A stretch of DNA of 64,000 nucleotides. It comes from a bacterium. Its GTDB lineage: Bacteria > SAR324 > XYD2-FULL-50-16. Location: positions 1-64,000 of the forward strand of contig JAVVEA010000014.1 in the NCBI GenBank assembly GCA_032250835.1, written 5' to 3'. Positions 1 to 64,000 of this stretch are shown in pieces (positions within the stretch are counted from its first letter, which is position 1; each line of letters opens with the position of its first letter). A program made the position numbers and the translations under genes. The notes beneath the pieces were generated by a model. The model had not been told where the DNA came from and did no database searches. It saw only the letters and a list, made by a program, of their open reading frames with translations.

Positions 1-102
1 ACTGAAGATTGCTTAGAAAAAAAGATCAGGAAGATCGTCTAATCAAAAAGTTGTCTGGACAAGTGGGTCCACTATACGGTTCGGCGTCGTAAATGGGGCG
101 AT

Positions 103-846
103 TTAGCTCAGGCTGCTGTGGATAAAGTGACCAACCCAACTTATAAGCTCCTGTGGGATGGATGGTTGAAGCGGCAGAAGCAATGAGGTTGCATCTCCTG
201 TCTTTGGTGCTGGGAGGGCCTCTCCAAAGTAAATTTTCCACAAACCTGCCAGCACTGCTGCCCCTATGATGCCAGCAGCCCACTTCATCCAACCAACGGT
301 ATCCTTCAGCTTTTTAATTTCCTCCTTAAGACTTGCTACATTGTAGTTTGCGGAACCCACATATGTGCTGTTGCTAGGATCAATGTACGAAACCTTCGGA
401 GATTTTCGGGGGTCGTCAACAGATTTTTCAAATTCGGCTAACCAAAGCGAAAATGCTGGATGCCCCTCTGTTAACACGATCTCCCTATCACTGGCGTTAA
501 AAACACAGAAAATCAGGTGCCCGTGGAAGCCAGGGTCAACGTGAAACCCGGAGACGTTAACTAAACCAGCCATCTTTGTTTTAGAACGGAGAGAAATAAA
601 TCCGATGGTGTCCGAGGGGATTTGTACGCATTCTTTCGTCATCACCAGTGCAATTTGCCCTGCAGGTATGCGGATTTCCTCGCTATTTGAGAGTTTTTTC
701 TTATCAGTACCCGACACCTTGACTTCAATTCCTGGCGAGAGTTCGTAGGCACCATGCTTCACATTGGATTTATCAAACGGAATAATCAGATTGGAATTTG
801 GGGCTTCGCCTGCGATAAGCAATTTTTGAGAAGTCCAAAACGACAT
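103..846 (-). CDS. dCTP deaminase/trimeric dUTPase-fold protein with C-terminal coiled coil and transmembrane helix
   Basis: Motifs AYEL, TKECVQIP and RSK..GL....FHVDPGFHGHL....N; hydrophobic WAAGIIGAAVLAGLW near the C-terminus; GGAGG RBS upstream. Confidence 0.8.
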   Translation of the reverse strand: MSFWTSQKLLIAGEAPNSNLIIPFDKSNVKHGAYELSPGIEVKVSGTDKKKLSNSEEIRIPAGQIALVMTKECVQIPSDTIGFISLRSKTKMAGLVNVSGFHVDPGFHGHLIFCVFNASDREIVLTEGHPAFSLWLAEFEKSVDDPRKSPKVSYIDPSNSTYVGSANYNVASLKEEIKKLKDTVGWMKWAAGIIGAAVLAGLWKIYFGEALPAPKTGDATSLLLPLQPSIPQELISWVGHFIHSSLS

Positions 847-1306
847 TTTACCTCCAAATTTACTTATTACGTTTATTTATTTTAACCTGAATTTGGTAGC
901 TCAACTCTTATCGAAATTTCATGGCTATTTGTTCTTTTACCGTATTTTAAGTGAGCGTAGACCAAGTGAATCTAAAAATATTTTCAGCTCTGGTGAGTCG
1001 TACAAGGCTAAGTTGACCAGATTTAAGGAATAAACCAACGACCTTGGCGGAAGGCTTTCATTTTTGAAGAGTAGTATAACGAAACTATTTGTGTTTGATC
1101 TGGAAAATTGTGTACCTGATACGTAAAAGCACCTCTTTTTTTGGGGGTACTTCGACTAATTGGACAGGCTCCAGGTGCTTAGATATGAACGCTTGCAAAG
1201 GTTATGTTTTTGTTGCTGAGGCGGAGTTAATAGATCACATGGAAACGTGTTTGGTCGCATTTTGGCAATTTCAAGTTAATATTCAATACTATACTTCTGT
1301 TTTTAT

Positions 1307-1906
1307 TTAAAATCTTGGCAAAAAGTACCCCTGAATCATTTGGGGGTCGCGAACACAAATTTGGATATGATTTTTCTCTGCAAAACCTGCGTTTGGATAA
1401 AGATCTCTTCCCTCCCAAAAAACAGCTCGCACAGTATCAAATTCTGGTTTATTGTTTTCTTTCATGTATTCATGAATTGACTCTATTACAGCACAATCAA
1501 GTTCCCTTAACAGCAAATCTGTTGTTTTTCGCAACCCGCTTCTGTTTGTCGGCAAGGGCTTTTTTAATTTTTCAGTGTGAGCCTTGAAGTGCTCATACCC
1601 CCCCTTTAAAAAATCAAGGTGCTTTGCTTCAATGAGGTTAAAGCAATTTCCCAAATCAATTATCGCCCCAATTACAGCTGGATTCTTAATTGGGTCTTTT
1701 GAACTCAGCCTTGGATTTTTATGAATGTCCTCGGCATACTTCCTTGCACGTTGTGGATCATTTTCCCAGAAGTAAGTACCATGCCCTAGCCAGTCATAAT
1801 TATTTTTACTGGGCTCAAGATTACTCGTAGCGTCGTTGACAATTTTTTCGACAATGCTTTGATCACAGCCGTGATAAGCGAGAACAAAATGTGGTAAGGT
1901 ATTCAC
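1307..1906 (-). CDS. Putative ADP-ribosyltransferase-fold protein (toxin-like)
   Basis: YHGC...WLGHGTYFWE...HIQICV resembles the H-Y-[EQ] ART scaffold. Confidence 0.6.
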   Translation of the reverse strand: MNTLPHFVLAYHGCDQSIVEKIVNDATSNLEPSKNNYDWLGHGTYFWENDPQRARKYAEDIHKNPRLSSKDPIKNPAVIGAIIDLGNCFNLIEAKHLDFLKGGYEHFKAHTEKLKKPLPTNRSGLRKTTDLLLRELDCAVIESIHEYMKENNKPEFDTVRAVFWEGRDLYPNAGFAEKNHIQICVRDPQMIQGYFLPRF

Positions 1907-1927
1907 TGCAGAATGTAGCTTAAATAT

Positions 1928-2236
1928 TTAAACTGCTTTTTTTTTTCCGTGTGTCGAAGTAGTTTGTTTGCCCCCTTTAGAGGCAGTGGGTTTAGATGCT
2001 ACGGACAGGGCACTGTAATTCTTAGTAAACTCACCCTTCTTTGTTACTATGCCAGCATTATTCAAAAATGTTATCGAAGACTTTCTCGAGCCCTCTTGAC
2101 GCACTTTTTTAGTAGCAGTCTTAATTTCCCCTAAAAGCTCTTCAATTAGTAACGACATCCATTCTCTCTTTACCATAGGGTTAGATAACTTAGAGCCTGA
2201 TCCATGAATAGCGCCTAGAGTATAGTTCATAGCCAA
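1928..2236 (-). CDS. Small basic protein upstream of the ART-like gene (candidate antitoxin/partner); true start may be MSLLIEE
   Basis: Co-oriented, 21 bp from the ART-like ORF; FLNNAGIVTKKGEFTKNY segment. Confidence 0.5.
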   Translation of the reverse strand: MAMNYTLGAIHGSGSKLSNPMVKREWMSLLIEELLGEIKTATKKVRQEGSRKSSITFLNNAGIVTKKGEFTKNYSALSVASKPTASKGGKQTTSTHGKKKAV

Positions 2237-2610
2237 TGTGTAGTCAAACTAAGTTAAGATTTGGAACTTGTTGTTTCTTAAACTCTTTCGGATGAAGACT
2301 CTATCAGGCTAGCTTTTTTCAAACGGCCCGGACACCCTATTAGGTGCCTGATGACACACGAGTAATTTGTTTTAATCACATTGTTTATTTGGATCAAGCT
2401 GTCACCTATGGCAAAATAGGTCATGCGACTTGGACGGTAGTAGGAAACCCCGTGTGCCAGATATGTGACAGCACCCCCGTTTTCGGGGGTACTTTGGTGG
2501 ACTTGAGGGGACTCGGGCGGACTGGCCTTGTGCCGGGTTTGGTAAGGTGGTTCAAAGAACTACAGGTTTTTCAGTCAACTGCCCGGTTTCCCCGAAAACC
2601 GCCAAAACAC

Positions 2611-2656
2611 CCTTCCAAGCAGAGGGTCTCCGGTTCGAATCCGGTTTCCCGCTCCA
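2611..2656 (+). tRNA. 3' fragment of tRNA-Gly(TCC) (att site duplication, not a complete tRNA)
   Basis: CCTTCCAAGC-AGAGGGTC-TCCGGTTCGAATCCGG-TTTCCCGCTCCA gives the anticodon loop, T-arm, acceptor 3' strand and CCA; no D-arm or 5' strand upstream. Confidence 0.9.
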
Positions 2657-2826
2657 AAAAAAAAATCAGAAGATTAGCGAAGCATCCTGCAGCTTAAGCG
2701 CCTTGAGGCAAAATAGACGGACCCAATACTGACCGAACCATGTTGCGCCAGCCTTGCATTGCTAAAGAGATGCTCTGTAGCCTGTTAGAAACCGTCAAAT
2801 ACCCACCGGCCATCCTCTAGCTTTCC

Positions 2827-2896
2827 CCGAAAAACTCCCTTATGCCCCCTCGGGTAGGCAATTCAAAGCCCTCTGGGTGTATCGGGAGTCTTTCGG
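2827..2896 (-). terminator. Long imperfect hairpin downstream of nrfA
   Basis: CCGAAAAACTCCC...GGGAGTCTTTCGG arms. Confidence 0.45.
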
Positions 2897-2907
2897 CGGC
2901 AACCGCG

Positions 2908-4416
2908 CTAGTTGGTTTTGTCAAAGTACGAAGAGCGTGTGTCGATCCCTTGGCGGGATTCCAGGTTGAGGTTTCCCTTTTCCACTGCACGCTTCAACCA
3001 CTCTTTTTCTAAGGTCGCTTTAAAGGCGAGTTTTTCCTTAACCAGCGTTTCTAACGAAAGACCGGCCAGCTTTTGGGCCTTTTCCTTGGTCGAAAAATCC
3101 GGTGCAGCGTAGTTGATGGCACCGTATTTTGCCAGAATCCGGACCAACTTTAGCCGCGCTTGCTGGGCTAGTTCGTTGGCCGAGGCCAAGAGCTTTAGCG
3201 TTTCTTCAGGCGCGTGAAAAAAGGAACCATGGCTTGCGATGGCGTAGTCCCAGCGCCACTGGGCGTGGCGGATATGGGTCTGGATGGCCTTTACTTCCGC
3301 TGCGCTAGCTCCTAGTTCTAGAGCCTTACCGGTTTCTAGGTGGGCTTTGGCCAGGTTGTCCATGGCGATTTCCATGAGCAGTTCCTTACGCTCTTTCTTT
3401 TCTCCTACGATGGCCATCAAGGTTTCCCCTTTCTCCCGGTGGCAGGTCAGGCAGGTTTGTTCTATATTCTCTAAAGGACTGCCCACTTTATGGCTTGAGT
3501 ATTTGATCGCCCCTTCTTGTACATAAGGCATGTGGCAGTCCGCGCAGGCAATGCCCTTTTTGGCGTGGATGCCCGTCCGGGCGATTTCCCAGCCGGGATG
3601 CTGGGCCTTGAGCATAGGCGTTTTTGAGATCTTGTGAGTCCAGTCTTTAAACTCAAGACCGTCATAATATGCCTCCATGGCCTCAGCGCTGGTGCCATTG
3701 GCCCAGGGAAAGGTTACTAGCTTGGCGACTTTCTCGGTTCCGGTGTCATCTTTCCAGGGAACATCTTTAAAGTAATACTCCGAATGGCACTGAGCGCATA
3801 CCAGCGAACGCTTCTCTTGGTGGGTAGAGTCTTCGAAGGTGCTGAGTCCGGCGGCCTGTAGCCCCCTGCTCAGGTGAGGCCGCCCCACGGCCAAAGACAT
3901 ATCCTTGGGGTCATGGCAATCGGCACAACCGATGGTGTTGACGATCTCGTCCCCATAGGCGGCCCATTTGCCCGAATAAAACTCCATTTCCCCGACCCGA
4001 TCAATCATGCGGACCACGTCAGGAGATTTACAGGCCCAACAAGACTTAGGCATCGGTCCCGTCGCCCCATCCACCGGAGCCCCGGTCCGTAGGGTGTTGA
4101 CGTTGTCTTGCAGCGCAAAGGCATGGCCGCGCGGTGCGTTATAGTCCTTCGCAAAGCCGTAACCAGCCCACAAAACCGGCAGCTGAGGCTTGGAATCCAA
4201 CATATCCTCGATATGGTCACTTTTAATGGTACCGTGCCAGGAAGAATACTGGCGCGGGAATTTCGCTTTATAAGACTCGTTTTTATAGGGCTCTGCCACT
4301 TGCGGGGTTTCATTGAGCGCCCTTCGTTCCTGCTCTTTGGTCAACACACTTTGGGTCATAAACGCCAAGGTCGCGATAACCGCCACCAACAATGCAATCG
4401 ACAATTTTATTTTCAT
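2908..4416 (-). CDS. nrfA: Cytochrome c552 ammonia-forming nitrite reductase
   Basis: CWACK active-site heme motif plus four CxxCH; KAQHP motif; N-terminal signal/anchor. Confidence 0.97.
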   Translation of the reverse strand: MKIKLSIALLVAVIATLAFMTQSVLTKEQERRALNETPQVAEPYKNESYKAKFPRQYSSWHGTIKSDHIEDMLDSKPQLPVLWAGYGFAKDYNAPRGHAFALQDNVNTLRTGAPVDGATGPMPKSCWACKSPDVVRMIDRVGEMEFYSGKWAAYGDEIVNTIGCADCHDPKDMSLAVGRPHLSRGLQAAGLSTFEDSTHQEKRSLVCAQCHSEYYFKDVPWKDDTGTEKVAKLVTFPWANGTSAEAMEAYYDGLEFKDWTHKISKTPMLKAQHPGWEIARTGIHAKKGIACADCHMPYVQEGAIKYSSHKVGSPLENIEQTCLTCHREKGETLMAIVGEKKERKELLMEIAMDNLAKAHLETGKALELGASAAEVKAIQTHIRHAQWRWDYAIASHGSFFHAPEETLKLLASANELAQQARLKLVRILAKYGAINYAAPDFSTKEKAQKLAGLSLETLVKEKLAFKATLEKEWLKRAVEKGNLNLESRQGIDTRSSYFDKTN

Positions 4417-4431
4417 GGTATCCTCCCGATT

Positions 4432-4980
4432 TTATTTCAACTCTTTGACGCCGATTGCATGCGGCGTAGAATAGATCGCTCTGGCCGTGCCGTGGGGCAC
4501 CGCACGGTGGCAGGTCCAACAATTACGACGGTCTTCAGGGCCATGTCCTGACACCTGGGCATTGAGCGCGGCGTTAGCTTGCAAGGTGCCCACTAGAGGA
4601 GAATGGCAGCGGATACAGTTTTGTTGCACCCGCTTTGCGCCATGTTGGCTGATGTTGATGGAAGGGCCGAGATCCCCAGAGAAGGTAAAGGCGTAGGAAT
4701 GATTCCATCCATCTAGGGCTTTGGCCGCATATTTGGCGAGCCCATTGCCCGCCGGTAGGTGGCAGTCTACACAGGTAGCAACCCTGGCGTGGGCGCTGTG
4801 TTGCCAACTAGCGTAAGAGGCGTTCATCACATGGCAATTGATGCAGGCCTTCGGGTCGCTGGAAAAATAGGACCCCGCTTTAGAAGCCTTCACTAGGTTG
4901 ACCAACAATGCAGCGGCAATAAGCAGAAGCATTGAAATCAAAATTAGAGCGCTTTTGCGGTTCATGTTTCGTTGGGGCAT
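4432..4980 (-). CDS. nrfH: Tetraheme NapC/NirT-family small subunit of nitrite reductase
   Basis: N-terminal TM; CINCH, CVDCH, CIRCH, CWTCH; directly upstream of nrfA. Confidence 0.95.
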   Translation of the reverse strand: MPQRNMNRKSALILISMLLLIAAALLVNLVKASKAGSYFSSDPKACINCHVMNASYASWQHSAHARVATCVDCHLPAGNGLAKYAAKALDGWNHSYAFTFSGDLGPSINISQHGAKRVQQNCIRCHSPLVGTLQANAALNAQVSGHGPEDRRNCWTCHRAVPHGTARAIYSTPHAIGVKELK

Positions 4981-5599
4981 GGGTTGAAACTAAAACCTAG
5001 GGCCAGGAGCGAAGTCATTAAACTTCCATCAGGGCTTTGGGTCATTTATCTCATATAAAACCTGGGATCAGTAGTGCTGTTTTTGGTATGCTTCAAAGAA
5101 CTTATGAGCAAACGAGGTGGCCAGAGGCTAACAAAGACCCTGTTTTTTCATTAGGTTGAACTAGTGCCGCGTCTGGAACTTGGACCTTTTTCGGCAGTGA
5201 ATATTTTACAATTTTTTCATAAACTGGCCCCGCAACCGGGTATGGCCAGCGGTTCATTGGGAGCCAGAAGGGGGGGCAGAGGCGGTTGGAGGTCGGCGTT
5301 CCAGAAGGTTTATGGCGAGGGTAAAGGCGAGGCTGATGGGGCCTTGTTCCTATCAGCCGAGCCGTTTGGTTTCAAACAACAGGGCCAAGGAACCGGGCAT
5401 TCCTTTTGAGGAGTTTGGACTAAGGGACCTTGTTCACGGGCTTACAGGGTGGCTTCGCCTTTGAATTAGAAGTTATGCGGCCCTGGCCCCCAAAAATAGG
5501 GCCAGCTTTCGGGGGAAACGTCAGTCCCTTTACGGAATTTGGGACCGACTTGTTCCGAGCAGCCCCAGGGGGCTCATTTTTCAGTGCAGCGGTAGGGGG

Positions 5600-6082
5600 T
5601 CACCCGGCGGGCGCAATGGCGTGGACTTCTTCATGGTCTACAATCTCCTCCATATCAAGCACAATGATGGTGCGCTCTTTAAGTTTGGCGATCCCTAAAA
5701 TGAAGTCTGTATTGATGTTGGCTCCCATGTCCAAATGCTCTTCATATTCATGAGGCTCAATGGTCACCACCCCGACCAAAGAGTCTATCTTACAGCCTGT
5801 CTGCCGCCCATGTAAGTCGGCGACCAAAACACAGGTTTCGGGCGTCACCTCCCCTGGGGGGAGGTGGAACTTGGCCCTTAGACTGAGGATGGGGATGATC
5901 TTTCCTCTTAGGTTGATGATCCCCAACATAAATTCCGGCGTGTTAGGAACCGGCTCGGGCTCCATCATCCCAATCACCTCACGGGCTTCAAGGATTTGGA
6001 TGCCATACTCTTGGCCCCCGAGCATAAAGGTCAATAACTTGCCCCCGGCTTGGGTAAAGAGCGCGTCGGACTTGGATTCCAT
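5600..6082 (-). CDS. cheW: Chemotaxis coupling protein CheW
   Basis: LLTFMLGGQEYGI...PVPNTPEFMLGIINLRGKIIP. Confidence 0.95.
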   Translation of the reverse strand: MESKSDALFTQAGGKLLTFMLGGQEYGIQILEAREVIGMMEPEPVPNTPEFMLGIINLRGKIIPILSLRAKFHLPPGEVTPETCVLVADLHGRQTGCKIDSLVGVVTIEPHEYEEHLDMGANINTDFILGIAKLKERTIIVLDMEEIVDHEEVHAIAPAG

Positions 6083-6092
6083 CTGAGCCTCC

Positions 6093-8168
6093 TTAAAAAT
6101 CTTTGAAGTCGTCTTTCATCGGAATCGACTGCGAGGGCTTTACCAGCTTGTGCCCAGACCCTAACTGATGCGGTTCTTGCGGCTTGCTCTGGCCATTTTC
6201 CCGATGGCTGCGGGTCATTTTTTTAGGGTCAATGACATGAACCCTCGAGGCAGAACTCGCCGCTTGGCTAGAGCCGATGCCGAACTGCTTGCCCACTTCG
6301 TTGATAAGGCTACGCAGCGAATCGGCTTGGCTGTTTAACTCTTCGGCTGCGGCGGCCGACTCTTCGGCGGTGGCTGCGTTCGATTGGGTTACCTTGTCCA
6401 TTTCCACCAGCGCCGTACTGACTTGGAGCACGCCGCCTGCTTGTTCTTTAGAGGCCCGGAGGATATTTTCGACCATGCTCTTGACCTCGGTCATTCGCTT
6501 GGTTTGCACCTTGCTAGAGTCGCTAATCTGGTGGATTAAGCCAGCCACCTCCTCGGCCTTGGCGAAGATCTGGTTTAATACCTCGTTACCTTCTTTGGCT
6601 AAATCAGCCCCCGTTTTGGCACGGGCCGCTGATTGTTTGATCAGGTTGCCGATCTCTTTGGCGCTGGACTTCGAGGTTTCCGCCAGTTTGCTCACCTCGT
6701 CGGCCACCACGGCGAATCCTTTGCCTTGCTCTCCGGCGCGGGCCGCTTCAATGGCCGCGTTGGTGGCCAACATTTTGGTTTGGTGGGTGATTTCGTTGAT
6801 CACTTCAATGATGTCCGTGACCTGAGTGCTGGCTTCGTTGATCAGTTTCATCGCGTCGCTGATCTTTGCGATAGACTCAACACCCTGCGCCGAGGCGGCG
6901 CGGGCTTCACCGGCCAGATCAGCGGCAGAATTGGCCAACTGGTTCGACTCCAGCACCAACTCGGCCACCTCAGAAACCCCGAGCGCCGCCGTTTCGGCAA
7001 TGTCGGCGTTGCTCTTGGCTTGGCTGGCTACTTCCTCCATGGAGGCGGAGGTTTCTTCTAAGCCCGAGGCCTGTTCGGTAGCCCCTTGGCTTAAGACCTG
7101 CGAGGAATCGCTAATCTGCGCTGAGGCTGCGGCCACTTGGTCCGAGGCACCGAGAAGGTCCGAGACCAATTTGCGCATCATGGCGTTGAGGCCGTTGATC
7201 GCCTTCATCAAGTAAATACCAATCAGTGTCGCGATAATGAGGCTGGCAATGGCCACGACGATGATCTGCGTGAGGGTGGCCTCGGTCTCCGCCTTAACCT
7301 TGGGGCCCAAGATATCTTGTTCCTCCTTTACGTTTAACTTCACAAACTCGACAGCCCCGGCAATCTCGGGCCCAATCACGTCTAACTTGTCGGTGATCAC
7401 CTTATTGCGGGCTTCAATGATCTTGGTAACGCTTTCGAAGCCTGCGCGGTACTTATCAAACTTAACCTTAAAATCCCCCAACAACCGGCGGCGCTCTGGA
7501 TTCTTGAGGGTAACCAATAGTTGTTGGTAGCCCTTCTGCATTGCATCGAATTCTAGGTGCGTGCGGTCTATGGCTTTTGGGTCGTTGGTGTCTAGGAATT
7601 TGCCTGCAAAGAGGCGGGCCAGCATCAGGTGCTCTTGCAGCCGACCGGCCTGGTAGGCCGCTGCCGTATCTCGGTCCCCGTTGGCGCTGACCATGATCTT
7701 GGTGATGTCCTCGCGCATGCCTAAGCCGTTGGGGTCCATTTCTTTATAGACCGCCTGATTGCGCTGATCGCGGAAGTCAATGACCTCTTTGAAGGCCGCT
7801 TCGTATTTGTGTACCTCCGATTCCACCAAAGTGATCTTTTCGGCCCTTTGGGGGGCCTTAATCGCCGCCTGCGTTTCCTCTAAAAAGATCAGCATTTGTT
7901 TGTGACGTTCCCGGTAGCTTTCTAGACTCTGTTCGTCCCCTTTGATGATAAAGTCTTTAACGGCCATCCGCATTGCCAACATATTGGCCTGTAAACGACC
8001 CGCAAGGTTGGTGTCCAGCGCCAAACCGCGATAGGCTACGAAGTTTTCGTAGGTTCGCTCCAAGGAGCTGTAGCCAATTAAGCTCAAGGCAATGAGCAAG
8101 AGAAAAATAATGACAAAACTAGCTGAAAGCTTAGCACCGATGGTGAGCTTCTTTAGAAAGGTTGGCAT
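6093..8168 (-). CDS. Methyl-accepting chemotaxis protein with a large helical periplasmic sensor
   Basis: Two TM helices; signalling hairpin [30 protein letters not shown]. Confidence 0.95.
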
Positions 8169-8911
8169 ACCGACTCCTAAGTGGAACTGGTTGTGGTGGA
8201 AAACGGCTCTTTTCCCCCGGGCCGAAAAGAGTGTGGCACCAAAATTACTTGTGTTTAGTTTACAAAGAAAGAGTATTTAAGTTCAAGAATATTTTTATTA
8301 TTCAGAATATTAATGTTACCCCCCTCTTTAACTTAAGCTAATAGGGCGGGTAGAGGTCTTAGTTTTTTTAAGGACTATCTTAGACGTATTAAAAGGTTTG
8401 CCTATTGGAGTTGCTAGGGGCTTACTTAAAGAGACTGGGGTCTGATGATTTGGAGGTTTATGGCGGATCGCCCCAATGATCATTTGAAATATAAAACCTT
8501 ACCGTTACAGGCCTATCTATAGTCATCGGCGCCCAACTTCTGGCCGGTCACGCTACCTATCTTTGCAGGTTTATTTGCCCTACCTCCAGGGCCCGGCAGC
8601 CCAATGATCTCCAGAGGCAGCCGAAGACCCCTAGGGGGACAGCCGGTTGGCGGCGGTGGGGGTCTTAAAATAGGTTCTGCTTCATCTTTGCAGAAGCCGA
8701 TCATGCCCAGCCAATAATCCACAGGGAGGGAACGGGAAAAGTTTGTGATCGAACCAAATACTCTTGTTTTTTTCGATTCTATCTGGTTAATATCAAAGAT
8801 TTATCTTGATTTTTAATGAGGTCATTGCATTGATTTTAAAGGCCTTTATATGCTGTCCTTGGGTTTTGATAGGCTTTTGTTGAAATAAAGAGATTGACCA
8901 ACGGGACCTTG

Positions 8912-8937
8912 GAATATATACAGTTATTCATATATTC
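8912..8937. promoter_or_regulatory. AT-rich inverted repeat operator upstream of the MMPL operon
   Basis: GAATATAT-N10-ATATATTC, 56 bp before the ATG at 8994. Confidence 0.45.
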
Positions 8938-8993
8938 AAATGCACGTACTGGACGTGTTTTTATCGGACCCCAACGGAATTATCCATAATACA

Positions 8994-11564
8994 ATGCAAA
9001 AGCTCCTGACCGAATTCGCCATCAGGCGTCCCAAAATGATCATGGTTTTGGGTTTCCTGATCACCCTTGGCTTCCTGGCCGCCTTCCCTAGCCTGAAGAC
9101 CGATACCGACCCGATCAAGATGCTTCCGGCCGACAACCCGGCCATTACGTTATACAAACAAGTTAAAAAAGACTTTGCCATCAACGACCTAGTCGTTTTG
9201 GGGATTAAGTCCAAAAACGGCGACTCCCTCTTTACTCCCGGTGAATTGGCTAAGATCCACGCCATCACCGAAGAGATCTTAGAGATCCAAGAACCGCCCG
9301 CAGAGACTAGCTTCTTTAGCGAAGTCTTTAAGAAGATGCAGTTCCTTAAAGACCACGATCAGGTTCGCAGCCAGCGCATCTTCATTAAAGAAGACGTGAT
9401 CGCCCTTTCGGTGATCGACGATATCGTCAAAACCGAAGCAGGCGAGCTTTCGCTGGAGCCGCTGATGGGCCAGCCGCCCCAGACCCAAGCCGAGGCGAGC
9501 GCGATTTTAGACAAGCTTAACGGCAACCCCATCTTCGCAGGCAAATTGGCCGCCGAGGACGGCTCGCTGGTGGGCATCTACCTACCCCTTGAGCCGGGCA
9601 AGAAAGACCGCGCCTATTACCTGGGCCAGCGCATGAAGGAGATCGCCCAAAAACACCTGGGCGAAGAACAGACCTACTATTTAGCCGGTCTGCCCATAGC
9701 CGAGAACACCTTCGGCAACGAGATGTTCGTCCAGATGGGTGTCTATGCACCGGCGGCAGGTGTGGTGATCTTCTTGCTGATGCTCTTTTTCTTCCGCAGC
9801 ATCAAACTGGTCGCCGCCCCCATGCTGTTGGGTATGATGGTGGTGATCTGGTCCATGGGTGCGTTGATCTATTCGGGCAACAGCATCCACATCATGTCCT
9901 CGATGATCCCTATCTTCCTGCTGCCCATTGCCGTGCTGAACTCGATCCATATCCTCAGCCGCCTGCACGACAACTTGGCCAACCACGAAGCGCGCGAAGA
10001 CGCCATCCGCCACGTGATGAAGCAGTTGTTTAACCCCATGCTCTTCACGTCGGTGACGACCATCGTCGGCTTCGTCTCGCTCGCCACCACCGGTATCCCC
10101 CCGGTAGTGGTCTTCGGTGTGACCGTGGGCTTTGGGGTCTTTTTGAGTTGGTTGCTCTCGATGATCTTCATCCCCGCCTACTTCAGCCTGCTTTCCGAAG
10201 ATGCGCTGAAAAACTTCGGCAAGAGCGAAGAAGACAAGAAGAGTGTGGTCATGGAAGTGGTGCAGATGTTTAAAGGCATCGCCAATCAGGCCCCTCATGT
10301 GGTCATCGCCGCTGCGGTACTGACGCTGGGCATCGCTGCCTACGGCCTGCCGAAGATCATCATCAACGACAACCCGGTCCGTTGGTTTAAAGACGACCAT
10401 TTCCTGCGTCAGGCCGATCAGGTGATGAATAACAAACTGGCCGGTACCTATCTGGCTAACTTAGTGTTCACCGCCCCCAAACCCGCCGGTGACGTCAAGG
10501 CCCCCGAATCGGAAACTGGGGACGCCTTCGGTTCGGCCTTCGACGCCTTTGATGAGCCCGCCGGAGCACCCGCCCCTTCGATCAAGGACCCTCAGGTGAT
10601 CGCCTACATGGAGCAGCTCTCGCAGCACCTCCAGAAGATCGAATCAGCCGAAGGTGCGCGCATCGTCGGCGGGGTGGTTAGTTTGGTGGACATCCTCAAG
10701 AAGATCGGCACCGTCGCCTACGACGACCCCAGTCTGCCCACCACCCGCGAACAAGTGGGTCAGTATATGTTCCTCTTTGAGTCCGGCGACCGCAACCGGG
10801 GCAAGGATATGTGGAAGTTCGTCACTCGCGGCGAGGCCGATCAGGCCCAGATGTGGGTGCTATTTAAGTCCGGTGACAACCAGACGACCATCCAAGTGGT
10901 CGAGGCGGCTACAAGCTTTATGGCGGAAAACCCTCCGCCGACCTTCACTCTCGCCGACGGTAGCGAAGCTAGCCTGAAGGTCGAGTGGTCAGGTCTGACC
11001 TACATCAACAAGGTCTGGCAAGACGAGATGGTGGAAGGGATGATCTATTCCTTGATCGGTAGCTTCGGCATCGTTTTCGCCATGATGGTTTTCTTGTTCC
11101 GCTCGGTGCTTTGGGGCCTGATCAGCATGTTGCCCCTGACCCTGACGATCATGATGATCTACGGCGGCATTGGTTACACCGGAACGTTTTACGACATGCC
11201 CATTGCCGTGCTCTCAAGCTTAACCTTGGGACTTTCGGTGGACTTTGCCATCCACTTCATCGAGTCCACCCGCGACCTGCACAAGGAAACCAAAGACGGA
11301 CAGAAGACCTTCTTCGCCATCTTCGACGGCACCGCCCAGGCGATCTGGCGCAACGTGTTGGTCATCTCCATCGGCTTCACGCCGCTGTTCTTTAGCGGCT
11401 TGGTGCCTTACATGACCGTAGGTAGTTTCTTTTTCGCCATCATGTTGGTCAGCGGCATCACCACGCTGATTTTGCTTCCGGCGATCATCCGGCTCTACCA
11501 CCGCTTCTTGCCCGGACTCAAGCCGAGCGTCCAATCGGCGAGCAGCCTGCGTAAGTCCGCCTAG
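8994..11564 (+). CDS. MMPL/RND-family transporter
   Basis: Two repeats of periplasmic loop + TM bundle; GLSVDFAIHF motif; start moved to MQKLL. Confidence 0.9.
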   Translation: MQKLLTEFAIRRPKMIMVLGFLITLGFLAAFPSLKTDTDPIKMLPADNPAITLYKQVKKDFAINDLVVLGIKSKNGDSLFTPGELAKIHAITEEILEIQEPPAETSFFSEVFKKMQFLKDHDQVRSQRIFIKEDVIALSVIDDIVKTEAGELSLEPLMGQPPQTQAEASAILDKLNGNPIFAGKLAAEDGSLVGIYLPLEPGKKDRAYYLGQRMKEIAQKHLGEEQTYYLAGLPIAENTFGNEMFVQMGVYAPAAGVVIFLLMLFFFRSIKLVAAPMLLGMMVVIWSMGALIYSGNSIHIMSSMIPIFLLPIAVLNSIHILSRLHDNLANHEAREDAIRHVMKQLFNPMLFTSVTTIVGFVSLATTGIPPVVVFGVTVGFGVFLSWLLSMIFIPAYFSLLSEDALKNFGKSEEDKKSVVMEVVQMFKGIANQAPHVVIAAAVLTLGIAAYGLPKIIINDNPVRWFKDDHFLRQADQVMNNKLAGTYLANLVFTAPKPAGDVKAPESETGDAFGSAFDAFDEPAGAPAPSIKDPQVIAYMEQLSQHLQKIESAEGARIVGGVVSLVDILKKIGTVAYDDPSLPTTREQVGQYMFLFESGDRNRGKDMWKFVTRGEADQAQMWVLFKSGDNQTTIQVVEAATSFMAENPPPTFTLADGSEASLKVEWSGLTYINKVWQDEMVEGMIYSLIGSFGIVFAMMVFLFRSVLWGLISMLPLTLTIMMIYGGIGYTGTFYDMPIAVLSSLTLGLSVDFAIHFIESTRDLHKETKDGQKTFFAIFDGTAQAIWRNVLVISIGFTPLFFSGLVPYMTVGSFFFAIMLVSGITTLILLPAIIRLYHRFLPGLKPSVQSASSLRKSA

Positions 11565-11636
11565 ACATCTAAAATCAACGAAGGGCCCGTCTCCGGCGGG
11601 CCCTAACAACCCAACCGATACGAACAGAGGTTTCAC

Positions 11637-12437
11637 ATGTTTAAGTTTAAAGCAATCCTTCTCGCCGCCGCTTTGGCACTGCCTCTTTCGGCTTACGCCG
11701 AATCGGCCTTGGAAATCGTCAAGAAGGCCAGCTTGGCCAGCTACTACGCGGGCGATGATGGCAAGGCGCAGATGCTGATGAAGGTCTACCCCCAAGGGGG
11801 CGGCAAGGCGATTTCTAAGTTATTCGTCATGCTCAAGAAAGACGTTGCCGAAGGGGGAGAGCAGATGTTCCTGACCTATTTCCAACGCCCCTCAGACATC
11901 CAGAAGACGACCTTCTTAGTCCACAAGAAGATTGGCGAAGATGACCTCCGCCGTCTTTACCTGCCCGCTTCGGACAAGGTATTGGCCATCTCGGGCGCTC
12001 GCAAGCAGGACCCCTTTATGGGCTCTGACTTCTCCTATGAAGACGTCTCGGGCCGCCATTTTTCCAAAGATGACCACAAACTACTCGGCGAAGAGACGCT
12101 GAAAGAACAGGCGGCGTTTATCGTTGAGTCGACGCCCAAGGTTAAAGAAGAGAAGATCGCCCGCATGAAGGCCTGGATCGCTAAGGACAGCTACATCCCC
12201 CTTAAGGTGGAGTTTTACGACCACCAAGGCGAAGTCTTTAAGATCTATAAAACCGGTAAGGTGATGGAAATCGACGGGATCACCACGATCATGCATCAGG
12301 TCATGGAATCGCCCAAGCGGGGTACGAAGACCGAGCTGCTGGTCAACCCGAAGCAAGTTGCCTACAACCTGGGCCTGAGCGAAAGCGTCTTCAGCGAGCG
12401 CAGCCTGAAGAACCCACCGATGCAATACATCCGCTAA
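11637..12437 (+). CDS. Outer-membrane lipoprotein-sorting (LolA-like) periplasmic protein
   Basis: Signal peptide; LYLPA..KV..I...FMGSDFSYED motif; GAGG RBS. Confidence 0.85.
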   Translation: MFKFKAILLAAALALPLSAYAESALEIVKKASLASYYAGDDGKAQMLMKVYPQGGGKAISKLFVMLKKDVAEGGEQMFLTYFQRPSDIQKTTFLVHKKIGEDDLRRLYLPASDKVLAISGARKQDPFMGSDFSYEDVSGRHFSKDDHKLLGEETLKEQAAFIVESTPKVKEEKIARMKAWIAKDSYIPLKVEFYDHQGEVFKIYKTGKVMEIDGITTIMHQVMESPKRGTKTELLVNPKQVAYNLGLSESVFSERSLKNPPMQYIR

Positions 12438-12509
12438 AGGCGCTTCAACTAAAGCGCTAAACACCAATTGGGGCCGCTTAAGCGGCCCTGTAAGCGAACC
12501 AAAGGAATC

Positions 12510-13943
12510 ATGAACTATCAGGTCAAGCAACTTACGCTGAGCCTAGCGGCGGCGCTCGCCCTTTGGACGGGCCCAGCTCAGGCACAAGAATTTGAATCGG
12601 ATTTTGCCTCGGAGTTCACTGAGGCGGCTGGGGCTATGGCTCCGGCCCAAAGCGCCGGTCCCGCCTGGACCGGTTTTTTGAGCTGGGAGCAGGGCGGTCA
12701 CTTTGGCGAGCCCTCAGAAAATGAGCGTCAGCGGGTTTTGGACCAGACCCGCTTTCGATTGAAGACCTCTAAATCCACCGAGGTAGGCAAGCTCGACTTG
12801 AAGCTCGACTTCGTCGATGACGGCGTCTTGAACGAGGCCTACCTGGACCTACGCGAAGGCCGCATCACCACCACGCCCTTTTCCTGGATGGACCTTTCGG
12901 TGGGCAAGCAGGTCAACACCTGGGGTGTCGGGGATATGCTCTTCATCAACGATCTGTTCCCGAAGAACTGGATGGCCATGTTCTTAGGAAAAGACATGGA
13001 GTTCATGAAGGACCCGGCCAATTCGGCGCGGGTCTCGACCTATCTTGGGCCGGTTACCTTTGATTTGGTCTACCATCCCCAATTCGCGCCGGACACCACG
13101 CCTAATGGCTGTGTGTTCGCTGTCTATAACCCCAACAGCCTGCTCGACGCTTCCCAGCCCGCCTTAGCGGGGAACGCCGGCGCTTGCGGCAGCCCGCCCG
13201 CCGCCAGCCTGCGCGACGGGCAATACGACCATGACGAGATCGCCGGACGCCTCAAGGCCAACTTAGGCGGCTTCGAGCTGGCCTTGTATGGCTACCATGG
13301 CTTTTATAAGAACCCGCGGGGCATGGAGTTGAGTGTCGACTCGAGCGGCGCGATGAGTCTCGCGGCCATCTATCCGCGCTTGAGTGTGCAGGGAGCCTCG
13401 CTCGAAGGGCAACTAGGCCCAGGCATCATGAACTTTGAGGCAGGCAATTACGACTCCCTTGACGATCCAGACGGCACCCAAGCGCTGATCGAAAACGGTG
13501 CCCTCAAAGGGCTGATCGGCTACCGCATGGACTTCAGTGCCCACTTCTCGGCGGGGATTCAGGTCTATCAAGAGACCATGAAGGAATACGCCGCCTATGA
13601 GCAGTCCATTGTGAGCATGTACCAGTCTATGGGCCTGAGCGAAGCTATGGCCGAGGCGCAGCCCGGCTATATCTACCGCAAGGAAGAACAACACCAGACC
13701 TATACCCTACGCTTGACGTTTAAGGCCCAGCAAGAAACGCTCTGGATCAACTTCTTCGGCTATCAGCGCCCCCAAGACAGAGACGGGTTTTATAAGCTCG
13801 ATCTGACCAAGCGGGCCAGTAACGCCCTGAGCATGACCTTCGGCGTCAACCTCTTTGAGGGGGATGTCCACTACCAAGACCGAGATTTTGGGATGCTCGC
13901 CGCCGAAGACAACGCCTTTTTGCGCCTGACCTACAACTACTAG
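12510..13943 (+). CDS. Putative outer-membrane beta-barrel partner of the MMPL/LolA-like pair
   Basis: Signal peptide ending AQA; VGKQVNTWGVGD motif; amphipathic strands; C-terminus LRLTYNY; AAGGA RBS. Confidence 0.75.
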   Translation: MNYQVKQLTLSLAAALALWTGPAQAQEFESDFASEFTEAAGAMAPAQSAGPAWTGFLSWEQGGHFGEPSENERQRVLDQTRFRLKTSKSTEVGKLDLKLDFVDDGVLNEAYLDLREGRITTTPFSWMDLSVGKQVNTWGVGDMLFINDLFPKNWMAMFLGKDMEFMKDPANSARVSTYLGPVTFDLVYHPQFAPDTTPNGCVFAVYNPNSLLDASQPALAGNAGACGSPPAASLRDGQYDHDEIAGRLKANLGGFELALYGYHGFYKNPRGMELSVDSSGAMSLAAIYPRLSVQGASLEGQLGPGIMNFEAGNYDSLDDPDGTQALIENGALKGLIGYRMDFSAHFSAGIQVYQETMKEYAAYEQSIVSMYQSMGLSEAMAEAQPGYIYRKEEQHQTYTLRLTFKAQQETLWINFFGYQRPQDRDGFYKLDLTKRASNALSMTFGVNLFEGDVHYQDRDFGMLAAEDNAFLRLTYNY

Positions 13944-13962
13944 GCCAGCACCCCGTACCCTT

Positions 13963-14003
13963 AAAGGCCCGGTTTCCTTTTTGGGGAGACCGGGCCTTTT
14001 TTT
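13963..14003 (+). terminator. Rho-independent terminator
   Basis: AAAGGCCCGGTTTCC-loop-GGAGACCGGGCCTTTTTTT. Confidence 0.9.
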
Positions 14004-14196
14004 GCCCTTCGGCTCACCTCGAAGCAAACACCTCATTTGGAAATAGGCCCGGCCCCTGTTATCTGTTATTTTTCCTGACCTTGTTCCCGGAATCAGGCCT
14101 AGTATAGGGAGGGGGACGGACCGACAGTAGTGCGACCGGCATTTTGAAACCTAGCGTTTTTGTGCTAAGCTCTATGGTAACCCTTTGGAGCTACAG

Positions 14197-15183
14197 ATGC
14201 AAAAAAACGTCGGTTATCAAATGCCCCCAACCCGATACAACGAAGCAGGCGAACTGAGGCGCGTGGGTTTTGAGCTGGAATTCACCTCCGGCGACTTCCC
14301 TGCTTTGGCCCGCCGCCTAGCCGCCCTGTACGACAGGGAGCCTCAAAAAAAGAATCCCTTCATTTATCAATTTGATAGCCCCTGGGGGCTTTTTCAATTG
14401 GAATTAGACGCCAAGCTTTTAAAAGAGCAGGGCTACCGCAAACAGATTGAGAAGCTGGGCCTAGAATTGCCGCCTGCTTGGACGGAGCAGTTCGATCAAT
14501 GGACCTTAGAGATGGCCCAGATCTTTGTGCCCCAAGAGTTGATCACGCCGCCCCTACCCTTAGACCAACTGGCGCAATTAGACCGGCTGGCCGAGACGCT
14601 GATAGAACACAACAGCCAAGGCACGGGGGCTTCTTTTTTGTATGCTTTTGGATTCCAGTTTAATCCTGAAGTTGCCCAAATCAAAGCGCGGCCCATTTTG
14701 AACCAACTGCGGGCCTTTTTGCTCCATTATGAGGCGCTGATCCAAAGCTCTCAAAGCGACCTCAGCCGCCGTCTCGCGCCCTATATCCGCGCCTTTCCGC
14801 AAGAGTATGTGCGCAAGATTCTCGACCCTAGCTACCAGCCTGACCTCACCGCGCTAATGGACGACTATCTGAGCTACAACCCGACACGCAACCGGCCTTT
14901 AGATTTGACGGTGTTATTTGCCCAGGTGGACCAGGACAAGGTGCTGTCTCAAGTGGCTGAGCCGGACCTGATCAAGCCCCGCCCTACCTACCACTACCGC
15001 TTGCCCGACAGCCGGATTGACGAGCCCGGTTGGAGCTTGGCGGCCGAATGGAATCGCTGGGTAAAAATGGAGCGGCTGGCCGAAGACGAAAGGCATCTTG
15101 AGCAACTCTCCCTAGAATACTTAGAGCGTCCCAAGGGGCTTGAGGCCTGGGTGGCGCAAATCAAAGCATGGTTTGAGCCATGA
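14197..15183 (+). CDS. Putative amidoligase (COOH-NH2 ligase family)
   Basis: RRVGFELEF, ELITPPL, YNPTRNRPLDL and RPTYHYRLPD motifs. Confidence 0.85.
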   Translation: MQKNVGYQMPPTRYNEAGELRRVGFELEFTSGDFPALARRLAALYDREPQKKNPFIYQFDSPWGLFQLELDAKLLKEQGYRKQIEKLGLELPPAWTEQFDQWTLEMAQIFVPQELITPPLPLDQLAQLDRLAETLIEHNSQGTGASFLYAFGFQFNPEVAQIKARPILNQLRAFLLHYEALIQSSQSDLSRRLAPYIRAFPQEYVRKILDPSYQPDLTALMDDYLSYNPTRNRPLDLTVLFAQVDQDKVLSQVAEPDLIKPRPTYHYRLPDSRIDEPGWSLAAEWNRWVKMERLAEDERHLEQLSLEYLERPKGLEAWVAQIKAWFEP

Positions 15184-15977
15184 AAAGGCCCAAAATTGCC
15201 GTTACCGGTCCCGTCAAGGGCGGGGCCATGGCCTGGCTATTTATCTCTAACCAATTGCGTTTCCAGGGGGCCCATCCCGTGCGTCTGACCAGCCAGAACC
15301 GGCCTAAGCTTGAGGGCTTTGACGGCCTGATCATCTCCGGCGGCGCAGACATCGATCCGGGATTGTACCCGCAGGGCGAGGGCCTGTTGACGGCAGCGAA
15401 AAAACAGGCGGAACAGCCAAAAAGCCATTGGCTGCGCTTCGCGGTAGGCGCGCTGGTTTACGGTTTGCGCCGATTAGCGGGCATCAAGCAAGGCGCGGGG
15501 TACGACGCCGGACGAGACTCCTTAGAAAAAATGCTGATCGAGCAGGCGCTACAACAGGGCGTCCCGTTGCTAGGTATTTGTCGGGGGATGCAGTTGATCA
15601 ACGTGGTCAGCGGTGGGAGCCTTTATGGAAATCTAGTGGACCACTTCGAACAGGTGAACCACCCCCGGACGGTGCTGCCGCGTATGTATGTGCATCTAGA
15701 GCCCGATTCCCGCTTGGCCGAGGTGGTGCAGACCCAACGCCTAAAGGTCAACGCACTACACCACCAATCGGTCAAAGACTTAGGTCAGTCGCTGCGCGTG
15801 GTAGCACGCACCGAAGCGGGCATTGTTCAAGCCATCGAACGCCCCCAGGGCCCCTTTGTGTTGGGCCTGCAATGGCACCCTGAATACATGCCCCAGGTGG
15901 ACCTGCAACGGGCCCTATTCGCCGAGTTCGTCCGCCAAGCCAAAAAATACGCTGCCGCTGATCAAAAGACGGCTTAA
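15180..15977 (+). CDS. Class I glutamine amidotransferase-like peptidase C26 (gamma-glutamyl hydrolase family)
   Basis: ISGGADIDP, GICRGMQ, VNALHHQ, LQWHPE; ATGA overlap with the amidoligase. Confidence 0.9.
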   Translation: MKRPKIAVTGPVKGGAMAWLFISNQLRFQGAHPVRLTSQNRPKLEGFDGLIISGGADIDPGLYPQGEGLLTAAKKQAEQPKSHWLRFAVGALVYGLRRLAGIKQGAGYDAGRDSLEKMLIEQALQQGVPLLGICRGMQLINVVSGGSLYGNLVDHFEQVNHPRTVLPRMYVHLEPDSRLAEVVQTQRLKVNALHHQSVKDLGQSLRVVARTEAGIVQAIERPQGPFVLGLQWHPEYMPQVDLQRALFAEFVRQAKKYAAADQKTA

Positions 15978-16537
15978 GTTAGACCCACCGATTTGGTGGA
16001 ACCCACCGGACCCTCCGCAGAGATTTTCGATGCTTTGGTGGGCCAATCGGCTAGCTGAATTGCTTTTTGCGCTTGAGCCGAATTGGGCAATGAAACCTTC
16101 TTGTCTGCCCGTTTGCCTATAAATCCACCCTTTCATAGAAAGCTTACTTCCCCTTTGGGATTGCTTTGCAGCCCGGCCTCAGAAGCTGTAAAAATGTCCT
16201 AGGTTGTCCCGATATGTCTTGTTCTGTCCGGTTGCACTGCTTGTACTCCTCTAGGCTTTAGCCCAATACTGGGGCGCAATAGAGCCGGGGCACTAACAGC
16301 CTGGGATATGACCGCCCCCGCCCCCAGTATATTTTGATCCACCCAATCTATTGTCTGTACGCGAGCGAGGTGGTTCGGTTGAATAGAAATGACGGCTGCC
16401 ACAGCCTCTTGGTGTGTTCAACGCCCGTAACCGGTTCGAATTGAACAGGCCGAAGACGCTATGAACTGGATCACCCGCCGCGTTTTCGGTAGTTGGGCTT
16501 TGGCCGCGACGACTAAAAAATCACAGAGGAAATCAAG

Positions 16538-17029
16538 GTGAACTTTAGGTGTTTGGGGCCCTTAGTCCTTGGCCACGAAGAACTCAACCAACAGATAGAC
16601 AATCGGGCTGGCTGGATGCCCTTCGAGGTTCATTTAGGGGACCCATGTTGTCCTTTCATTAGCGGGTGTTTACTAAATGTCCCTCTTGACCATAAAGCCT
16701 TGGCGGTTGCTTCAGAGTGCAAGCCTGTTTTCGAGGCTGAGGTGGCGACTCCTAGTGGTAGCGGAAATTGTCTGGCCCAAAACAATGGGGGCCCATTGCC
16801 CCCAAAGAATCCGAAAGTCTGGTCCAGCAAAACTAGGCCTTTTGTTGCGAACGATCGCGCTTCTGGGCCAAGCCAGGGTACTCTTCTAGTTAAAGAAACC
16901 AGTGAAGACCTACCGGATGTTTTGGCCCAGTTGGAACAGGCGGATTTTGAAGACATGACCAGCCCCAGAACCACACAACTCTTTGATCCGCCCGCCGCGT
17001 TTGAGGGGCTCGGGCTTGACTACTGTTAA
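16538..17029 (+). CDS. Hypothetical ORF, possibly degenerate
   Basis: AGAGGA RBS before a GTG start; no recognisable motif. Confidence 0.25.
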   Translation: MNFRCLGPLVLGHEELNQQIDNRAGWMPFEVHLGDPCCPFISGCLLNVPLDHKALAVASECKPVFEAEVATPSGSGNCLAQNNGGPLPPKNPKVWSSKTRPFVANDRASGPSQGTLLVKETSEDLPDVLAQLEQADFEDMTSPRTTQLFDPPAAFEGLGLDYC

Positions 17030-17451
17030 ACCACCTTCCCGTTAGCTCTCCCCCAGGCGAATCCAACGGCCCTTGGGTCCCCTAAGGGGTTCTATCAAAT
17101 CAGAAAAGCCGAAGACGCATTGGTAAGGATTGCGCGCAAAGAGACTGGTTCACCCCAGGATTTTTTTCTTGTGCCACTCTTTTATTGCCCAACATCAGGT
17201 ATTTTTTTAGCGCGTTAAGTTAGACCCAAGGCTTGTTGACTAGCCTAAGCTGTGTTTGCGCCCCGTTGCAATACCAAGGGCTGTGGAATCACCCGGGTTT
17301 TCAATAAAGGACCTCTAAACAGCGAGACAACAAGGTTCAGATTAGCTAGCTTTAGCTCCTAAGTGGCGGTAACCACAAACCTAAAAGTATACAATAGGCG
17401 CTTTTGCGTCGATGCCACCGGGTAGCCGCAGAACCCCAAAGGGATTAGAAA

Positions 17452-18858
17452 ATGGACGCCCTACCGATTATTAACCTGATTTTTCGAGGGCCTTTTTCGC
17501 GCTTGAGGCAATACTTCGTGGACTCTCAGGATTTCCGTATTGTTGCCTCCTTCGGTGTGACGCTTTGCGGCTTCCTGCTGGTGGTGCCTTTTGCGGTAAA
17601 CGGCTTTGTCCAGGGGCGTTACCTGTTGGCCTGTGGGGCTTCGGCGGTGGCGTTGACGGGGGTACAACACCTGCGCGATTGTGTGCGCGGTAATTATCAA
17701 TCCGGATGGTACATGTATGGGTTGGTGCCCATGGAGGTCCTGTACCTGAGCTTTGCGCTCTATAAACAAGGTGTCTTGGCCACCTATTGGAGCTATCCGG
17801 CCATTATTTCTTTTTATGTTGTGTTGCCCGAGCGGCCCGCTTGGGTGGTCAATGGGCTGTTTATTGCGGTCTTTTTCCCCCAGGTGGCCACACAGATCGA
17901 AGCGAGCTTGGCGACCCGCTACTTTGCAACTTTCATCGGGGTGAACTTTTTTTTGATCATCTTCGTGAGGGTTATCGAAAACCGTCAGCAAGCACTTAAG
18001 AAACAGGCCCTAGATTTACAGAGCGCCTTGCAACAAGTCGAAGAAAGCCATCAGGAGTTGGTAAGAACCCAACAGCAGATGGTGCATTCAGCCAAGATGG
18101 CCTCTTTGGGGGTCTTGGTGGCGGGCGTCGCCCATGAGATCAATAACCCGACCTGCGCCATGCAGTTTAATGTGTTTAACCTGGGGCGCGAGTTGTCGGA
18201 GTTGAAGGAATATTTATTTGGGATGATCGATGATAGCTCGGACCCTGTAGTAATACAGTCATTTGAAGCTAGGTTTGCCAAATTGATCGGACAAACCGGC
18301 ACCTTGGTCACCTCAACCGAACGGATCAAAAACCTTGTGACGGACCTGCGGTCTTTCAGCCGCCTAGATGACTCCCCAGCCCAATGGGCCGACCCGGTGG
18401 CTGATCTCGACCGCAGCGTCCGCTTGCTGCGCACGCAATACAAAGACCAGGTAGAGATTTTCTGCCAGTTGGACGACAGGCCGCAAATCTTTTGCCGGCC
18501 CGATCAACTCAATCAAGTGTATATGAACTTGATGATCAATGCTTGTCAGGCAGTGGTCGCTACGGGGAAACCCGGAATGCTCAAGCTGACCAGCCGTGCC
18601 GATCCGCAGTATTGGGTCTTGAGCATTGAAGACGAAGGCTGTGGTATGAGCCCCACTATTCAAGAACAGATGTTTGACCCTTTTTTTACCACCAAAGACG
18701 TAGGCGAAGGGACCGGCCTGGGGTTGAGTATCTCCTTTGGGATCATCGAGAAACATCAGGGGTACTTTGAGGTCATTTCCAACCAGGGCCAGGGCACCAA
18801 AATTTCCATCTTTCTTCCGCTGCAATCAACTGTTAGTGTTGCTGAGAAAAAAATTTAA
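17452..18858 (+). CDS. Membrane sensor histidine kinase (NtrB-like)
   Basis: About 5 TM; GVAHEINNP H-box; N, G1, F and G2 boxes (FDPFFTTKDVGEGTGLGL). Confidence 0.93.
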   Translation: MDALPIINLIFRGPFSRLRQYFVDSQDFRIVASFGVTLCGFLLVVPFAVNGFVQGRYLLACGASAVALTGVQHLRDCVRGNYQSGWYMYGLVPMEVLYLSFALYKQGVLATYWSYPAIISFYVVLPERPAWVVNGLFIAVFFPQVATQIEASLATRYFATFIGVNFFLIIFVRVIENRQQALKKQALDLQSALQQVEESHQELVRTQQQMVHSAKMASLGVLVAGVAHEINNPTCAMQFNVFNLGRELSELKEYLFGMIDDSSDPVVIQSFEARFAKLIGQTGTLVTSTERIKNLVTDLRSFSRLDDSPAQWADPVADLDRSVRLLRTQYKDQVEIFCQLDDRPQIFCRPDQLNQVYMNLMINACQAVVATGKPGMLKLTSRADPQYWVLSIEDEGCGMSPTIQEQMFDPFFTTKDVGEGTGLGLSISFGIIEKHQGYFEVISNQGQGTKISIFLPLQSTVSVAEKKI

Positions 18859-18947
18859 GCTTCCTCGGAAGTCCAGCGGGGGATACCGGCTTTATAGACT
18901 TATTTTTCAACTGTTTTTGATCCACCTAAAAAACCCAAGACCCTCTT

Positions 18948-19784
18948 TTGAAACTCAAACTCTCACAAAACGAAGGCCTCATCACCCCAGCGCCCAAGTT
19001 AGGGGAAGATGCTCTGATCCTATTGGTAGACGACGAGCCCGAACTCTTGAGCTCCATTCGGGATCTGCTGAGCCCGGATTATAGCCTTTTAACCGCCGAA
19101 GGTGGTCCCCAGGCCTTAGACTTGATTAAAAAACATGGGGACCAGATCCGCCTGATCATCACCGACCAGCGGATGCCGGGAATGACGGGGGTGCAGTTGT
19201 TGACCGAAAGCCTCAAGCTGCTCCCCAACGCGCTGCGCATTGTCTTAACCGGGTACACGGACCTAGCGGACCTGATCGAGATGATCAACCAATGCCAGCT
19301 CCATCAATTCATCACCAAGCCGACGGACCCAAGGAATTTTCAACTGGTGGTGCAGCGGGCTATGGAAACGGCCCAACTGAGGGTTGAAAACCAAAGGTTA
19401 CTGGCGGAATTGCAGGCGGTTAACCGGCTGTTACAAGAAAAAGTCACCTCCCAAGAAATCGAAAAGGGGAGGCGCTTGCACCTAAGCGTATTGCACGCAG
19501 CGGTGGCTCTTTGGCAGATCGGTGCGGGCAAGTCTAGGGCCGACTTGGCGGATGAAAGCGGCTTGTGGAACACCTACTTCGACCCTAGGGGGAGCCTGCG
19601 TTCTAAAACCATGGACCGCTACCTTAACTTCGAAACCTTGCCCAAAAAGCCCAAGTCGCATCTGGTCTTGGGTACGGCCAAATATGTTTTAGAGCGGTGT
19701 CCAGAACCCGAAGCCTTTGCCCGCCAGCTTGAAGAACAGCTGGAGGAATTGAACCTCTTTTTGCTGCAAAACCAGCCTGACTGA
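18948..19784 (+). CDS. Response regulator: REC + ChiS-like DNA-binding domain
   Basis: Reads on the + strand (TTG AAA CTC AAA at 18948; the track label is wrong). LVDDE, ITDQRMP, FITKP; C-terminal W..GKSRADLADESGLW...TMDRYL...LPKKP. Confidence 0.88.
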   Translation: MKLKLSQNEGLITPAPKLGEDALILLVDDEPELLSSIRDLLSPDYSLLTAEGGPQALDLIKKHGDQIRLIITDQRMPGMTGVQLLTESLKLLPNALRIVLTGYTDLADLIEMINQCQLHQFITKPTDPRNFQLVVQRAMETAQLRVENQRLLAELQAVNRLLQEKVTSQEIEKGRRLHLSVLHAAVALWQIGAGKSRADLADESGLWNTYFDPRGSLRSKTMDRYLNFETLPKKPKSHLVLGTAKYVLERCPEPEAFARQLEEQLEELNLFLLQNQPD

Positions 19785-19895
19785 AAGGCTTTTTAGGGGG
19801 CCAGGGGTATAGCGTTAAATCTGGACCGGGGCTAGTTGGCGGCTTGGGGGATCGGTGTTAGTGTCTTCTGGCTGATCTCAAATCGAGGCCGCCCC

Positions 19896-22800
19896 CTAGT
19901 GTCCGTTGGTGCTGTATCGGTAGAGGCTGATCCCGGTCAAGGTGCCGTTGGTGAAGGTTCCGGCAGAGACCAAGGCCCCGTGGCCCTGGTAGGCCCCGAT
20001 GTTGGGGGTTAGGAGACAGGCTTCATTGGACTCGCAGAGGCCGTTTTCGTTGCCGATGCTGTCATCCAGAATTTCCACCGCATGGTTCAAAAAGGTGCTG
20101 ACGCATTTTTCGGTGCTGTTCCAGTCACCGGCATGCCAAGTGCGTGCAGACCAAGTGCGCGCTGCCCAGGTTTGGGCCGTCCAGGTGGCCGCCGCCGTAC
20201 CACAGGCCGTGGAGTCCAGCGAAGTCCCGTTGGAACAGGTTCCGCATTTAAGCTGGGTGTTTTTCGCGGGGTCCGAACAAACGCCCGCCGCCCAGGTCCA
20301 GGTGGTCCAAGTCGCTCCGGCAGCGATACAGGCGGCGTTGTCGCCCATGGCGGGGTTGCTACAGACACCGCAGACCGACTGGGTCGTTTTAAGGGCTTCG
20401 GTGCAGGTGTTGACGCAGTTGGCCGAGGTGGTTTGGTTGGTGTCCGAGCAGGTGCTGACACAAGTACCTGATATATCTTTGGTGGTGTCGCTACACCAGC
20501 CCCAGGAAGTACAGGTTGCTTGGGCCGAGATGGCCGGATGGGAGCAGGACCCGGCAATGGTCCAGGTGGCCAGCGCCGTGCTACAGGCCGCCGCAGTGGT
20601 GGCGGTGCCGTTGGAGCAACTGCCCGTCCAAACTGCTCCGGGGACCTGATCGCAGGCGGCCTTATTGATGGCATTCCAGATTTGCCGGTTTACGTCATTG
20701 CCGGTGGGCAGCGTGGTGTGGACCGCCCGCAGGGTGCTGTCGGTGGCTTTTAAGCTATAGTCCCAAACTGCACAGTTGCCGGTTGTGCAGCGGCCCCGGT
20801 GGGTGGTGGCGAAGCTACTCCCCCCGCTTTTGCCCCAGGCACGGTAGCTATTTTCAAAACTGCTCCAATCGGTGATGCTGCCCACCGCCGCTTCGCCCAG
20901 GGTTTGGGTGGTGTTGTTGGTGGTGTCGTTAGCCCCGACAAGCCCCACAAAGGCCGACGAAATCGGCTGGTTTTGGCGCAACACAAAGTTTGAAGGCGGG
21001 TTGGCCCCGACGCAACTTGAGTTGATCCCCGCAACTTTCTGTAAAAAGGAAACGGCACAGTCAGTGCTGTTCCCGCCGAAGAGCAACAGCCCCAAAAAGC
21101 CATCGGCATTGGATTCCAACATCCAGGTGTTAGAATAGCCGGTGTTACCCGATTGGCCCGAGGCCACGTCAACCCATTGACCATAGGTACCGAAGGTCCC
21201 GGTGGCTAGGCCATGAACGGCACTATTGACCGCAACACTGTTAATGTAGCTGTTGTTATAAGAATAGCTTAGGTTGATTCCGTTGCTGCCACTGTTGGCT
21301 AGGGTCGCGTTCAGGTAGAGCAGGTGGGTCGCTTGGAAGGAAGTGATCGCCGCTGCCCCGTTGTTGCTGGCCACTAGGCCAAAAAACGCGTGGTTGACAT
21401 CACCCCACCAACTGACCCCACTTCCATTGTTGTTGCTAGCCACCAGATCGATAAATTGGACCCAACTGCCTCCAGTAAAGCCACTCAATCCGTGGGAAGT
21501 ATTGTTGTGGAGTCTTAGTTTACGCGCCCTAGCTCCATTGCTCCTCAGGTCAAAGCCCGAACCGCCGTTGCCGAAGGATTTGAGGTCATACAAGCTGGCG
21601 TAGTGCGCCCCGTTGAGGTACAGACCATGGCTGCCGCTACCGCTGACAGAAATTGACTCAAGCCGGGTCCCGGTAGAACTGGCGAGGTAGACCCCCTGGC
21701 TGCTCGCGCCGGACACCGTAAGGTTTCGCAGCACCGCAAAGTTGGCCGCTGAGCCCGAGAGCCCATAGGCTGAGCCGCCGGTGCTCGCATTAATAGTCCC
21801 TTCGACCCAAGCAAATTTTTGGCTTAAGGTGATCACATTCCCGGTCGCTCCTGTTAAGGTCACCCCCGGCTTGACCACCACCGCCGTTTTGGCGGTGCCC
21901 AGGGTTAAGTTAGTGCCGGGATTGCTGGTGAAGGCATAGATCGTCCCGGTGGCGTTTAGCGCTGTGGAGTTTTCCACAATAGGGTTGCTCCACCATTTGC
22001 CCGCAGCGGTCTGGAGCACCAGAGTACCGTTCTTGCGGATCGAAACGGCGTTATCCTTAAAAGCTAAAGGACTCACGGTCCAATCAATCAGGTCCGAGAG
22101 GTGCTTTTGGTTGGCCAATCCCTTGGAAACAATCCGCACCGGCCCGCTGAGGCATTCCCAATCGAAGGCTCCCAGGGCATCGGTAGCGGTCACACCGGTA
22201 CAACTAGCGACGCTGCTGGGCAGACTGACCACAAACCGTTCCCCACCGTGCAAGCAGGCCTGCCAGCCCGTTTCGGTGCCGGCACAGGCGGTGTTGCTGG
22301 CCTTGTATGGGCTGGGGATGGGCGTGGTGGTGGTGTCGTCGTTTTTATAAAAATCCATCCATTGGGCGGCATTCGAATAGAGCGCCCCAAAGCCCGCGTA
22401 TACCGTAAACCCCTGGGCCTGGGTTTGGGTCGCGCTGAGGTATTTGCCCAGGGCGCTTTTGGCGGCGCTGGTCACCCGTATCTTATAGGTGGTGCCGTTG
22501 TTTAGTTCTGCTGATGAGATGGTGAAGGTCTTGTTGCCGTTGCTGGCGACCATCGGGCTGGCCAAGGCAGCGCAGTTGGCAAAATCATCGGAAGAAACCT
22601 GAACGGTGCCGTTGCAACCATAATCAAGGGTCAGGGTGCTGGGGTCCATGGCTTCGGAAAAGGTGACCGAAAGGCTGCTGCTTGGGTGCACCCCTAAGGT
22701 CCCATCAGCGGGGATCGAAGACACCAAGGTGGGTACCGCTGGGGCTTGGGTAGTGAAACCAGAAGAAAGGTATTGTTTGTCTAGGGCGTTACCCGAGGTA

Positions 22801-23915
22801 TCTTTAATGGATCTTAAGACTTTAATTTTATAGGTAGTTTCGTATTCCAAGGGGCTTAAGAAGCTCCAAAGAAAGGACTGGTTGCCCGAAGCTGCCGTTG
22901 CTTGGGCGCTGAAGGGAACGCAGGTGGCAAAGTCGTCTTTGGAGACCTGCACCGAACCGGTGCAGGCGGTGCCGCTGGTGGAAACGGTCAGGGTAGCGGG
23001 GTTGAGGGCCTCGGAGAACTGCAAACCCAGCTGGGTGGTGATGGCCACGCTGGTAGCGCCCGAGGCCGGATAGAGCGAGGTGGCCGAAGGCGCGGTGCGG
23101 TCGATGGCCAAGCCGGTAGAAAAGCCCTGGGTCACATATTCAGCCGGCGGGCCATTGTCTAAGAGGTCGCGCAGGTCTTCAGTCAGTTTGATCCGGTAGG
23201 TGGTGTTTTCAGCCAAAGGGGCGGCGGGGGTTAGACTGAAGGTCTTGCCCGAATTGCTAGCCACCGGTTGGCTGGTCATGGGCACGCAGGTAAAAAACTG
23301 GTCTGCCGAGACCTGCACCGAGCCGCTACATTGAGGGCCCGTAAGGTTCGTGGTCACCGTCGAGCCGGCCAAGGGTTCGGTGAATTCTAAGGCAATTTGC
23401 GTTGTCAGGGCAACCTGGGTGGCCGCGTCGGCCGGGACCATGCTGGCCACCTGCGGGGCATTGTGCAGGCCGATGGGCAAGGTCAGTTCTTGGGTGTCCG
23501 CCGCCACGCTGAACACATCGGACAGGCCGATTCGTATGGGGCGTAGTTGGGTCAGTTGGGCCGCCGTAACCGCCTTGGGGTACTGGGCCTTGATCAGCCG
23601 CATGGAGGTATCTAGGGGTAAGTCTAAGACCACCTGATTGTTGCTGGCATCGGCCAAAGCCCGGTCGAAGGCCCCGGTGATCGCTTCGCGGTTGTTGACC
23701 GATTCTCGGCTCGCATCGACGGCGTAAACCACCAAGGTACCCGCACCGGTGATTTGCGCTCGGGAATCGGGCAGCTGGCTCCAGGGTAAATCCAAAGAAA
23801 CCTGGGCTCGGTAGGTTTCGCGGTGGCCGTTGTCCCGGTTTTGGCAGCTACCGATCCCCAACAGAGAAAGGGCCAAGAGCAGGCCTTCTTTTAGGTACAA
23901 TTTGCGCGGTTTCAT
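19896..23915 (-). CDS. 1339-aa surface lipoprotein: three Ig-like (Big_5-type) domains, beta-helix region, Cys/Trp-rich modules
   Basis: Lipobox LGIGSC; three P.dGa..V......FSE....VQVS.D.F..C...TTY.I repeats; Asn/Gly-rich beta-helix-like repeats. Confidence 0.85.
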   Translation of the reverse strand: MKPRKLYLKEGLLLALSLLGIGSCQNRDNGHRETYRAQVSLDLPWSQLPDSRAQITGAGTLVVYAVDASRESVNNREAITGAFDRALADASNNQVVLDLPLDTSMRLIKAQYPKAVTAAQLTQLRPIRIGLSDVFSVAADTQELTLPIGLHNAPQVASMVPADAATQVALTTQIALEFTEPLAGSTVTTNLTGPQCSGSVQVSADQFFTCVPMTSQPVASNSGKTFSLTPAAPLAENTTYRIKLTEDLRDLLDNGPPAEYVTQGFSTGLAIDRTAPSATSLYPASGATSVAITTQLGLQFSEALNPATLTVSTSGTACTGSVQVSKDDFATCVPFSAQATAASGNQSFLWSFLSPLEYETTYKIKVLRSIKDTSGNALDKQYLSSGFTTQAPAVPTLVSSIPADGTLGVHPSSSLSVTFSEAMDPSTLTLDYGCNGTVQVSSDDFANCAALASPMVASNGNKTFTISSAELNNGTTYKIRVTSAAKSALGKYLSATQTQAQGFTVYAGFGALYSNAAQWMDFYKNDDTTTTPIPSPYKASNTACAGTETGWQACLHGGERFVVSLPSSVASCTGVTATDALGAFDWECLSGPVRIVSKGLANQKHLSDLIDWTVSPLAFKDNAVSIRKNGTLVLQTAAGKWWSNPIVENSTALNATGTIYAFTSNPGTNLTLGTAKTAVVVKPGVTLTGATGNVITLSQKFAWVEGTINASTGGSAYGLSGSAANFAVLRNLTVSGASSQGVYLASSTGTRLESISVSGSGSHGLYLNGAHYASLYDLKSFGNGGSGFDLRSNGARARKLRLHNNTSHGLSGFTGGSWVQFIDLVASNNNGSGVSWWGDVNHAFFGLVASNNGAAAITSFQATHLLYLNATLANSGSNGINLSYSYNNSYINSVAVNSAVHGLATGTFGTYGQWVDVASGQSGNTGYSNTWMLESNADGFLGLLLFGGNSTDCAVSFLQKVAGINSSCVGANPPSNFVLRQNQPISSAFVGLVGANDTTNNTTQTLGEAAVGSITDWSSFENSYRAWGKSGGSSFATTHRGRCTTGNCAVWDYSLKATDSTLRAVHTTLPTGNDVNRQIWNAINKAACDQVPGAVWTGSCSNGTATTAAACSTALATWTIAGSCSHPAISAQATCTSWGWCSDTTKDISGTCVSTCSDTNQTTSANCVNTCTEALKTTQSVCGVCSNPAMGDNAACIAAGATWTTWTWAAGVCSDPAKNTQLKCGTCSNGTSLDSTACGTAAATWTAQTWAARTWSARTWHAGDWNSTEKCVSTFLNHAVEILDDSIGNENGLCESNEACLLTPNIGAYQGHGALVSAGTFTNGTLTGISLYRYSTNGH

Positions 23916-24832
23916 TGGTCAATCATCTGGATTTTGATGCGGCGGGCCTTGAGCCGCTCTGATTCGTTGACTTGGTCCACCATTTGTTGGATTTCATCTT
24001 TTTTGTTCCTCACCTCTTTGACCACATCGGCCGCTCTGCCCGCCCCCGCTGGGTTGTTGGCCTGGGGAGAGTCGAGCGGTTCGGCGGGCTGAACGGCCCC
24101 CTCAACGGGCTGGTTTTCCTCGTCCTTGGGTTTTGGATTGCCCCCTTCTGGGGGGCCTTCAAAAAGGATCTGATCTAACATCTCGTTTTTGGTTTCGGGC
24201 AGTAGGATCTGCTCTACCGCCGCTGGACTCACTTCAACGGGCGCTATGGGGGCTTCGGATTCCACGGATTTGGAGGCGGTACCAGCGGGGATGTCGATGG
24301 TGAAGTCTAGGTTTTGAAGGTTACTAAAGCCCACTAAGCCTTCTAGGGTGACCACGCTGGTCCGGTCCCGGCCACTTTGCACCAAAAAATCGGTTCCCTT
24401 AACGCCCACCAATGCGTTACTGGTGCGGACCCTAAAGACGCGGCGCTGGCCGCTGTTCAATCCGCCTTGCACCGAAAAACGGCCCTTGCCAATGGGTAGG
24501 TGCAGCAGGGTGCCTTGCTCGCCCAGGTCCTGAACCTTCAAAAAACCGTTGGGGTAAAGTTGGATGCTCTCCTTCTGTTCCCGTAAAAGGACCTGGGCTT
24601 GCCCCGCCCCGTCGGTTTGGATCTGATCGCCTACCTGGAGGGGGATGTTTTGGTTGCCCGCTGCAAAGGTTTGGCTCACCACTTGGGGCGTTAAGCGCAG
24701 CAGCTTGGCCTTTCCCGCCTGGACGCTCAAAAATCCGGCCGGCTCCTGGGCCCATAGGACCCCCGCTCCGGCCCACCAGAGGAGCAGCAACCACAAAAGC
24801 AGCGGTAGGATGAGGCGGCGGTTAGATTCCAT
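23912..24832 (-). CDS. FecR-domain exported protein
   Basis: LQVGDQIQT...FRVRTSNALVGVKGTDFLV...VTLEGLV; ATGA overlap with the downstream gene. Confidence 0.88.
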   Translation of the reverse strand: MESNRRLILPLLLWLLLLWWAGAGVLWAQEPAGFLSVQAGKAKLLRLTPQVVSQTFAAGNQNIPLQVGDQIQTDGAGQAQVLLREQKESIQLYPNGFLKVQDLGEQGTLLHLPIGKGRFSVQGGLNSGQRRVFRVRTSNALVGVKGTDFLVQSGRDRTSVVTLEGLVGFSNLQNLDFTIDIPAGTASKSVESEAPIAPVEVSPAAVEQILLPETKNEMLDQILFEGPPEGGNPKPKDEENQPVEGAVQPAEPLDSPQANNPAGAGRAADVVKEVRNKKDEIQQMVDQVNESERLKARRIKIQMIDQ

Positions 24833-26057
24833 AAATCAACGAGAAGGTGAGGTTATTGTTTTGATAACTGTTCCCATCGACATTCGAAAAATTTTGTAGG
24901 CTTACATGGTCCAGCGCCCACTTCAAGCCCCCGCTCCCGATGGGGCCAATCAAACCCCAGGATATTTCGGACTTAAATGTCTGTTCCTGGGCCTCTTTGC
25001 TGGGGTCGTACTGGGCGTAAGCCTTTTTGCCCAAGAGCAGTGCGCAACGAAATTGGCCCCAACTCCAAAGGTTCCATTGGCCGTCGGCCAGCAATTCGGC
25101 CTCTTGGGTGTCTTGATAAAACCCCAGGGCATCGGACTGTTTGAGACGGACTAGGTTGCGGTAGCTTCCCCACTGGGCTTCATGACGCCAAACCAACTCG
25201 ACTAGCGACTCTAAGCCGCTCAGTTCATAACTAGGCACCTCTGCGGGGGCAAAACGCCGCTCGGTGAGCTTTAGTTTGCCCTCAAGCTGATTTGAGGGGG
25301 TCCAGGGCCAAGCCCAATCTAGCCCCACATAGCCGTCGGACTCCAGGTGGCTTTGCCCGGTCAGCCCCGGCTTCCCGGTAGCCACATGGGCCAAGCCCAG
25401 ATTGGGCTCAAGCTTAAGACCGCTCCAACCGGATTTCCAGCGGATTTCAGCCTGTTCATAGGCCACCTCATTACCCTGCAACTCTGTTTGTACAATCCGC
25501 TCGCGCAACAGCAGCCCGCTGAGTTCGAAGCGCTGGTCACCAATCCCAAAAGTATAATTCGGTATCAGCAACAGACCGTTAGAGGTGAACCCCTGCTGCG
25601 CTGAGGCGGCCTCGCCCAACAGGTTGTCGCCCCGCTGGGCGGTGAGCAGGACCAGCAGGCCCCAGGCCCGCGGCCCCGCCTCTTCGGTCTGGCGTTGCAA
25701 CTCGAAGGGGTATTCCCGCGTTACCCAGCCCGACTCAGTTTTCACTTCAACGCGCACCACGCCACGTTGGCCCATCAGCTGGAACGGAACCGAGAGGTTG
25801 TAATAGTCGCCCTCTTGTAAGGGCTGTTCGACCCCGTCGATTTTTAATTTCTCTATCGGCTCGAAGCTGCTGATGGTGACGTTCATCCGGCCCTGTTCTT
25901 CAGATACCAAGCGGCTCGCCTCGGACTCGTGGGTTTCGCTAAAGATCAACAACCCTTCGGCCCGCCCCCCTGGGGTCCAAAATAGCCATAGGGCCCCGAT
26001 CAGGGTAATCCTCTTGACTAGGGCCGGAACACTGATTTTTGTGGTCTGGTTAAACAT
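24822..26057 (-). CDS. Putative outer-membrane beta-barrel (possibly Slam/DUF560-like)
   Basis: Signal peptide; amphipathic strands; C-terminal NFSNVDGNSYQNNNLTFSLIYGI. Confidence 0.6.
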   Translation of the reverse strand: MFNQTTKISVPALVKRITLIGALWLFWTPGGRAEGLLIFSETHESEASRLVSEEQGRMNVTISSFEPIEKLKIDGVEQPLQEGDYYNLSVPFQLMGQRGVVRVEVKTESGWVTREYPFELQRQTEEAGPRAWGLLVLLTAQRGDNLLGEAASAQQGFTSNGLLLIPNYTFGIGDQRFELSGLLLRERIVQTELQGNEVAYEQAEIRWKSGWSGLKLEPNLGLAHVATGKPGLTGQSHLESDGYVGLDWAWPWTPSNQLEGKLKLTERRFAPAEVPSYELSGLESLVELVWRHEAQWGSYRNLVRLKQSDALGFYQDTQEAELLADGQWNLWSWGQFRCALLLGKKAYAQYDPSKEAQEQTFKSEISWGLIGPIGSGGLKWALDHVSLQNFSNVDGNSYQNNNLTFSLIYGI

Positions 26058-26423
26058 CTAGTTTCGACCTTACAGGGTCAAAGGTTTGCTCCTGTGAGCT
26101 TGCACGCCTGCCCTGTCGGATTCCCGTTCCACTCTCTTCTTCCCTAAAGAAAGTGGTGGGAACGAGGTACCAGCCTACAATCTAGCGCTTCTATTTGGAG
26201 TCTGCCGAGAATAAAGAAGGTCAATCTGCAAACCAAGCCAGACTTAGCTTTAAGGCCCACCGATGAACTATCTCAAGCTTGATTTTGGATTAGGTCAAAA
26301 AAGGTTTAAATAGAAAAGCTCTTTTTTCGGGGGCCAGAATATAACCTAAGGGTCTGTTCTTGACCAATTTAGGCAAAGCGGTATGCTTGGACTGCCCTAG
26401 TTCTTTTAACGAAAAGGTCTCCG

Positions 26424-29216
26424 ATGCGACAGCTTTATGCTCTTTTTCTTTTTCTATGCCTTCCCTGGGCTTTAACCGCTGCACCTCTGATGCAAGAGGG
26501 GTTGCTGGATTGTAGTCGCTGCAGCAAGGAACAATTAAAATCCATTCATTTGGACGGCCGCTGGCGCTTTTTCCCCAACCAATTAATCACCGAACCCGAA
26601 GAAGGAGTCGAGCCCCGGTGGGTCCAACTGCCTGCGGTATGGACTTCCGAGGACTTTGGGATTCCCTTTGGGCCTTGGGGGTATGGGACCTACTACCTGA
26701 AATTATTGCTTCCGCCTGAGGCGGGCCCTTTGGCGTTACACCTACCGATAGTCCGGTCTTCGGCTAAGCTATACCTTAATGGAAATCTGTATTGGGAAGA
26801 AGGCCGGGTTGAGCGCAGCCGCGAAACCTACCAGCCGGACTTAGCGCCCCACGTGGTCCGCTTCCCAGAAGGCGAGAACTCAGTAGACTTGATGCTTCAG
26901 GTCGCTAATTTTGACTACCTCCGCGGCGGCGTTGCCCAGTCTATCAACCTAGGCCATGAGGATGTGCTGGACGCGCAGCGGCACCGGATGTTGACTCTGG
27001 ACCTTTTGGTTATGTCGGCTCTTTGGATTTTAGGGGCCTATAGCTTAAGCCTTTTTGCTTTCCACCGTTACGACCGCCGGACCCTCTATTTTGGGCTTAC
27101 CTGCTTGGCCCTTTCGGTCCGCATCTTGGGACAAGGGGATATCTTGGCCCAGGGTTGGTTTGTGGGGCAATTTGAATTACTTTCTAAAATCCGCAATTTG
27201 CCCGACTGTTTGGCCATGGTTTTCTTTGTTTTATTCACCAAACAGTTATTCCCCCTAGATTTACCCCGCTGGGTTTTAAGGTTTCTGGTCGCCTCCGGGC
27301 TGCTTGGTGCCTCGGCTTCGTTGTTGTTAAGCTTTCGCTACTACGGCTGGGTCGAAATCTTTATGGAATATGCCTATTTGGCGGCGGTAGCGGCGGGGGT
27401 TTTTGTCGGCCTAAGGGCAACCAGGAACCAGCGGCAGGGGGCCTGGGGCTATTTGCTCAGCTTCGCCGTGTTTGCGCCGACTATCGTCAACGATGTGCTT
27501 TATTCCCAGGGAGTGATCCACACCGCTTATATCGGATCATTTGGTATTGTACTGTTTTTGTTTGTTCAATCCATCCAAATAAACCTGAATTTTTCTAGGG
27601 CCTTTCAAGAGGTCGAAATCCTCTCGACTCAATTGGAGGCAAGCAACCAGGAGCTACTTGAGCTTGACCGCCTCAAAGACCAGTTTTTGGCCAACACGTC
27701 GCACGAACTGCGCACCCCCTTGCAGGGGATCATCGGCATTGCCGAAAGCTTTCCACCTGCCGAATTGGCTCGGATGACCGACCTGGGGCGGGCCAATTTG
27801 GAGCTGATCAGCTATTCGGCTAAGCGGCTGTCCAACTTAGTGACGGACCTATTGGACATTACCTTGATCCGAGACGGTCAAATGCGGCTGCATCTTGCCG
27901 CCTTGGATTTGCGGGTCTTGACCGATGCGATCTTCAAACTGGTTGAGGTGTCGCACAGCCGCCCTGAGGTTAAACTACAGCACCAAATCCCCCCTGATTT
28001 CCCACTGGTCTGGGCCGATTCAAACCGCATCCAACAGGTACTGTATAATTTGATCGATAACGCCCTAAAATTCACCAAAGAAGGCCAAATCAACGTACGG
28101 GCCACCTATGATTTAAACTTTGCGCGAGTCGAGGTCCAAGATACCGGCGTGGGTATTCCCGCTGAGACTTTAGGTAAGATATTTGAACCCTTTACCCAGG
28201 TTTCCACCGGTGACCGTGCCCAGTTTAAAGGTACCGGTTTGGGGCTGAGTATCGCCCGCGAACTGACCGAGTTGCAGGGCGGCAGCATCGAAATCTTTAG
28301 TGCCTTGGGCGCGGGAACCACCGTGGTCTGCTACTTTCCCTTGGCTGAAGAAACAAGGGAGACTTCTGGCCAAGTGATCACCTTGGTGGAACGCCGCAAA
28401 AGCCGTCGGGGCTTTTATCCCTTTTTGGAGCAAGAGAGCCAGCCCAAACTGGTTAAAGAAACCAGTCCAACCGAGGCCCACCGGGGCCGGATTATGGTGG
28501 TTGATGATGAAGTGATCAGCCTGCAAGCGCAGTTGAACCTCTTACAGAACCAGGGTTTTGACGTGATCGCCCTGCAGGATGGGTTTGAGGCCCTAAAGGA
28601 ACTAGAAAAGGGGTTGCCCGCCTTGATCTTGGTGGATTTAATGATGCCGCGCATGAGCGGTTTGGAGTTGTGTCAGCGGATACGCGAGCTATGGGAGCCC
28701 GACGAACTGCCGATCATTGTGGTGACCGCTAAAACCCAGGTGCAGGTCAAGGCCGAGGTCTTTGAGGCCGGCGCCAACGACTATTTAAGCAAACCCTTCG
28801 ACCCCGTGGAGCTTGTTGCGCGGGTGGATAACCAAATCCGGCTTTGCAATTTAAAGGGGCTGCAAAAGGAATTAGAACAACTGCGTTCGGGCAGCAGCGA
28901 ACCATTTGACGGCCTCTTGGTGCGGTTGATGGTGCGGGCATTAAATATCTGGGAACTCACCACCGGCCTGGGCAAGGTCGAACTGGCCGAACAGAGCGGG
29001 ATTTGGAATGTTTACCTAGACGGCTCTACCTATAAAACCCGCACCCTAGACCGCTACCTCTCCACCGCCAAGCTACCCAAACGCCCCCGCTGGCGCGACG
29101 TCTTAGCCACCGCCGAGTTTGTCGCTCTCCAGCCCAATCTCTCACCGGGCCAGCGCGAAGAGCTATCCCAGCTGAAGGCCCAAATCGAAAAACTGGTTTT
29201 TAATCAGGTTTCGTGA
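26424..29216 (+). CDS. 7TM-DISM-like hybrid kinase: extracellular jelly-roll, 7TM, HisKA, HATPase, REC, ChiS-like DNA-binding domain
   Basis: LDGRWRF..GYGTY; multi-TM; NTSHELRTPL; VDDE/DLMMP/SKPF; C-terminal WELTTGLGKVELAEQSGIW..RTLDRYL..LPKRPRW. Confidence 0.9.
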   Translation: MRQLYALFLFLCLPWALTAAPLMQEGLLDCSRCSKEQLKSIHLDGRWRFFPNQLITEPEEGVEPRWVQLPAVWTSEDFGIPFGPWGYGTYYLKLLLPPEAGPLALHLPIVRSSAKLYLNGNLYWEEGRVERSRETYQPDLAPHVVRFPEGENSVDLMLQVANFDYLRGGVAQSINLGHEDVLDAQRHRMLTLDLLVMSALWILGAYSLSLFAFHRYDRRTLYFGLTCLALSVRILGQGDILAQGWFVGQFELLSKIRNLPDCLAMVFFVLFTKQLFPLDLPRWVLRFLVASGLLGASASLLLSFRYYGWVEIFMEYAYLAAVAAGVFVGLRATRNQRQGAWGYLLSFAVFAPTIVNDVLYSQGVIHTAYIGSFGIVLFLFVQSIQINLNFSRAFQEVEILSTQLEASNQELLELDRLKDQFLANTSHELRTPLQGIIGIAESFPPAELARMTDLGRANLELISYSAKRLSNLVTDLLDITLIRDGQMRLHLAALDLRVLTDAIFKLVEVSHSRPEVKLQHQIPPDFPLVWADSNRIQQVLYNLIDNALKFTKEGQINVRATYDLNFARVEVQDTGVGIPAETLGKIFEPFTQVSTGDRAQFKGTGLGLSIARELTELQGGSIEIFSALGAGTTVVCYFPLAEETRETSGQVITLVERRKSRRGFYPFLEQESQPKLVKETSPTEAHRGRIMVVDDEVISLQAQLNLLQNQGFDVIALQDGFEALKELEKGLPALILVDLMMPRMSGLELCQRIRELWEPDELPIIVVTAKTQVQVKAEVFEAGANDYLSKPFDPVELVARVDNQIRLCNLKGLQKELEQLRSGSSEPFDGLLVRLMVRALNIWELTTGLGKVELAEQSGIWNVYLDGSTYKTRTLDRYLSTAKLPKRPRWRDVLATAEFVALQPNLSPGQREELSQLKAQIEKLVFNQVS

Positions 29217-29453
29217 AAGAGGCGTGCAATTAAGTAAATGCGCGGCTCCAGGAGGGCTCTGGGTATTTATTGGGCAAGTTTTTATAGGCGACCAGCTTAC
29301 CGACAGGTTTTGGTTGAAACTTGGGGTCGGCGCTTTTTTGGAGTTTGGGGTATACTGGCGGCCCTCGGAACCGATCCCTGATCACCTGGACTTTGCATTA
29401 GGCACAAAGCCCTGGCACCAGAAAATAGTTGAGCAGGCCTTTAGAGGTAGGCC

Positions 29454-30509
29454 CTATTTCTGGAAGGTTCCGTGGTCAATCATCTGCTGGAAAAACTCCA
29501 CTAGAAATTCTTCGGGCTCGCGGTAGGTGAGGCCCAACTCAGTTTTGCTTTTGGTATGGTCTACCTTCCAGGGGTAGCCAACGTTGCGCCGCACCATTTT
29601 GCGCGGCATGCCCACTAGGGGCCCCACCAGCCATACCAACCACTTGGGCAGCTGTTTTTGGGGGAAGGGATAGGCGTCGCCATAGTGGCTCCGTAGGACT
29701 TGGGCCATCTGCAAGACCGTGAGGCTTTTGGCCGAAACAATATGCCGCCCTTGGGCCTTAGGTGTGAATCCCGCTAAATAGTGGGCCTGGGCCACGTCGC
29801 GCACGTCCACCAGACCAATATCCAAGTCGGGCACCCCGGACTTCATGGTCCCGTCGCCCAACTGGCGGAAGATGTGGAAGCTTTCGGAAGTGCCCCTGGG
29901 GTTGATTCCCGGCCCTAAGACCAGCGTGGGATTGATCACCACTAAATCCCACCGGTTTTGGGCTCGGTTGAGGTGCCAGGCCTCCTTTTCGGCCAAGGTT
30001 TTCGAAAAACTATAGGGCTGGTGGGTCAAGCTAGAGGTGCTATTCCAGTGTTCCTCGGTGGCGGTGCCATTGGGTAAAGAAAGCAGGTCAACCGTATCGC
30101 CCAAAACGGCGGCGCAGCTGCTGGTCAAGACCACCCGCTTGACCGTCGGGGTCCGCTCGACGGACCCTAAAACGTTGCGGGTGCCCAACAGGGCCGGGTC
30201 GATCAGGTCCTTTTGGGCATCTTTGAATTGCAGGGAAAAGGGCGAGGCCGTATGGAAGACCAGTTCGCAGCCTTTCATGGCCTCATCATAGCTACCTCCG
30301 TCTAGTAGATCGGCCTCAAAGAAGCGGATCTGGCCCGGCAGTTCTTCGGCTAGTTGGCGCAGAAAGCGGGTTTTGTCCAGGTTGTTTGGGTCGCGGACCG
30401 GGGCGTGGACCGTTAAGCCCGCTTCAAGCAACCGGTTGACCAAACGACCGGCAACGTAGCCCGTTGCCCCGGTGACTAGTACCGGCATTTTTTTGTTGAT
30501 TTGGGTCAT
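29454..30509 (-). CDS. Extended SDR / NAD-dependent epimerase-dehydratase (aldehyde/flavonol reductase-like)
   Basis: VTGATGYVA, FHTASPF, YSFSK. Confidence 0.92.
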   Translation of the reverse strand: MTQINKKMPVLVTGATGYVAGRLVNRLLEAGLTVHAPVRDPNNLDKTRFLRQLAEELPGQIRFFEADLLDGGSYDEAMKGCELVFHTASPFSLQFKDAQKDLIDPALLGTRNVLGSVERTPTVKRVVLTSSCAAVLGDTVDLLSLPNGTATEEHWNSTSSLTHQPYSFSKTLAEKEAWHLNRAQNRWDLVVINPTLVLGPGINPRGTSESFHIFRQLGDGTMKSGVPDLDIGLVDVRDVAQAHYLAGFTPKAQGRHIVSAKSLTVLQMAQVLRSHYGDAYPFPQKQLPKWLVWLVGPLVGMPRKMVRRNVGYPWKVDHTKSKTELGLTYREPEEFLVEFFQQMIDHGTFQK

Positions 30510-30767
30510 CGTCTGTCCTGCGGTTGGTGGGATTTTAAAGTAGGTATGCCAAGCCGTAATTTGTGCGCATCCTAATAGGGTCTAGTATAAACTATTTGGG
30601 GCCAGCGTATACAGACATTTAGTCCCCATTTTTCAAAGAGATGTTTGGGTTTGGGGCGGGGCGTCGGTTTACCCCGGCTCGGCGGGGATTGGATTGGAGA
30701 TTTATTTTTTTAACTCTTCTGTTAAGCTGGTGCCGTCCCCCTGAAAATTACGCTTTGGAGACTTCTT

Positions 30768-32339
30768 TTGTCCAACCCAGAACAGCTGGATTATGATTTT
30801 GTGGTCATCGGCAGCGGCTTCGGCGGCTCTGTCTCGGCGTTGCGGCTCGCCGAAAAGGGGCACCGCGTCTTGGTCTTGGAGCAAGGCAAGGCCTTAGGCG
30901 CTAAGGACATGCCCAAGACCAACTGGAACCTACGGCGCTGGCTGTGGCTGCCGGGTCTTAAGTTTTTTGGGCTCTTTAAGATGACTTTTTTTAAGCATGT
31001 GACGGTGATTTCGGGTGTCGGCGTCGGTGGGGGGTCTTTGGTCTACGCCAACACGCTGCCGGTGCCTAAGTCGGTTTTTTTTAAGGCCGCCTCCTGGGCG
31101 CATTTGGCGGACTGGGAAGCGGAACTTAAGCCCTATTACACCACGGCCTTGAAGATGCTGGGGGCCACCGAGAATCCCAAATTGCAGGTCGGCGACTTGG
31201 CCCTAAAAGAGCTGGGCCGCCGCCTGGGCCGCGAAGAGTACTTTGAGCCCACCCAGGTGGCGGTCTTTTTTGGTAAGCCTGAGGTTACCGTCGAGGACCC
31301 CTATTTTGGCGGTGAAGGGATCGAGCGGGCAGGCTGCCGGTTTTGTGGCTCTTGCATGACCGGCTGCCCCCATAACGCCAAAAACACGCTGGATAAAAAC
31401 TACCTGCACTTTGCCCAAAAGCGCGGAGCGCGGGTCCAGGCCGAATCCGAAGTGGTCGATGTGACGCCTTTGGACGGGGCCGAGGGGGCCAGCGGGTATT
31501 TGGTCAAATGGCGGCGCAGCACAAGCTTCTGGGGGCCTTCGGGCGAGGTCCGCGCCGGGGCGGTGGTTTTCTCGGGCGGCGTTTTGGGGACCTTGAAACT
31601 GTTGCTTAAATTAAAAACCAGCAGCCTACCGCAGCTTTCGGACCGCTTGGGATACGGGGTGCGCACCAATTCAGAAAGCCTGACCTTCAGCACCACCTAT
31701 GACGCAGGCCAAGACTTTTCCGAGGGCATTGCCATCGGCGCGCTGCTCGAAACGGATGAAAACAGCCATTTGGAGATTGTGCGCTACGGCGCGGGCTCCG
31801 GATTTTGGCGGCTGCTGTCTGGGCCGATGGTGCAGGGAGGCAATCTGGGGGTTCGCTTGTGGAAATTGCTGTGGGACATGGTCCGCCACCCGGTCTTGAA
31901 TTTTAGGGCCCTGAGTGTCAAAGACTGGGCCCGCTCGACCCATGTTTTGCTCTTCATGCAAAGCCTAGACAGCCGCCTGCGCTTCAAGCGCGGCCTCTTT
32001 GGCGGGTTGTCTTCGAGCATGGAACAAGGAGCGCCCCCCACCGCCTTGATGCCTGAGGCCGCCGCTTTGGCCCAAGAATACGCCGAGCTGACCAACGCCA
32101 AACCCATGGCCTTGGTCCTAGAAAGCCTCCTAGGCATCCCCAGCACCGCCCATATCTTGGGCGGAGCCTGCATGGGGCGAGATGCGACAGAAGGAGTGAT
32201 CGATCAAAACAACCGCGTCTTCGGCTACCAAAACCTCTGGATCTGCGACGGCTCCATGATCTCCGCCAACATCGGCGTCAACCCCAGCCTAACGATCACC
32301 GCCCTAACCGAACGGGCGATGGATAAGATTCCACCCTAA
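30768..32339 (+). CDS. GMC-family oxidoreductase, cholesterol oxidase-like
   Basis: IGSGFGGSV, GVGGGSLVYAN, CRFCGSCMTGC..NAKNTLDKNYL, TAHILGG, GVNPSLTI. Confidence 0.9.
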   Translation: MSNPEQLDYDFVVIGSGFGGSVSALRLAEKGHRVLVLEQGKALGAKDMPKTNWNLRRWLWLPGLKFFGLFKMTFFKHVTVISGVGVGGGSLVYANTLPVPKSVFFKAASWAHLADWEAELKPYYTTALKMLGATENPKLQVGDLALKELGRRLGREEYFEPTQVAVFFGKPEVTVEDPYFGGEGIERAGCRFCGSCMTGCPHNAKNTLDKNYLHFAQKRGARVQAESEVVDVTPLDGAEGASGYLVKWRRSTSFWGPSGEVRAGAVVFSGGVLGTLKLLLKLKTSSLPQLSDRLGYGVRTNSESLTFSTTYDAGQDFSEGIAIGALLETDENSHLEIVRYGAGSGFWRLLSGPMVQGGNLGVRLWKLLWDMVRHPVLNFRALSVKDWARSTHVLLFMQSLDSRLRFKRGLFGGLSSSMEQGAPPTALMPEAAALAQEYAELTNAKPMALVLESLLGIPSTAHILGGACMGRDATEGVIDQNNRVFGYQNLWICDGSMISANIGVNPSLTITALTERAMDKIPP

Positions 32340-32435
32340 AACCGGCAAAGAACCTTGGACAAAGCAGGGCCCTTTGAGTTCAGCTAAGGGTTCAGCGAAG
32401 TTTTCCGCCATTGTTTTACCTCTTGTTCAGCCGCT

Positions 32436-33125
32436 ATGTCCCTGCCGATCCGCCGTAAATTCCAGCCCAAAGGCATCACCATACTTTATGACGACGCCGA
32501 TATTTTGGTGATCGATAAGTCGGCCGGTTTGTTGACCATCGGGACCGATAAGGAGCGTTTTAGGACCGCCTATGCCCTGATGACCGACTATGTCAAAAAG
32601 GGGACCGCTAAGTCCAAGGCCCGGTTGTGGATTGTCCACCGTCTGGATCAGGACACTTCGGGGGTCTTGGTGTTGGCTAAGTCCGAGTCGGTTAAGCTTC
32701 AGCTGCAAAATAACTGGGACCAAGTAACCAAAAAATATCTGGCCATTGCCCACGGAAAGTTTGTTTCCCAAAGTGGCGAATTCCGCAGCTACTTGACCGA
32801 AAACCAATATTTCAAAGTCTTCTCAACCAACGACACCAGCCTGGGCAAACTGGCGGTCACTAAGTTTGTGGTTAAAGAGGAGCACGAAGGGTTGAGTTTG
32901 TTGGAGCTTGAGTTGGTCACCGGCCGCAAACACCAGATCCGTGCCCACCTGGCCGAGTCGGGCCACCCGATCTACGGCGATACGCGTTACGGTCAGCCTG
33001 ACCCGGCGGCCAAGCGTATGGCTCTACATGCCCAGTCGATCACCTTGATACATCCTAGAACCAAAGAATCCATGACCTTCGAAGCCAAGACGCCGGGCAT
33101 CTTCCAGCACCTTATGGGCCGCTGA
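32436..33125 (+). CDS. RluA-family pseudouridine synthase
   Basis: HRLDQDTSG, TGRKHQIR, HPIYGD. Confidence 0.95.
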   Translation: MSLPIRRKFQPKGITILYDDADILVIDKSAGLLTIGTDKERFRTAYALMTDYVKKGTAKSKARLWIVHRLDQDTSGVLVLAKSESVKLQLQNNWDQVTKKYLAIAHGKFVSQSGEFRSYLTENQYFKVFSTNDTSLGKLAVTKFVVKEEHEGLSLLELELVTGRKHQIRAHLAESGHPIYGDTRYGQPDPAAKRMALHAQSITLIHPRTKESMTFEAKTPGIFQHLMGR

Positions 33126-33394
33126 ATCCAAGCCCCCCAACAGATTTTGACTAAGTTTCATCGGCGTTATCCATCGGGCCCTGTTGACCAAGGATCGAGC
33201 AAACTAACTACCCGTTGCCAAGTCCCTAGATTACTGACAGTTTACAGGGTAGGTCGAATGGAACAGAGCTTAATTCGGGGGAAGCCTGTTTTGCTGGTTT
33301 AGGCAAGCGATTGCCCAATGAATGCAACAGGACGGATTAAAGATGTTCAAGGTTATAACAAGGGTCCGGCCGGCGGCTGTCGGAGGGGGACACC

Positions 33395-35758
33395 TTGTTT
33401 GATGGGCTAAAAACTGGATTGCCACCTTTGAGGCTATGGGGCCGGACCTTCTCCTGCTGGGTTTGGGTGTTTTTTTGGGTTTCGCTGGTGCCGCTGCAGG
33501 CGCTGCCTGAAACCCCCCGGCTGGATTTGGACAGCGGCTGGGAATACCGCTGGGGCGACTCGCCCTTTAAAGAGGGACGACCGCTCTGGACCCAAAATCC
33601 AGACCCCCAAGCCTGGACCCCCATAGATTTTCCTTCCAACCCGCTACAGCGCGACGGACGCACCAACGTCTGGTACCGCATCCTGCTGCCCGAGCGGCCC
33701 GATCTGGGCAGTTCGCTCTTTGTGCTCAGCATTGACTTGATCGCCGAGGTCTATTTTGAAGACCAAAAGATTTATGAGTACGGAACCTTTGCCGCCGACG
33801 GAACGGGCAAATTCGAAGGTTGGCCCTGGCACCTGATCCCCCTGCCGCGCCACTATCCCGGCCACTACCTATACTTTCGGGTCTATTCGGATTACCCGGA
33901 TATTGGTCTTTGGGGGGAGGTGACTCTGGGTAATGAAGGCGGCCATATCCAGAAAATCATCCAAAACGATCTGGCCAGTGCTTCGGTGGGCCTATTCTTT
34001 ATCTTTTTTGGGCTGTTGTTGCTGGGGTTAGCGCTCTACCGCTTGAGCGGCGGCGTGTTTTTGATGGGCCTCTTCCTAGTGGATTTGGGCGTCATGCCCA
34101 TCCACGGAACGCACCTCAAGCAGCTGATTTATTTTGATCCCCTCGGCTGGCAGTATGTGGGCGCGCTCAGCTACTTCTTTTTGCCCGTCGCCATGGCGGC
34201 TTTGGTGCAGGTCCTGACCGGTGCCGGGAAATGGAAGTTACACGCTCGGGTTTGGCAGCTGCATCTGGCCTTTTTAGGCTATGCCCTGATCTTTTCCTGG
34301 GCCGGATGGGTTAATTTATCCAGTACCTACATCCATTTTGACCTGCTCGCGACGGCCACGTTGTTAGCCTTGACCCTGTCGCTGCATCTGCGCGCCCGCA
34401 TGGGCAGCTTCAACCAAAAGCTGTTGGCCCTGGGCTTTTGGGTGATGTATTTGATCCTGCTTTATAATGGCTTGGTCGCCCATGACCTACTGCCCTTTAC
34501 GCCCAGTTCGGAATATGTGGGGCCTATCTTCCTGGCCTTTTGTTTTGGGCTGATTATGCTTCGTGATTACAACTCGCTGCGTCAGGGGCTTAAGGCCCGC
34601 ACCCGCCAGCTAGAAGACCTCAATCAAAATCTGGAACTAAAGGTCAGCGAACGTACCGAAGCGCTGCAGCGCAGCAACGAAACCAAGGACAAGTTTTTTT
34701 CGATTATCGCCCATGACCTGCGCGGCCCGGTAAGCAGCCTCGCTACGCTGTTCAATCAGGTCTTTAAAACCCCGGCCGATCTCGACCAACTCACCTTTAA
34801 CAGTATCGCCCAAACTACCCGCAACACCGCCGAACTGTTAGACAACCTATTGACTTGGTCCTCAAACCAAAGCGGGCAGATGGAATTCCACCCCGCCACC
34901 TTCCGCCTGTCCGAGTCGGTGGCGGAAGCTATCGAGGGGCTGGGGAGCCAAGGCGCGGTCAAGCAGATCCAGGTTGTTTTTGAGGAAATGACCGAAGATT
35001 GGGTGTTCGGCGACCGGAACATGATCGCCACGGTGGTACGCAACCTGTTGGGCAATGCCATCAAGTTTACTGCTGATGGGGGTCGGGTGGAAATTAGGCT
35101 TAGCTTTGAAGGCAACTGGGTTCAACTGTTGGTTTCTGACAATGGGGTGGGGATTGAACCGGCAACGTTAAATCAATTGTTTGTACCGGAGGTTAAGCCC
35201 GCCACGAGGCTCGGTACCCGTAAAGAAAAGGGAACCGGCTTAGGCTTATTGCTCTGCACTGAATTTGTCCGCCGCAACGGAGGGAAGCTTTGGGCCGACA
35301 GCACCCCTGGCCAAGGTAGCCAGTTTTACTTGCAACTGCCTCGGGGCAAAAGCCCAACGGCTGAAGCCCCAGGGATATTAAAAACCCTGCCCAAAGGGTT
35401 CCAGAGGTTTTTGCTGGTGGAAGATAACGGGCTGCACCAACGCGCGGTCACGCATTTGATGCAAGAGCTACAAGGGCAAGTCTGGGTGGTCTCTAACGGT
35501 ACCGAAGCCCTGGCCCGGGTCTCTAAACAGGTGGTCGACTTGGTCTTGATGGACATCGACCTACCGGGTATGAACGGCATCGAGACGACCAAGCAACTAC
35601 GCGCACTCTACCCGCACCTTCGGGTGGTGGCGCTTTCGAGTTATAGCCGCCAGGAAATCTTAGAGATCAGCCCCGTCGATCCCTTTGACGGCTACCTAGG
35701 CAAGCCCTTGGAGAGCGGTCCTTTCTTACGTTTGCTCGCCGACCTTGCGGCCCCTTAG
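33395..35758 (+). CDS. 7TM hybrid sensor kinase with N-terminal jelly-roll domain and C-terminal REC (start uncertain)
   Basis: GWEYRWGDSP; multi-TM; IIAHDLRGP; NAIKFT; VEDN/MDIDLP/GKP. Confidence 0.9.
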   Translation: MFDGLKTGLPPLRLWGRTFSCWVWVFFWVSLVPLQALPETPRLDLDSGWEYRWGDSPFKEGRPLWTQNPDPQAWTPIDFPSNPLQRDGRTNVWYRILLPERPDLGSSLFVLSIDLIAEVYFEDQKIYEYGTFAADGTGKFEGWPWHLIPLPRHYPGHYLYFRVYSDYPDIGLWGEVTLGNEGGHIQKIIQNDLASASVGLFFIFFGLLLLGLALYRLSGGVFLMGLFLVDLGVMPIHGTHLKQLIYFDPLGWQYVGALSYFFLPVAMAALVQVLTGAGKWKLHARVWQLHLAFLGYALIFSWAGWVNLSSTYIHFDLLATATLLALTLSLHLRARMGSFNQKLLALGFWVMYLILLYNGLVAHDLLPFTPSSEYVGPIFLAFCFGLIMLRDYNSLRQGLKARTRQLEDLNQNLELKVSERTEALQRSNETKDKFFSIIAHDLRGPVSSLATLFNQVFKTPADLDQLTFNSIAQTTRNTAELLDNLLTWSSNQSGQMEFHPATFRLSESVAEAIEGLGSQGAVKQIQVVFEEMTEDWVFGDRNMIATVVRNLLGNAIKFTADGGRVEIRLSFEGNWVQLLVSDNGVGIEPATLNQLFVPEVKPATRLGTRKEKGTGLGLLLCTEFVRRNGGKLWADSTPGQGSQFYLQLPRGKSPTAEAPGILKTLPKGFQRFLLVEDNGLHQRAVTHLMQELQGQVWVVSNGTEALARVSKQVVDLVLMDIDLPGMNGIETTKQLRALYPHLRVVALSSYSRQEILEISPVDPFDGYLGKPLESGPFLRLLADLAAP

Positions 35759-38475
35759 CCGGTATTTTTTAAGCCCGAAGCGATGGCGTTGACGGTGATC
35801 AAAAGGTCTTCAAGCAGCGACTCCTCTTCGGGCTTTTCGCGCCATAAAGCAAGCAGTTCGATTTGCTGTAGGTGCAACTGCCGCAACCCGTCACTTCGGA
35901 TTTCCATGGACCAACGGAAGCGTTGTAGCGAATCGGAAACGATGCCTTGATAGAGTTCGTTGAGGCCCGTCAAGGTTCGCTCGTATTCGGCTAAAATTTT
36001 GCCTAGCTGGGCTTGGCGCAGTTCGGGATTGCTCACCAATTGCGCATAGAGACCCATGACCTCGGGGTCCGCTAGGGTCAAAGCGCGGCGGATGTTTTGC
36101 AATAGGTAGTCTAATCCCCGCTGGTTGACGCTGGCCTTGAGCCGTTCCCAGTCTTCAGGATTCTGCGTTTTGAGGGCCTCGAAAGCGGAGCCTACCCCAT
36201 ACCAAGAAGGCAAAAGAAAACGGGATTGGTTCCAGGCAAAAACCCAGGGGATGGCCCGTAAGTCTTGTATGCTGGCCTTGCCGGTGCGCCGGGCCGGGCG
36301 CGAGCCGATCCTAGAATGTTCCAGCAGGTCGATGGGGGTTGCTTGGCGGAAGAATTCAAAAAAACCGGGGTCCTTAACCAAGGCTTCGTAGGCCTCCCCA
36401 GAGTCCCGGGCCATTTTTTCCATCACCGACTCCACCAATCCCAAATCTGGTGCCGAGCTGGCGTTGGCAAAGCCCTGGAAACTAACGCCCGCCATCAGGA
36501 GTTCTAGGTTGTAGAGCGCGGTGGTCCGGTAGCCGTATTTCTGGTTGATTGACTCCCCCTGTTCGGTCATGCGGAAGCTGCCCTTTAGGCTACTCGGCGG
36601 GAGGGCTTCTAAGAAGCTTTTGGTCGGGCCTGCTCCCCGGCCGATGGAGCCACCTCGGCCATGGAAGAAGCGGATCATGACGTCCCGCTGGTCACCGATC
36701 AAGGCCATTTCTTGCTGTGCCTTATAGAGGTTCCATTGGCTGGCCAAGATGCCGCCGTCTTTATTGGAGTCCGAATAACCCACCATCACCTGCTGCACCT
36801 TGCGGCTGCGGCGTTTGTCTTGTTGGATTAGGGTCAAGCTGGCTTGGGTTAAGGGGTGGTCCAAGAAGGCCGACAGAATCGCCCCGCCGCCTTGTAAATC
36901 CTCGATGGTTTCCAGCAAAGGCACCACCGTCAGGGGACAGGCCAACCCTTCGTCAGTACGCACCAACAACCCCGCCTCGCGGGCCAGCAAATAGACCGAT
37001 AGCAGGTCCGAGAGGCTTCGGGTCATCGAAACAATATAGGCCCCAAAGGCGTTGATGCCATATTTACGGTTGTAGTCGGCGATCACCCCAAAGGTGGCGC
37101 GGAGGTTGTCGGCTTCCTTACCGGCAGACTGTTCGGGCCGCAAAAAGGGGCGTAGACTGGTTAGTTCTTGGTTTAAAAAATCTAACCGCCGCGCCTCGAC
37201 CCACTCGGCGAATTGGTCCCCCTCGGGGACGCCTGCCTGGGAAAGGATTTGGGCGATGCCTTGGTCGTGGTAGTCGGAATTTTGGCGGATGTCCAAAGCC
37301 GCCAAATGAAACCCAAAGGTTTTGATCAGGCGGTAGGGGTGGCGGACTTCGGTCCGGGCGATCCCTTGAGCCCCAATCTGGCAGAGCGCATCGTAAAGCA
37401 GCTTAAGGTCCGCTAGCAGTTCCACGGAGCTGTGGTAGGCCGATGGGTGGTCTTGAAGCAGTAAGGCCCCTTCGCGTTCAATCAGCGGTAACTTAGCCAT
37501 CATGAGGTTAACAAACTGCCGCCAAGGTTCTCCGGGGTTGCCGCCCATGGCGTGGGTACCGGGCAGCCCTAACTGATGGACCAACGCGCCCATGCGCTGT
37601 TCTAAAGGATCGGGGATTTTTTGCAGGCTCGCGGCCATGCCCAGTTTTCCGCCCAACGCCTTGAGTTGATCCCAAATGGAACAGAGCGCCAAACGCCGCA
37701 TCTCTAACAGAGTCTTTTGGGTGAATCCGTCGGTCACTAGCGGATGCCCGTCCCGGTCGCCACCGACCCAGTTGCCGAAACTCAGCCGGGGGTAACGGGC
37801 GAGGTCGTCGATCCAGTCTTCGTCTCCACCGGCCTGGCTCCAGGCCCAGACCAGACGTTGGTCGAGCATCTGGAGGACTTCAGGGAAGATGCGGGTGAGG
37901 TAAAAGAGGATGTTGTGGAACTCCTTTTCTAGCGTAGGCTTTTGGGCGTATAGCTCGCCAGTGCGCCAGATCCGCTCGATCACCGAAAGTAGGCGCAGGT
38001 GCAAGTCCCGCTTTTCTGCTTGACTGCGCAGGGGGTTTTCAAGTTCCTTTAAATCCCGAAAGAGGTCGCGGTGGAATTCGAGGATGGTGATCCGCTTGGC
38101 CTCGGTGGGGTGCGCGGTCAACACGGGTTCCACATGGATTTCGCCCCATAGGGGGCGTAGCTGTTTGAGGTCGATCCCCCGTTCCCCTAGGCGATAAAAG
38201 ACATCGGCCCAAAGCCCCGGGATGCGCTCGCTTTCGTTTTCGCGCTGGCGGCGTAGGCGGGCGTAGTAGTTTTCTTCGGCAATGGTGAAGAGTTGGAAAC
38301 TGACCGAATAAAACTGGGCCTTCTGGTAAGCCGAAACCTTACGCTTGGGCGCTTCACCTAGACGCCAAGGAAGCAATTCGGCCAATTCGGGCTCGCCGAT
38401 TTGCTCCAGCATTTCTTTAAAGAATTTAGTCAGTTGTTCAACTTCTTGGCGCAATAGTGCCAGTTGCTCGATCAT
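35755..38475 (-). CDS. ppc: Phosphoenolpyruvate carboxylase
   Basis: VLTAHPTE, GGDRDG, GYSDSNKDGG, FHGRGGSIGRG, LRAIPW, C-terminal KNTG; start set at MIEQL. Confidence 0.97.
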   Translation of the reverse strand: MIEQLALLRQEVEQLTKFFKEMLEQIGEPELAELLPWRLGEAPKRKVSAYQKAQFYSVSFQLFTIAEENYYARLRRQRENESERIPGLWADVFYRLGERGIDLKQLRPLWGEIHVEPVLTAHPTEAKRITILEFHRDLFRDLKELENPLRSQAEKRDLHLRLLSVIERIWRTGELYAQKPTLEKEFHNILFYLTRIFPEVLQMLDQRLVWAWSQAGGDEDWIDDLARYPRLSFGNWVGGDRDGHPLVTDGFTQKTLLEMRRLALCSIWDQLKALGGKLGMAASLQKIPDPLEQRMGALVHQLGLPGTHAMGGNPGEPWRQFVNLMMAKLPLIEREGALLLQDHPSAYHSSVELLADLKLLYDALCQIGAQGIARTEVRHPYRLIKTFGFHLAALDIRQNSDYHDQGIAQILSQAGVPEGDQFAEWVEARRLDFLNQELTSLRPFLRPEQSAGKEADNLRATFGVIADYNRKYGINAFGAYIVSMTRSLSDLLSVYLLAREAGLLVRTDEGLACPLTVVPLLETIEDLQGGGAILSAFLDHPLTQASLTLIQQDKRRSRKVQQVMVGYSDSNKDGGILASQWNLYKAQQEMALIGDQRDVMIRFFHGRGGSIGRGAGPTKSFLEALPPSSLKGSFRMTEQGESINQKYGYRTTALYNLELLMAGVSFQGFANASSAPDLGLVESVMEKMARDSGEAYEALVKDPGFFEFFRQATPIDLLEHSRIGSRPARRTGKASIQDLRAIPWVFAWNQSRFLLPSWYGVGSAFEALKTQNPEDWERLKASVNQRGLDYLLQNIRRALTLADPEVMGLYAQLVSNPELRQAQLGKILAEYERTLTGLNELYQGIVSDSLQRFRWSMEIRSDGLRQLHLQQIELLALWREKPEEESLLEDLLITVNAIASGLKNTG

Positions 38476-38872
38476 GACATCAGCGGGGGGTCGGGTTTTA
38501 GCATCCCAACATTGGGGAAGGGGCGCTTTGGCCACAGTATCGCACAGCTTCAAAATGGGTGGTATCCCAAAGATTGGTTAAGGAGCGGTAAAAAACCCCT
38601 ATATTGGCTTACTCAGGGACCTTGGGAGGGGGCTGCTGGATTTGGGTGGATGGAAATTTAAAAAACCTCTTTTAAGGCCGACGCCCCCTTGCGCGCTCAT
38701 CTTCACCCCGGCGGCTCTGTATCTATTCCAAACAGGCGTCAAGCGCCGGCACCCCAAGTCCTGGCTGCGCTGGTTGGGGGAGTCTTTGGGACCTTGGCGC
38801 TTGGTTTCTTAGCTCAGCGCTGCTAGCTTTAGGCCCAAGTAACCCAACGCGCCAACCTTAGCTTCGAATCCT

Positions 38873-39346
38873 GTGGACGATCTGGCCCCCTTTACTTTGT
38901 ACATCGACGGAGACGCCTGCCCCAGGGCCGTCAAAGAAGTGATCTTTAAGGCCTGTATCAAGCGGCGCGTACCGGTCTGTTTGGTCGCCAACCGGATGGT
39001 GGAGATCCCGAAGATCCGTTGGATCGAAGCGGTGGTGGTTGAGGCTGGGCCTGATGTGGCGGACGCCTATATTGCAGAAAAGATCGGCCCCGGCGACCTG
39101 TCCGTGACCGCCGACATCCCCCTAGCGGCCCAGATTTTGGCCAAAGGGGCCATGGCCATCGACCACCGGGGCCGCGAGTTCACCCAGTCCAATATCCGCG
39201 AACGCCTCTCGATCCGCGACTTTTCGGCGGAACTGCGCGAGGCGGGCACCCAGACCGGCGGGCCCAAGGCCTTTGGCCCTAAAGAGCGCGAGGCTTTTGC
39301 CAACGCGCTAGATCGTTGCCTGACCCGCCGTTTCAACGCAAATTAA
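38873..39346 (+). CDS. yaiI: YaiI/YqxD family (UPF0178) protein
   Basis: YIDGDACP..K, DVADAYI, TADIPLA, TGGPKAF. Confidence 0.92.
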   Translation: MDDLAPFTLYIDGDACPRAVKEVIFKACIKRRVPVCLVANRMVEIPKIRWIEAVVVEAGPDVADAYIAEKIGPGDLSVTADIPLAAQILAKGAMAIDHRGREFTQSNIRERLSIRDFSAELREAGTQTGGPKAFGPKEREAFANALDRCLTRRFNAN

Positions 39347-39524
39347 ACCCCACCCCGAAAGGATTCTCCCTTCCTTTGGCGCTTCGGCCTCCCCTTCGGC
39401 AAGCTCACCCGCACAATAAGTTGCGCCCTTTCCTACAAACTTAAAGGGCAATCCCTGATTTCTTCGGACCGCGACAAGGGTTAAGCTAGGCTCAAGAATA
39501 AACCCATAGTTTCTTCGAGGAGGC

Positions 39525-39932
39525 ATGATGAACCGACCCCATACTTTTGCTAAAACAAATAATTCTGTGCCATTAGCTTCGGTCCACCCGGAACCGGCTA
39601 ATGAAGACAACCACCGTCTGCGGCAATTGGTGGTGCTGAGCATGCACCTTTCTTCGATTCTCTGGCGCAAAGCATCCCAGCGGGGCCGCGCCGAATTAGC
39701 CATGGAGTCCGGCCTGTGGACCGTGATCGCCCAGGTGGGTGGAAAGTTGTTGACCCAAACGATGGACCGACACTTTTCCCTAGTGACCTTGCCGGTAGAG
39801 CCAAACTACCGTTCGGTGATTTTGACGGCAAAATATGTGCTGCGCGCCGCCGAGGGCCTATCTTGGAGTGAAGAGGCCGAAAAACTGGAATTGGTTTGTT
39901 CCGAGTTGGAGCGTCGGCTCAAGGGCTTTTAA
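39525..39932 (+). CDS. Stand-alone ChiS-like DNA-binding domain protein
   Basis: GAGGAGG RBS; W......RAELAMESGLW...TMDRHF...LPVEPNY..VILTAKYVL. Confidence 0.75.
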   Translation: MMNRPHTFAKTNNSVPLASVHPEPANEDNHRLRQLVVLSMHLSSILWRKASQRGRAELAMESGLWTVIAQVGGKLLTQTMDRHFSLVTLPVEPNYRSVILTAKYVLRAAEGLSWSEEAEKLELVCSELERRLKGF

Positions 39933-39944
39933 ACCCAAAGGTAG

Positions 39945-40400
39945 TTGATGGAGTTCTCTCGTTGGATAGGACAAGCGCGGCCCATAGAGCAGATGGGGGT
40001 GGTGGAGTTTGATGCACAATACCGCAGGGTGGCGGGTCTGGCCAAACTACTAGAGCGCAGTTTTAAAAGCCCCCAAACGGCTCTCCTGGTCCCTTTACTG
40101 TTTGAAAACTTAAGGCTTTGTGCCCTGCGCTACTTTCGGTTTGAAGAAAAATTGTTGCTCTGCTTTAGGCCTGAAGAACAGCAGGAACACTTGCTGGACC
40201 ATGACTACTTGCAACGCAGCCTGAGCGAGCTCAGTCAAGCCTCTCCCCATCTCCCCTCCGGCCAGCTTGAAACCCGCAGTTTGGAGATCTTCGAATATTG
40301 GATCTACCAGCATATGGAACGCAAAGACCGGGCATTAGCCCAATGGCTCTGCGACCAAAATAAATTTTGCCAGCTCTACCTCCCCGTTCTCTGCGATTAG
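39945..40400 (+). CDS. Divergent bacteriohemerythrin-like protein
   Basis: MGVVEFDAQY, YFRFEE, HLLDH, W..QH...D spacing matches hemerythrin, with two His ligands replaced by Tyr. Confidence 0.7.
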   Translation: MMEFSRWIGQARPIEQMGVVEFDAQYRRVAGLAKLLERSFKSPQTALLVPLLFENLRLCALRYFRFEEKLLLCFRPEEQQEHLLDHDYLQRSLSELSQASPHLPSGQLETRSLEIFEYWIYQHMERKDRALAQWLCDQNKFCQLYLPVLCD

Positions 40401-40428
40401 CGGACGCAAACCGCTAGCTGCCCCTTAG
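40201..40428 (+). repeat. 228-bp direct repeat, left copy (3' end of hemerythrin-like gene + hairpin)
   Basis: Matches 46000-46227 with about 6 substitutions by hand alignment. Confidence 0.95.
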
Positions 40429-40455
40429 AATCAGAATCAGGTGACAGGAATCAAT

Positions 40456-40535
40456 AATCAGGTGGCAGTATGCTGATTTCCGATCAAATTTTAGGAACTG
40501 CACTGTTGCAAAAATAGGCATACTGCCACCCTATT
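40456..40535. repeat. 80-bp palindromic element A
   Basis: AATCAGGTGGCAGTATGC...GCATACTGCCACCCTATT; 64/80 identical to element B. Confidence 0.9.
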
Positions 40536-40812
40536 ACTATTGGTTTCATTCGCTGGGAGTGGGATTTTTATATTGATTAAAGATAACAAAAGAATAAATT
40601 CACTACCCCGTACCGGAACCGCCACCGAACTTTTTTTTGACATTTCCAAAGCTTTTGTGGAAACATCTGCCCTAGGGAAAATAGCCTATTCCTGATAAGG
40701 ATAATTCTTAATTTTACTTTTAAAGCGCCCAGGAAAAGCCGATTCCCTTGAAATAGCCGTTAAATCAACCGTTTTCTGTTAGGTGGACCATCTGTGTGAG
40801 GTGAGAAAATGA

Positions 40813-42324
40813 ATGCTTTTTATCCATTGGGTTTCGATAATGTTTTGGGTTACCTCCTGCGGCAACGCAAACCAGGGGGACCAAGGGACCGCTGCAAGCA
40901 GCGGGTATGAAGGGGGCAGCGGTGAAGACCACGAAGGCAGCGACGGCGGAACCGGCTCGACCCAAGGCACCAGTGAAGACCTTGCCGAACGGGGTAGCGA
41001 GTTGGGCGGAGCCGGAAACCTCCCGGCGGATGTTTTGCCCCGGTTGGTGAAAACCAAAGGCCCGATGAACAAGGTCTACTTCCACCCCAACCACATCCAA
41101 ACGGCCTCGATGATCACCGACGCCGATGGCCGGGTGCAAGCCCGCATCCGCCACTTGCCTTACGGTGAGGTAGACGTGCAAACGACGGTGGACGAAAAGC
41201 AATCGGCGACCCAATACGCCGCCTTCACGGGCCAGGAGATGGACGATTCTACGGGCTTGATCTACTACAACGCCCGTTATTACGACCCCAGCATCGGCCG
41301 CTTCATCAGCCCCGATTCGGTCATCGACGGCGACGGAACGGCGGCGATCCATTTCAACCGCTACGCCTACGTAGCCAACAATCCGATCAACTACAACGAC
41401 CCGACGGGGCACAACCTAGTGAAGTTCCAATTTTATAACGGAGGGACCGAATATGCGGTAACCCAAGCGCAATTGAGTAGTTATAACGAATATTATAGAA
41501 TCGATGGTAGGGGTGTCACAAAATCAGCGAATTGTTGGGGATGGAGTAGCTATTGTGAGTTGCTCTGGAGCGATTACCAGTCTGCCCTAGCCCAGGCCGA
41601 AGCCGACGCTCAGGCCGCTGAAGAAGCCGCAGCGGCAGCAGCTGCCGCCGCCGAAGCGGAAGCCGAGGCCCAAGCCGCAGCCGAAGAAGCCGCCCGCCTC
41701 GCCGAGTTGGAGCGCATCCGCTTAGAGCTGATCCGCCAAGGCAAGATAGACGCGGCCAACGCCTTTAAGGCCAACTACAAAACGCTGTTGCACAGTGGTA
41801 CGGACCTTTCGCAGTACTCCGCCAGTTCGGAGACTCAAGGTACTTACGAAGGCTCCGAGGGAGTAAAGCCTTCTGGTGATTTCAGGGACGCGGCCCGCAC
41901 TTCAGAGTTTTGGTTAGCAGTTGCTGTTGTTGTCGCGGTGGTAATAATATTTTTCTGCGCTCCGTGTGCTGCCGCTATTGGCCCGACTTTTCTTGGTACC
42001 GTGGGCGGTGCAATTGGCGGAGCCGTGTATGGTTGGGGGAGCGGAATCAACGTGAAGCACTATAGCGGAGAAGATTTATCGAATTACATAACAGAAAATG
42101 CGTTGATCGGAGCTTCTATCGGCGGGTTGTATGATGCTGGTTTTGCAGTAAAAGGCTTGATGAAAGACGGATTTCCTCTCTGGGAAAGTGTAGCCAGCGT
42201 TGGTATTTCCGGCTACTTGAAAGGTAAAGTGGCATCTGCTTCTTCTTTGCATCACAACGCTGCGAGTGCTGTCAGCTCGGCTGGCAGCACTATAAAGAGT
42301 GCAGGTAAAGCACTGGGTTTTTAA
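40813..42324 (+). CDS. Rhs-core protein without YD shell; lipobox-like N-terminus; C-terminal Ala/Glu helix, TM helix and glycine-zipper region
   Basis: FWVTSC; YFHPNHIQT..ITDADG, LPYGE, FTGQEMD..TGLIYYNARYYDPSIGRFISPD, NRYAYVANNPINYNDPTG. Confidence 0.88.
   Translation: MLFIHWVSIMFWVTSCGNANQGDQGTAASSGYEGGSGEDHEGSDGGTGSTQGTSEDLAERGSELGGAGNLPADVLPRLVKTKGPMNKVYFHPNHIQTASMITDADGRVQARIRHLPYGEVDVQTTVDEKQSATQYAAFTGQEMDDSTGLIYYNARYYDPSIGRFISPDSVIDGDGTAAIHFNRYAYVANNPINYNDPTGHNLVKFQFYNGGTEYAVTQAQLSSYNEYYRIDGRGVTKSANCWGWSSYCELLWSDYQSALAQAEADAQAAEEAAAAAAAAAEAEAEAQAAAEEAARLAELERIRLELIRQGKIDAANAFKANYKTLLHSGTDLSQYSASSETQGTYEGSEGVKPSGDFRDAARTSEFWLAVAVVVAVVIIFFCAPCAAAIGPTFLGTVGGAIGGAVYGWGSGINVKHYSGEDLSNYITENALIGASIGGLYDAGFAVKGLMKDGFPLWESVASVGISGYLKGKVASASSLHHNAASAVSSAGSTIKSAGKALGF
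41114..42061 (+). repeat. 948-bp near-identical duplication, copy 1 (copy 2 at 43085-44032)
   Basis: Constant offset of 1971 bp; the few substitutions I saw cluster near the 5' end. Confidence 0.95.
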
Positions 42325-42343
42325 TACCCGAGCTTGATTAATG

Positions 42344-42371
42344 GAACCTATGCGAGGAATCGCATAGGTTC
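42344..42371 (+). other. Perfect 12-bp hairpin between Rhs gene 1 and lipoprotein 1
   Basis: GAACCTATGCGA-GGAA-TCGCATAGGTTC. Confidence 0.7.
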
Positions 42372-42420
42372 TTGAACGCAACTTACCTTGTGTTTAAGCC
42401 TATTTGCAAAGGAACAGAAT

Positions 42421-43056
42421 ATGGAAAGGGTCAAAACGGAACAACAAATGGCCAAAATGTTTCAGACACTACGGTGCTGGGCCTATAAATATGCTGGGGC
42501 TGCTTTCTATGTAATAATGTTTGTTGGCTGTGCGCAGGTGTCGGACATTTACATGAATTACGATATGAAGAAGCCAAAAAGCGAAATCTGCACCCTGTTC
42601 ACAAAGGGACAAAAAACTGTCAGAACGGATGTAAACCAATTTTTTGGAGTCGACTTGATTGCTGTAGATGGCCAACTCATGCGGAACAGCAAGTTAATTC
42701 GAAAGGGAGAAACTAGTCCTCGGTATATTTCGGAACAAGACCCCTATATCCTCTATGGTGGCAAACAATATGAGTTTTCGATTGTGGAGGCCAGACTTAC
42801 CCCTGGTATTCATGATTTGGAAGTTCAATATCTTACAAATGGATTGCTTCCCGGACAGTTTCTGTATGCTAAAGTCAAGTTTATCAATTGGGAATGCAAG
42901 GCTGGGGAGCGGTACTACATATACAGTTCCAACGATGAGGTATTCAACCATTGGGGCGAACACAGATATTGGATAGAGGACGAGAATCAGGTTCTTTGGG
43001 AAGGCTGGAAATATCGATCAATAAATGAATTTACTTTTGATTTGTCCGGCCCCTAG
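42421..43056 (+). CDS. Lipoprotein, candidate immunity protein 1
   Basis: AAGGA RBS; lipobox FVGC-AQVSDIY; paralogous to the ORFs at 44555 and 45246. Confidence 0.75.
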   Translation: MERVKTEQQMAKMFQTLRCWAYKYAGAAFYVIMFVGCAQVSDIYMNYDMKKPKSEICTLFTKGQKTVRTDVNQFFGVDLIAVDGQLMRNSKLIRKGETSPRYISEQDPYILYGGKQYEFSIVEARLTPGIHDLEVQYLTNGLLPGQFLYAKVKFINWECKAGERYYIYSSNDEVFNHWGEHRYWIEDENQVLWEGWKYRSINEFTFDLSGP

Positions 43057-43084
43057 GCATCTTCTAGAGTTCAGATTAGAGTCT

Positions 43085-44322
43085 TCACCGACGCCGATGG
43101 CTGGGTGCAGGCCCGCATCCGCCACTTGCCTTACGGTGAGGTAGACGTGCAAACGACGGTAGACCAGAAGCAATCGGCGACCCAATACGCCGCCTTCACG
43201 GGCCAGGAGATGGACGATTCTACGGGCTTGATCTACTACAACGCCCGTTATTACGACCCCAGCATCGGCCGCTTCATCAGCCCCGATTCGGTCATCGACG
43301 GCGACGGAACGGCGGCGATCCATTTCAACCGCTACGCCTACGTAGCCAACAATCCGATCAACTACAACGACCCGACGGGGCACAACCTAGTGAAGTTCCA
43401 ATTTTATAACGGAGGGACCGAATATGCGGTAACCCAAGCGCAATTGAGTAGTTATAACGAATATTATAGAATCGATGGTAGGGGTGTCACAAAATCAGCG
43501 AATTGTTGGGGATGGAGTAGCTATTGTGAGTTGCTCTGGAGCGATTACCAGTCTGCCCTAGCCCAGGCCGAAGCCGACGCTCAGGCCGCTGAAGAAGCCG
43601 CAGCGGCAGCAGCTGCCGCCGCCGAAGCGGAAGCCGAGGCCCAAGCCGCAGCCGAAGAAGCCGCCCGCCTCGCCGAGTTGGAGCGCATCCGCTTAGAGCT
43701 GATCCGCCAAGGCAAGATAGACGCGGCCAACGCCTTTAAGGCCAACTACAAAACGCTGTTGCACAGTGGTACGGACCTTTCGCAGTACTCCGCCAGTTCG
43801 GAGACTCAAGGTACTTACGAAGGCTCCGAGGGAGTAAAGCCTTCTGGTGATTTCAGGGACGCGGCCCGCACTTCAGAGTTTTGGTTAGCAGTTGCTGTTG
43901 TTGTCGCGGTGGTAATAATATTTTTCTGCGCTCCGTGTGCTGCCGCTATTGGCCCGACTTTTCTTGGTACCGTGGGCGGTGCAATTGGCGGAGCCGTGTA
44001 TGGTTGGGGGAGCGGAATCAACGTGAAGCACTTAAGTGGGGAGGAGTTGAGTGCTTACATAGTTGAAAACGCGATGATCGGGGCATCGATTGGTGGGCTA
44101 TACGATGGATATAAAGCGATTGAAGGGGGGAGTACCATTGCGTATGAACTGATGAAAGGTTACGTGAACGGAGGCATAGTTGCTGGCTCGGCTCTGCAGC
44201 AAAACCTTACGAGCGGGGCTACGGCAGTCGGAAAGACAATAGGAAGTGTGGGGAAGTCATCTGTAAGCAGCGTTGGGGGTGGAGTTTCTCCAGTGAAGGA
44301 TTTAATCAAAAACTTAATGTAA
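43085..44322 (+). pseudogene. Orphan (5'-truncated) Rhs-core module with alternative C-terminal tip; ORF 43105-44322
   Basis: Starts inside the core at TDADG; no RBS or signal; shares sequence with copy 1 until 44032, then a different 96-aa tail. Confidence 0.8.
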
Positions 44323-44554
44323 GTGGCTTAACCCGAAGCCGATAGCAGTGTTGGCTATCCTGATTTGCCTTTCGCTTCATTGAGGATGTATTTTGGAGTG
44401 ATTTTAGAAATTATTCTCATAAAACTGAGGACCCGATCAACCTGTTGCCCTCAATGTGATTTAGATGAAGTAGGCGTTATTTAGGTGCTTTCGGTTTCGA
44501 AAGTAAAAAACGTTGGGGTTTACGCTAAAAACTCTTTTAAAATGGATTGCAGCA

Positions 44555-45181
44555 ATGACCCATCAGGCCAATAGACGACTTCAGCCGAATAGTGTTTTTC
44601 ATTTCATTGCAGCATCGTTGCTTTGCTTGGTGACTTCCTGCATGGCTCCGGTTTCGGATACTTATTTGAATTATCCAGAACCAAAAGCCGATAGCGAAGT
44701 CTGCATCGTCAAAACCTCACCGGGAGAGCAGACTGTTAGGACCGATGTGAAATCGGTACAAAACGGGGAGTTTTATTCGGTAGATAGTCAGTTGATGCGT
44801 ACCAGCAAACTGGTTCGATATGGGGAGACTTTGCCGAGAAATATTTCTGAAAGTGACCCCCAACTTTGGACCTACGAAGGCACCAAACATCCCTATCATG
44901 TTTATAAATTGAAATTAACCCCTGGAAGGTACCAATTAGTTGCCATTTTTCCCTACGAGTTAGACTCTATCCTAGAGCATAAATTGCATGATAAAATCAC
45001 CCTTAAAAACTTTGATTGCAAAGCAGGGGAGAGCTATCGTTTGTTTTATTCGTTGGATAAATTTCCTGAAAAGGAGGGCATGCGTCTTTTTTGGATGGAA
45101 GGGGAGCAGGGGGTAATTTGGGAAAGATGGAAACACAAAACTCAACGCGAAGCCTTGTTTGATCTCTCAGATGTTAAATAG
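44555..45181 (+). CDS. Lipoprotein, candidate immunity protein 2
   Basis: Lipobox VTSC-MAPVSDTY; VDSQLMR.SKL.R.GET.PR.ISE.DP, LTPG, CKAG..Y. Confidence 0.75.
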   Translation: MTHQANRRLQPNSVFHFIAASLLCLVTSCMAPVSDTYLNYPEPKADSEVCIVKTSPGEQTVRTDVKSVQNGEFYSVDSQLMRTSKLVRYGETLPRNISESDPQLWTYEGTKHPYHVYKLKLTPGRYQLVAIFPYELDSILEHKLHDKITLKNFDCKAGESYRLFYSLDKFPEKEGMRLFWMEGEQGVIWERWKHKTQREALFDLSDVK

Positions 45182-45245
45182 ATTATTTGAGGACGCAAAT
45201 TGAGGCCACAAACAGAGCGAATTCATGGTGAAATGAGCCAAAAAA

Positions 45246-45875
45246 ATGGATATGCAAAAGTTAAAAGAAAAGTTGGTTAGGAGCGGTTCCTATACGGGTA
45301 TGGCCCTCTTGTTTGCGGTCCTTTCGGCTTGCTCGCCGGTTTCGGATATTTACCTCAACTATGATGGGACCAAGCCGAAAAGTGAGGTATGCACCCTGCG
45401 GACTCAAGGAACCCACAGCATAAGAACGGATGTGGACCGGAAATATGGCATGAAGCTCATCGCTGTGGACGGTCAATTGATGCGCGATAGCCAGTTGATC
45501 CGGGTTGGAGAAACCACGCCGCGGTATATTTCAGAAAATGATCCCTATTTTGTTCAAGGTGGAGAACGACATTACCTTGTGACGGTTGTCGAAGCTCGGC
45601 TAACGCCAGGAAAGCACGATTTTGAAGTAGCCAACTTCACCGGTGGAAGCGGACCTCTCCCTGGGCAAATAGCGATCGACCACATAAAGTTTCTTAATTG
45701 GAATTGTAAAGCAGGCGTTACCTACCAAGTATTTTATTCCAACGACGAAGTTTTCGGTCATTTGCGTGAGTACAAATATTGGATTGAGGACGAAAACCGA
45801 GTTCTTTGGGAAGGGTGGAAACGTCTTTCGGTCCAAAATGTTACCTATGATTTGAGCAAAATTAAGGCACCTTGA
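45246..45875 (+). CDS. Lipoprotein, candidate immunity protein 3 (no adjacent Rhs tip)
   Basis: Lipobox LSAC-SPVSDIY; closest to lipoprotein 1 (IAVDGQLMR, VEARLTPG, YSNDEVF, YWIEDEN.VLWEGWK). Confidence 0.78.
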   Translation: MDMQKLKEKLVRSGSYTGMALLFAVLSACSPVSDIYLNYDGTKPKSEVCTLRTQGTHSIRTDVDRKYGMKLIAVDGQLMRDSQLIRVGETTPRYISENDPYFVQGGERHYLVTVVEARLTPGKHDFEVANFTGGSGPLPGQIAIDHIKFLNWNCKAGVTYQVFYSNDEVFGHLREYKYWIEDENRVLWEGWKRLSVQNVTYDLSKIKAP

Positions 45876-45919
45876 ACGGGCCAACATGTTTTACCTGCTT
45901 GTCATCGGGTGCCCAAAAA

Positions 45920-45999
45920 AATTAGGTGACAGCATACTGATTTCCGATCAAATTTCATGAACTGCGTTGTCGAGAAAATAGGCATGCTGTCGCCTGATT
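45920..45999. repeat. 80-bp palindromic element B
   Basis: AATTAGGTGACAGCATAC...GCATGCTGTCGCCTGATT; abuts the right direct repeat exactly. Confidence 0.9.
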
Positions 46000-46227
46000 A
46001 TGACTACTTACAACGCAGCCTGAGCGAGCTCAGTCAAGCCTCTTCCCATCTCCCCTCCGGCCAGCTAGAAACCCGCAGTTTGGAGATCTTCGAATATTGG
46101 ATCTACCAGCATATGAACCACAAAGACCGGGCATTAGCCCAATGGCTCTGCGACCAAAATAAATTTTGCCAGCTCTACCTCCCCGTTCTCTGCGATTAGC
46201 GGACGCAAACCGCTAGCTGCCCCTTAG
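46000..46227 (+). repeat. 228-bp direct repeat, right copy (truncated hemerythrin-like 3' end)
   Basis: Matches 40201-40428. Confidence 0.95.
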
Positions 46228-46509
46228 GCCCTCAAATGATAAACGGACGCTTTGGCTTCTTGGCTAAGCTTTCTTCATCCCCCATCCAAAAGGCTCCACC
46301 GGGCCGTCTGTGGGCCTGCCCAAACACCTACTGACGGGTCTTTGATCTGATCTTAAAGGAGGTTGTCCGGCTATCACCCGCTCTTTGTGGGGATACCTTT
46401 TGGGTTAGCTTGGCAAAGGGGTCAAATAGTGGTGAAATCTGGACATATTTCTGACATACTCACCGGGGTAAACAGGCGAACAGCGTGGGATCATAGGAAG
46501 AGTAGGGAC

Positions 46510-49517
<3,008 letters not shown>

Positions 49518-49521
<4 letters not shown>

Positions 49522-50057
49522 GGCGTCTGCTCTGTGGGCTGGGCCTGCTTTGGTTGCTCGCTGCTTGCAGCCACCCAATGCCGCCCGAGCCGGTTCCCTT
49601 GAGCCGCGGCGCTTCCTTTGAGTTGATGCCGCCCGCTTCTTACGGGGCCGATTTAGCGGTGCAACATCAAGTCACGTTGATTCAAGCAGATCAAGAGCGC
49701 CAGTGGGTGGTGCTCTTGGAAATTGAGGGGGATCAACTGGCTATGGCGGCTTTGGGGCCCATGGGGCAGCCTTTACTGAGCTTGACTTGGGGGCCCGAAG
49801 GCTTAAGCGAGCAGAGCCCCTTGCCGTTGCCCGTGGAAGGGCGCTTCGTTTTGGCGGACCTGCAACTGGCCCTTTGGCCTCACCTAAGTGGCTTGAAGGG
49901 GCTGCATCTGGAAGAAAGTGCCACCGAACGCCGATTTTTTTCAGCCCAAAAGGAACTGATACGGATCACCTACTATCCCCAACGCGTGGGTTTTAAGTGG
50001 CTTCAAATCCAACACTTTGAGCGGAACTACCGGCTCAAGATTACCGCCTTAGACTAG
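49518..50057 (+). CDS. DUF3261-like lipoprotein (aryl-polyene-cluster type)
   Basis: LAAC lipobox; [12 protein letters not shown]....Y.L.I. Confidence 0.7.
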
Positions 50058-50779
50058 GTCAAGCCGCCGTCTAAAGAAATCACTTGCCCGGTCAGATAGC
50101 CTGCTTGGGGGCTGAATAAATAAGACACCAAAGCGGCCACCTCTTCGGGCTGGCCCAGCCTCCCGGCGGGGATTTGTTTGAGCAACAGGCTTAGGTCCAA
50201 CCCTTCGATCATTTCCGTCTCAATCAAGCCCGGAGCCACGGCGTTGACGGTGATCTTGCGGCTCGCCAATTCTAAAGCCAAGCTTTTGACTAAGCCGATC
50301 AGGCCCGCCTTGCTGGCCCCATAGTTGGCTTGGCCTTTGTTGCCCTTAAGGGCGGTCACCGAAGAAAGCGCCACAATGCGCCCGCCCTGGCGGGTTTTGA
50401 TCATCGGCAGGATCAAGGGATGCAAGACGTTATAAGCGCCGCCTAGGTTGGTGCCCAAGACCCGGTCCCAATCTTCGCCCGGCATAGCCGCAAAAAGGCC
50501 ATCGGCAGCAATACCCGCCGAAAGCAGCACCCCATAAAAAGCCCCATGTTCGGCTAGGAAACGCTCCAGGGCGGCCCGGCAGGCCTGACGGTCACTGACA
50601 TCAAAAGCCAGCAGTTGGGCTTGGCCCCCGGCGGCTTGGATCTCTGCGGCCACCTGGGCTGCTTGGTCTTGGTTTTGGCGGCAGTTTAGGGCCACCGAAA
50701 ATCCGTCTGCCGCCAACCGGCGGGCGGCGGCTGCGCCGATTCCCCGGCTGGCACCGGTGATCAATACCCAAAGAGTCAT
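50054..50779 (-). CDS. fabG: 3-oxoacyl-ACP reductase (FabG-like, aryl-polyene-cluster type)
   Basis: ITGASRGIG, NYGASKAG, ELASRKITVNAVAPGLIET. Confidence 0.88.
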   Translation of the reverse strand: MTLWVLITGASRGIGAAAARRLAADGFSVALNCRQNQDQAAQVAAEIQAAGGQAQLLAFDVSDRQACRAALERFLAEHGAFYGVLLSAGIAADGLFAAMPGEDWDRVLGTNLGGAYNVLHPLILPMIKTRQGGRIVALSSVTALKGNKGQANYGASKAGLIGLVKSLALELASRKITVNAVAPGLIETEMIEGLDLSLLLKQIPAGRLGQPEEVAALVSYLFSPQAGYLTGQVISLDGGLT

Positions 50780-52188
50780 CGTCTTTTTCTCCCCATTAAA
50801 GAAACCCGCCGGACTACCTGGGGGTCTAGTAAGTCCCAAGCCGGACCCCGGTAGCCTCGCTCAAAGAGCTGGTTGAGTAGAGCTTGGTTCGGTGCCGGTC
50901 CCAATCCGGGGACCTGCCAAAAAGAATCGCCTTGGGCTAGTTGCTGCAACCGGGCTCGAACTGGCTCTTGGCCGATCTTAGGTGAAAGATAAAAACGTGG
51001 TTCACGCAGGTCGTCGGTCCGGTCAATCAAGCCATCGGCAAGGGCGCGTTGGGCGAGTTGCGTGTTGGGGAAGATGCGGGGCCCCAAAAAGGCAATGGCG
51101 GCGGTGGGGCGGTGTTGTTCAAAAAGTTCCAAGGTGGCTTCAAAGCTTTCTTCGTCTTCGTCTGGACCCATAAAAATCAGGTAATGTGCCGCCGGTAGAC
51201 CGGCCTGATTGCAGGCCTCGATGCTGCGGCGGATGTCTTGGGGGCTGAAGTCTTTTTGCAGGCCCGCTAGCGTCTTGGGGTGGGCCGCATCGGTGCCAAA
51301 TTCCAAGCCGAGACAGCCGCTTTCTCGGAATAGTTCGGCTAGTCTTTGGTCGAAGCCCCGGGGGCTGGCAAAGGCGTACCAGCCAATATCCAGCCGGGCC
51401 TTGATGAGCGCCTGGGCCAGTTCGGCCGCCTGATGGGTGGGGTGGTTGAAGACATCATCCACAAAAAACACCGGCCCCTTGAGCCCCCGCTCCTTCAGTG
51501 CGGCCAAATCCCGCACCACCGAAGCGGTCGGACGGGTCGAAGTCGCGGTGCCGCTGATCGCCGGGTAGGTGCAGTAGGAACATTTAAAGGGGCATCCTCG
51601 TTTGGTCAAGACGTTGACCAGCCCGCGCCGGGCCTCGTATTGTTCTAGGTCAATCAAGCCATAGCCCGCCGGTTGGTCAAAGGCGGCGGCGGTTTTGGGG
51701 TTTTGGTGCCAGGTCTCTCCTTCTATCCAGCAAAGCCCCGGCACCTGGGTCATGGGTTGGTTTTGGGCCAGGGCGTCTAAAAAGCTCAAGATCGACCCTT
51801 CCCCCGGTCCGACCACCCCCCACTGGGCCCCCGAAAGCTGCAAGATCAACTGAGGCATGATGGAAAACCCACTGCCGCCCAAGATACGCGGTGCGGGCGA
51901 TAACTGCCCACAAAGCTGGATCAGCCGGAGGATCCGGGGTAGGTAGTGGGTTTGTTGGATCAAGGAGACATTGTCAATATTGCGGATAGAAAAGGCGACC
52001 ACCTGGGGCTCCAAGTCGGTGATGGCTGCTTCGAGCTCTGCCGCGCCCTCCCCTGGGGCAAAACAGAGGTCTAAAAAAGTAAGCTCGTGGCCCGCCGAGG
52101 CGACGGCCTGACCGATGTAGGAGGCACCTAAAGGTGGCACAGGGTAGGGGAAGTGCTCGTTGTTGACGGCGACTAAAAGAACTTTCAT
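50776..52188 (-). CDS. B12-binding radical SAM protein, lipid-biosynthesis associated type
   Basis: YPVPPLG, SIRNIDN, RGCPFKCSYC, FFVDDVFN. Confidence 0.9.
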   Translation of the reverse strand: MKVLLVAVNNEHFPYPVPPLGASYIGQAVASAGHELTFLDLCFAPGEGAAELEAAITDLEPQVVAFSIRNIDNVSLIQQTHYLPRILRLIQLCGQLSPAPRILGGSGFSIMPQLILQLSGAQWGVVGPGEGSILSFLDALAQNQPMTQVPGLCWIEGETWHQNPKTAAAFDQPAGYGLIDLEQYEARRGLVNVLTKRGCPFKCSYCTYPAISGTATSTRPTASVVRDLAALKERGLKGPVFFVDDVFNHPTHQAAELAQALIKARLDIGWYAFASPRGFDQRLAELFRESGCLGLEFGTDAAHPKTLAGLQKDFSPQDIRRSIEACNQAGLPAAHYLIFMGPDEDEESFEATLELFEQHRPTAAIAFLGPRIFPNTQLAQRALADGLIDRTDDLREPRFYLSPKIGQEPVRARLQQLAQGDSFWQVPGLGPAPNQALLNQLFERGYRGPAWDLLDPQVVRRVSLMGRKRR

Positions 52189-52787
52189 GGCTGCCGTTCG
52201 CTTGCCGAAAAAAGGGCTTGTTCGGCCGAGGTGGGTTGGGCCAGCTCCGTGACGCCGCTAAAGCGGATCGTTGTTTGGCCGCCTTTGGCTTCGGTGAGTT
52301 GAACCTCAACCAGCCGGTCCTGCGGGTCCAGCCGCACCTGCAATTGGTCTAGCTGGGCGGCCAGACCGGGGTCTTTGGGCCGGGCGGTCAATTGACGTCC
52401 TGTCTTAAGGGGCTTCCATTGTAGCTCAAACCGCTCGGCTAGATCCATCAGCTGGCCACTGAAGAGCGGTAACAAAAGGCCCGCCACCAGGGCTTGACCG
52501 GCCTGGGGCGAGATCAGGGGGCTGCGCTCGCCAGCGTCGAGCTTGAACAATCCTTGCGGATTGATCAACAGGACCTGGGCCAGCGGTTTCTCGGTGGTCC
52601 AGAGGATGCCCTGGCCCTGCCAAAAGACCATCTGGCCTTGGCTACGGAAGGGCCGCTTCAAAAAAGGTTGGCTTCGTTCTTGGGTGAACTGCGCCCGGTA
52701 GCTGGGCAGGGAGGAAGTGGCTTGGGCCACTAGAGGCTGGACCCAAAGGCCCAGTAGCCACAGTAAAGAAAGCATGAGGCAGCGCAT
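52185..52787 (-). CDS. LolA-like carrier protein
   Basis: Signal peptide; AQFTQER...SQG......GILW...P; E..G..T.I.F. Confidence 0.8.
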   Translation of the reverse strand: MRCLMLSLLWLLGLWVQPLVAQATSSLPSYRAQFTQERSQPFLKRPFRSQGQMVFWQGQGILWTTEKPLAQVLLINPQGLFKLDAGERSPLISPQAGQALVAGLLLPLFSGQLMDLAERFELQWKPLKTGRQLTARPKDPGLAAQLDQLQVRLDPQDRLVEVQLTEAKGGQTTIRFSGVTELAQPTSAEQALFSASERQP

Positions 52788-52849
52788 CAGCAGACCCTAA
52801 AGGAATTTCCTCTAAGGTAGCAGCCGTGCCCAAACAAGTAAACTAGGGC

Positions 52850-53272
52850 TTACAGGCTGGCAAAGCCCTGTTGCATTTGCTCGACCAAGTGGCGTAGCTG
52901 TTCGAGCTTTGACTCGGCGACGCGGCCCCGGGTGTGGCGGATCACATAACTACCGGTCTGCATCAATACATGCCAGCGGGGCCGGTTGGGTAAGCTAGAC
53001 AGATTGAGGTATTTATCGAAGGTCCGCAAGCGGCAGGTGCCGGTGGTTTCGATGGTCACCGTCCACAGACCCGATTCGAGGGCTAAGTCGATTTTGTCTT
53101 TGCCCGTACCTTGCTCCCAAAGGTCCAAGGCTTCCCGCAGCAACTCGACACAGAGGCCGCGCATCCATTGGAGGTGGTCTTCGGGGTTCTGCTGTTTCCG
53201 ATTTGGTTCACCGAAGAGTTCGCGCGAAAACGAGGGCTTGCTGAAAGGCACTTGCGGGTGGGTCCTATTCAT
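52850..53272 (-). CDS. Stand-alone ChiS-like DNA-binding domain protein
   Basis: GGAGG RBS before MNRTHP; WEQGTGKDKIDLALESGLW...RTFDKYL...LPNRPRW. Confidence 0.8.
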   Translation of the reverse strand: MNRTHPQVPFSKPSFSRELFGEPNRKQQNPEDHLQWMRGLCVELLREALDLWEQGTGKDKIDLALESGLWTVTIETTGTCRLRTFDKYLNLSSLPNRPRWHVLMQTGSYVIRHTRGRVAESKLEQLRHLVEQMQQGFASL

Positions 53273-53457
53273 GGTTCCTCCGGGGTTGATCATTAGGTTG
53301 CCTAAGAAGATAGTCTCAAAGGAGGGGGGAGACTGTAAGAGGCGGGTTCCGCATTGTTTGTGGGTTTTTTCCCTTCTTTTATAAAAATCCGTCCCTTTCC
53401 TATGACCTATCTACGGCAGTAAGCTCGCTAGTTCTTTTGTTGATCAGTTTATATGGA

Positions 53458-53475
53458 TGTAGGAAAAGACCTACA
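53458..53475. promoter_or_regulatory. 18-bp palindrome resembling a GacA/UvrY-type box
   Basis: TGTAGG-AAAAGA-CCTACA between divergent genes. Confidence 0.55.
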
Positions 53476-53568
53476 GAGAATAGGGGTGAAGGATACCTTG
53501 CAGATCGACTCAACAGGGAAGATAATAAGTGAAGCCAGTGGCTTTGGGTAAATTATACAGGTGAAGAA

Positions 53569-54219
53569 ATGAAAAACGAAAAAATTAAAGTAGCCGTTGC
53601 CGACGACCACCCGGTGATCCGCAAAGGGGTCCAGGCCATCTTGGGGCAGTCGCCGGAGATTGAACTGGTCGCCGAATATGTTGGAGCCGTAGACGTCATG
53701 ACGCACCTCAAGGACCGTCCTTGGGCAGTGTTGGTTTTAGATATCAACCTAAAAGACGGGAACGGCGTGGAGCTGACCCAGCAGATCATTGCCTTGCAGC
53801 CCCAGGCTCGTATCTTGATCCTGAGTATCTATCCCGAAGACCAATACGCCATGCGCGCCTTACGCGCCGGGGCGATGGGGTATCTTAACAAAGACAGCAT
53901 CCCAGATAAACTAGTTGACGCGGTGACGCGGATCGGGCGAGGCAAGCGCTTCATTAGTGAGGCCTTGGCCGATATTTTGGCGCAGCAGGCCTTGGTCGGT
54001 GATAGCTCCGGGGCGCTACACAGCCGCCTTTCGGACCGGGAGTTTCAGGTGCTCTGCCTTTTTGCAGCCGGCAAGGCCAATCAAGAGATCGCATCCCACA
54101 TGCATGTAAGCCCCAAAACGGTCAGCACCTACCGCGCCAGAATTTTAGAGAAGTTGGGGCTAAAAACCACCGCCGATTTGATCGGCTATGCCTTGTTGCA
54201 CAATCTCAACCAGAATTAA
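53569..54219 (+). CDS. NarL/LuxR-family response regulator (UvrY/GacA-like)
   Basis: ADDHPVIR, LDINL, LSDREFQV, SPKTVSTYRARILEKL. Confidence 0.95.
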   Translation: MKNEKIKVAVADDHPVIRKGVQAILGQSPEIELVAEYVGAVDVMTHLKDRPWAVLVLDINLKDGNGVELTQQIIALQPQARILILSIYPEDQYAMRALRAGAMGYLNKDSIPDKLVDAVTRIGRGKRFISEALADILAQQALVGDSSGALHSRLSDREFQVLCLFAAGKANQEIASHMHVSPKTVSTYRARILEKLGLKTTADLIGYALLHNLNQN

Positions 54220-54341
54220 CGGCCTACTTTTTCAGTCAATCCTTGACCGATTAGGGCGCGTTTAGTCTAGACTGCATCGGTAGTCTGGGCCTCTAGGCCC
54301 CAAAACCGGCGCGGGGGCGGAACCGGTGGACCAGGACAAAG

Positions 54342-56279
54342 ATGCCCTTAATTTGGCTGATTCTCATTTTGTGGGCTTCGCCTTTGGCGGCCAGCGAACT
54401 GCCAACTCTAGATCAGGTACCTTTGGGCCCTTATCTAGAGTTGGCCGAAGACGCTGGGGCAGATTGGGACCTCAAGGCCGCTCAAGACGCCTATGTAGCG
54501 GGAGCCTTTAAGCCCAGCACCGGAGCGCAACCTAACTTCGGCTACGGCCCGCAGGCCATCTGGGCCCGCCTGGAATTAGGCAACTCTACCGACCGAGTCC
54601 AGCGCCGTCTGCTGGAATTAGACAACCATTACCTAAACCAATATACCCTTTGGCAGATCAACCCTGAGGGTCTTGTGGAAACCCAACTGGGCGACCATTT
54701 GCCCTTTGCCCAGCGCCCGGTTCTTTACCGCAACTTTTTGGTTCCCCTGGATTTTAAGCCCGGCGAACAAAAGATCCTCTGGGCCCGCATCGCGTCAAAC
54801 AGCCGTCTGCGGATTAGCTTCAACCTCTGGAAGCTACCGCCCTTCGGGGCCCTGTTACAGCGCGAGTACCTAGCCTTTGGGCTCTATTTTGGTCTGATTG
54901 CGGTGATGGTCTGCTACAATCTCTTTCTTTACGGCGCGGTGGGCGACCGGGCTTACCTGTGGTACAGTGCTTATATCGCCAGCTTTGGGTTGGCATCGGC
55001 GGGTATTTCGGGGTTGTCTTATCAGTACCTATGGCCACAGAGCCTCTGGTGGAATGAACGGGCCATCTTTGTGGCCATGGAAGCGACGGAATTATGTCTG
55101 GTCTTGTTTACCCGCCGCTTTCTGTTTACCGCCCAGGACTTACCCCGTTGGGACCGGGTATTGTTGGCCTATGCGGTCTTCAATGGCTTGAGTGCCCTGT
55201 TGCCACTGTTGCCGTCAGACTACTGGTCCCCCACCTTCTTTTTGATCACCTGCTTCCCTAGCAGCCTGCTCTGCATTGCTACGGCGGTCTATCGGTACCG
55301 TCGTGGATACCGCCCGGCCCGTTATTTCCTGCTGGCCTTTGTGTTGTTTTTTAGTGGTGTTTTGTTGTTTATCAGTGGTTCGTTGGGTCTGTTCGACGAC
55401 GGTCCGCTGGTGCGTGGATTTATCTATATTGGCTCCGCTTTAGAGGTGGTGCTGTTGGCCTTCTCATTGGCTGACCGGATCAACCTGCTACGCCAGGAAA
55501 AGGACTTAGCCCAAGGTGAAGTGGTGGCGTTGATGGAGCGGCAAACCGAGGAGCTCGAAACCTTGGTGGCCGAACGAACCCAAGACTTAGCCGACAGCAA
55601 CCGACAGCTGCAGCGGCTAGATGAAGAAAAAAGTCAGTTCTTGAGCATTGCCGCCCACGACCTAAAGACCCCTTTGGTGGGCGTAAACAGCTTCGCTGCG
55701 TTATTGCAGACTCAACTGCCCCCAGAGATGGCCGAATGCCGCGAATATGTGGATTATATCCGCCGCAGCTCGGCCGAGATGGGCGCACTGATCAGCAGTT
55801 TGCTCGACTTGGCCCGCATCGAGGATCAGGTCCAAAGGGAACCCGGGTTTGTAGCGGTAGCCATAGAGCATCAGGTAGCCGCGGCGGTAGAGCGGATCAA
55901 GCCCCAATGCCAGTTGGCCGGGGTGGGGATCGAGGTGGTTGGTTTGGTGCCAGAACAGACTTGGTACGGGCGGCCCGAATGGGTGGGTGAGGTGTTGGGT
56001 AATCTGCTCTCCAATGGGCTGAAGTTCGCGCCCCTGGGGAGCCAACTGAAAATCACGGTCCAATCCAAGGGGCCCATGTTGCGTTTGGCGGTTATCGACC
56101 AGGGCCCCGGAGTGCCGCCCGAGAAGGTAGCACATCTGTTTGAGCGCTTTTCCACTCCCGGCGGGGGACTGGGCTTGTATATCGTTAAATTGCTGGCTCA
56201 GCGGATGGACGCCGAAGTGGGCTACGAGGCGGTCCCACAAGGGGGAGCTTGTTTTTGGGTCCAGTGGCAAGCCTGCTGA
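54342..56279 (+). CDS. 7TM-DISM (DISMED2 + 7TM) sensor histidine kinase
   Basis: NFGY....W.R, GDHLPFAQRP, YNLFLY, LLAFSLADRI, AAHDLKTPL. Confidence 0.9.
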   Translation: MPLIWLILILWASPLAASELPTLDQVPLGPYLELAEDAGADWDLKAAQDAYVAGAFKPSTGAQPNFGYGPQAIWARLELGNSTDRVQRRLLELDNHYLNQYTLWQINPEGLVETQLGDHLPFAQRPVLYRNFLVPLDFKPGEQKILWARIASNSRLRISFNLWKLPPFGALLQREYLAFGLYFGLIAVMVCYNLFLYGAVGDRAYLWYSAYIASFGLASAGISGLSYQYLWPQSLWWNERAIFVAMEATELCLVLFTRRFLFTAQDLPRWDRVLLAYAVFNGLSALLPLLPSDYWSPTFFLITCFPSSLLCIATAVYRYRRGYRPARYFLLAFVLFFSGVLLFISGSLGLFDDGPLVRGFIYIGSALEVVLLAFSLADRINLLRQEKDLAQGEVVALMERQTEELETLVAERTQDLADSNRQLQRLDEEKSQFLSIAAHDLKTPLVGVNSFAALLQTQLPPEMAECREYVDYIRRSSAEMGALISSLLDLARIEDQVQREPGFVAVAIEHQVAAAVERIKPQCQLAGVGIEVVGLVPEQTWYGRPEWVGEVLGNLLSNGLKFAPLGSQLKITVQSKGPMLRLAVIDQGPGVPPEKVAHLFERFSTPGGGLGLYIVKLLAQRMDAEVGYEAVPQGGACFWVQWQAC

Positions 56280-56380
56280 ATTGGACTTTTACTGGTTCTT
56301 TACCTAAGATGAAGCTAGGCCACGCGGACATGCCCCCTTTTCGTTCCCAAGTTGTGGTGAATTTTAGTCCCGTCCCCCCA

Positions 56381-58087
56381 ATGCAAACAGGTTTCAGTCC
56401 AAGGGAAAATAGCCTGCTCGAACGAGTGCGTCAGCGCCTGAGCGGTATCTACGGCATCGAAGACACCTATCAGGTGGTCATGCCACGCTTGCTCCAATTG
56501 CTGCGCCTTTACCGCCAAGCGACGCCCGAGGCGCACAAGGAGCGCTGGGACCAGCATGACTGCTTCCTGATCACCTACGGCGACAGCCTCCACCAGCCCG
56601 ATCAGGCTCCGCTAGCTAGCCTGCAACAGTTTTTGGGCCGCCATCTCAAAGCGGTGATCAGCACCATACACATCCTGCCCTTCTTCCCCTATAGCTCCGA
56701 CGATGGCTTTTCGGTGATCGATTACCGCTTGGTCAAGCCCGACCTGGGCGAGTGGGACGACATTGCCCAAATTGGGAAGGATTTTGATTTGATGATGGAC
56801 TTGGTACTAAACCATATCTCGCGCAAAAGCCTTTGGTTTCATGACTTTAAGTCAGGTCTGGAGCCCTACAATAATTATTTTATTGAAGTCTCGCCCGACG
56901 AGGACCTAAGCCAAGTGGTCCGCCCCCGGCCCCATCCCTTGCTAGTGGAAGTTTTGACCCATCAGGAGGTCAAACACCTCTGGGCGACCTTCTCGGTGGA
57001 CCAGATCGACCTGAACTATAAATGCCCCCAGGTCTTTTTGGAATTTGTGGATATTTTGATGCGTTATTATGCTATGGGGGCCCGGGTTGTCCGCCTGGAT
57101 GCAGTGGCTTTTTTGTGGAAGGAATTGGGCACGCCCTGTATCCACCTCCCCCAAACCCATGAGTTGATCAAAGCCTTCCGCGACCTCTTCGAGTTGATCG
57201 ACCCCGAAGGGTTGATCTTGACCGAAACCAACGTACCGCACGAAGAGAATGTCTCTTACTTCGGTCAAGGCGACGAAGCCCATTTGGTCTATCAATTTGC
57301 GCTCCCCCCATTGCTGCTGCACGCCTTTTGGAGCGGCAAGGGGCAATATTTAAGCTCCTGGGCCAAAGACCTCAAGGCACCGCCCGAGGGCTGTAGCTTC
57401 ATGAACTTTACGGCCTCACATGACGGCATCGGTCTGCGCGGTGCTGAAGGGATCTTGCCACTTGAAGAGCGTGACTTGCTTTTGGCGGCCATGCGCTCTA
57501 GAGGTGGTTTTGTCAGTATGCGCTCCGTAGGTGAAGCCATGGAGCCCTATGAGATCAATATTGCCTATTACAGCGCCTTGGCCGAAGACCACGAGGGGCA
57601 CCCTGAGTTACAAAGGGAAAGATTCATGGCCAGCCAAGCGGCGATGTTGTCTTTTAAAGGTATCCCGGCGATTTATTTCAACAGTATGGTGGCCACTGAA
57701 AACGACATGTTGGGTGTGGAACTGACCGGGCGGACGCGGTCGATTAACCGCAAGAAGTGGCTCCTACCGGAGCTTGAGTCCCTGCTAGCGGACCCCCAAA
57801 GCCCCCAGGCCCAGGTGTTTGAAGGGCTCAAGCGGTTGCTGGCGGTACGCAAACAGCAACCGGCTTTCCATCCCGACGGCGAACAGGAGGTCTGGGACTT
57901 GGGCTCTTCTTTCTTGGCTTTGCTGCGCCGGGCCCCCCAAAGCGATCAGGTATTGTTGGCCTTGATCAACCTAACCCCACATCCTCAGGCTTGGCCCGAG
58001 TTCTCCGGGGAGTGGGATGACCTGTTGGGCTCAGCGCCGGGCGCGGCGCTTAAGCCCTATCAGGTCTGTTGGTTGGTGCGGCGTTAG
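56381..58087 (+). CDS. GH13_18 sugar phosphorylase, probably glucosylglycerate phosphorylase
   Basis: Reads on the + strand (the track label is wrong). ITYGD, HILPFFPYSSDDGF, RLDAVAF, TETN, SHDGIG, PYEIN; start uncertain. Confidence 0.88.
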   Translation: MQTGFSPRENSLLERVRQRLSGIYGIEDTYQVVMPRLLQLLRLYRQATPEAHKERWDQHDCFLITYGDSLHQPDQAPLASLQQFLGRHLKAVISTIHILPFFPYSSDDGFSVIDYRLVKPDLGEWDDIAQIGKDFDLMMDLVLNHISRKSLWFHDFKSGLEPYNNYFIEVSPDEDLSQVVRPRPHPLLVEVLTHQEVKHLWATFSVDQIDLNYKCPQVFLEFVDILMRYYAMGARVVRLDAVAFLWKELGTPCIHLPQTHELIKAFRDLFELIDPEGLILTETNVPHEENVSYFGQGDEAHLVYQFALPPLLLHAFWSGKGQYLSSWAKDLKAPPEGCSFMNFTASHDGIGLRGAEGILPLEERDLLLAAMRSRGGFVSMRSVGEAMEPYEINIAYYSALAEDHEGHPELQRERFMASQAAMLSFKGIPAIYFNSMVATENDMLGVELTGRTRSINRKKWLLPELESLLADPQSPQAQVFEGLKRLLAVRKQQPAFHPDGEQEVWDLGSSFLALLRRAPQSDQVLLALINLTPHPQAWPEFSGEWDDLLGSAPGAALKPYQVCWLVRR

Positions 58088-59304
58088 GCATTGTCCCGCT
58101 CTACGGCTAGTACTAGCTTAGAACCAATCTCCGGTGCCGCCGAAAAGACCCGGTTCCAGCTGGGCATGAAGGGGAGCTCATGTTGGGTGTTCGGGGGATC
58201 GAAAAACTGGCTCGCCGCCACGCTTAGGTTGTGGGCGAAGAGTTCCACCATCTTCTCTTCCTGGTGCCGGTCCAGTTGCAGACCGTTTAGTGCGGCATCG
58301 TTGGCATAGAGTTCCACGAAATCCAGGGCGATGCGCAGGTAGGTGGCGCGGATGGTGCGGAAGGTTTCGGTGGTGAAGACCTCGCCGAAGGTGGCCAGCT
58401 TGCGGAAGATCGCCGCAGAGATGTCGATGCTCATTTTGTTGAGCCCTTTACTCCGGTCCTCGGGATTAACGGTCTGGTGTTTGTGTTCGTAAGAATCAGC
58501 AATATCCACTTGGCAGATGCGGCCATAAGAATAGCTGCGTTGCACCTCGCTTAAAATCCCAATTTCTAAGCCCCAGTCGCTAGGGATGCGGATGTCTTTG
58601 ACCACGTCCGAGTGCATGGCGAATTCCCCGGCAAGAGCGTAACGGAAGCTGTCGAGGTATTCTAAAAACTCGTGGTGGCCAAAAACCTTCTGCAAGGCAC
58701 GGATCAAAGGAGTGACCAGCAACCGGCAGACCCGTCCGTTGAGCTTGCCGCTGTGGGCGCGGTAATAATAACCCTTGGCGAATTTGTAGTTAAAGTTGGG
58801 GTGGACGATAGGGTAGACCAGCCGGGCTAAGAGGCTACGGTTGTAGTCCACAATGTCGCAGTCGTGCAGCGCGATGGCTTTGGCGCGGCCCTGGGCCAGT
58901 AGGTAGCCATAACAACCCCAGACATTGCGGCCCTTTCCCGGTTCACGCGGAGACAACTGTAACTCGGCCAACTCGCCCCAGACCTCCTGAAGGCGCGGGC
59001 CGTCGTTCCATAAGATGCTGTGTGGTTGGTTTAGCTTGGCGAAAAACTCCCGGGCAAATTCATATTGCCGTTCGTCGGCCTGATCTAAGCCGATCACGAT
59101 TTCATCTAGATATTGGACCTTGGATAGTTCCTCAATAATCCTCGGCAGGGCGTCGCCTTCAAGCTCGCTAAAGAGGCTGGGCAGCAACAGGCCAATGGGG
59201 CGCTTTTTTCGGTAGCGCATCAAGTCGGCTTCGAGGTCTTCGGTGGGCCGCTGGCTGAGGTTGTGCATGGTGGCGATCACGCCATTTTGGAAAAAATCAC
59301 CCAT
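58084..59304 (-). CDS. Glucosyl-3-phosphoglycerate synthase-like glycosyltransferase
   Basis: MGDFFQNG, PGKGRNVW, HDCD, GRVCRL, YALAGEF, DWGLEIG, YEHKHQ. Confidence 0.82.
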   Translation of the reverse strand: MGDFFQNGVIATMHNLSQRPTEDLEADLMRYRKKRPIGLLLPSLFSELEGDALPRIIEELSKVQYLDEIVIGLDQADERQYEFAREFFAKLNQPHSILWNDGPRLQEVWGELAELQLSPREPGKGRNVWGCYGYLLAQGRAKAIALHDCDIVDYNRSLLARLVYPIVHPNFNYKFAKGYYYRAHSGKLNGRVCRLLVTPLIRALQKVFGHHEFLEYLDSFRYALAGEFAMHSDVVKDIRIPSDWGLEIGILSEVQRSYSYGRICQVDIADSYEHKHQTVNPEDRSKGLNKMSIDISAAIFRKLATFGEVFTTETFRTIRATYLRIALDFVELYANDAALNGLQLDRHQEEKMVELFAHNLSVAASQFFDPPNTQHELPFMPSWNRVFSAAPEIGSKLVLAVERDNA

Positions 59305-59319
59305 AAAGGCTCTCCTTTT

Positions 59320-60105
59320 TTAAAATCCAAAGTATTGTTGCATTGCCTGACACCACCCCGTTGGCCCCGCCCCTTCGGGGCGCAAAACCTGCCCGGAATG
59401 GTGCAATTTTAAGGGGGCATTTTCCTGGGCACTTAAAACCACCGCCACGTTGGCCGCTTCGAGCATGCCAATATCATTGGGGCTGTCGCCCAAGGCGATG
59501 GTGACCGGTTTTTGGTCCCACATCTTTTGGTATCTACCGCTTAAAGAAATCAGGGCTCCGGCTTTATCGGTGGGGCCCATTAGGTGCCAAAACCGCCCGC
59601 CCCGGACCAGCTTGTAGCCCGCCACTTGGGCTGCATGGGCCAATTCTTTGGCCGCCTCGGGGCGGTCTTGCCATAACAAAGGCTCGCTAAATTCACGCTC
59701 TTTGGCCTGTTGGGCTCGCTCGAGCGGAAGCCCGGTGGATTGGGCGACTTCTTCGGCAGACATACGGTCAAAACCCACAAATTTGTATTGGTCATAATAA
59801 GGAGCAATGAAATCCAACAATTCCGCCCTAGTGGCCCCTAAGGTTTCGGCTCGCAAGGGACCTCGGCGGCCCTCGAAATAGCCTTCGGGGAGGTAGATGC
59901 CCCCGCCGTTTTCGCTAACAAAGGGGTGTTGTAGGTCCAATTCTTGTTGCAGGTCCTTCATTTCCGAAGCCGTCTTGCTGCTCACCAGCACCACCGGGAT
60001 CGATTGGCTAGCGAGCCAATCTAAGGCGGGACGGGCGGCTTGGTAAGAATAGCTATGGTGGTCTAAGAGGGTCCCGTCTAAATCGGTGAAGATCAGGTGG
60101 TTCAT
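59320..60105 (-). CDS. HAD-IIB mannosyl/glucosyl-3-phosphoglycerate phosphatase
   Basis: FTDLDGTLLD, SSKT, ENGG, GGRFWH, LGDSPND. Confidence 0.9.
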   Translation of the reverse strand: MNHLIFTDLDGTLLDHHSYSYQAARPALDWLASQSIPVVLVSSKTASEMKDLQQELDLQHPFVSENGGGIYLPEGYFEGRRGPLRAETLGATRAELLDFIAPYYDQYKFVGFDRMSAEEVAQSTGLPLERAQQAKEREFSEPLLWQDRPEAAKELAHAAQVAGYKLVRGGRFWHLMGPTDKAGALISLSGRYQKMWDQKPVTIALGDSPNDIGMLEAANVAVVLSAQENAPLKLHHSGQVLRPEGAGPTGWCQAMQQYFGF

Positions 60106-60974
60106 TTAGACCCCCATTGGGGCAAGCCCGGCATGTGGTCTGCGGTGACCGGAACCACCACGTCGGCTACCTGAGGCAGGTCTGTTAACATCCACTGGGT
60201 CAGGCGCTGGTAATGGGCGATAAATCGTTCAAGCTGGGCATCGTCCATCCCTCGCTTGCCTGTGTTGGTCTCCATACGACGCTCCTGATGGGTTCGCCAG
60301 GCCTTGACCTGAGTGAAACTGTCGGGCTTAAGTAAGATCAAGCCGTCTAGTTGAGAAAACAACTGGGCGTAGACGCCTTTTAGTTGCTGATTGGCCCAGG
60401 CTCGCCAGATCCCCTCGGGGTCTTCTTGGGCTTCTAGCTGATTGACTGGCTGGCTAAGGTCCGCTTCGGGCTGGGGACGAGCCCCGACGCACCAACCCTC
60501 AAGGATCAACAAATCTAAATCCGGCCCCACTTCGGGCCAAAAGCGTCCCTCGGCGCGGTCATCGGCGAGTTTGTCAAAGCGAGGCAACCGGACGGCACCA
60601 CCGCGGCGCAGGGCCAAGATCAGTTGGACCCCTAAGGCTAGGTCATGGGTTCCGGGCACGCCCCTGGTGGCAAAAAGCGGGTGGTGCGTTTCGGCCAGCA
60701 ACTGGCGTTCCGCCTTGGTTTTGTAGAGGTCGTCTATGCTGAGGCAGGCTGCCTTTTTGCCGCGAAGTTCTTCGGCGAGCAGGCGCAGGATTTCGGCGGT
60801 GGTGCTTTTACCGGTGCCTTGGGCTCCGTTGATCCCCAGCAGGATGGGGCGCTTTGGGCCTAGCCCCAAGGCCCAGTCCAATAAGGGGAGGTATAGTTGG
60901 TCGGTCAGTTGGGCCAGCTCGGCGGGCAGTTGTTCTCTTTGCAAATGGTCGGCGAGCAGCCTTTGGGCATTCAT
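60102..60974 (-). CDS. D-glycerate 3-kinase-like P-loop kinase
   Basis: GAQGTGKST, SIDDLY, TRGVPGTHD, PRFDK..DDR, LEGWCVG. Confidence 0.85.
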   Translation of the reverse strand: MNAQRLLADHLQREQLPAELAQLTDQLYLPLLDWALGLGPKRPILLGINGAQGTGKSTTAEILRLLAEELRGKKAACLSIDDLYKTKAERQLLAETHHPLFATRGVPGTHDLALGVQLILALRRGGAVRLPRFDKLADDRAEGRFWPEVGPDLDLLILEGWCVGARPQPEADLSQPVNQLEAQEDPEGIWRAWANQQLKGVYAQLFSQLDGLILLKPDSFTQVKAWRTHQERRMETNTGKRGMDDAQLERFIAHYQRLTQWMLTDLPQVADVVVPVTADHMPGLPQWGSK

Positions 60975-61199
60975 GTCAAAGGGGGGAAAAAGTTCTTTGC
61001 TCCAACATACCCCAACCAAGTTCTTTTGTCACCCAAGGCAAAATTAAGAGAATGGCTCATGACTTTGTGGTGGGCGGTCCCTTGGCGGAAAGGGCCCATT
61101 CTTTTTTCAGGTTGCGATAAATATTTGAATAGGCATATATTCGAAGCAATTCTGTCCCCAGGCCTCGCCTGAGTAGCAACCTGTAGCCCCCAATTATCT

Positions 61200-62390
61200 A
61201 TGGCCGCTTCGATCTTTTCCGCCGAATACGAGCGGATCTTTAAAAAAACCTGGCCGCCGATCACCGGAGCGGTGCTGTTGGCGGTTGCCAGCATTTATAT
61301 GTATATGTTTATGCGCCCCTGGGGCGTTTATGACGGGATCGTGAACTGGGGGGACAATGTATTTGCTGCCTTGGGCTTAATCGAGGGGCCGATCACGCCG
61401 CCCATGCAATTTTCCACTAGCATCAGCTGCATCGGGCTTTTCGCCGGGGCGGTGGTCGCCGCGTTGCTGGCCTCTAAGGGCGGTATCCATCTGGTACGGC
61501 CTCGCGATTATGCCTTCGGCATCGTTGGCGGGGCCTTGATGGGCTTTGGCGGTACGCTGGCGCGCGGTTGCAACGTGGGCGGCTTTTACACCTCATTCGC
61601 CGCCTTTTCGGCCGCTGCACCCTTGATGATGATCGGCCTCTTCGCCGGGGCTTATTTAGGCACCCATTTTTACCTCTTTGACCTAGGCAACCACCCGCGC
61701 CCACCTGCCGGTTACTCTAGTAAATCCTTTTTCGCTGGGGCGACTTCAAAGAAGATCCAGCCGCTTTTAGGCTTAGGCCTGTTGGTAGCTCTGCTGTTTT
61801 GGGCGCTTAGCGACGACTTTGACGTAAGTTATGAGGGCATTTCGGCCAAGCGGGGCTTGTTTTTTCTGATTGCGGCCTTCATGGGCTTTGTGATGCACCG
61901 CAGCCATTTTTGCTTTGCCCGCGCCTTCCGTGAGCCCTTCATGAGCGGTGACGGAAAGATGAGCCGCGCGGTGGCGGTATCGCTGTTGCTGGTCTTTATG
62001 GGCGGTTTGATGATCAAAGGGACGGACCTCGAAGACCTTCGCTACGCCAGCTTCTTTGTGAACCCTTCGGTCTGGGCGGGCAGCTTGGTTGGGGGCCTGA
62101 TCTTTGGTTTTGGGATGGTGGTTGCCGGGGGCTGCGCCTCGGGCAGTATCTGGCGTGCTGCCGAAGGGCAGATTCGCTTAATTCTGGCGCTGGTCGCCTT
62201 TGCCTTGGTTTCGGCGGCGACCCAGCGCTGGCTTGCCGCAGAAGACCTGATGGGGCTGTTGGGAAAGGCGGTCTTCATTCCCGACCTGATGGGTTGGGGC
62301 TTAGGGATCGCGCTGTTCTTGGCCATCCCAGTGGTTTGGTACTTTCTGACGTTATACAACGAAAAGCACAATACCTTTGTGATCGACTGA
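61200..62390 (+). CDS. YeeE/YedE-family sulfur (thiosulfate) transporter
   Basis: Multi-TM; LARGCNVG, HFCF, GGCASG. Confidence 0.9.
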   Translation: MAASIFSAEYERIFKKTWPPITGAVLLAVASIYMYMFMRPWGVYDGIVNWGDNVFAALGLIEGPITPPMQFSTSISCIGLFAGAVVAALLASKGGIHLVRPRDYAFGIVGGALMGFGGTLARGCNVGGFYTSFAAFSAAAPLMMIGLFAGAYLGTHFYLFDLGNHPRPPAGYSSKSFFAGATSKKIQPLLGLGLLVALLFWALSDDFDVSYEGISAKRGLFFLIAAFMGFVMHRSHFCFARAFREPFMSGDGKMSRAVAVSLLLVFMGGLMIKGTDLEDLRYASFFVNPSVWAGSLVGGLIFGFGMVVAGGCASGSIWRAAEGQIRLILALVAFALVSAATQRWLAAEDLMGLLGKAVFIPDLMGWGLGIALFLAIPVVWYFLTLYNEKHNTFVID

Positions 62391-62414
62391 TCCCAATCGA
62401 TTGGGCCCCAATAA

Positions 62415-62451
62415 AAAAGCCCTCCCCCCGCATTGCGGGAGGAGGGCTTTT
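62415..62451. terminator. Bidirectional Rho-independent terminator
   Basis: AAAAGCCCTCC..CCGC-ATT-GCGG..GGAGGGCTTTT between convergent genes. Confidence 0.88.
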
Positions 62452-62479
62452 CTGTTGGTATCCTGCTACCGAGTCTAGG

Positions 62480-63109
62480 TTATTTGACCACCGTCAGACC
62501 CAAAGATTCCCAAGACTGCATCCCGCCTCGGTAATATTTGATCTTAGAGGCCGGGTAGCCGAATTTGAGCAGGGTACGGATGGCGGCAGGCGACTGCCCG
62601 CACCAAGCCCCGTTGCAGAACATCACCAGGGTCTTGGCCTTACTGAAGTCGTGTAACATAGCGTCTTCGGTCACCCCGGCGGTTTCTAAAAAGTCCATGG
62701 CCCCGGCGGCGTCGCCGCGCAGGGTGGTGTAGGGCACGTTGATGCTGCCCGGAATGGTGCCTTTTTCGACCCAATCCGGCGTACGGCTGTCGATCACCAG
62801 GATATTAGAATCCTTTTCTTTAGCTACCAAGAACTGTAACATCTCCAACTCGCCGATGGTCTCAATCGCATGGGGCGCAAAGGGATTCATCGGGGCGATT
62901 ACGCCCCGCCCGGTGGGCTGGTAGGCCGCATTGATTAGGTTCTTGGGGTTTTGGTTGCGCTTGATTTCGACCTTTTTCCCCTGATGGGTGACGGTCACTG
63001 AATAGAGTTCACTGGCTTTGTCGATCCAAACCTTGTCTGCCGCAAAGGCGGGCGAAGACAACACAAAACCAACCACCAAAGAGAGCAACAACTGTTTCAT
63101 CGAATCCAC
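62480..63109 (-). CDS. Exported rhodanese-domain sulfurtransferase
   Basis: Signal peptide; IDSRT..W...TIPGSINVP; FCNGAWCGQS; YRGGMQSW. Confidence 0.9.
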   Translation of the reverse strand: MDSMKQLLLSLVVGFVLSSPAFAADKVWIDKASELYSVTVTHQGKKVEIKRNQNPKNLINAAYQPTGRGVIAPMNPFAPHAIETIGELEMLQFLVAKEKDSNILVIDSRTPDWVEKGTIPGSINVPYTTLRGDAAGAMDFLETAGVTEDAMLHDFSKAKTLVMFCNGAWCGQSPAAIRTLLKFGYPASKIKYYRGGMQSWESLGLTVVK

Positions 63110-63129
63110 TCCATCAAGATTATAAAAGG

Positions 63130-63591
63130 TTAGAGTCCCCTGGCCGCAGCAATTCGCTGGTCCAAGTCACCCCAATAAAAATCAGCCCCGTTAAAGCCGA
63201 TCAGCGGTTCGGGACTGGTTTTCCCTTGGGGGTCTAAAAAGACCACCGTGGGGGTGACCGAAATTTTGTACTGGTCGACTAGGTCTTTGTACAAAATGTT
63301 TTGTCCCTCTGCGCCTTTGGCTCTTGTTGCGGGACGGTCAAAGGCGACCATCCGCACCACCGCCTGGGGAGCATATTCCCCGCTAGCCCGCATGGGGCCG
63401 AGGATTTGCTCTTCTAAGGCGACACAAAAGGGGCAGTCATCGGCCACGAAGACCAAGACCACCGCCTGATTCCGGTTTGAAGCCGCTTTTAAATCGGCCT
63501 TTAGGTCTGTTAAGGGGGGGAAGCTGTGTTCCACCGCCAGAGCTGGATTGGCCCAAAAAAGTAAGGCCAAAAAAATCCAAGACCTCTTCAT
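63130..63591 (-). CDS. Exported thioredoxin-fold protein (SoxW-like)
   Basis: Signal peptide; CPFC; VTPTVVFLD. Confidence 0.8.
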   Translation of the reverse strand: MKRSWIFLALLFWANPALAVEHSFPPLTDLKADLKAASNRNQAVVLVFVADDCPFCVALEEQILGPMRASGEYAPQAVVRMVAFDRPATRAKGAEGQNILYKDLVDQYKISVTPTVVFLDPQGKTSPEPLIGFNGADFYWGDLDQRIAAARGL

Positions 63592-63593
63592 CT

Positions 63594-64000
63594 TTAAAAC
63601 TCCCGCTCTTCAACTTCTAGATAAGAGAGGCTCAGGTGCTTGCCAAAACCGGTGTCAAACTCGCGCCAGTCTTGGTAGGCCGACATGGCCTCCAATACCT
63701 TAGGTTTCATGCTTAATTGGTCTTCGCCTTCCCGGAAACGGTCGATCACCACTCGCAGCAAGTCGTTATAATAATTGGCGCAGTCCTGGGCTATTTCGCG
63801 GCCCCCTGAAGGGCCGTGTCCGGGGATCATGACCGGCGCGCCGGTGTCCAAGGCCACCTGCATGGCATCGCGGGCCCCATAAAAGGAGCCATCGTCCATC
63901 CGCCCGACGGACTTGAAGCTACAGGTGTCCGACAAAAACAACGCGCCTTCTTCAACGATCTGCACCATCAAGTCCCCTTCGGTGTGGGATTTTTCGGGGT
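63594..64000 (-). CDS. MBL-fold metallohydrolase (SoxH-like), 5' part outside the window
   Basis: Frame open to the window edge: SHTEGDL, LFLSD, IPGHG. Confidence 0.75.
   Translation of the reverse strand, partial: PEKSHTEGDLMVQIVEEGALFLSDTCSFKSVGRMDDGSFYGARDAMQVALDTGAPVMIPGHGPSGGREIAQDCANYYNDLLRVVIDRFREGEDQLSMKPKVLEAMSAYQDWREFDTGFGKHLSLSYLEVEEREF

Follow-up and report, generated by a model that had tools for sequence, protein, structure and literature searches.

The stretch of DNA analysed here (the window; 64,000 nt) comes from contig JAVVEA010000014.1, 92 kb in size, of the SAR324 (XYD2-FULL-50-16) genome GCA_032250835.1. It contains a cassette that is single-copy, with no second copy in the genome, and in which an insert of about 5.6 kb (40429-45999) separates two direct copies of a 228-nt repeat (Table 1). 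The copies are 97% identical, no further copy of the repeat lies elsewhere in the genome, and each consists of the terminal 200 nt of a hemerythrin-like gene and the adjoining 28 nt. Both profile matches of the hemerythrin-like protein (PF01814 Hemerythrin, E 0.003; TIGR02481, E 3e-11) are under their cut-offs; the right repeat copy corresponds to its residues 84-151 with 93% amino-acid identity. Mismatches between the repeat copies fall at positions 11, 45, 68, 117, 119 and 121, and the final 107 nt are free of differences. AATCAG opens the insert at 40429-40434 and CTGATT closes it at 45994-45999, its outermost arms form 26-nt inverted repeats that are 81% complementary, and hairpin B meets the right repeat at 45999/46000 with a single A common to both. 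None of the 24 insert ORFs (50 aa or longer) matched a recombinase or transposase family, nor did PF00589 or PF01797 match anywhere on the 92-kb contig.

Table 1. Features of the cassette and its flanks, in window coordinates
Feature	Position	Strand	Remarks
Hemerythrin-like gene, intact, 151 aa	39945..40400	+	last 200 nt are the left repeat
Left repeat copy	40201..40428	+	gene 3' end plus 28 nt with a small palindrome (TAGCGG...CCGCTA) after the stop codon
Stacked partial REP heads (AATCAG, then AATCAGGTGACAGG)	40429..40452	+	outer side of hairpin A
Hairpin A, REP doublet (REPIN-like)	40453..40536	+	84 nt
Orphan Rhs module 1, 503 aa	40813..42324	+	lipobox-like N-terminus, Rhs core end, C-terminal region
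Lipoprotein-like putative immunity gene 1, 222 aa	42388..43056	+	56% identical to gene 3
Orphan Rhs module 2, 405 aa	43105..44322	+	TIGR03696
Lipoprotein-like putative immunity gene 2, 222 aa	44513..45181	+	38% identical to gene 3
Lipoprotein-like putative immunity gene 3, 209 aa	45246..45875	+	56% identical to gene 1
Hairpin B, REP doublet (REPIN-like)	45917..46000	+	84 nt; abuts the right repeat exactly at its outer end
Right repeat copy	46000..46227	+	5'-truncated hemerythrin-like gene tail, then original downstream DNA
CHASE-PAS histidine kinase with receiver domain	46363..49521	+	flank, outside the cassette

These results bear out what an earlier sequence-only reading had described: the coordinates of its layout (repeat, hairpin A, Rhs/lipoprotein cargo, hairpin B, repeat) were reproduced, its approximately six differences between the repeat copies are exactly six, the insert ends and the abutment of hairpin B on the repeat were found again, the insert is free of transposase and integrase matches, and the host gene, thought to be left intact, is indeed complete.

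Judged from sequence, the cargo comprises two predicted toxin modules of the orphan Rhs-CT kind together with three lipoproteins that are putative immunity proteins. The modules match TIGR03696 (87.5 and 87.6 bits for modules 1 and 2; cut-off 32.5), share a 1023-nt repeat with 97% identity (41114-42136 and 43085-44107) and diverge only at their extreme C-terminus. The C-terminal region of module 1 has an Ala/Glu-rich stretch and glycine-rich hydrophobic segments, a composition that hints at a putative toxin mode. Position and lipobox-like signals suggest an immunity role for the three lipoprotein-like genes, for which profile searches gave no family match; the protein family of gene 3 occurs, among 24 genomes of the order, in this genome only. 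The GC content of the immunity genes (0.42-0.47, with 0.42-0.46 for gene 1, vs 0.53-0.60 in the flanks) argues for a foreign origin. Two full-length Rhs frames are present in the genome (C39:102 and C14:48823), each of them interrupted by the end of its contig.

Both 84-nt hairpins belong, as doublets, to the genome's own REP family. Each has 25-nt arms (84% complementary) and a 32-nt spacer, and as single-stranded DNA hairpins A and B fold at -20.3 and -15.8 kcal/mol (z -5.9 and -4.2), with none of 200 shuffles folding as well as either. Other doublets are found at C41:117514-117594 (z -4.9) and, weaker, at C38:151312-151415 (z -2.9). Hairpins A and B lie in direct orientation and are 80% alike, so they are either far older than the 228-bp repeat or of different origin, and two compensatory base-pair changes between them indicate that pairing was kept. 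The partial head at 40429-40452 differs from the REP 18-mer by 3 mismatches (nhmmer E 0.66); such heads accompany 7 of the 42 genome REPs on their outer side vs 62 of 20000 random sites. The hairpin arm itself is a motif of about 26 nt whose 18-mer AATCAGGTGACAGTATAC occurs 42 times in the genome at up to 3 mismatches (0, 3 and 2 matches in three shuffles). With nhmmer, the REP motif gave 66 matches in the genome. The motif is far more frequent than chance would allow and lies mostly outside genes; the reversed pattern, used as a control, matched nothing in any of the 19 genomes.

A cognate RAYT-like Y1/HUH gene for these hairpins exists in trans. It is the one Y1_Tnp (PF01797) gene in the entire genome (C43:2516-3175), and its protein reaches 42.9 bits in Pfam (cut-off 23) and 63 bits against the NF047646 RAYT model (E 2.6e-17; below its cut-off of 80), with visible HUH (HIH) and Y (YVERNP) motifs and no PDB match by sequence. 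Inverted REPs flank the gene (C43:2440-2463, plus strand; 3167-3194, minus strand). The same pairing is seen in two relatives, G015 (ortholog at C33:12989-13642, 63% identity, between REPs at 12905(+) and 13678(-)) and G017 (gene at C173:3450-3830, between REPs at 3310(+) and 3868(-)), whereas G008 has a RAYT-like ortholog (59%) but no match to this REP pattern. A Y1/RAYT gene beside REP copies, as the sequence-only reading had suggested looking for, is present in this genome, G015 and G017. The proposal by that reading of mobilisation in trans by a hairpin-recognising enzyme holds in part: the enzyme gene exists, but the 228-bp repeat is not supported as a transposition footprint.

The same architecture recurs at no fewer than seven other loci of the genome, where 122-241 bp of the 3' part of a gene are duplicated around 1-5 kb of accessory genes. 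The duplicated genes include an RNase_T gene (233-241 bp, stopping about 20 codons before the original stop), a 164-aa ORF on contig C17 (at least 180 bp), a NiFe hydrogenase gene (125 bp), a 148-aa ORF on contig C22 (130 bp; DUF4143 cargo), a rhodanese-rubrerythrin gene (158 bp) and purL, whose copy is an internal 122-nt piece of the gene (repeat 122 bp). At relA/spoT there are three tail copies with different left edges, each ending at the stop codon, and an accessory Xer-like recombinase gene, of which 18 relatives contain no ortholog, starts 171 nt past the last one. Counting the hemerythrin-like (hem) locus, 8 of 8 cases have the cargo between an intact gene on its upstream side and a truncated copy beyond it, and relA/spoT is the only one of the eight with a recombinase nearby. 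Divergence between repeat copies at the other loci reaches 17%. Cargo there is varied (toxin-antitoxin pairs, a DUF4143 ATPase, a GNAT enzyme and carbamoyltransferase genes) and nothing in it is toxin-specific, which speaks against the toxin-cassette mobilisation system that had been suggested as a possibility. Five of the eight duplication loci have no REP at the boundary.

Taken together, nine repeat pairs show 62 synonymous and 49 nonsynonymous differences, with 23% of sites synonymous (pN/pS 0.24, binomial P 9e-14). Given this synonymous excess, the pooled copies look like two alleles brought together rather than a fresh target duplication. The hem pair, with 2 synonymous and 4 nonsynonymous differences, has too few to separate allelic origin from post-duplication decay. 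The earlier view of the 228 bp as an unusually long transposition duplication fits poorly with these predominantly synonymous differences and with the recurrence of gene-tail duplications elsewhere, including loci that lack a boundary REP.

The best overall reading is an insertion-duplication in which related-lineage DNA entered either by a single crossover or by site-specific integration. For the hem cassette, we tentatively favour insertion-duplication with related-lineage DNA by single crossover as the most likely origin, rather than a new transposition. In the donor, a related lineage, the cassette would already have followed the same hemerythrin-like gene at a distance of 28 nt, and the incoming DNA would have carried the last approximately 200 nt of that gene. 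This DNA was probably circularised, with its joint at the outer end of hairpin B, and RAYT cutting perhaps made the REP-terminal DNA end. One recombination event in the gene tail with a cassette-free chromosome would leave the intact gene, the cassette, a 5'-truncated tail and the original downstream DNA, which is exactly the observed order. On the crossover reading, the 228-bp repeat would represent two gene-tail copies of separate origin and not the footprint of a staggered cut, and the circular intermediate put forward earlier would remain a good route to it. There is a precedent in E. coli, where 56 of 60 clones carried duplications of 109-950 bp after single crossovers of a circular molecule (PMC3240628). 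No donor, empty site or circle was seen: two metagenome scans returned no relatives, no ortholog of the hemerythrin-like gene was found in 18 genomes of the family, and the gene 3 family had none elsewhere among 24 genomes of the order. Hairpins A and B being only 80% alike counts against a crossover, and the consistent bias of the eight loci to gene 3' ends would also be expected from site-specific integrases.

The joints themselves have a further feature. At three loci (hem, purL and rhodanese), the outer end of a REP is no more than 6 nt away from the repeat boundary. Chance predicts 0.009 such coincidences genome-wide, or 0.045 when noncoding sites are considered, and three loci were reached in 0 of 20000 random draws; the rhodanese pair came from a REP-flank search and is not an independent count. 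The order is always intact gene, cargo, REP (...CCTGATT) and truncated gene copy, with 0-5 nt between CCTGATT and the joint and no common target seen at the three joints. In 270 kb of G015 with 88 REP matches, there are 3 abutments, all of another kind (paralog 5' regions or AT-rich segments behind genes). This base-exact abutment of a REP outer end on a truncated gene copy at three loci appears to be new, and a plain single crossover leaves it without explanation.

An alternative that we consider rather unlikely takes the cassette for what is left of an integrative element, or for a non-autonomous (CIME-like) one, whose att site included a surrogate gene 3' end. Its recombination into the hemerythrin-like gene would be due to a tyrosine recombinase that either worked in trans or has meanwhile disappeared. 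IMEs are described as integrating in the 3' ends of protein genes, with the gene end taken into the repeat, and CIMEs as keeping attL and attR after loss of the integrase (PMC5704250). The stop-ending tail copies and nearby Xer-like recombinase at relA/spoT, the preserved gene with its duplicated 3' part at all eight loci and the small palindrome that closes the 228-bp repeat after the stop codon agree with such an origin, and the synonymous bias would likewise follow if the surrogate gene end came from another host. Against it stand the lack of PF00589 on the contig and of a recombinase at seven of the eight loci, the unequal left edges of the relA copies, the length of the repeats (122-241 bp) and the REP ends at the joints, for which integration gives no reason; the internal purL piece and the RNase_T repeat that stops short of the stop codon indicate that these are not designed surrogate ends. 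No cognate integrase-bearing element for the hem site lies on the contig, and the 18 relatives lack the hem gene. A further explanation, which we regard as improbable, is that RAYT cuts the REP outer end and transfers it to a gene that is close by or homologous, with homologous recombination or replication resolving the other side. Besides the excess of REP ends near repeat boundaries and the constant order of parts, it draws on the outward-pointing AATCAG ends of the cassette, which resemble the RAYT gene flanks, on the partial heads outside REPs, which suggest joining there, and on the compensatory changes between hairpins A and B. The variable distance from CCTGATT to the joint, the loci without boundary REP, the dependent rhodanese pair, the different abutments in G015 and the single copy of the cassette all weigh against it. 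If true, it would mean that REP-terminated cassettes are captured and moved with a long duplication, close to the idea of the sequence-only reading.

We give very little credence to classical transposition, in which a composite element with MITE-like hairpins would have duplicated a 228-bp target site on insertion. The 26-nt inverted repeats and the repeat directly flanking the insert resemble such an element, but the mostly synonymous pooled differences indicate copies that were not identical at birth, no second cassette copy exists and the only enzyme tied to the repeat is of the Y1 type. We know of no transposase class that makes 228-bp duplications. Least credible of all is an assembly artefact that joined two strain variants in one contig: the draft genome is in 43 contigs and probably metagenome-derived, related records are MAGs and the repeat copies differ like strain variants, but both novel junctions must exist in some strain and no path via two simple variants gives the order. 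The sequence-only reading had argued from the repeat differences against a simple assembly duplicate; the same order at seven or more other loci, with divergence of up to 17%, counts against an artefact.

Integrase-less cassettes bounded by gene-3'-end repeats, and single-crossover duplications, are already described (PMC5704250, PMC3240628). As in Campbell-type insertion-duplication, a contiguous chromosomal piece is directly duplicated around foreign DNA, and a fragment with a gene 3' end leaves the upstream copy intact; the plasmid described in PMC3240628 was engineered, whereas the circle here is hypothetical, with its closing joint at a REP end. The cassette shares with CIMEs and IMEs the lack of a recombinase, direct repeats that include the target gene end and an undisrupted gene, and the relA/spoT locus resembles their tandem arrays with a recombinase at one end (PMC5704250), but the repeats are far longer than usual att cores and some are internal gene pieces. 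Like IS200/IS605 elements, it ends in hairpins presumably recognised by a Y1 enzyme family and has no long DDE-type terminal inverted repeats. An IS200/IS605-type transposon with cargo is ruled against by the single copy, the 228-bp flanking repeat and the lack of a common or fixed target, and differs further in that no transposase lies inside; to our knowledge, Y1 transposases of this type make no target duplication.

Orphan Rhs modules usually come after a full-length rhs gene. The cargo resembles orphan Rhs-CT/immunity modules in its Rhs core end, variable C-terminal region and small downstream gene, here with two modules in tandem, but a hemerythrin-like gene lies upstream, the full-length Rhs frames are on other contigs and module 1 has its own lipobox-like start. 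Literature titles and abstracts linking REPIN or RAYT to cargo were not found. By the REP/REPIN definitions given in PMC3390384, the hairpin family resembles REP/REPIN-RAYT systems (REPtrons): a short motif in tens of copies, inverted doublets that fold as hairpins, and one Y1/HUH gene per genome with inverted-REP flanks, a pairing conserved in relatives. It differs from them in copy number (approximately 45-65 here vs hundreds in Pseudomonas), the doublet spacer is 32 nt here vs 4 nt in G015, and the two doublets here enclose 5.4 kb of genes, with a REP end that coincides with the joint of a duplication.

The recombinase-free cassette with a long direct repeat that lies behind a hemerythrin-like gene (hem) is one of at least 8 such arrangements in the genome under study, G000, and is best explained by insertion-duplication via recombination in the gene tail. 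The structure itself is real: every sequence feature described in the sequence-only reading was found again, including the long repeat, the twin hairpins, the first and last bases of the insert (AATCAG and CTGATT) and the differences between the repeat copies, which number exactly 6 and all fall within the first 121 nt. Its statement that no recombinase lies inside the insert likewise held, with 0 of 24 open reading frames (ORFs) of at least 50 aa matching a recombinase family. The repeat copies share 97% identity; the left one spans the final 200 nt of the 151-aa hemerythrin-like ORF, which is intact, and a further 28 nt, and the right one is a 5'-truncated duplicate of this tail with its frame unchanged. 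The two hairpins, A and B, are 84-nt units in direct orientation that are 80% alike, each made of 25-nt inverted arms with a 32-nt spacer between them, and the outermost arms are inverted to each other across the whole insert (26 nt, 81%). Both fold far better as single-stranded DNA than shuffled sequence, and the junction of hairpin B with the right repeat lies at 45999/46000. A search of Rfam across window positions 39500-46600 gave no match at E values up to 0.1.

Positions and content of the features discussed (contigs are those of G000; C5 holds the window, and window features are numbered by window position)
Feature	Contig	Position	Repeat	Content or remarks
hem, hemerythrin-like gene	C5 (window)	39945..40400 (+)		
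Left repeat copy	C5 (window)	40201-40428	228 nt	
Cassette behind hem	C5 (window)	40429-45999		
Hairpin A	C5 (window)	40453-40536		
Hairpin B	C5 (window)	45917-46000		
Right repeat copy	C5 (window)	46000-46227	228 nt	
80-aa ORF	C5 (window)	45957-46199		ATG inside hairpin B; runs on in the frame of the displaced hemerythrin-like tail
Rhs ORF 1	C5 (window)			503 aa; lipobox-like start; end of Rhs core, TIGR03696 87.5 bits
Putative immunity ORF after Rhs ORF 1	C5 (window)			222 aa; lipoprotein-like
Rhs ORF 2	C5 (window)			405 aa; Rhs core end; 1023 nt of ORF 1 repeated at 97%
Two further paralogs in the insert	C5 (window)			lipoprotein-like
RNase_T-type exonuclease gene	C5 (outside window)	77035-82059	233-241 bp, 94-95%	around 4.5 kb cargo: GDSL lipase, SxtJ-like, carbamoyltransferase
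164-aa ORF	C17		at least 180 bp	GNAT
relA/spoT	C9	71647-76354	three copies	two small cassettes: DUF2335; methyltransferase and DUF1848
NiFe hydrogenase	C43		125 bp	HicB
148-aa ORF	C22	309302-311221	130 bp, 87%	496-aa AAA_14/DUF4143 ATPase gene; no REP at edges
purL	C1	copy ends 81914, REP at 81915	122 bp	DUF6932-HTH pair and PIN fragment
Rhodanese-rubrerythrin gene	C14	copy ends 8712, REP at 8715	158 bp	HigBA
Repeat pair beside fliM	C38	197517-205692	391 bp, 99.5%	7.4 kb between copies; two 691-aa Big_5/ice-binding-like paralogs, OmpA-family gene, Crp-type regulator; no recognisable gene tail overlapped
RAYT-like gene	C43	2516-3175		219 aa
REP cluster	C38	60981-63172		
REP cluster	C14	5318-8735		
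Full-length Rhs frame	C39	102-356 (-)		open for 1884 aa
Full-length Rhs frame	C14	48575-48823 (+)		open for 1968 aa
Second dispersed repeat family (others exist)	C1	1-530		
	C10	31036-31543, 58969-59419		
	C33	57262-58298		
	C38	81020-82065, 150312-150847		
	C22	329385-329894, 332728-333075, 338743-339411		

Gene-tail duplications were sought by self-comparison of the genome followed by annotation of the matches. At least 7 further loci show the same order, in which an intact gene is followed by accessory cargo and this by a truncated duplicate of the gene's 3' part, and the intact gene lies upstream at all 8 loci, hem included. Not counted among them were the 391-bp pair on C38 and a 2.57-kb tandem repeat on C11, both of which lack the gene-tail pattern, as well as two pairs on C33 that overlap with a many-copy repeat. 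G000 also holds a second abundant family of dispersed repeats, with units of roughly 90-350 nt that are 80-98% alike, often at contig ends and often adjoining copies of the REP motif (see below).

Repeats born at insertion would be identical at birth, and in a copy without use roughly three in four of the later changes should be nonsynonymous. Pooled over nine repeat pairs, we counted 62 synonymous versus 49 nonsynonymous differences, with 23% of sites being synonymous (pN/pS 0.24, binomial P 9e-14); in the hem pair taken by itself there are 2 synonymous and 4 nonsynonymous differences, too few to decide. The synonymous excess suggests that most of the divergence built up when each copy was still a functioning gene in a lineage of its own, and that one of them arrived with the cargo. 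Judged from this bias, the repeat would not be the footprint of a transposition, and recombination seems favoured: DNA of a related lineage, already carrying the cassette behind hem, would have recombined within the gene tail. The synonymous-site test can separate joined alleles from target duplications without an empty site.

Duplications of this kind arise by single crossover of a circular molecule that holds part of a gene, and a study in E. coli reports them in 56 of 60 recombinants, with 14 sequenced examples of 109-950 bp (PMC3240628). Site-specific elements that enter the 3' ends of genes, or their integrase-less remnants (CIMEs), both of which have been described (PMC5704250), would yield the same picture. 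We rank this route below the homologous one because a recombinase is present at only 1 of the 8 loci, because the repeat edges differ between the relA/spoT copies, because what is duplicated of purL is an internal piece of the gene, and because the RNase_T repeat ends about 20 codons before the original stop. The one recombinase is a Xer-like tyrosine recombinase; its gene starts 171 nt past the last relA/spoT copy and is itself followed, 73 nt on, by the end of the contig. It is accessory, since no ortholog occurs among 18 relatives of the family. All three relA/spoT tail copies end at the stop codon. No match to an integrase was found anywhere on C5, and no common end motifs were seen among the cassettes without REP. 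The margin between the homologous and the site-specific route is not large. At the RNase_T-type locus, the displaced copy carries a 1-nt indel, and the intact gene stops about 20 codons before the displaced copy would.

The full-length 84-nt unit occurs at two places only in G000, but the sequence of its arm recurs across the genome as a motif of about 26 nt, (A/T)AATCAGGTGACAG(T/C)ATACC(T/A)ATTT, referred to here as REP. With up to 3 mismatches, this motif has 42 matches in G000 versus 0, 3 and 2 in three shuffles, and nhmmer finds 66; it is present in other SAR324 MAG records, too. The single Y1_Tnp gene of G000 encodes a protein with HIH and YVERNP motifs that scores above the Pfam cut-off, matches the NCBIfam RAYT model at E 2.6e-17 (below the model's own cut-off) and has no match in the PDB by sequence. 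Inverted motif copies flank this gene with their AATCAG ends facing away from it, and the RAYT orthologs of two related genomes (G015 and G017) are likewise motif-flanked. Between hairpins A and B, two base pairs are altered on both sides. The motif copies, the hairpin doublets and the motif-flanked RAYT-like gene match the defining features of REP/REPIN-RAYT systems (PMC3390384) and identify the two hairpins as REP doublets within such a system. The sequence-only reading had proposed that a hairpin-recognising HUH/RAYT-like enzyme acting in trans, or a circular intermediate, moved the cargo and left the long repeat; on the enzyme it is borne out as far as the motif-flanked Y1 gene goes, and it is the repeat as transposition footprint that the synonymous bias speaks against. 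In G015, at least 68 REP copies form mostly tight doublets with a 4-nt spacer, compared to 32 nt in the window hairpins. The two REP clusters on C38 and C14 lie within accessory gene arrays of G000, where REPs separate one toxin-antitoxin pair from the next (TumE/HVO_A0114, CopG-type, ParE/Phd) and flank a 455-aa TIR-domain gene at either end.

The outer end of a REP adjoins the truncated gene copy at hem, purL and the rhodanese gene, a three-locus coincidence seen in 0 of 20000 random draws, with the independent count being two loci because the rhodanese pair came from a search of REP flanks. Random placement of 42 REP ends gave on average 0.009 coincidences within 6 nt genome-wide and 0.045 in noncoding sequence. 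At hem, hairpin B lies directly against the copy and a stacked REP head marks the opposite joint; polarity is constant, running from the cargo over ...CCTGATT into the truncated gene copy. Of the 42 REPs, 7 carry partial REP heads stacked against their outer side, compared to 0.3% of random sites, which suggests that DNA was joined at this side. The recombining DNA therefore seems to have had its end, or its closure, at a REP terminus, for which nicking by the RAYT is the candidate that suggests itself. Extended to a full mechanism, the RAYT would nick the outer end of a REP, this end would be joined into a gene tail directly or by circle closure, and homologous recombination would complete the event, so that small selfish cassettes (Rhs toxin/immunity, HigBA or the DUF6932-HTH pair) could be captured and handed on among related strains with a gene-tail duplication of 120-230 bp as their scar. 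We consider this chain of steps unlikely, given that the spacing of CCTGATT and joint ranges from 0 to 5 nt, that REPs are absent from the boundaries of five duplication loci, and that hairpins A and B are just 80% alike. It also finds no parallel in 16 regions of G015 (about 270 kb of a genome of around 8 Mb, with 88 REP matches): none of the three REP abutments there involves a truncated gene tail, the REP ends instead meeting nearby-repeated segments, either 5' regions shared by paralogs or an AT-rich stretch that follows two different genes, and the pattern seen at hem was not reproduced in this sample.

The cargo of the hem cassette resembles orphan Rhs toxin/immunity modules in its gene layout but differs from them in that no full-length rhs gene lies upstream of the insert. 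In Rhs ORF 1, the C-terminal region measures about 300 aa and includes hydrophobic segments rich in glycine as well as an Ala/Glu-rich stretch. The two full-length Rhs frames of G000 are both on contigs other than C5 and break off at contig ends precisely where core gives way to toxin, so that the assembly lacks the toxin tips and immunity genes of both. The immunity-like genes have a GC content of 0.42-0.47 versus 0.53-0.60 in the flanks, and their family has no relatives in 23 other genomes of the order. Our search for relatives covered 40 genomes, none from the same genus; no ortholog of the hem protein occurs in 18 genomes of the family, where its matches are just paralog-like at around 25% identity, and two metagenome scans, with the hem protein and the immunity alignment as queries, gave no confirmed relative. 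A search for public sequencing runs covering window positions 38600-47600 listed none.

G000 thus holds at least 8 integrase-poor cassettes, every one framed by a duplicated gene tail. Should the REP link be causal, REP ends would be one way for toxin-immunity, toxin-antitoxin and defence-like genes to enter genomes poor in classical mobile elements; causal or not, duplicated gene tails offer a simple mark by which recently gained cassettes can be searched for in uncultured marine bacteria. REPINs and RAYTs are commonly seen as a closed, vertically inherited partnership in which the hairpins alone are moved, and a joining role of the RAYT, if true, would give this supposedly domesticated system a part in gene movement. 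Compared to what has been described, both insertion-duplication in a gene tail and the REP doublets of a REP-RAYT system are of a known kind, and the new detail is the exact match of REP ends with the joints.
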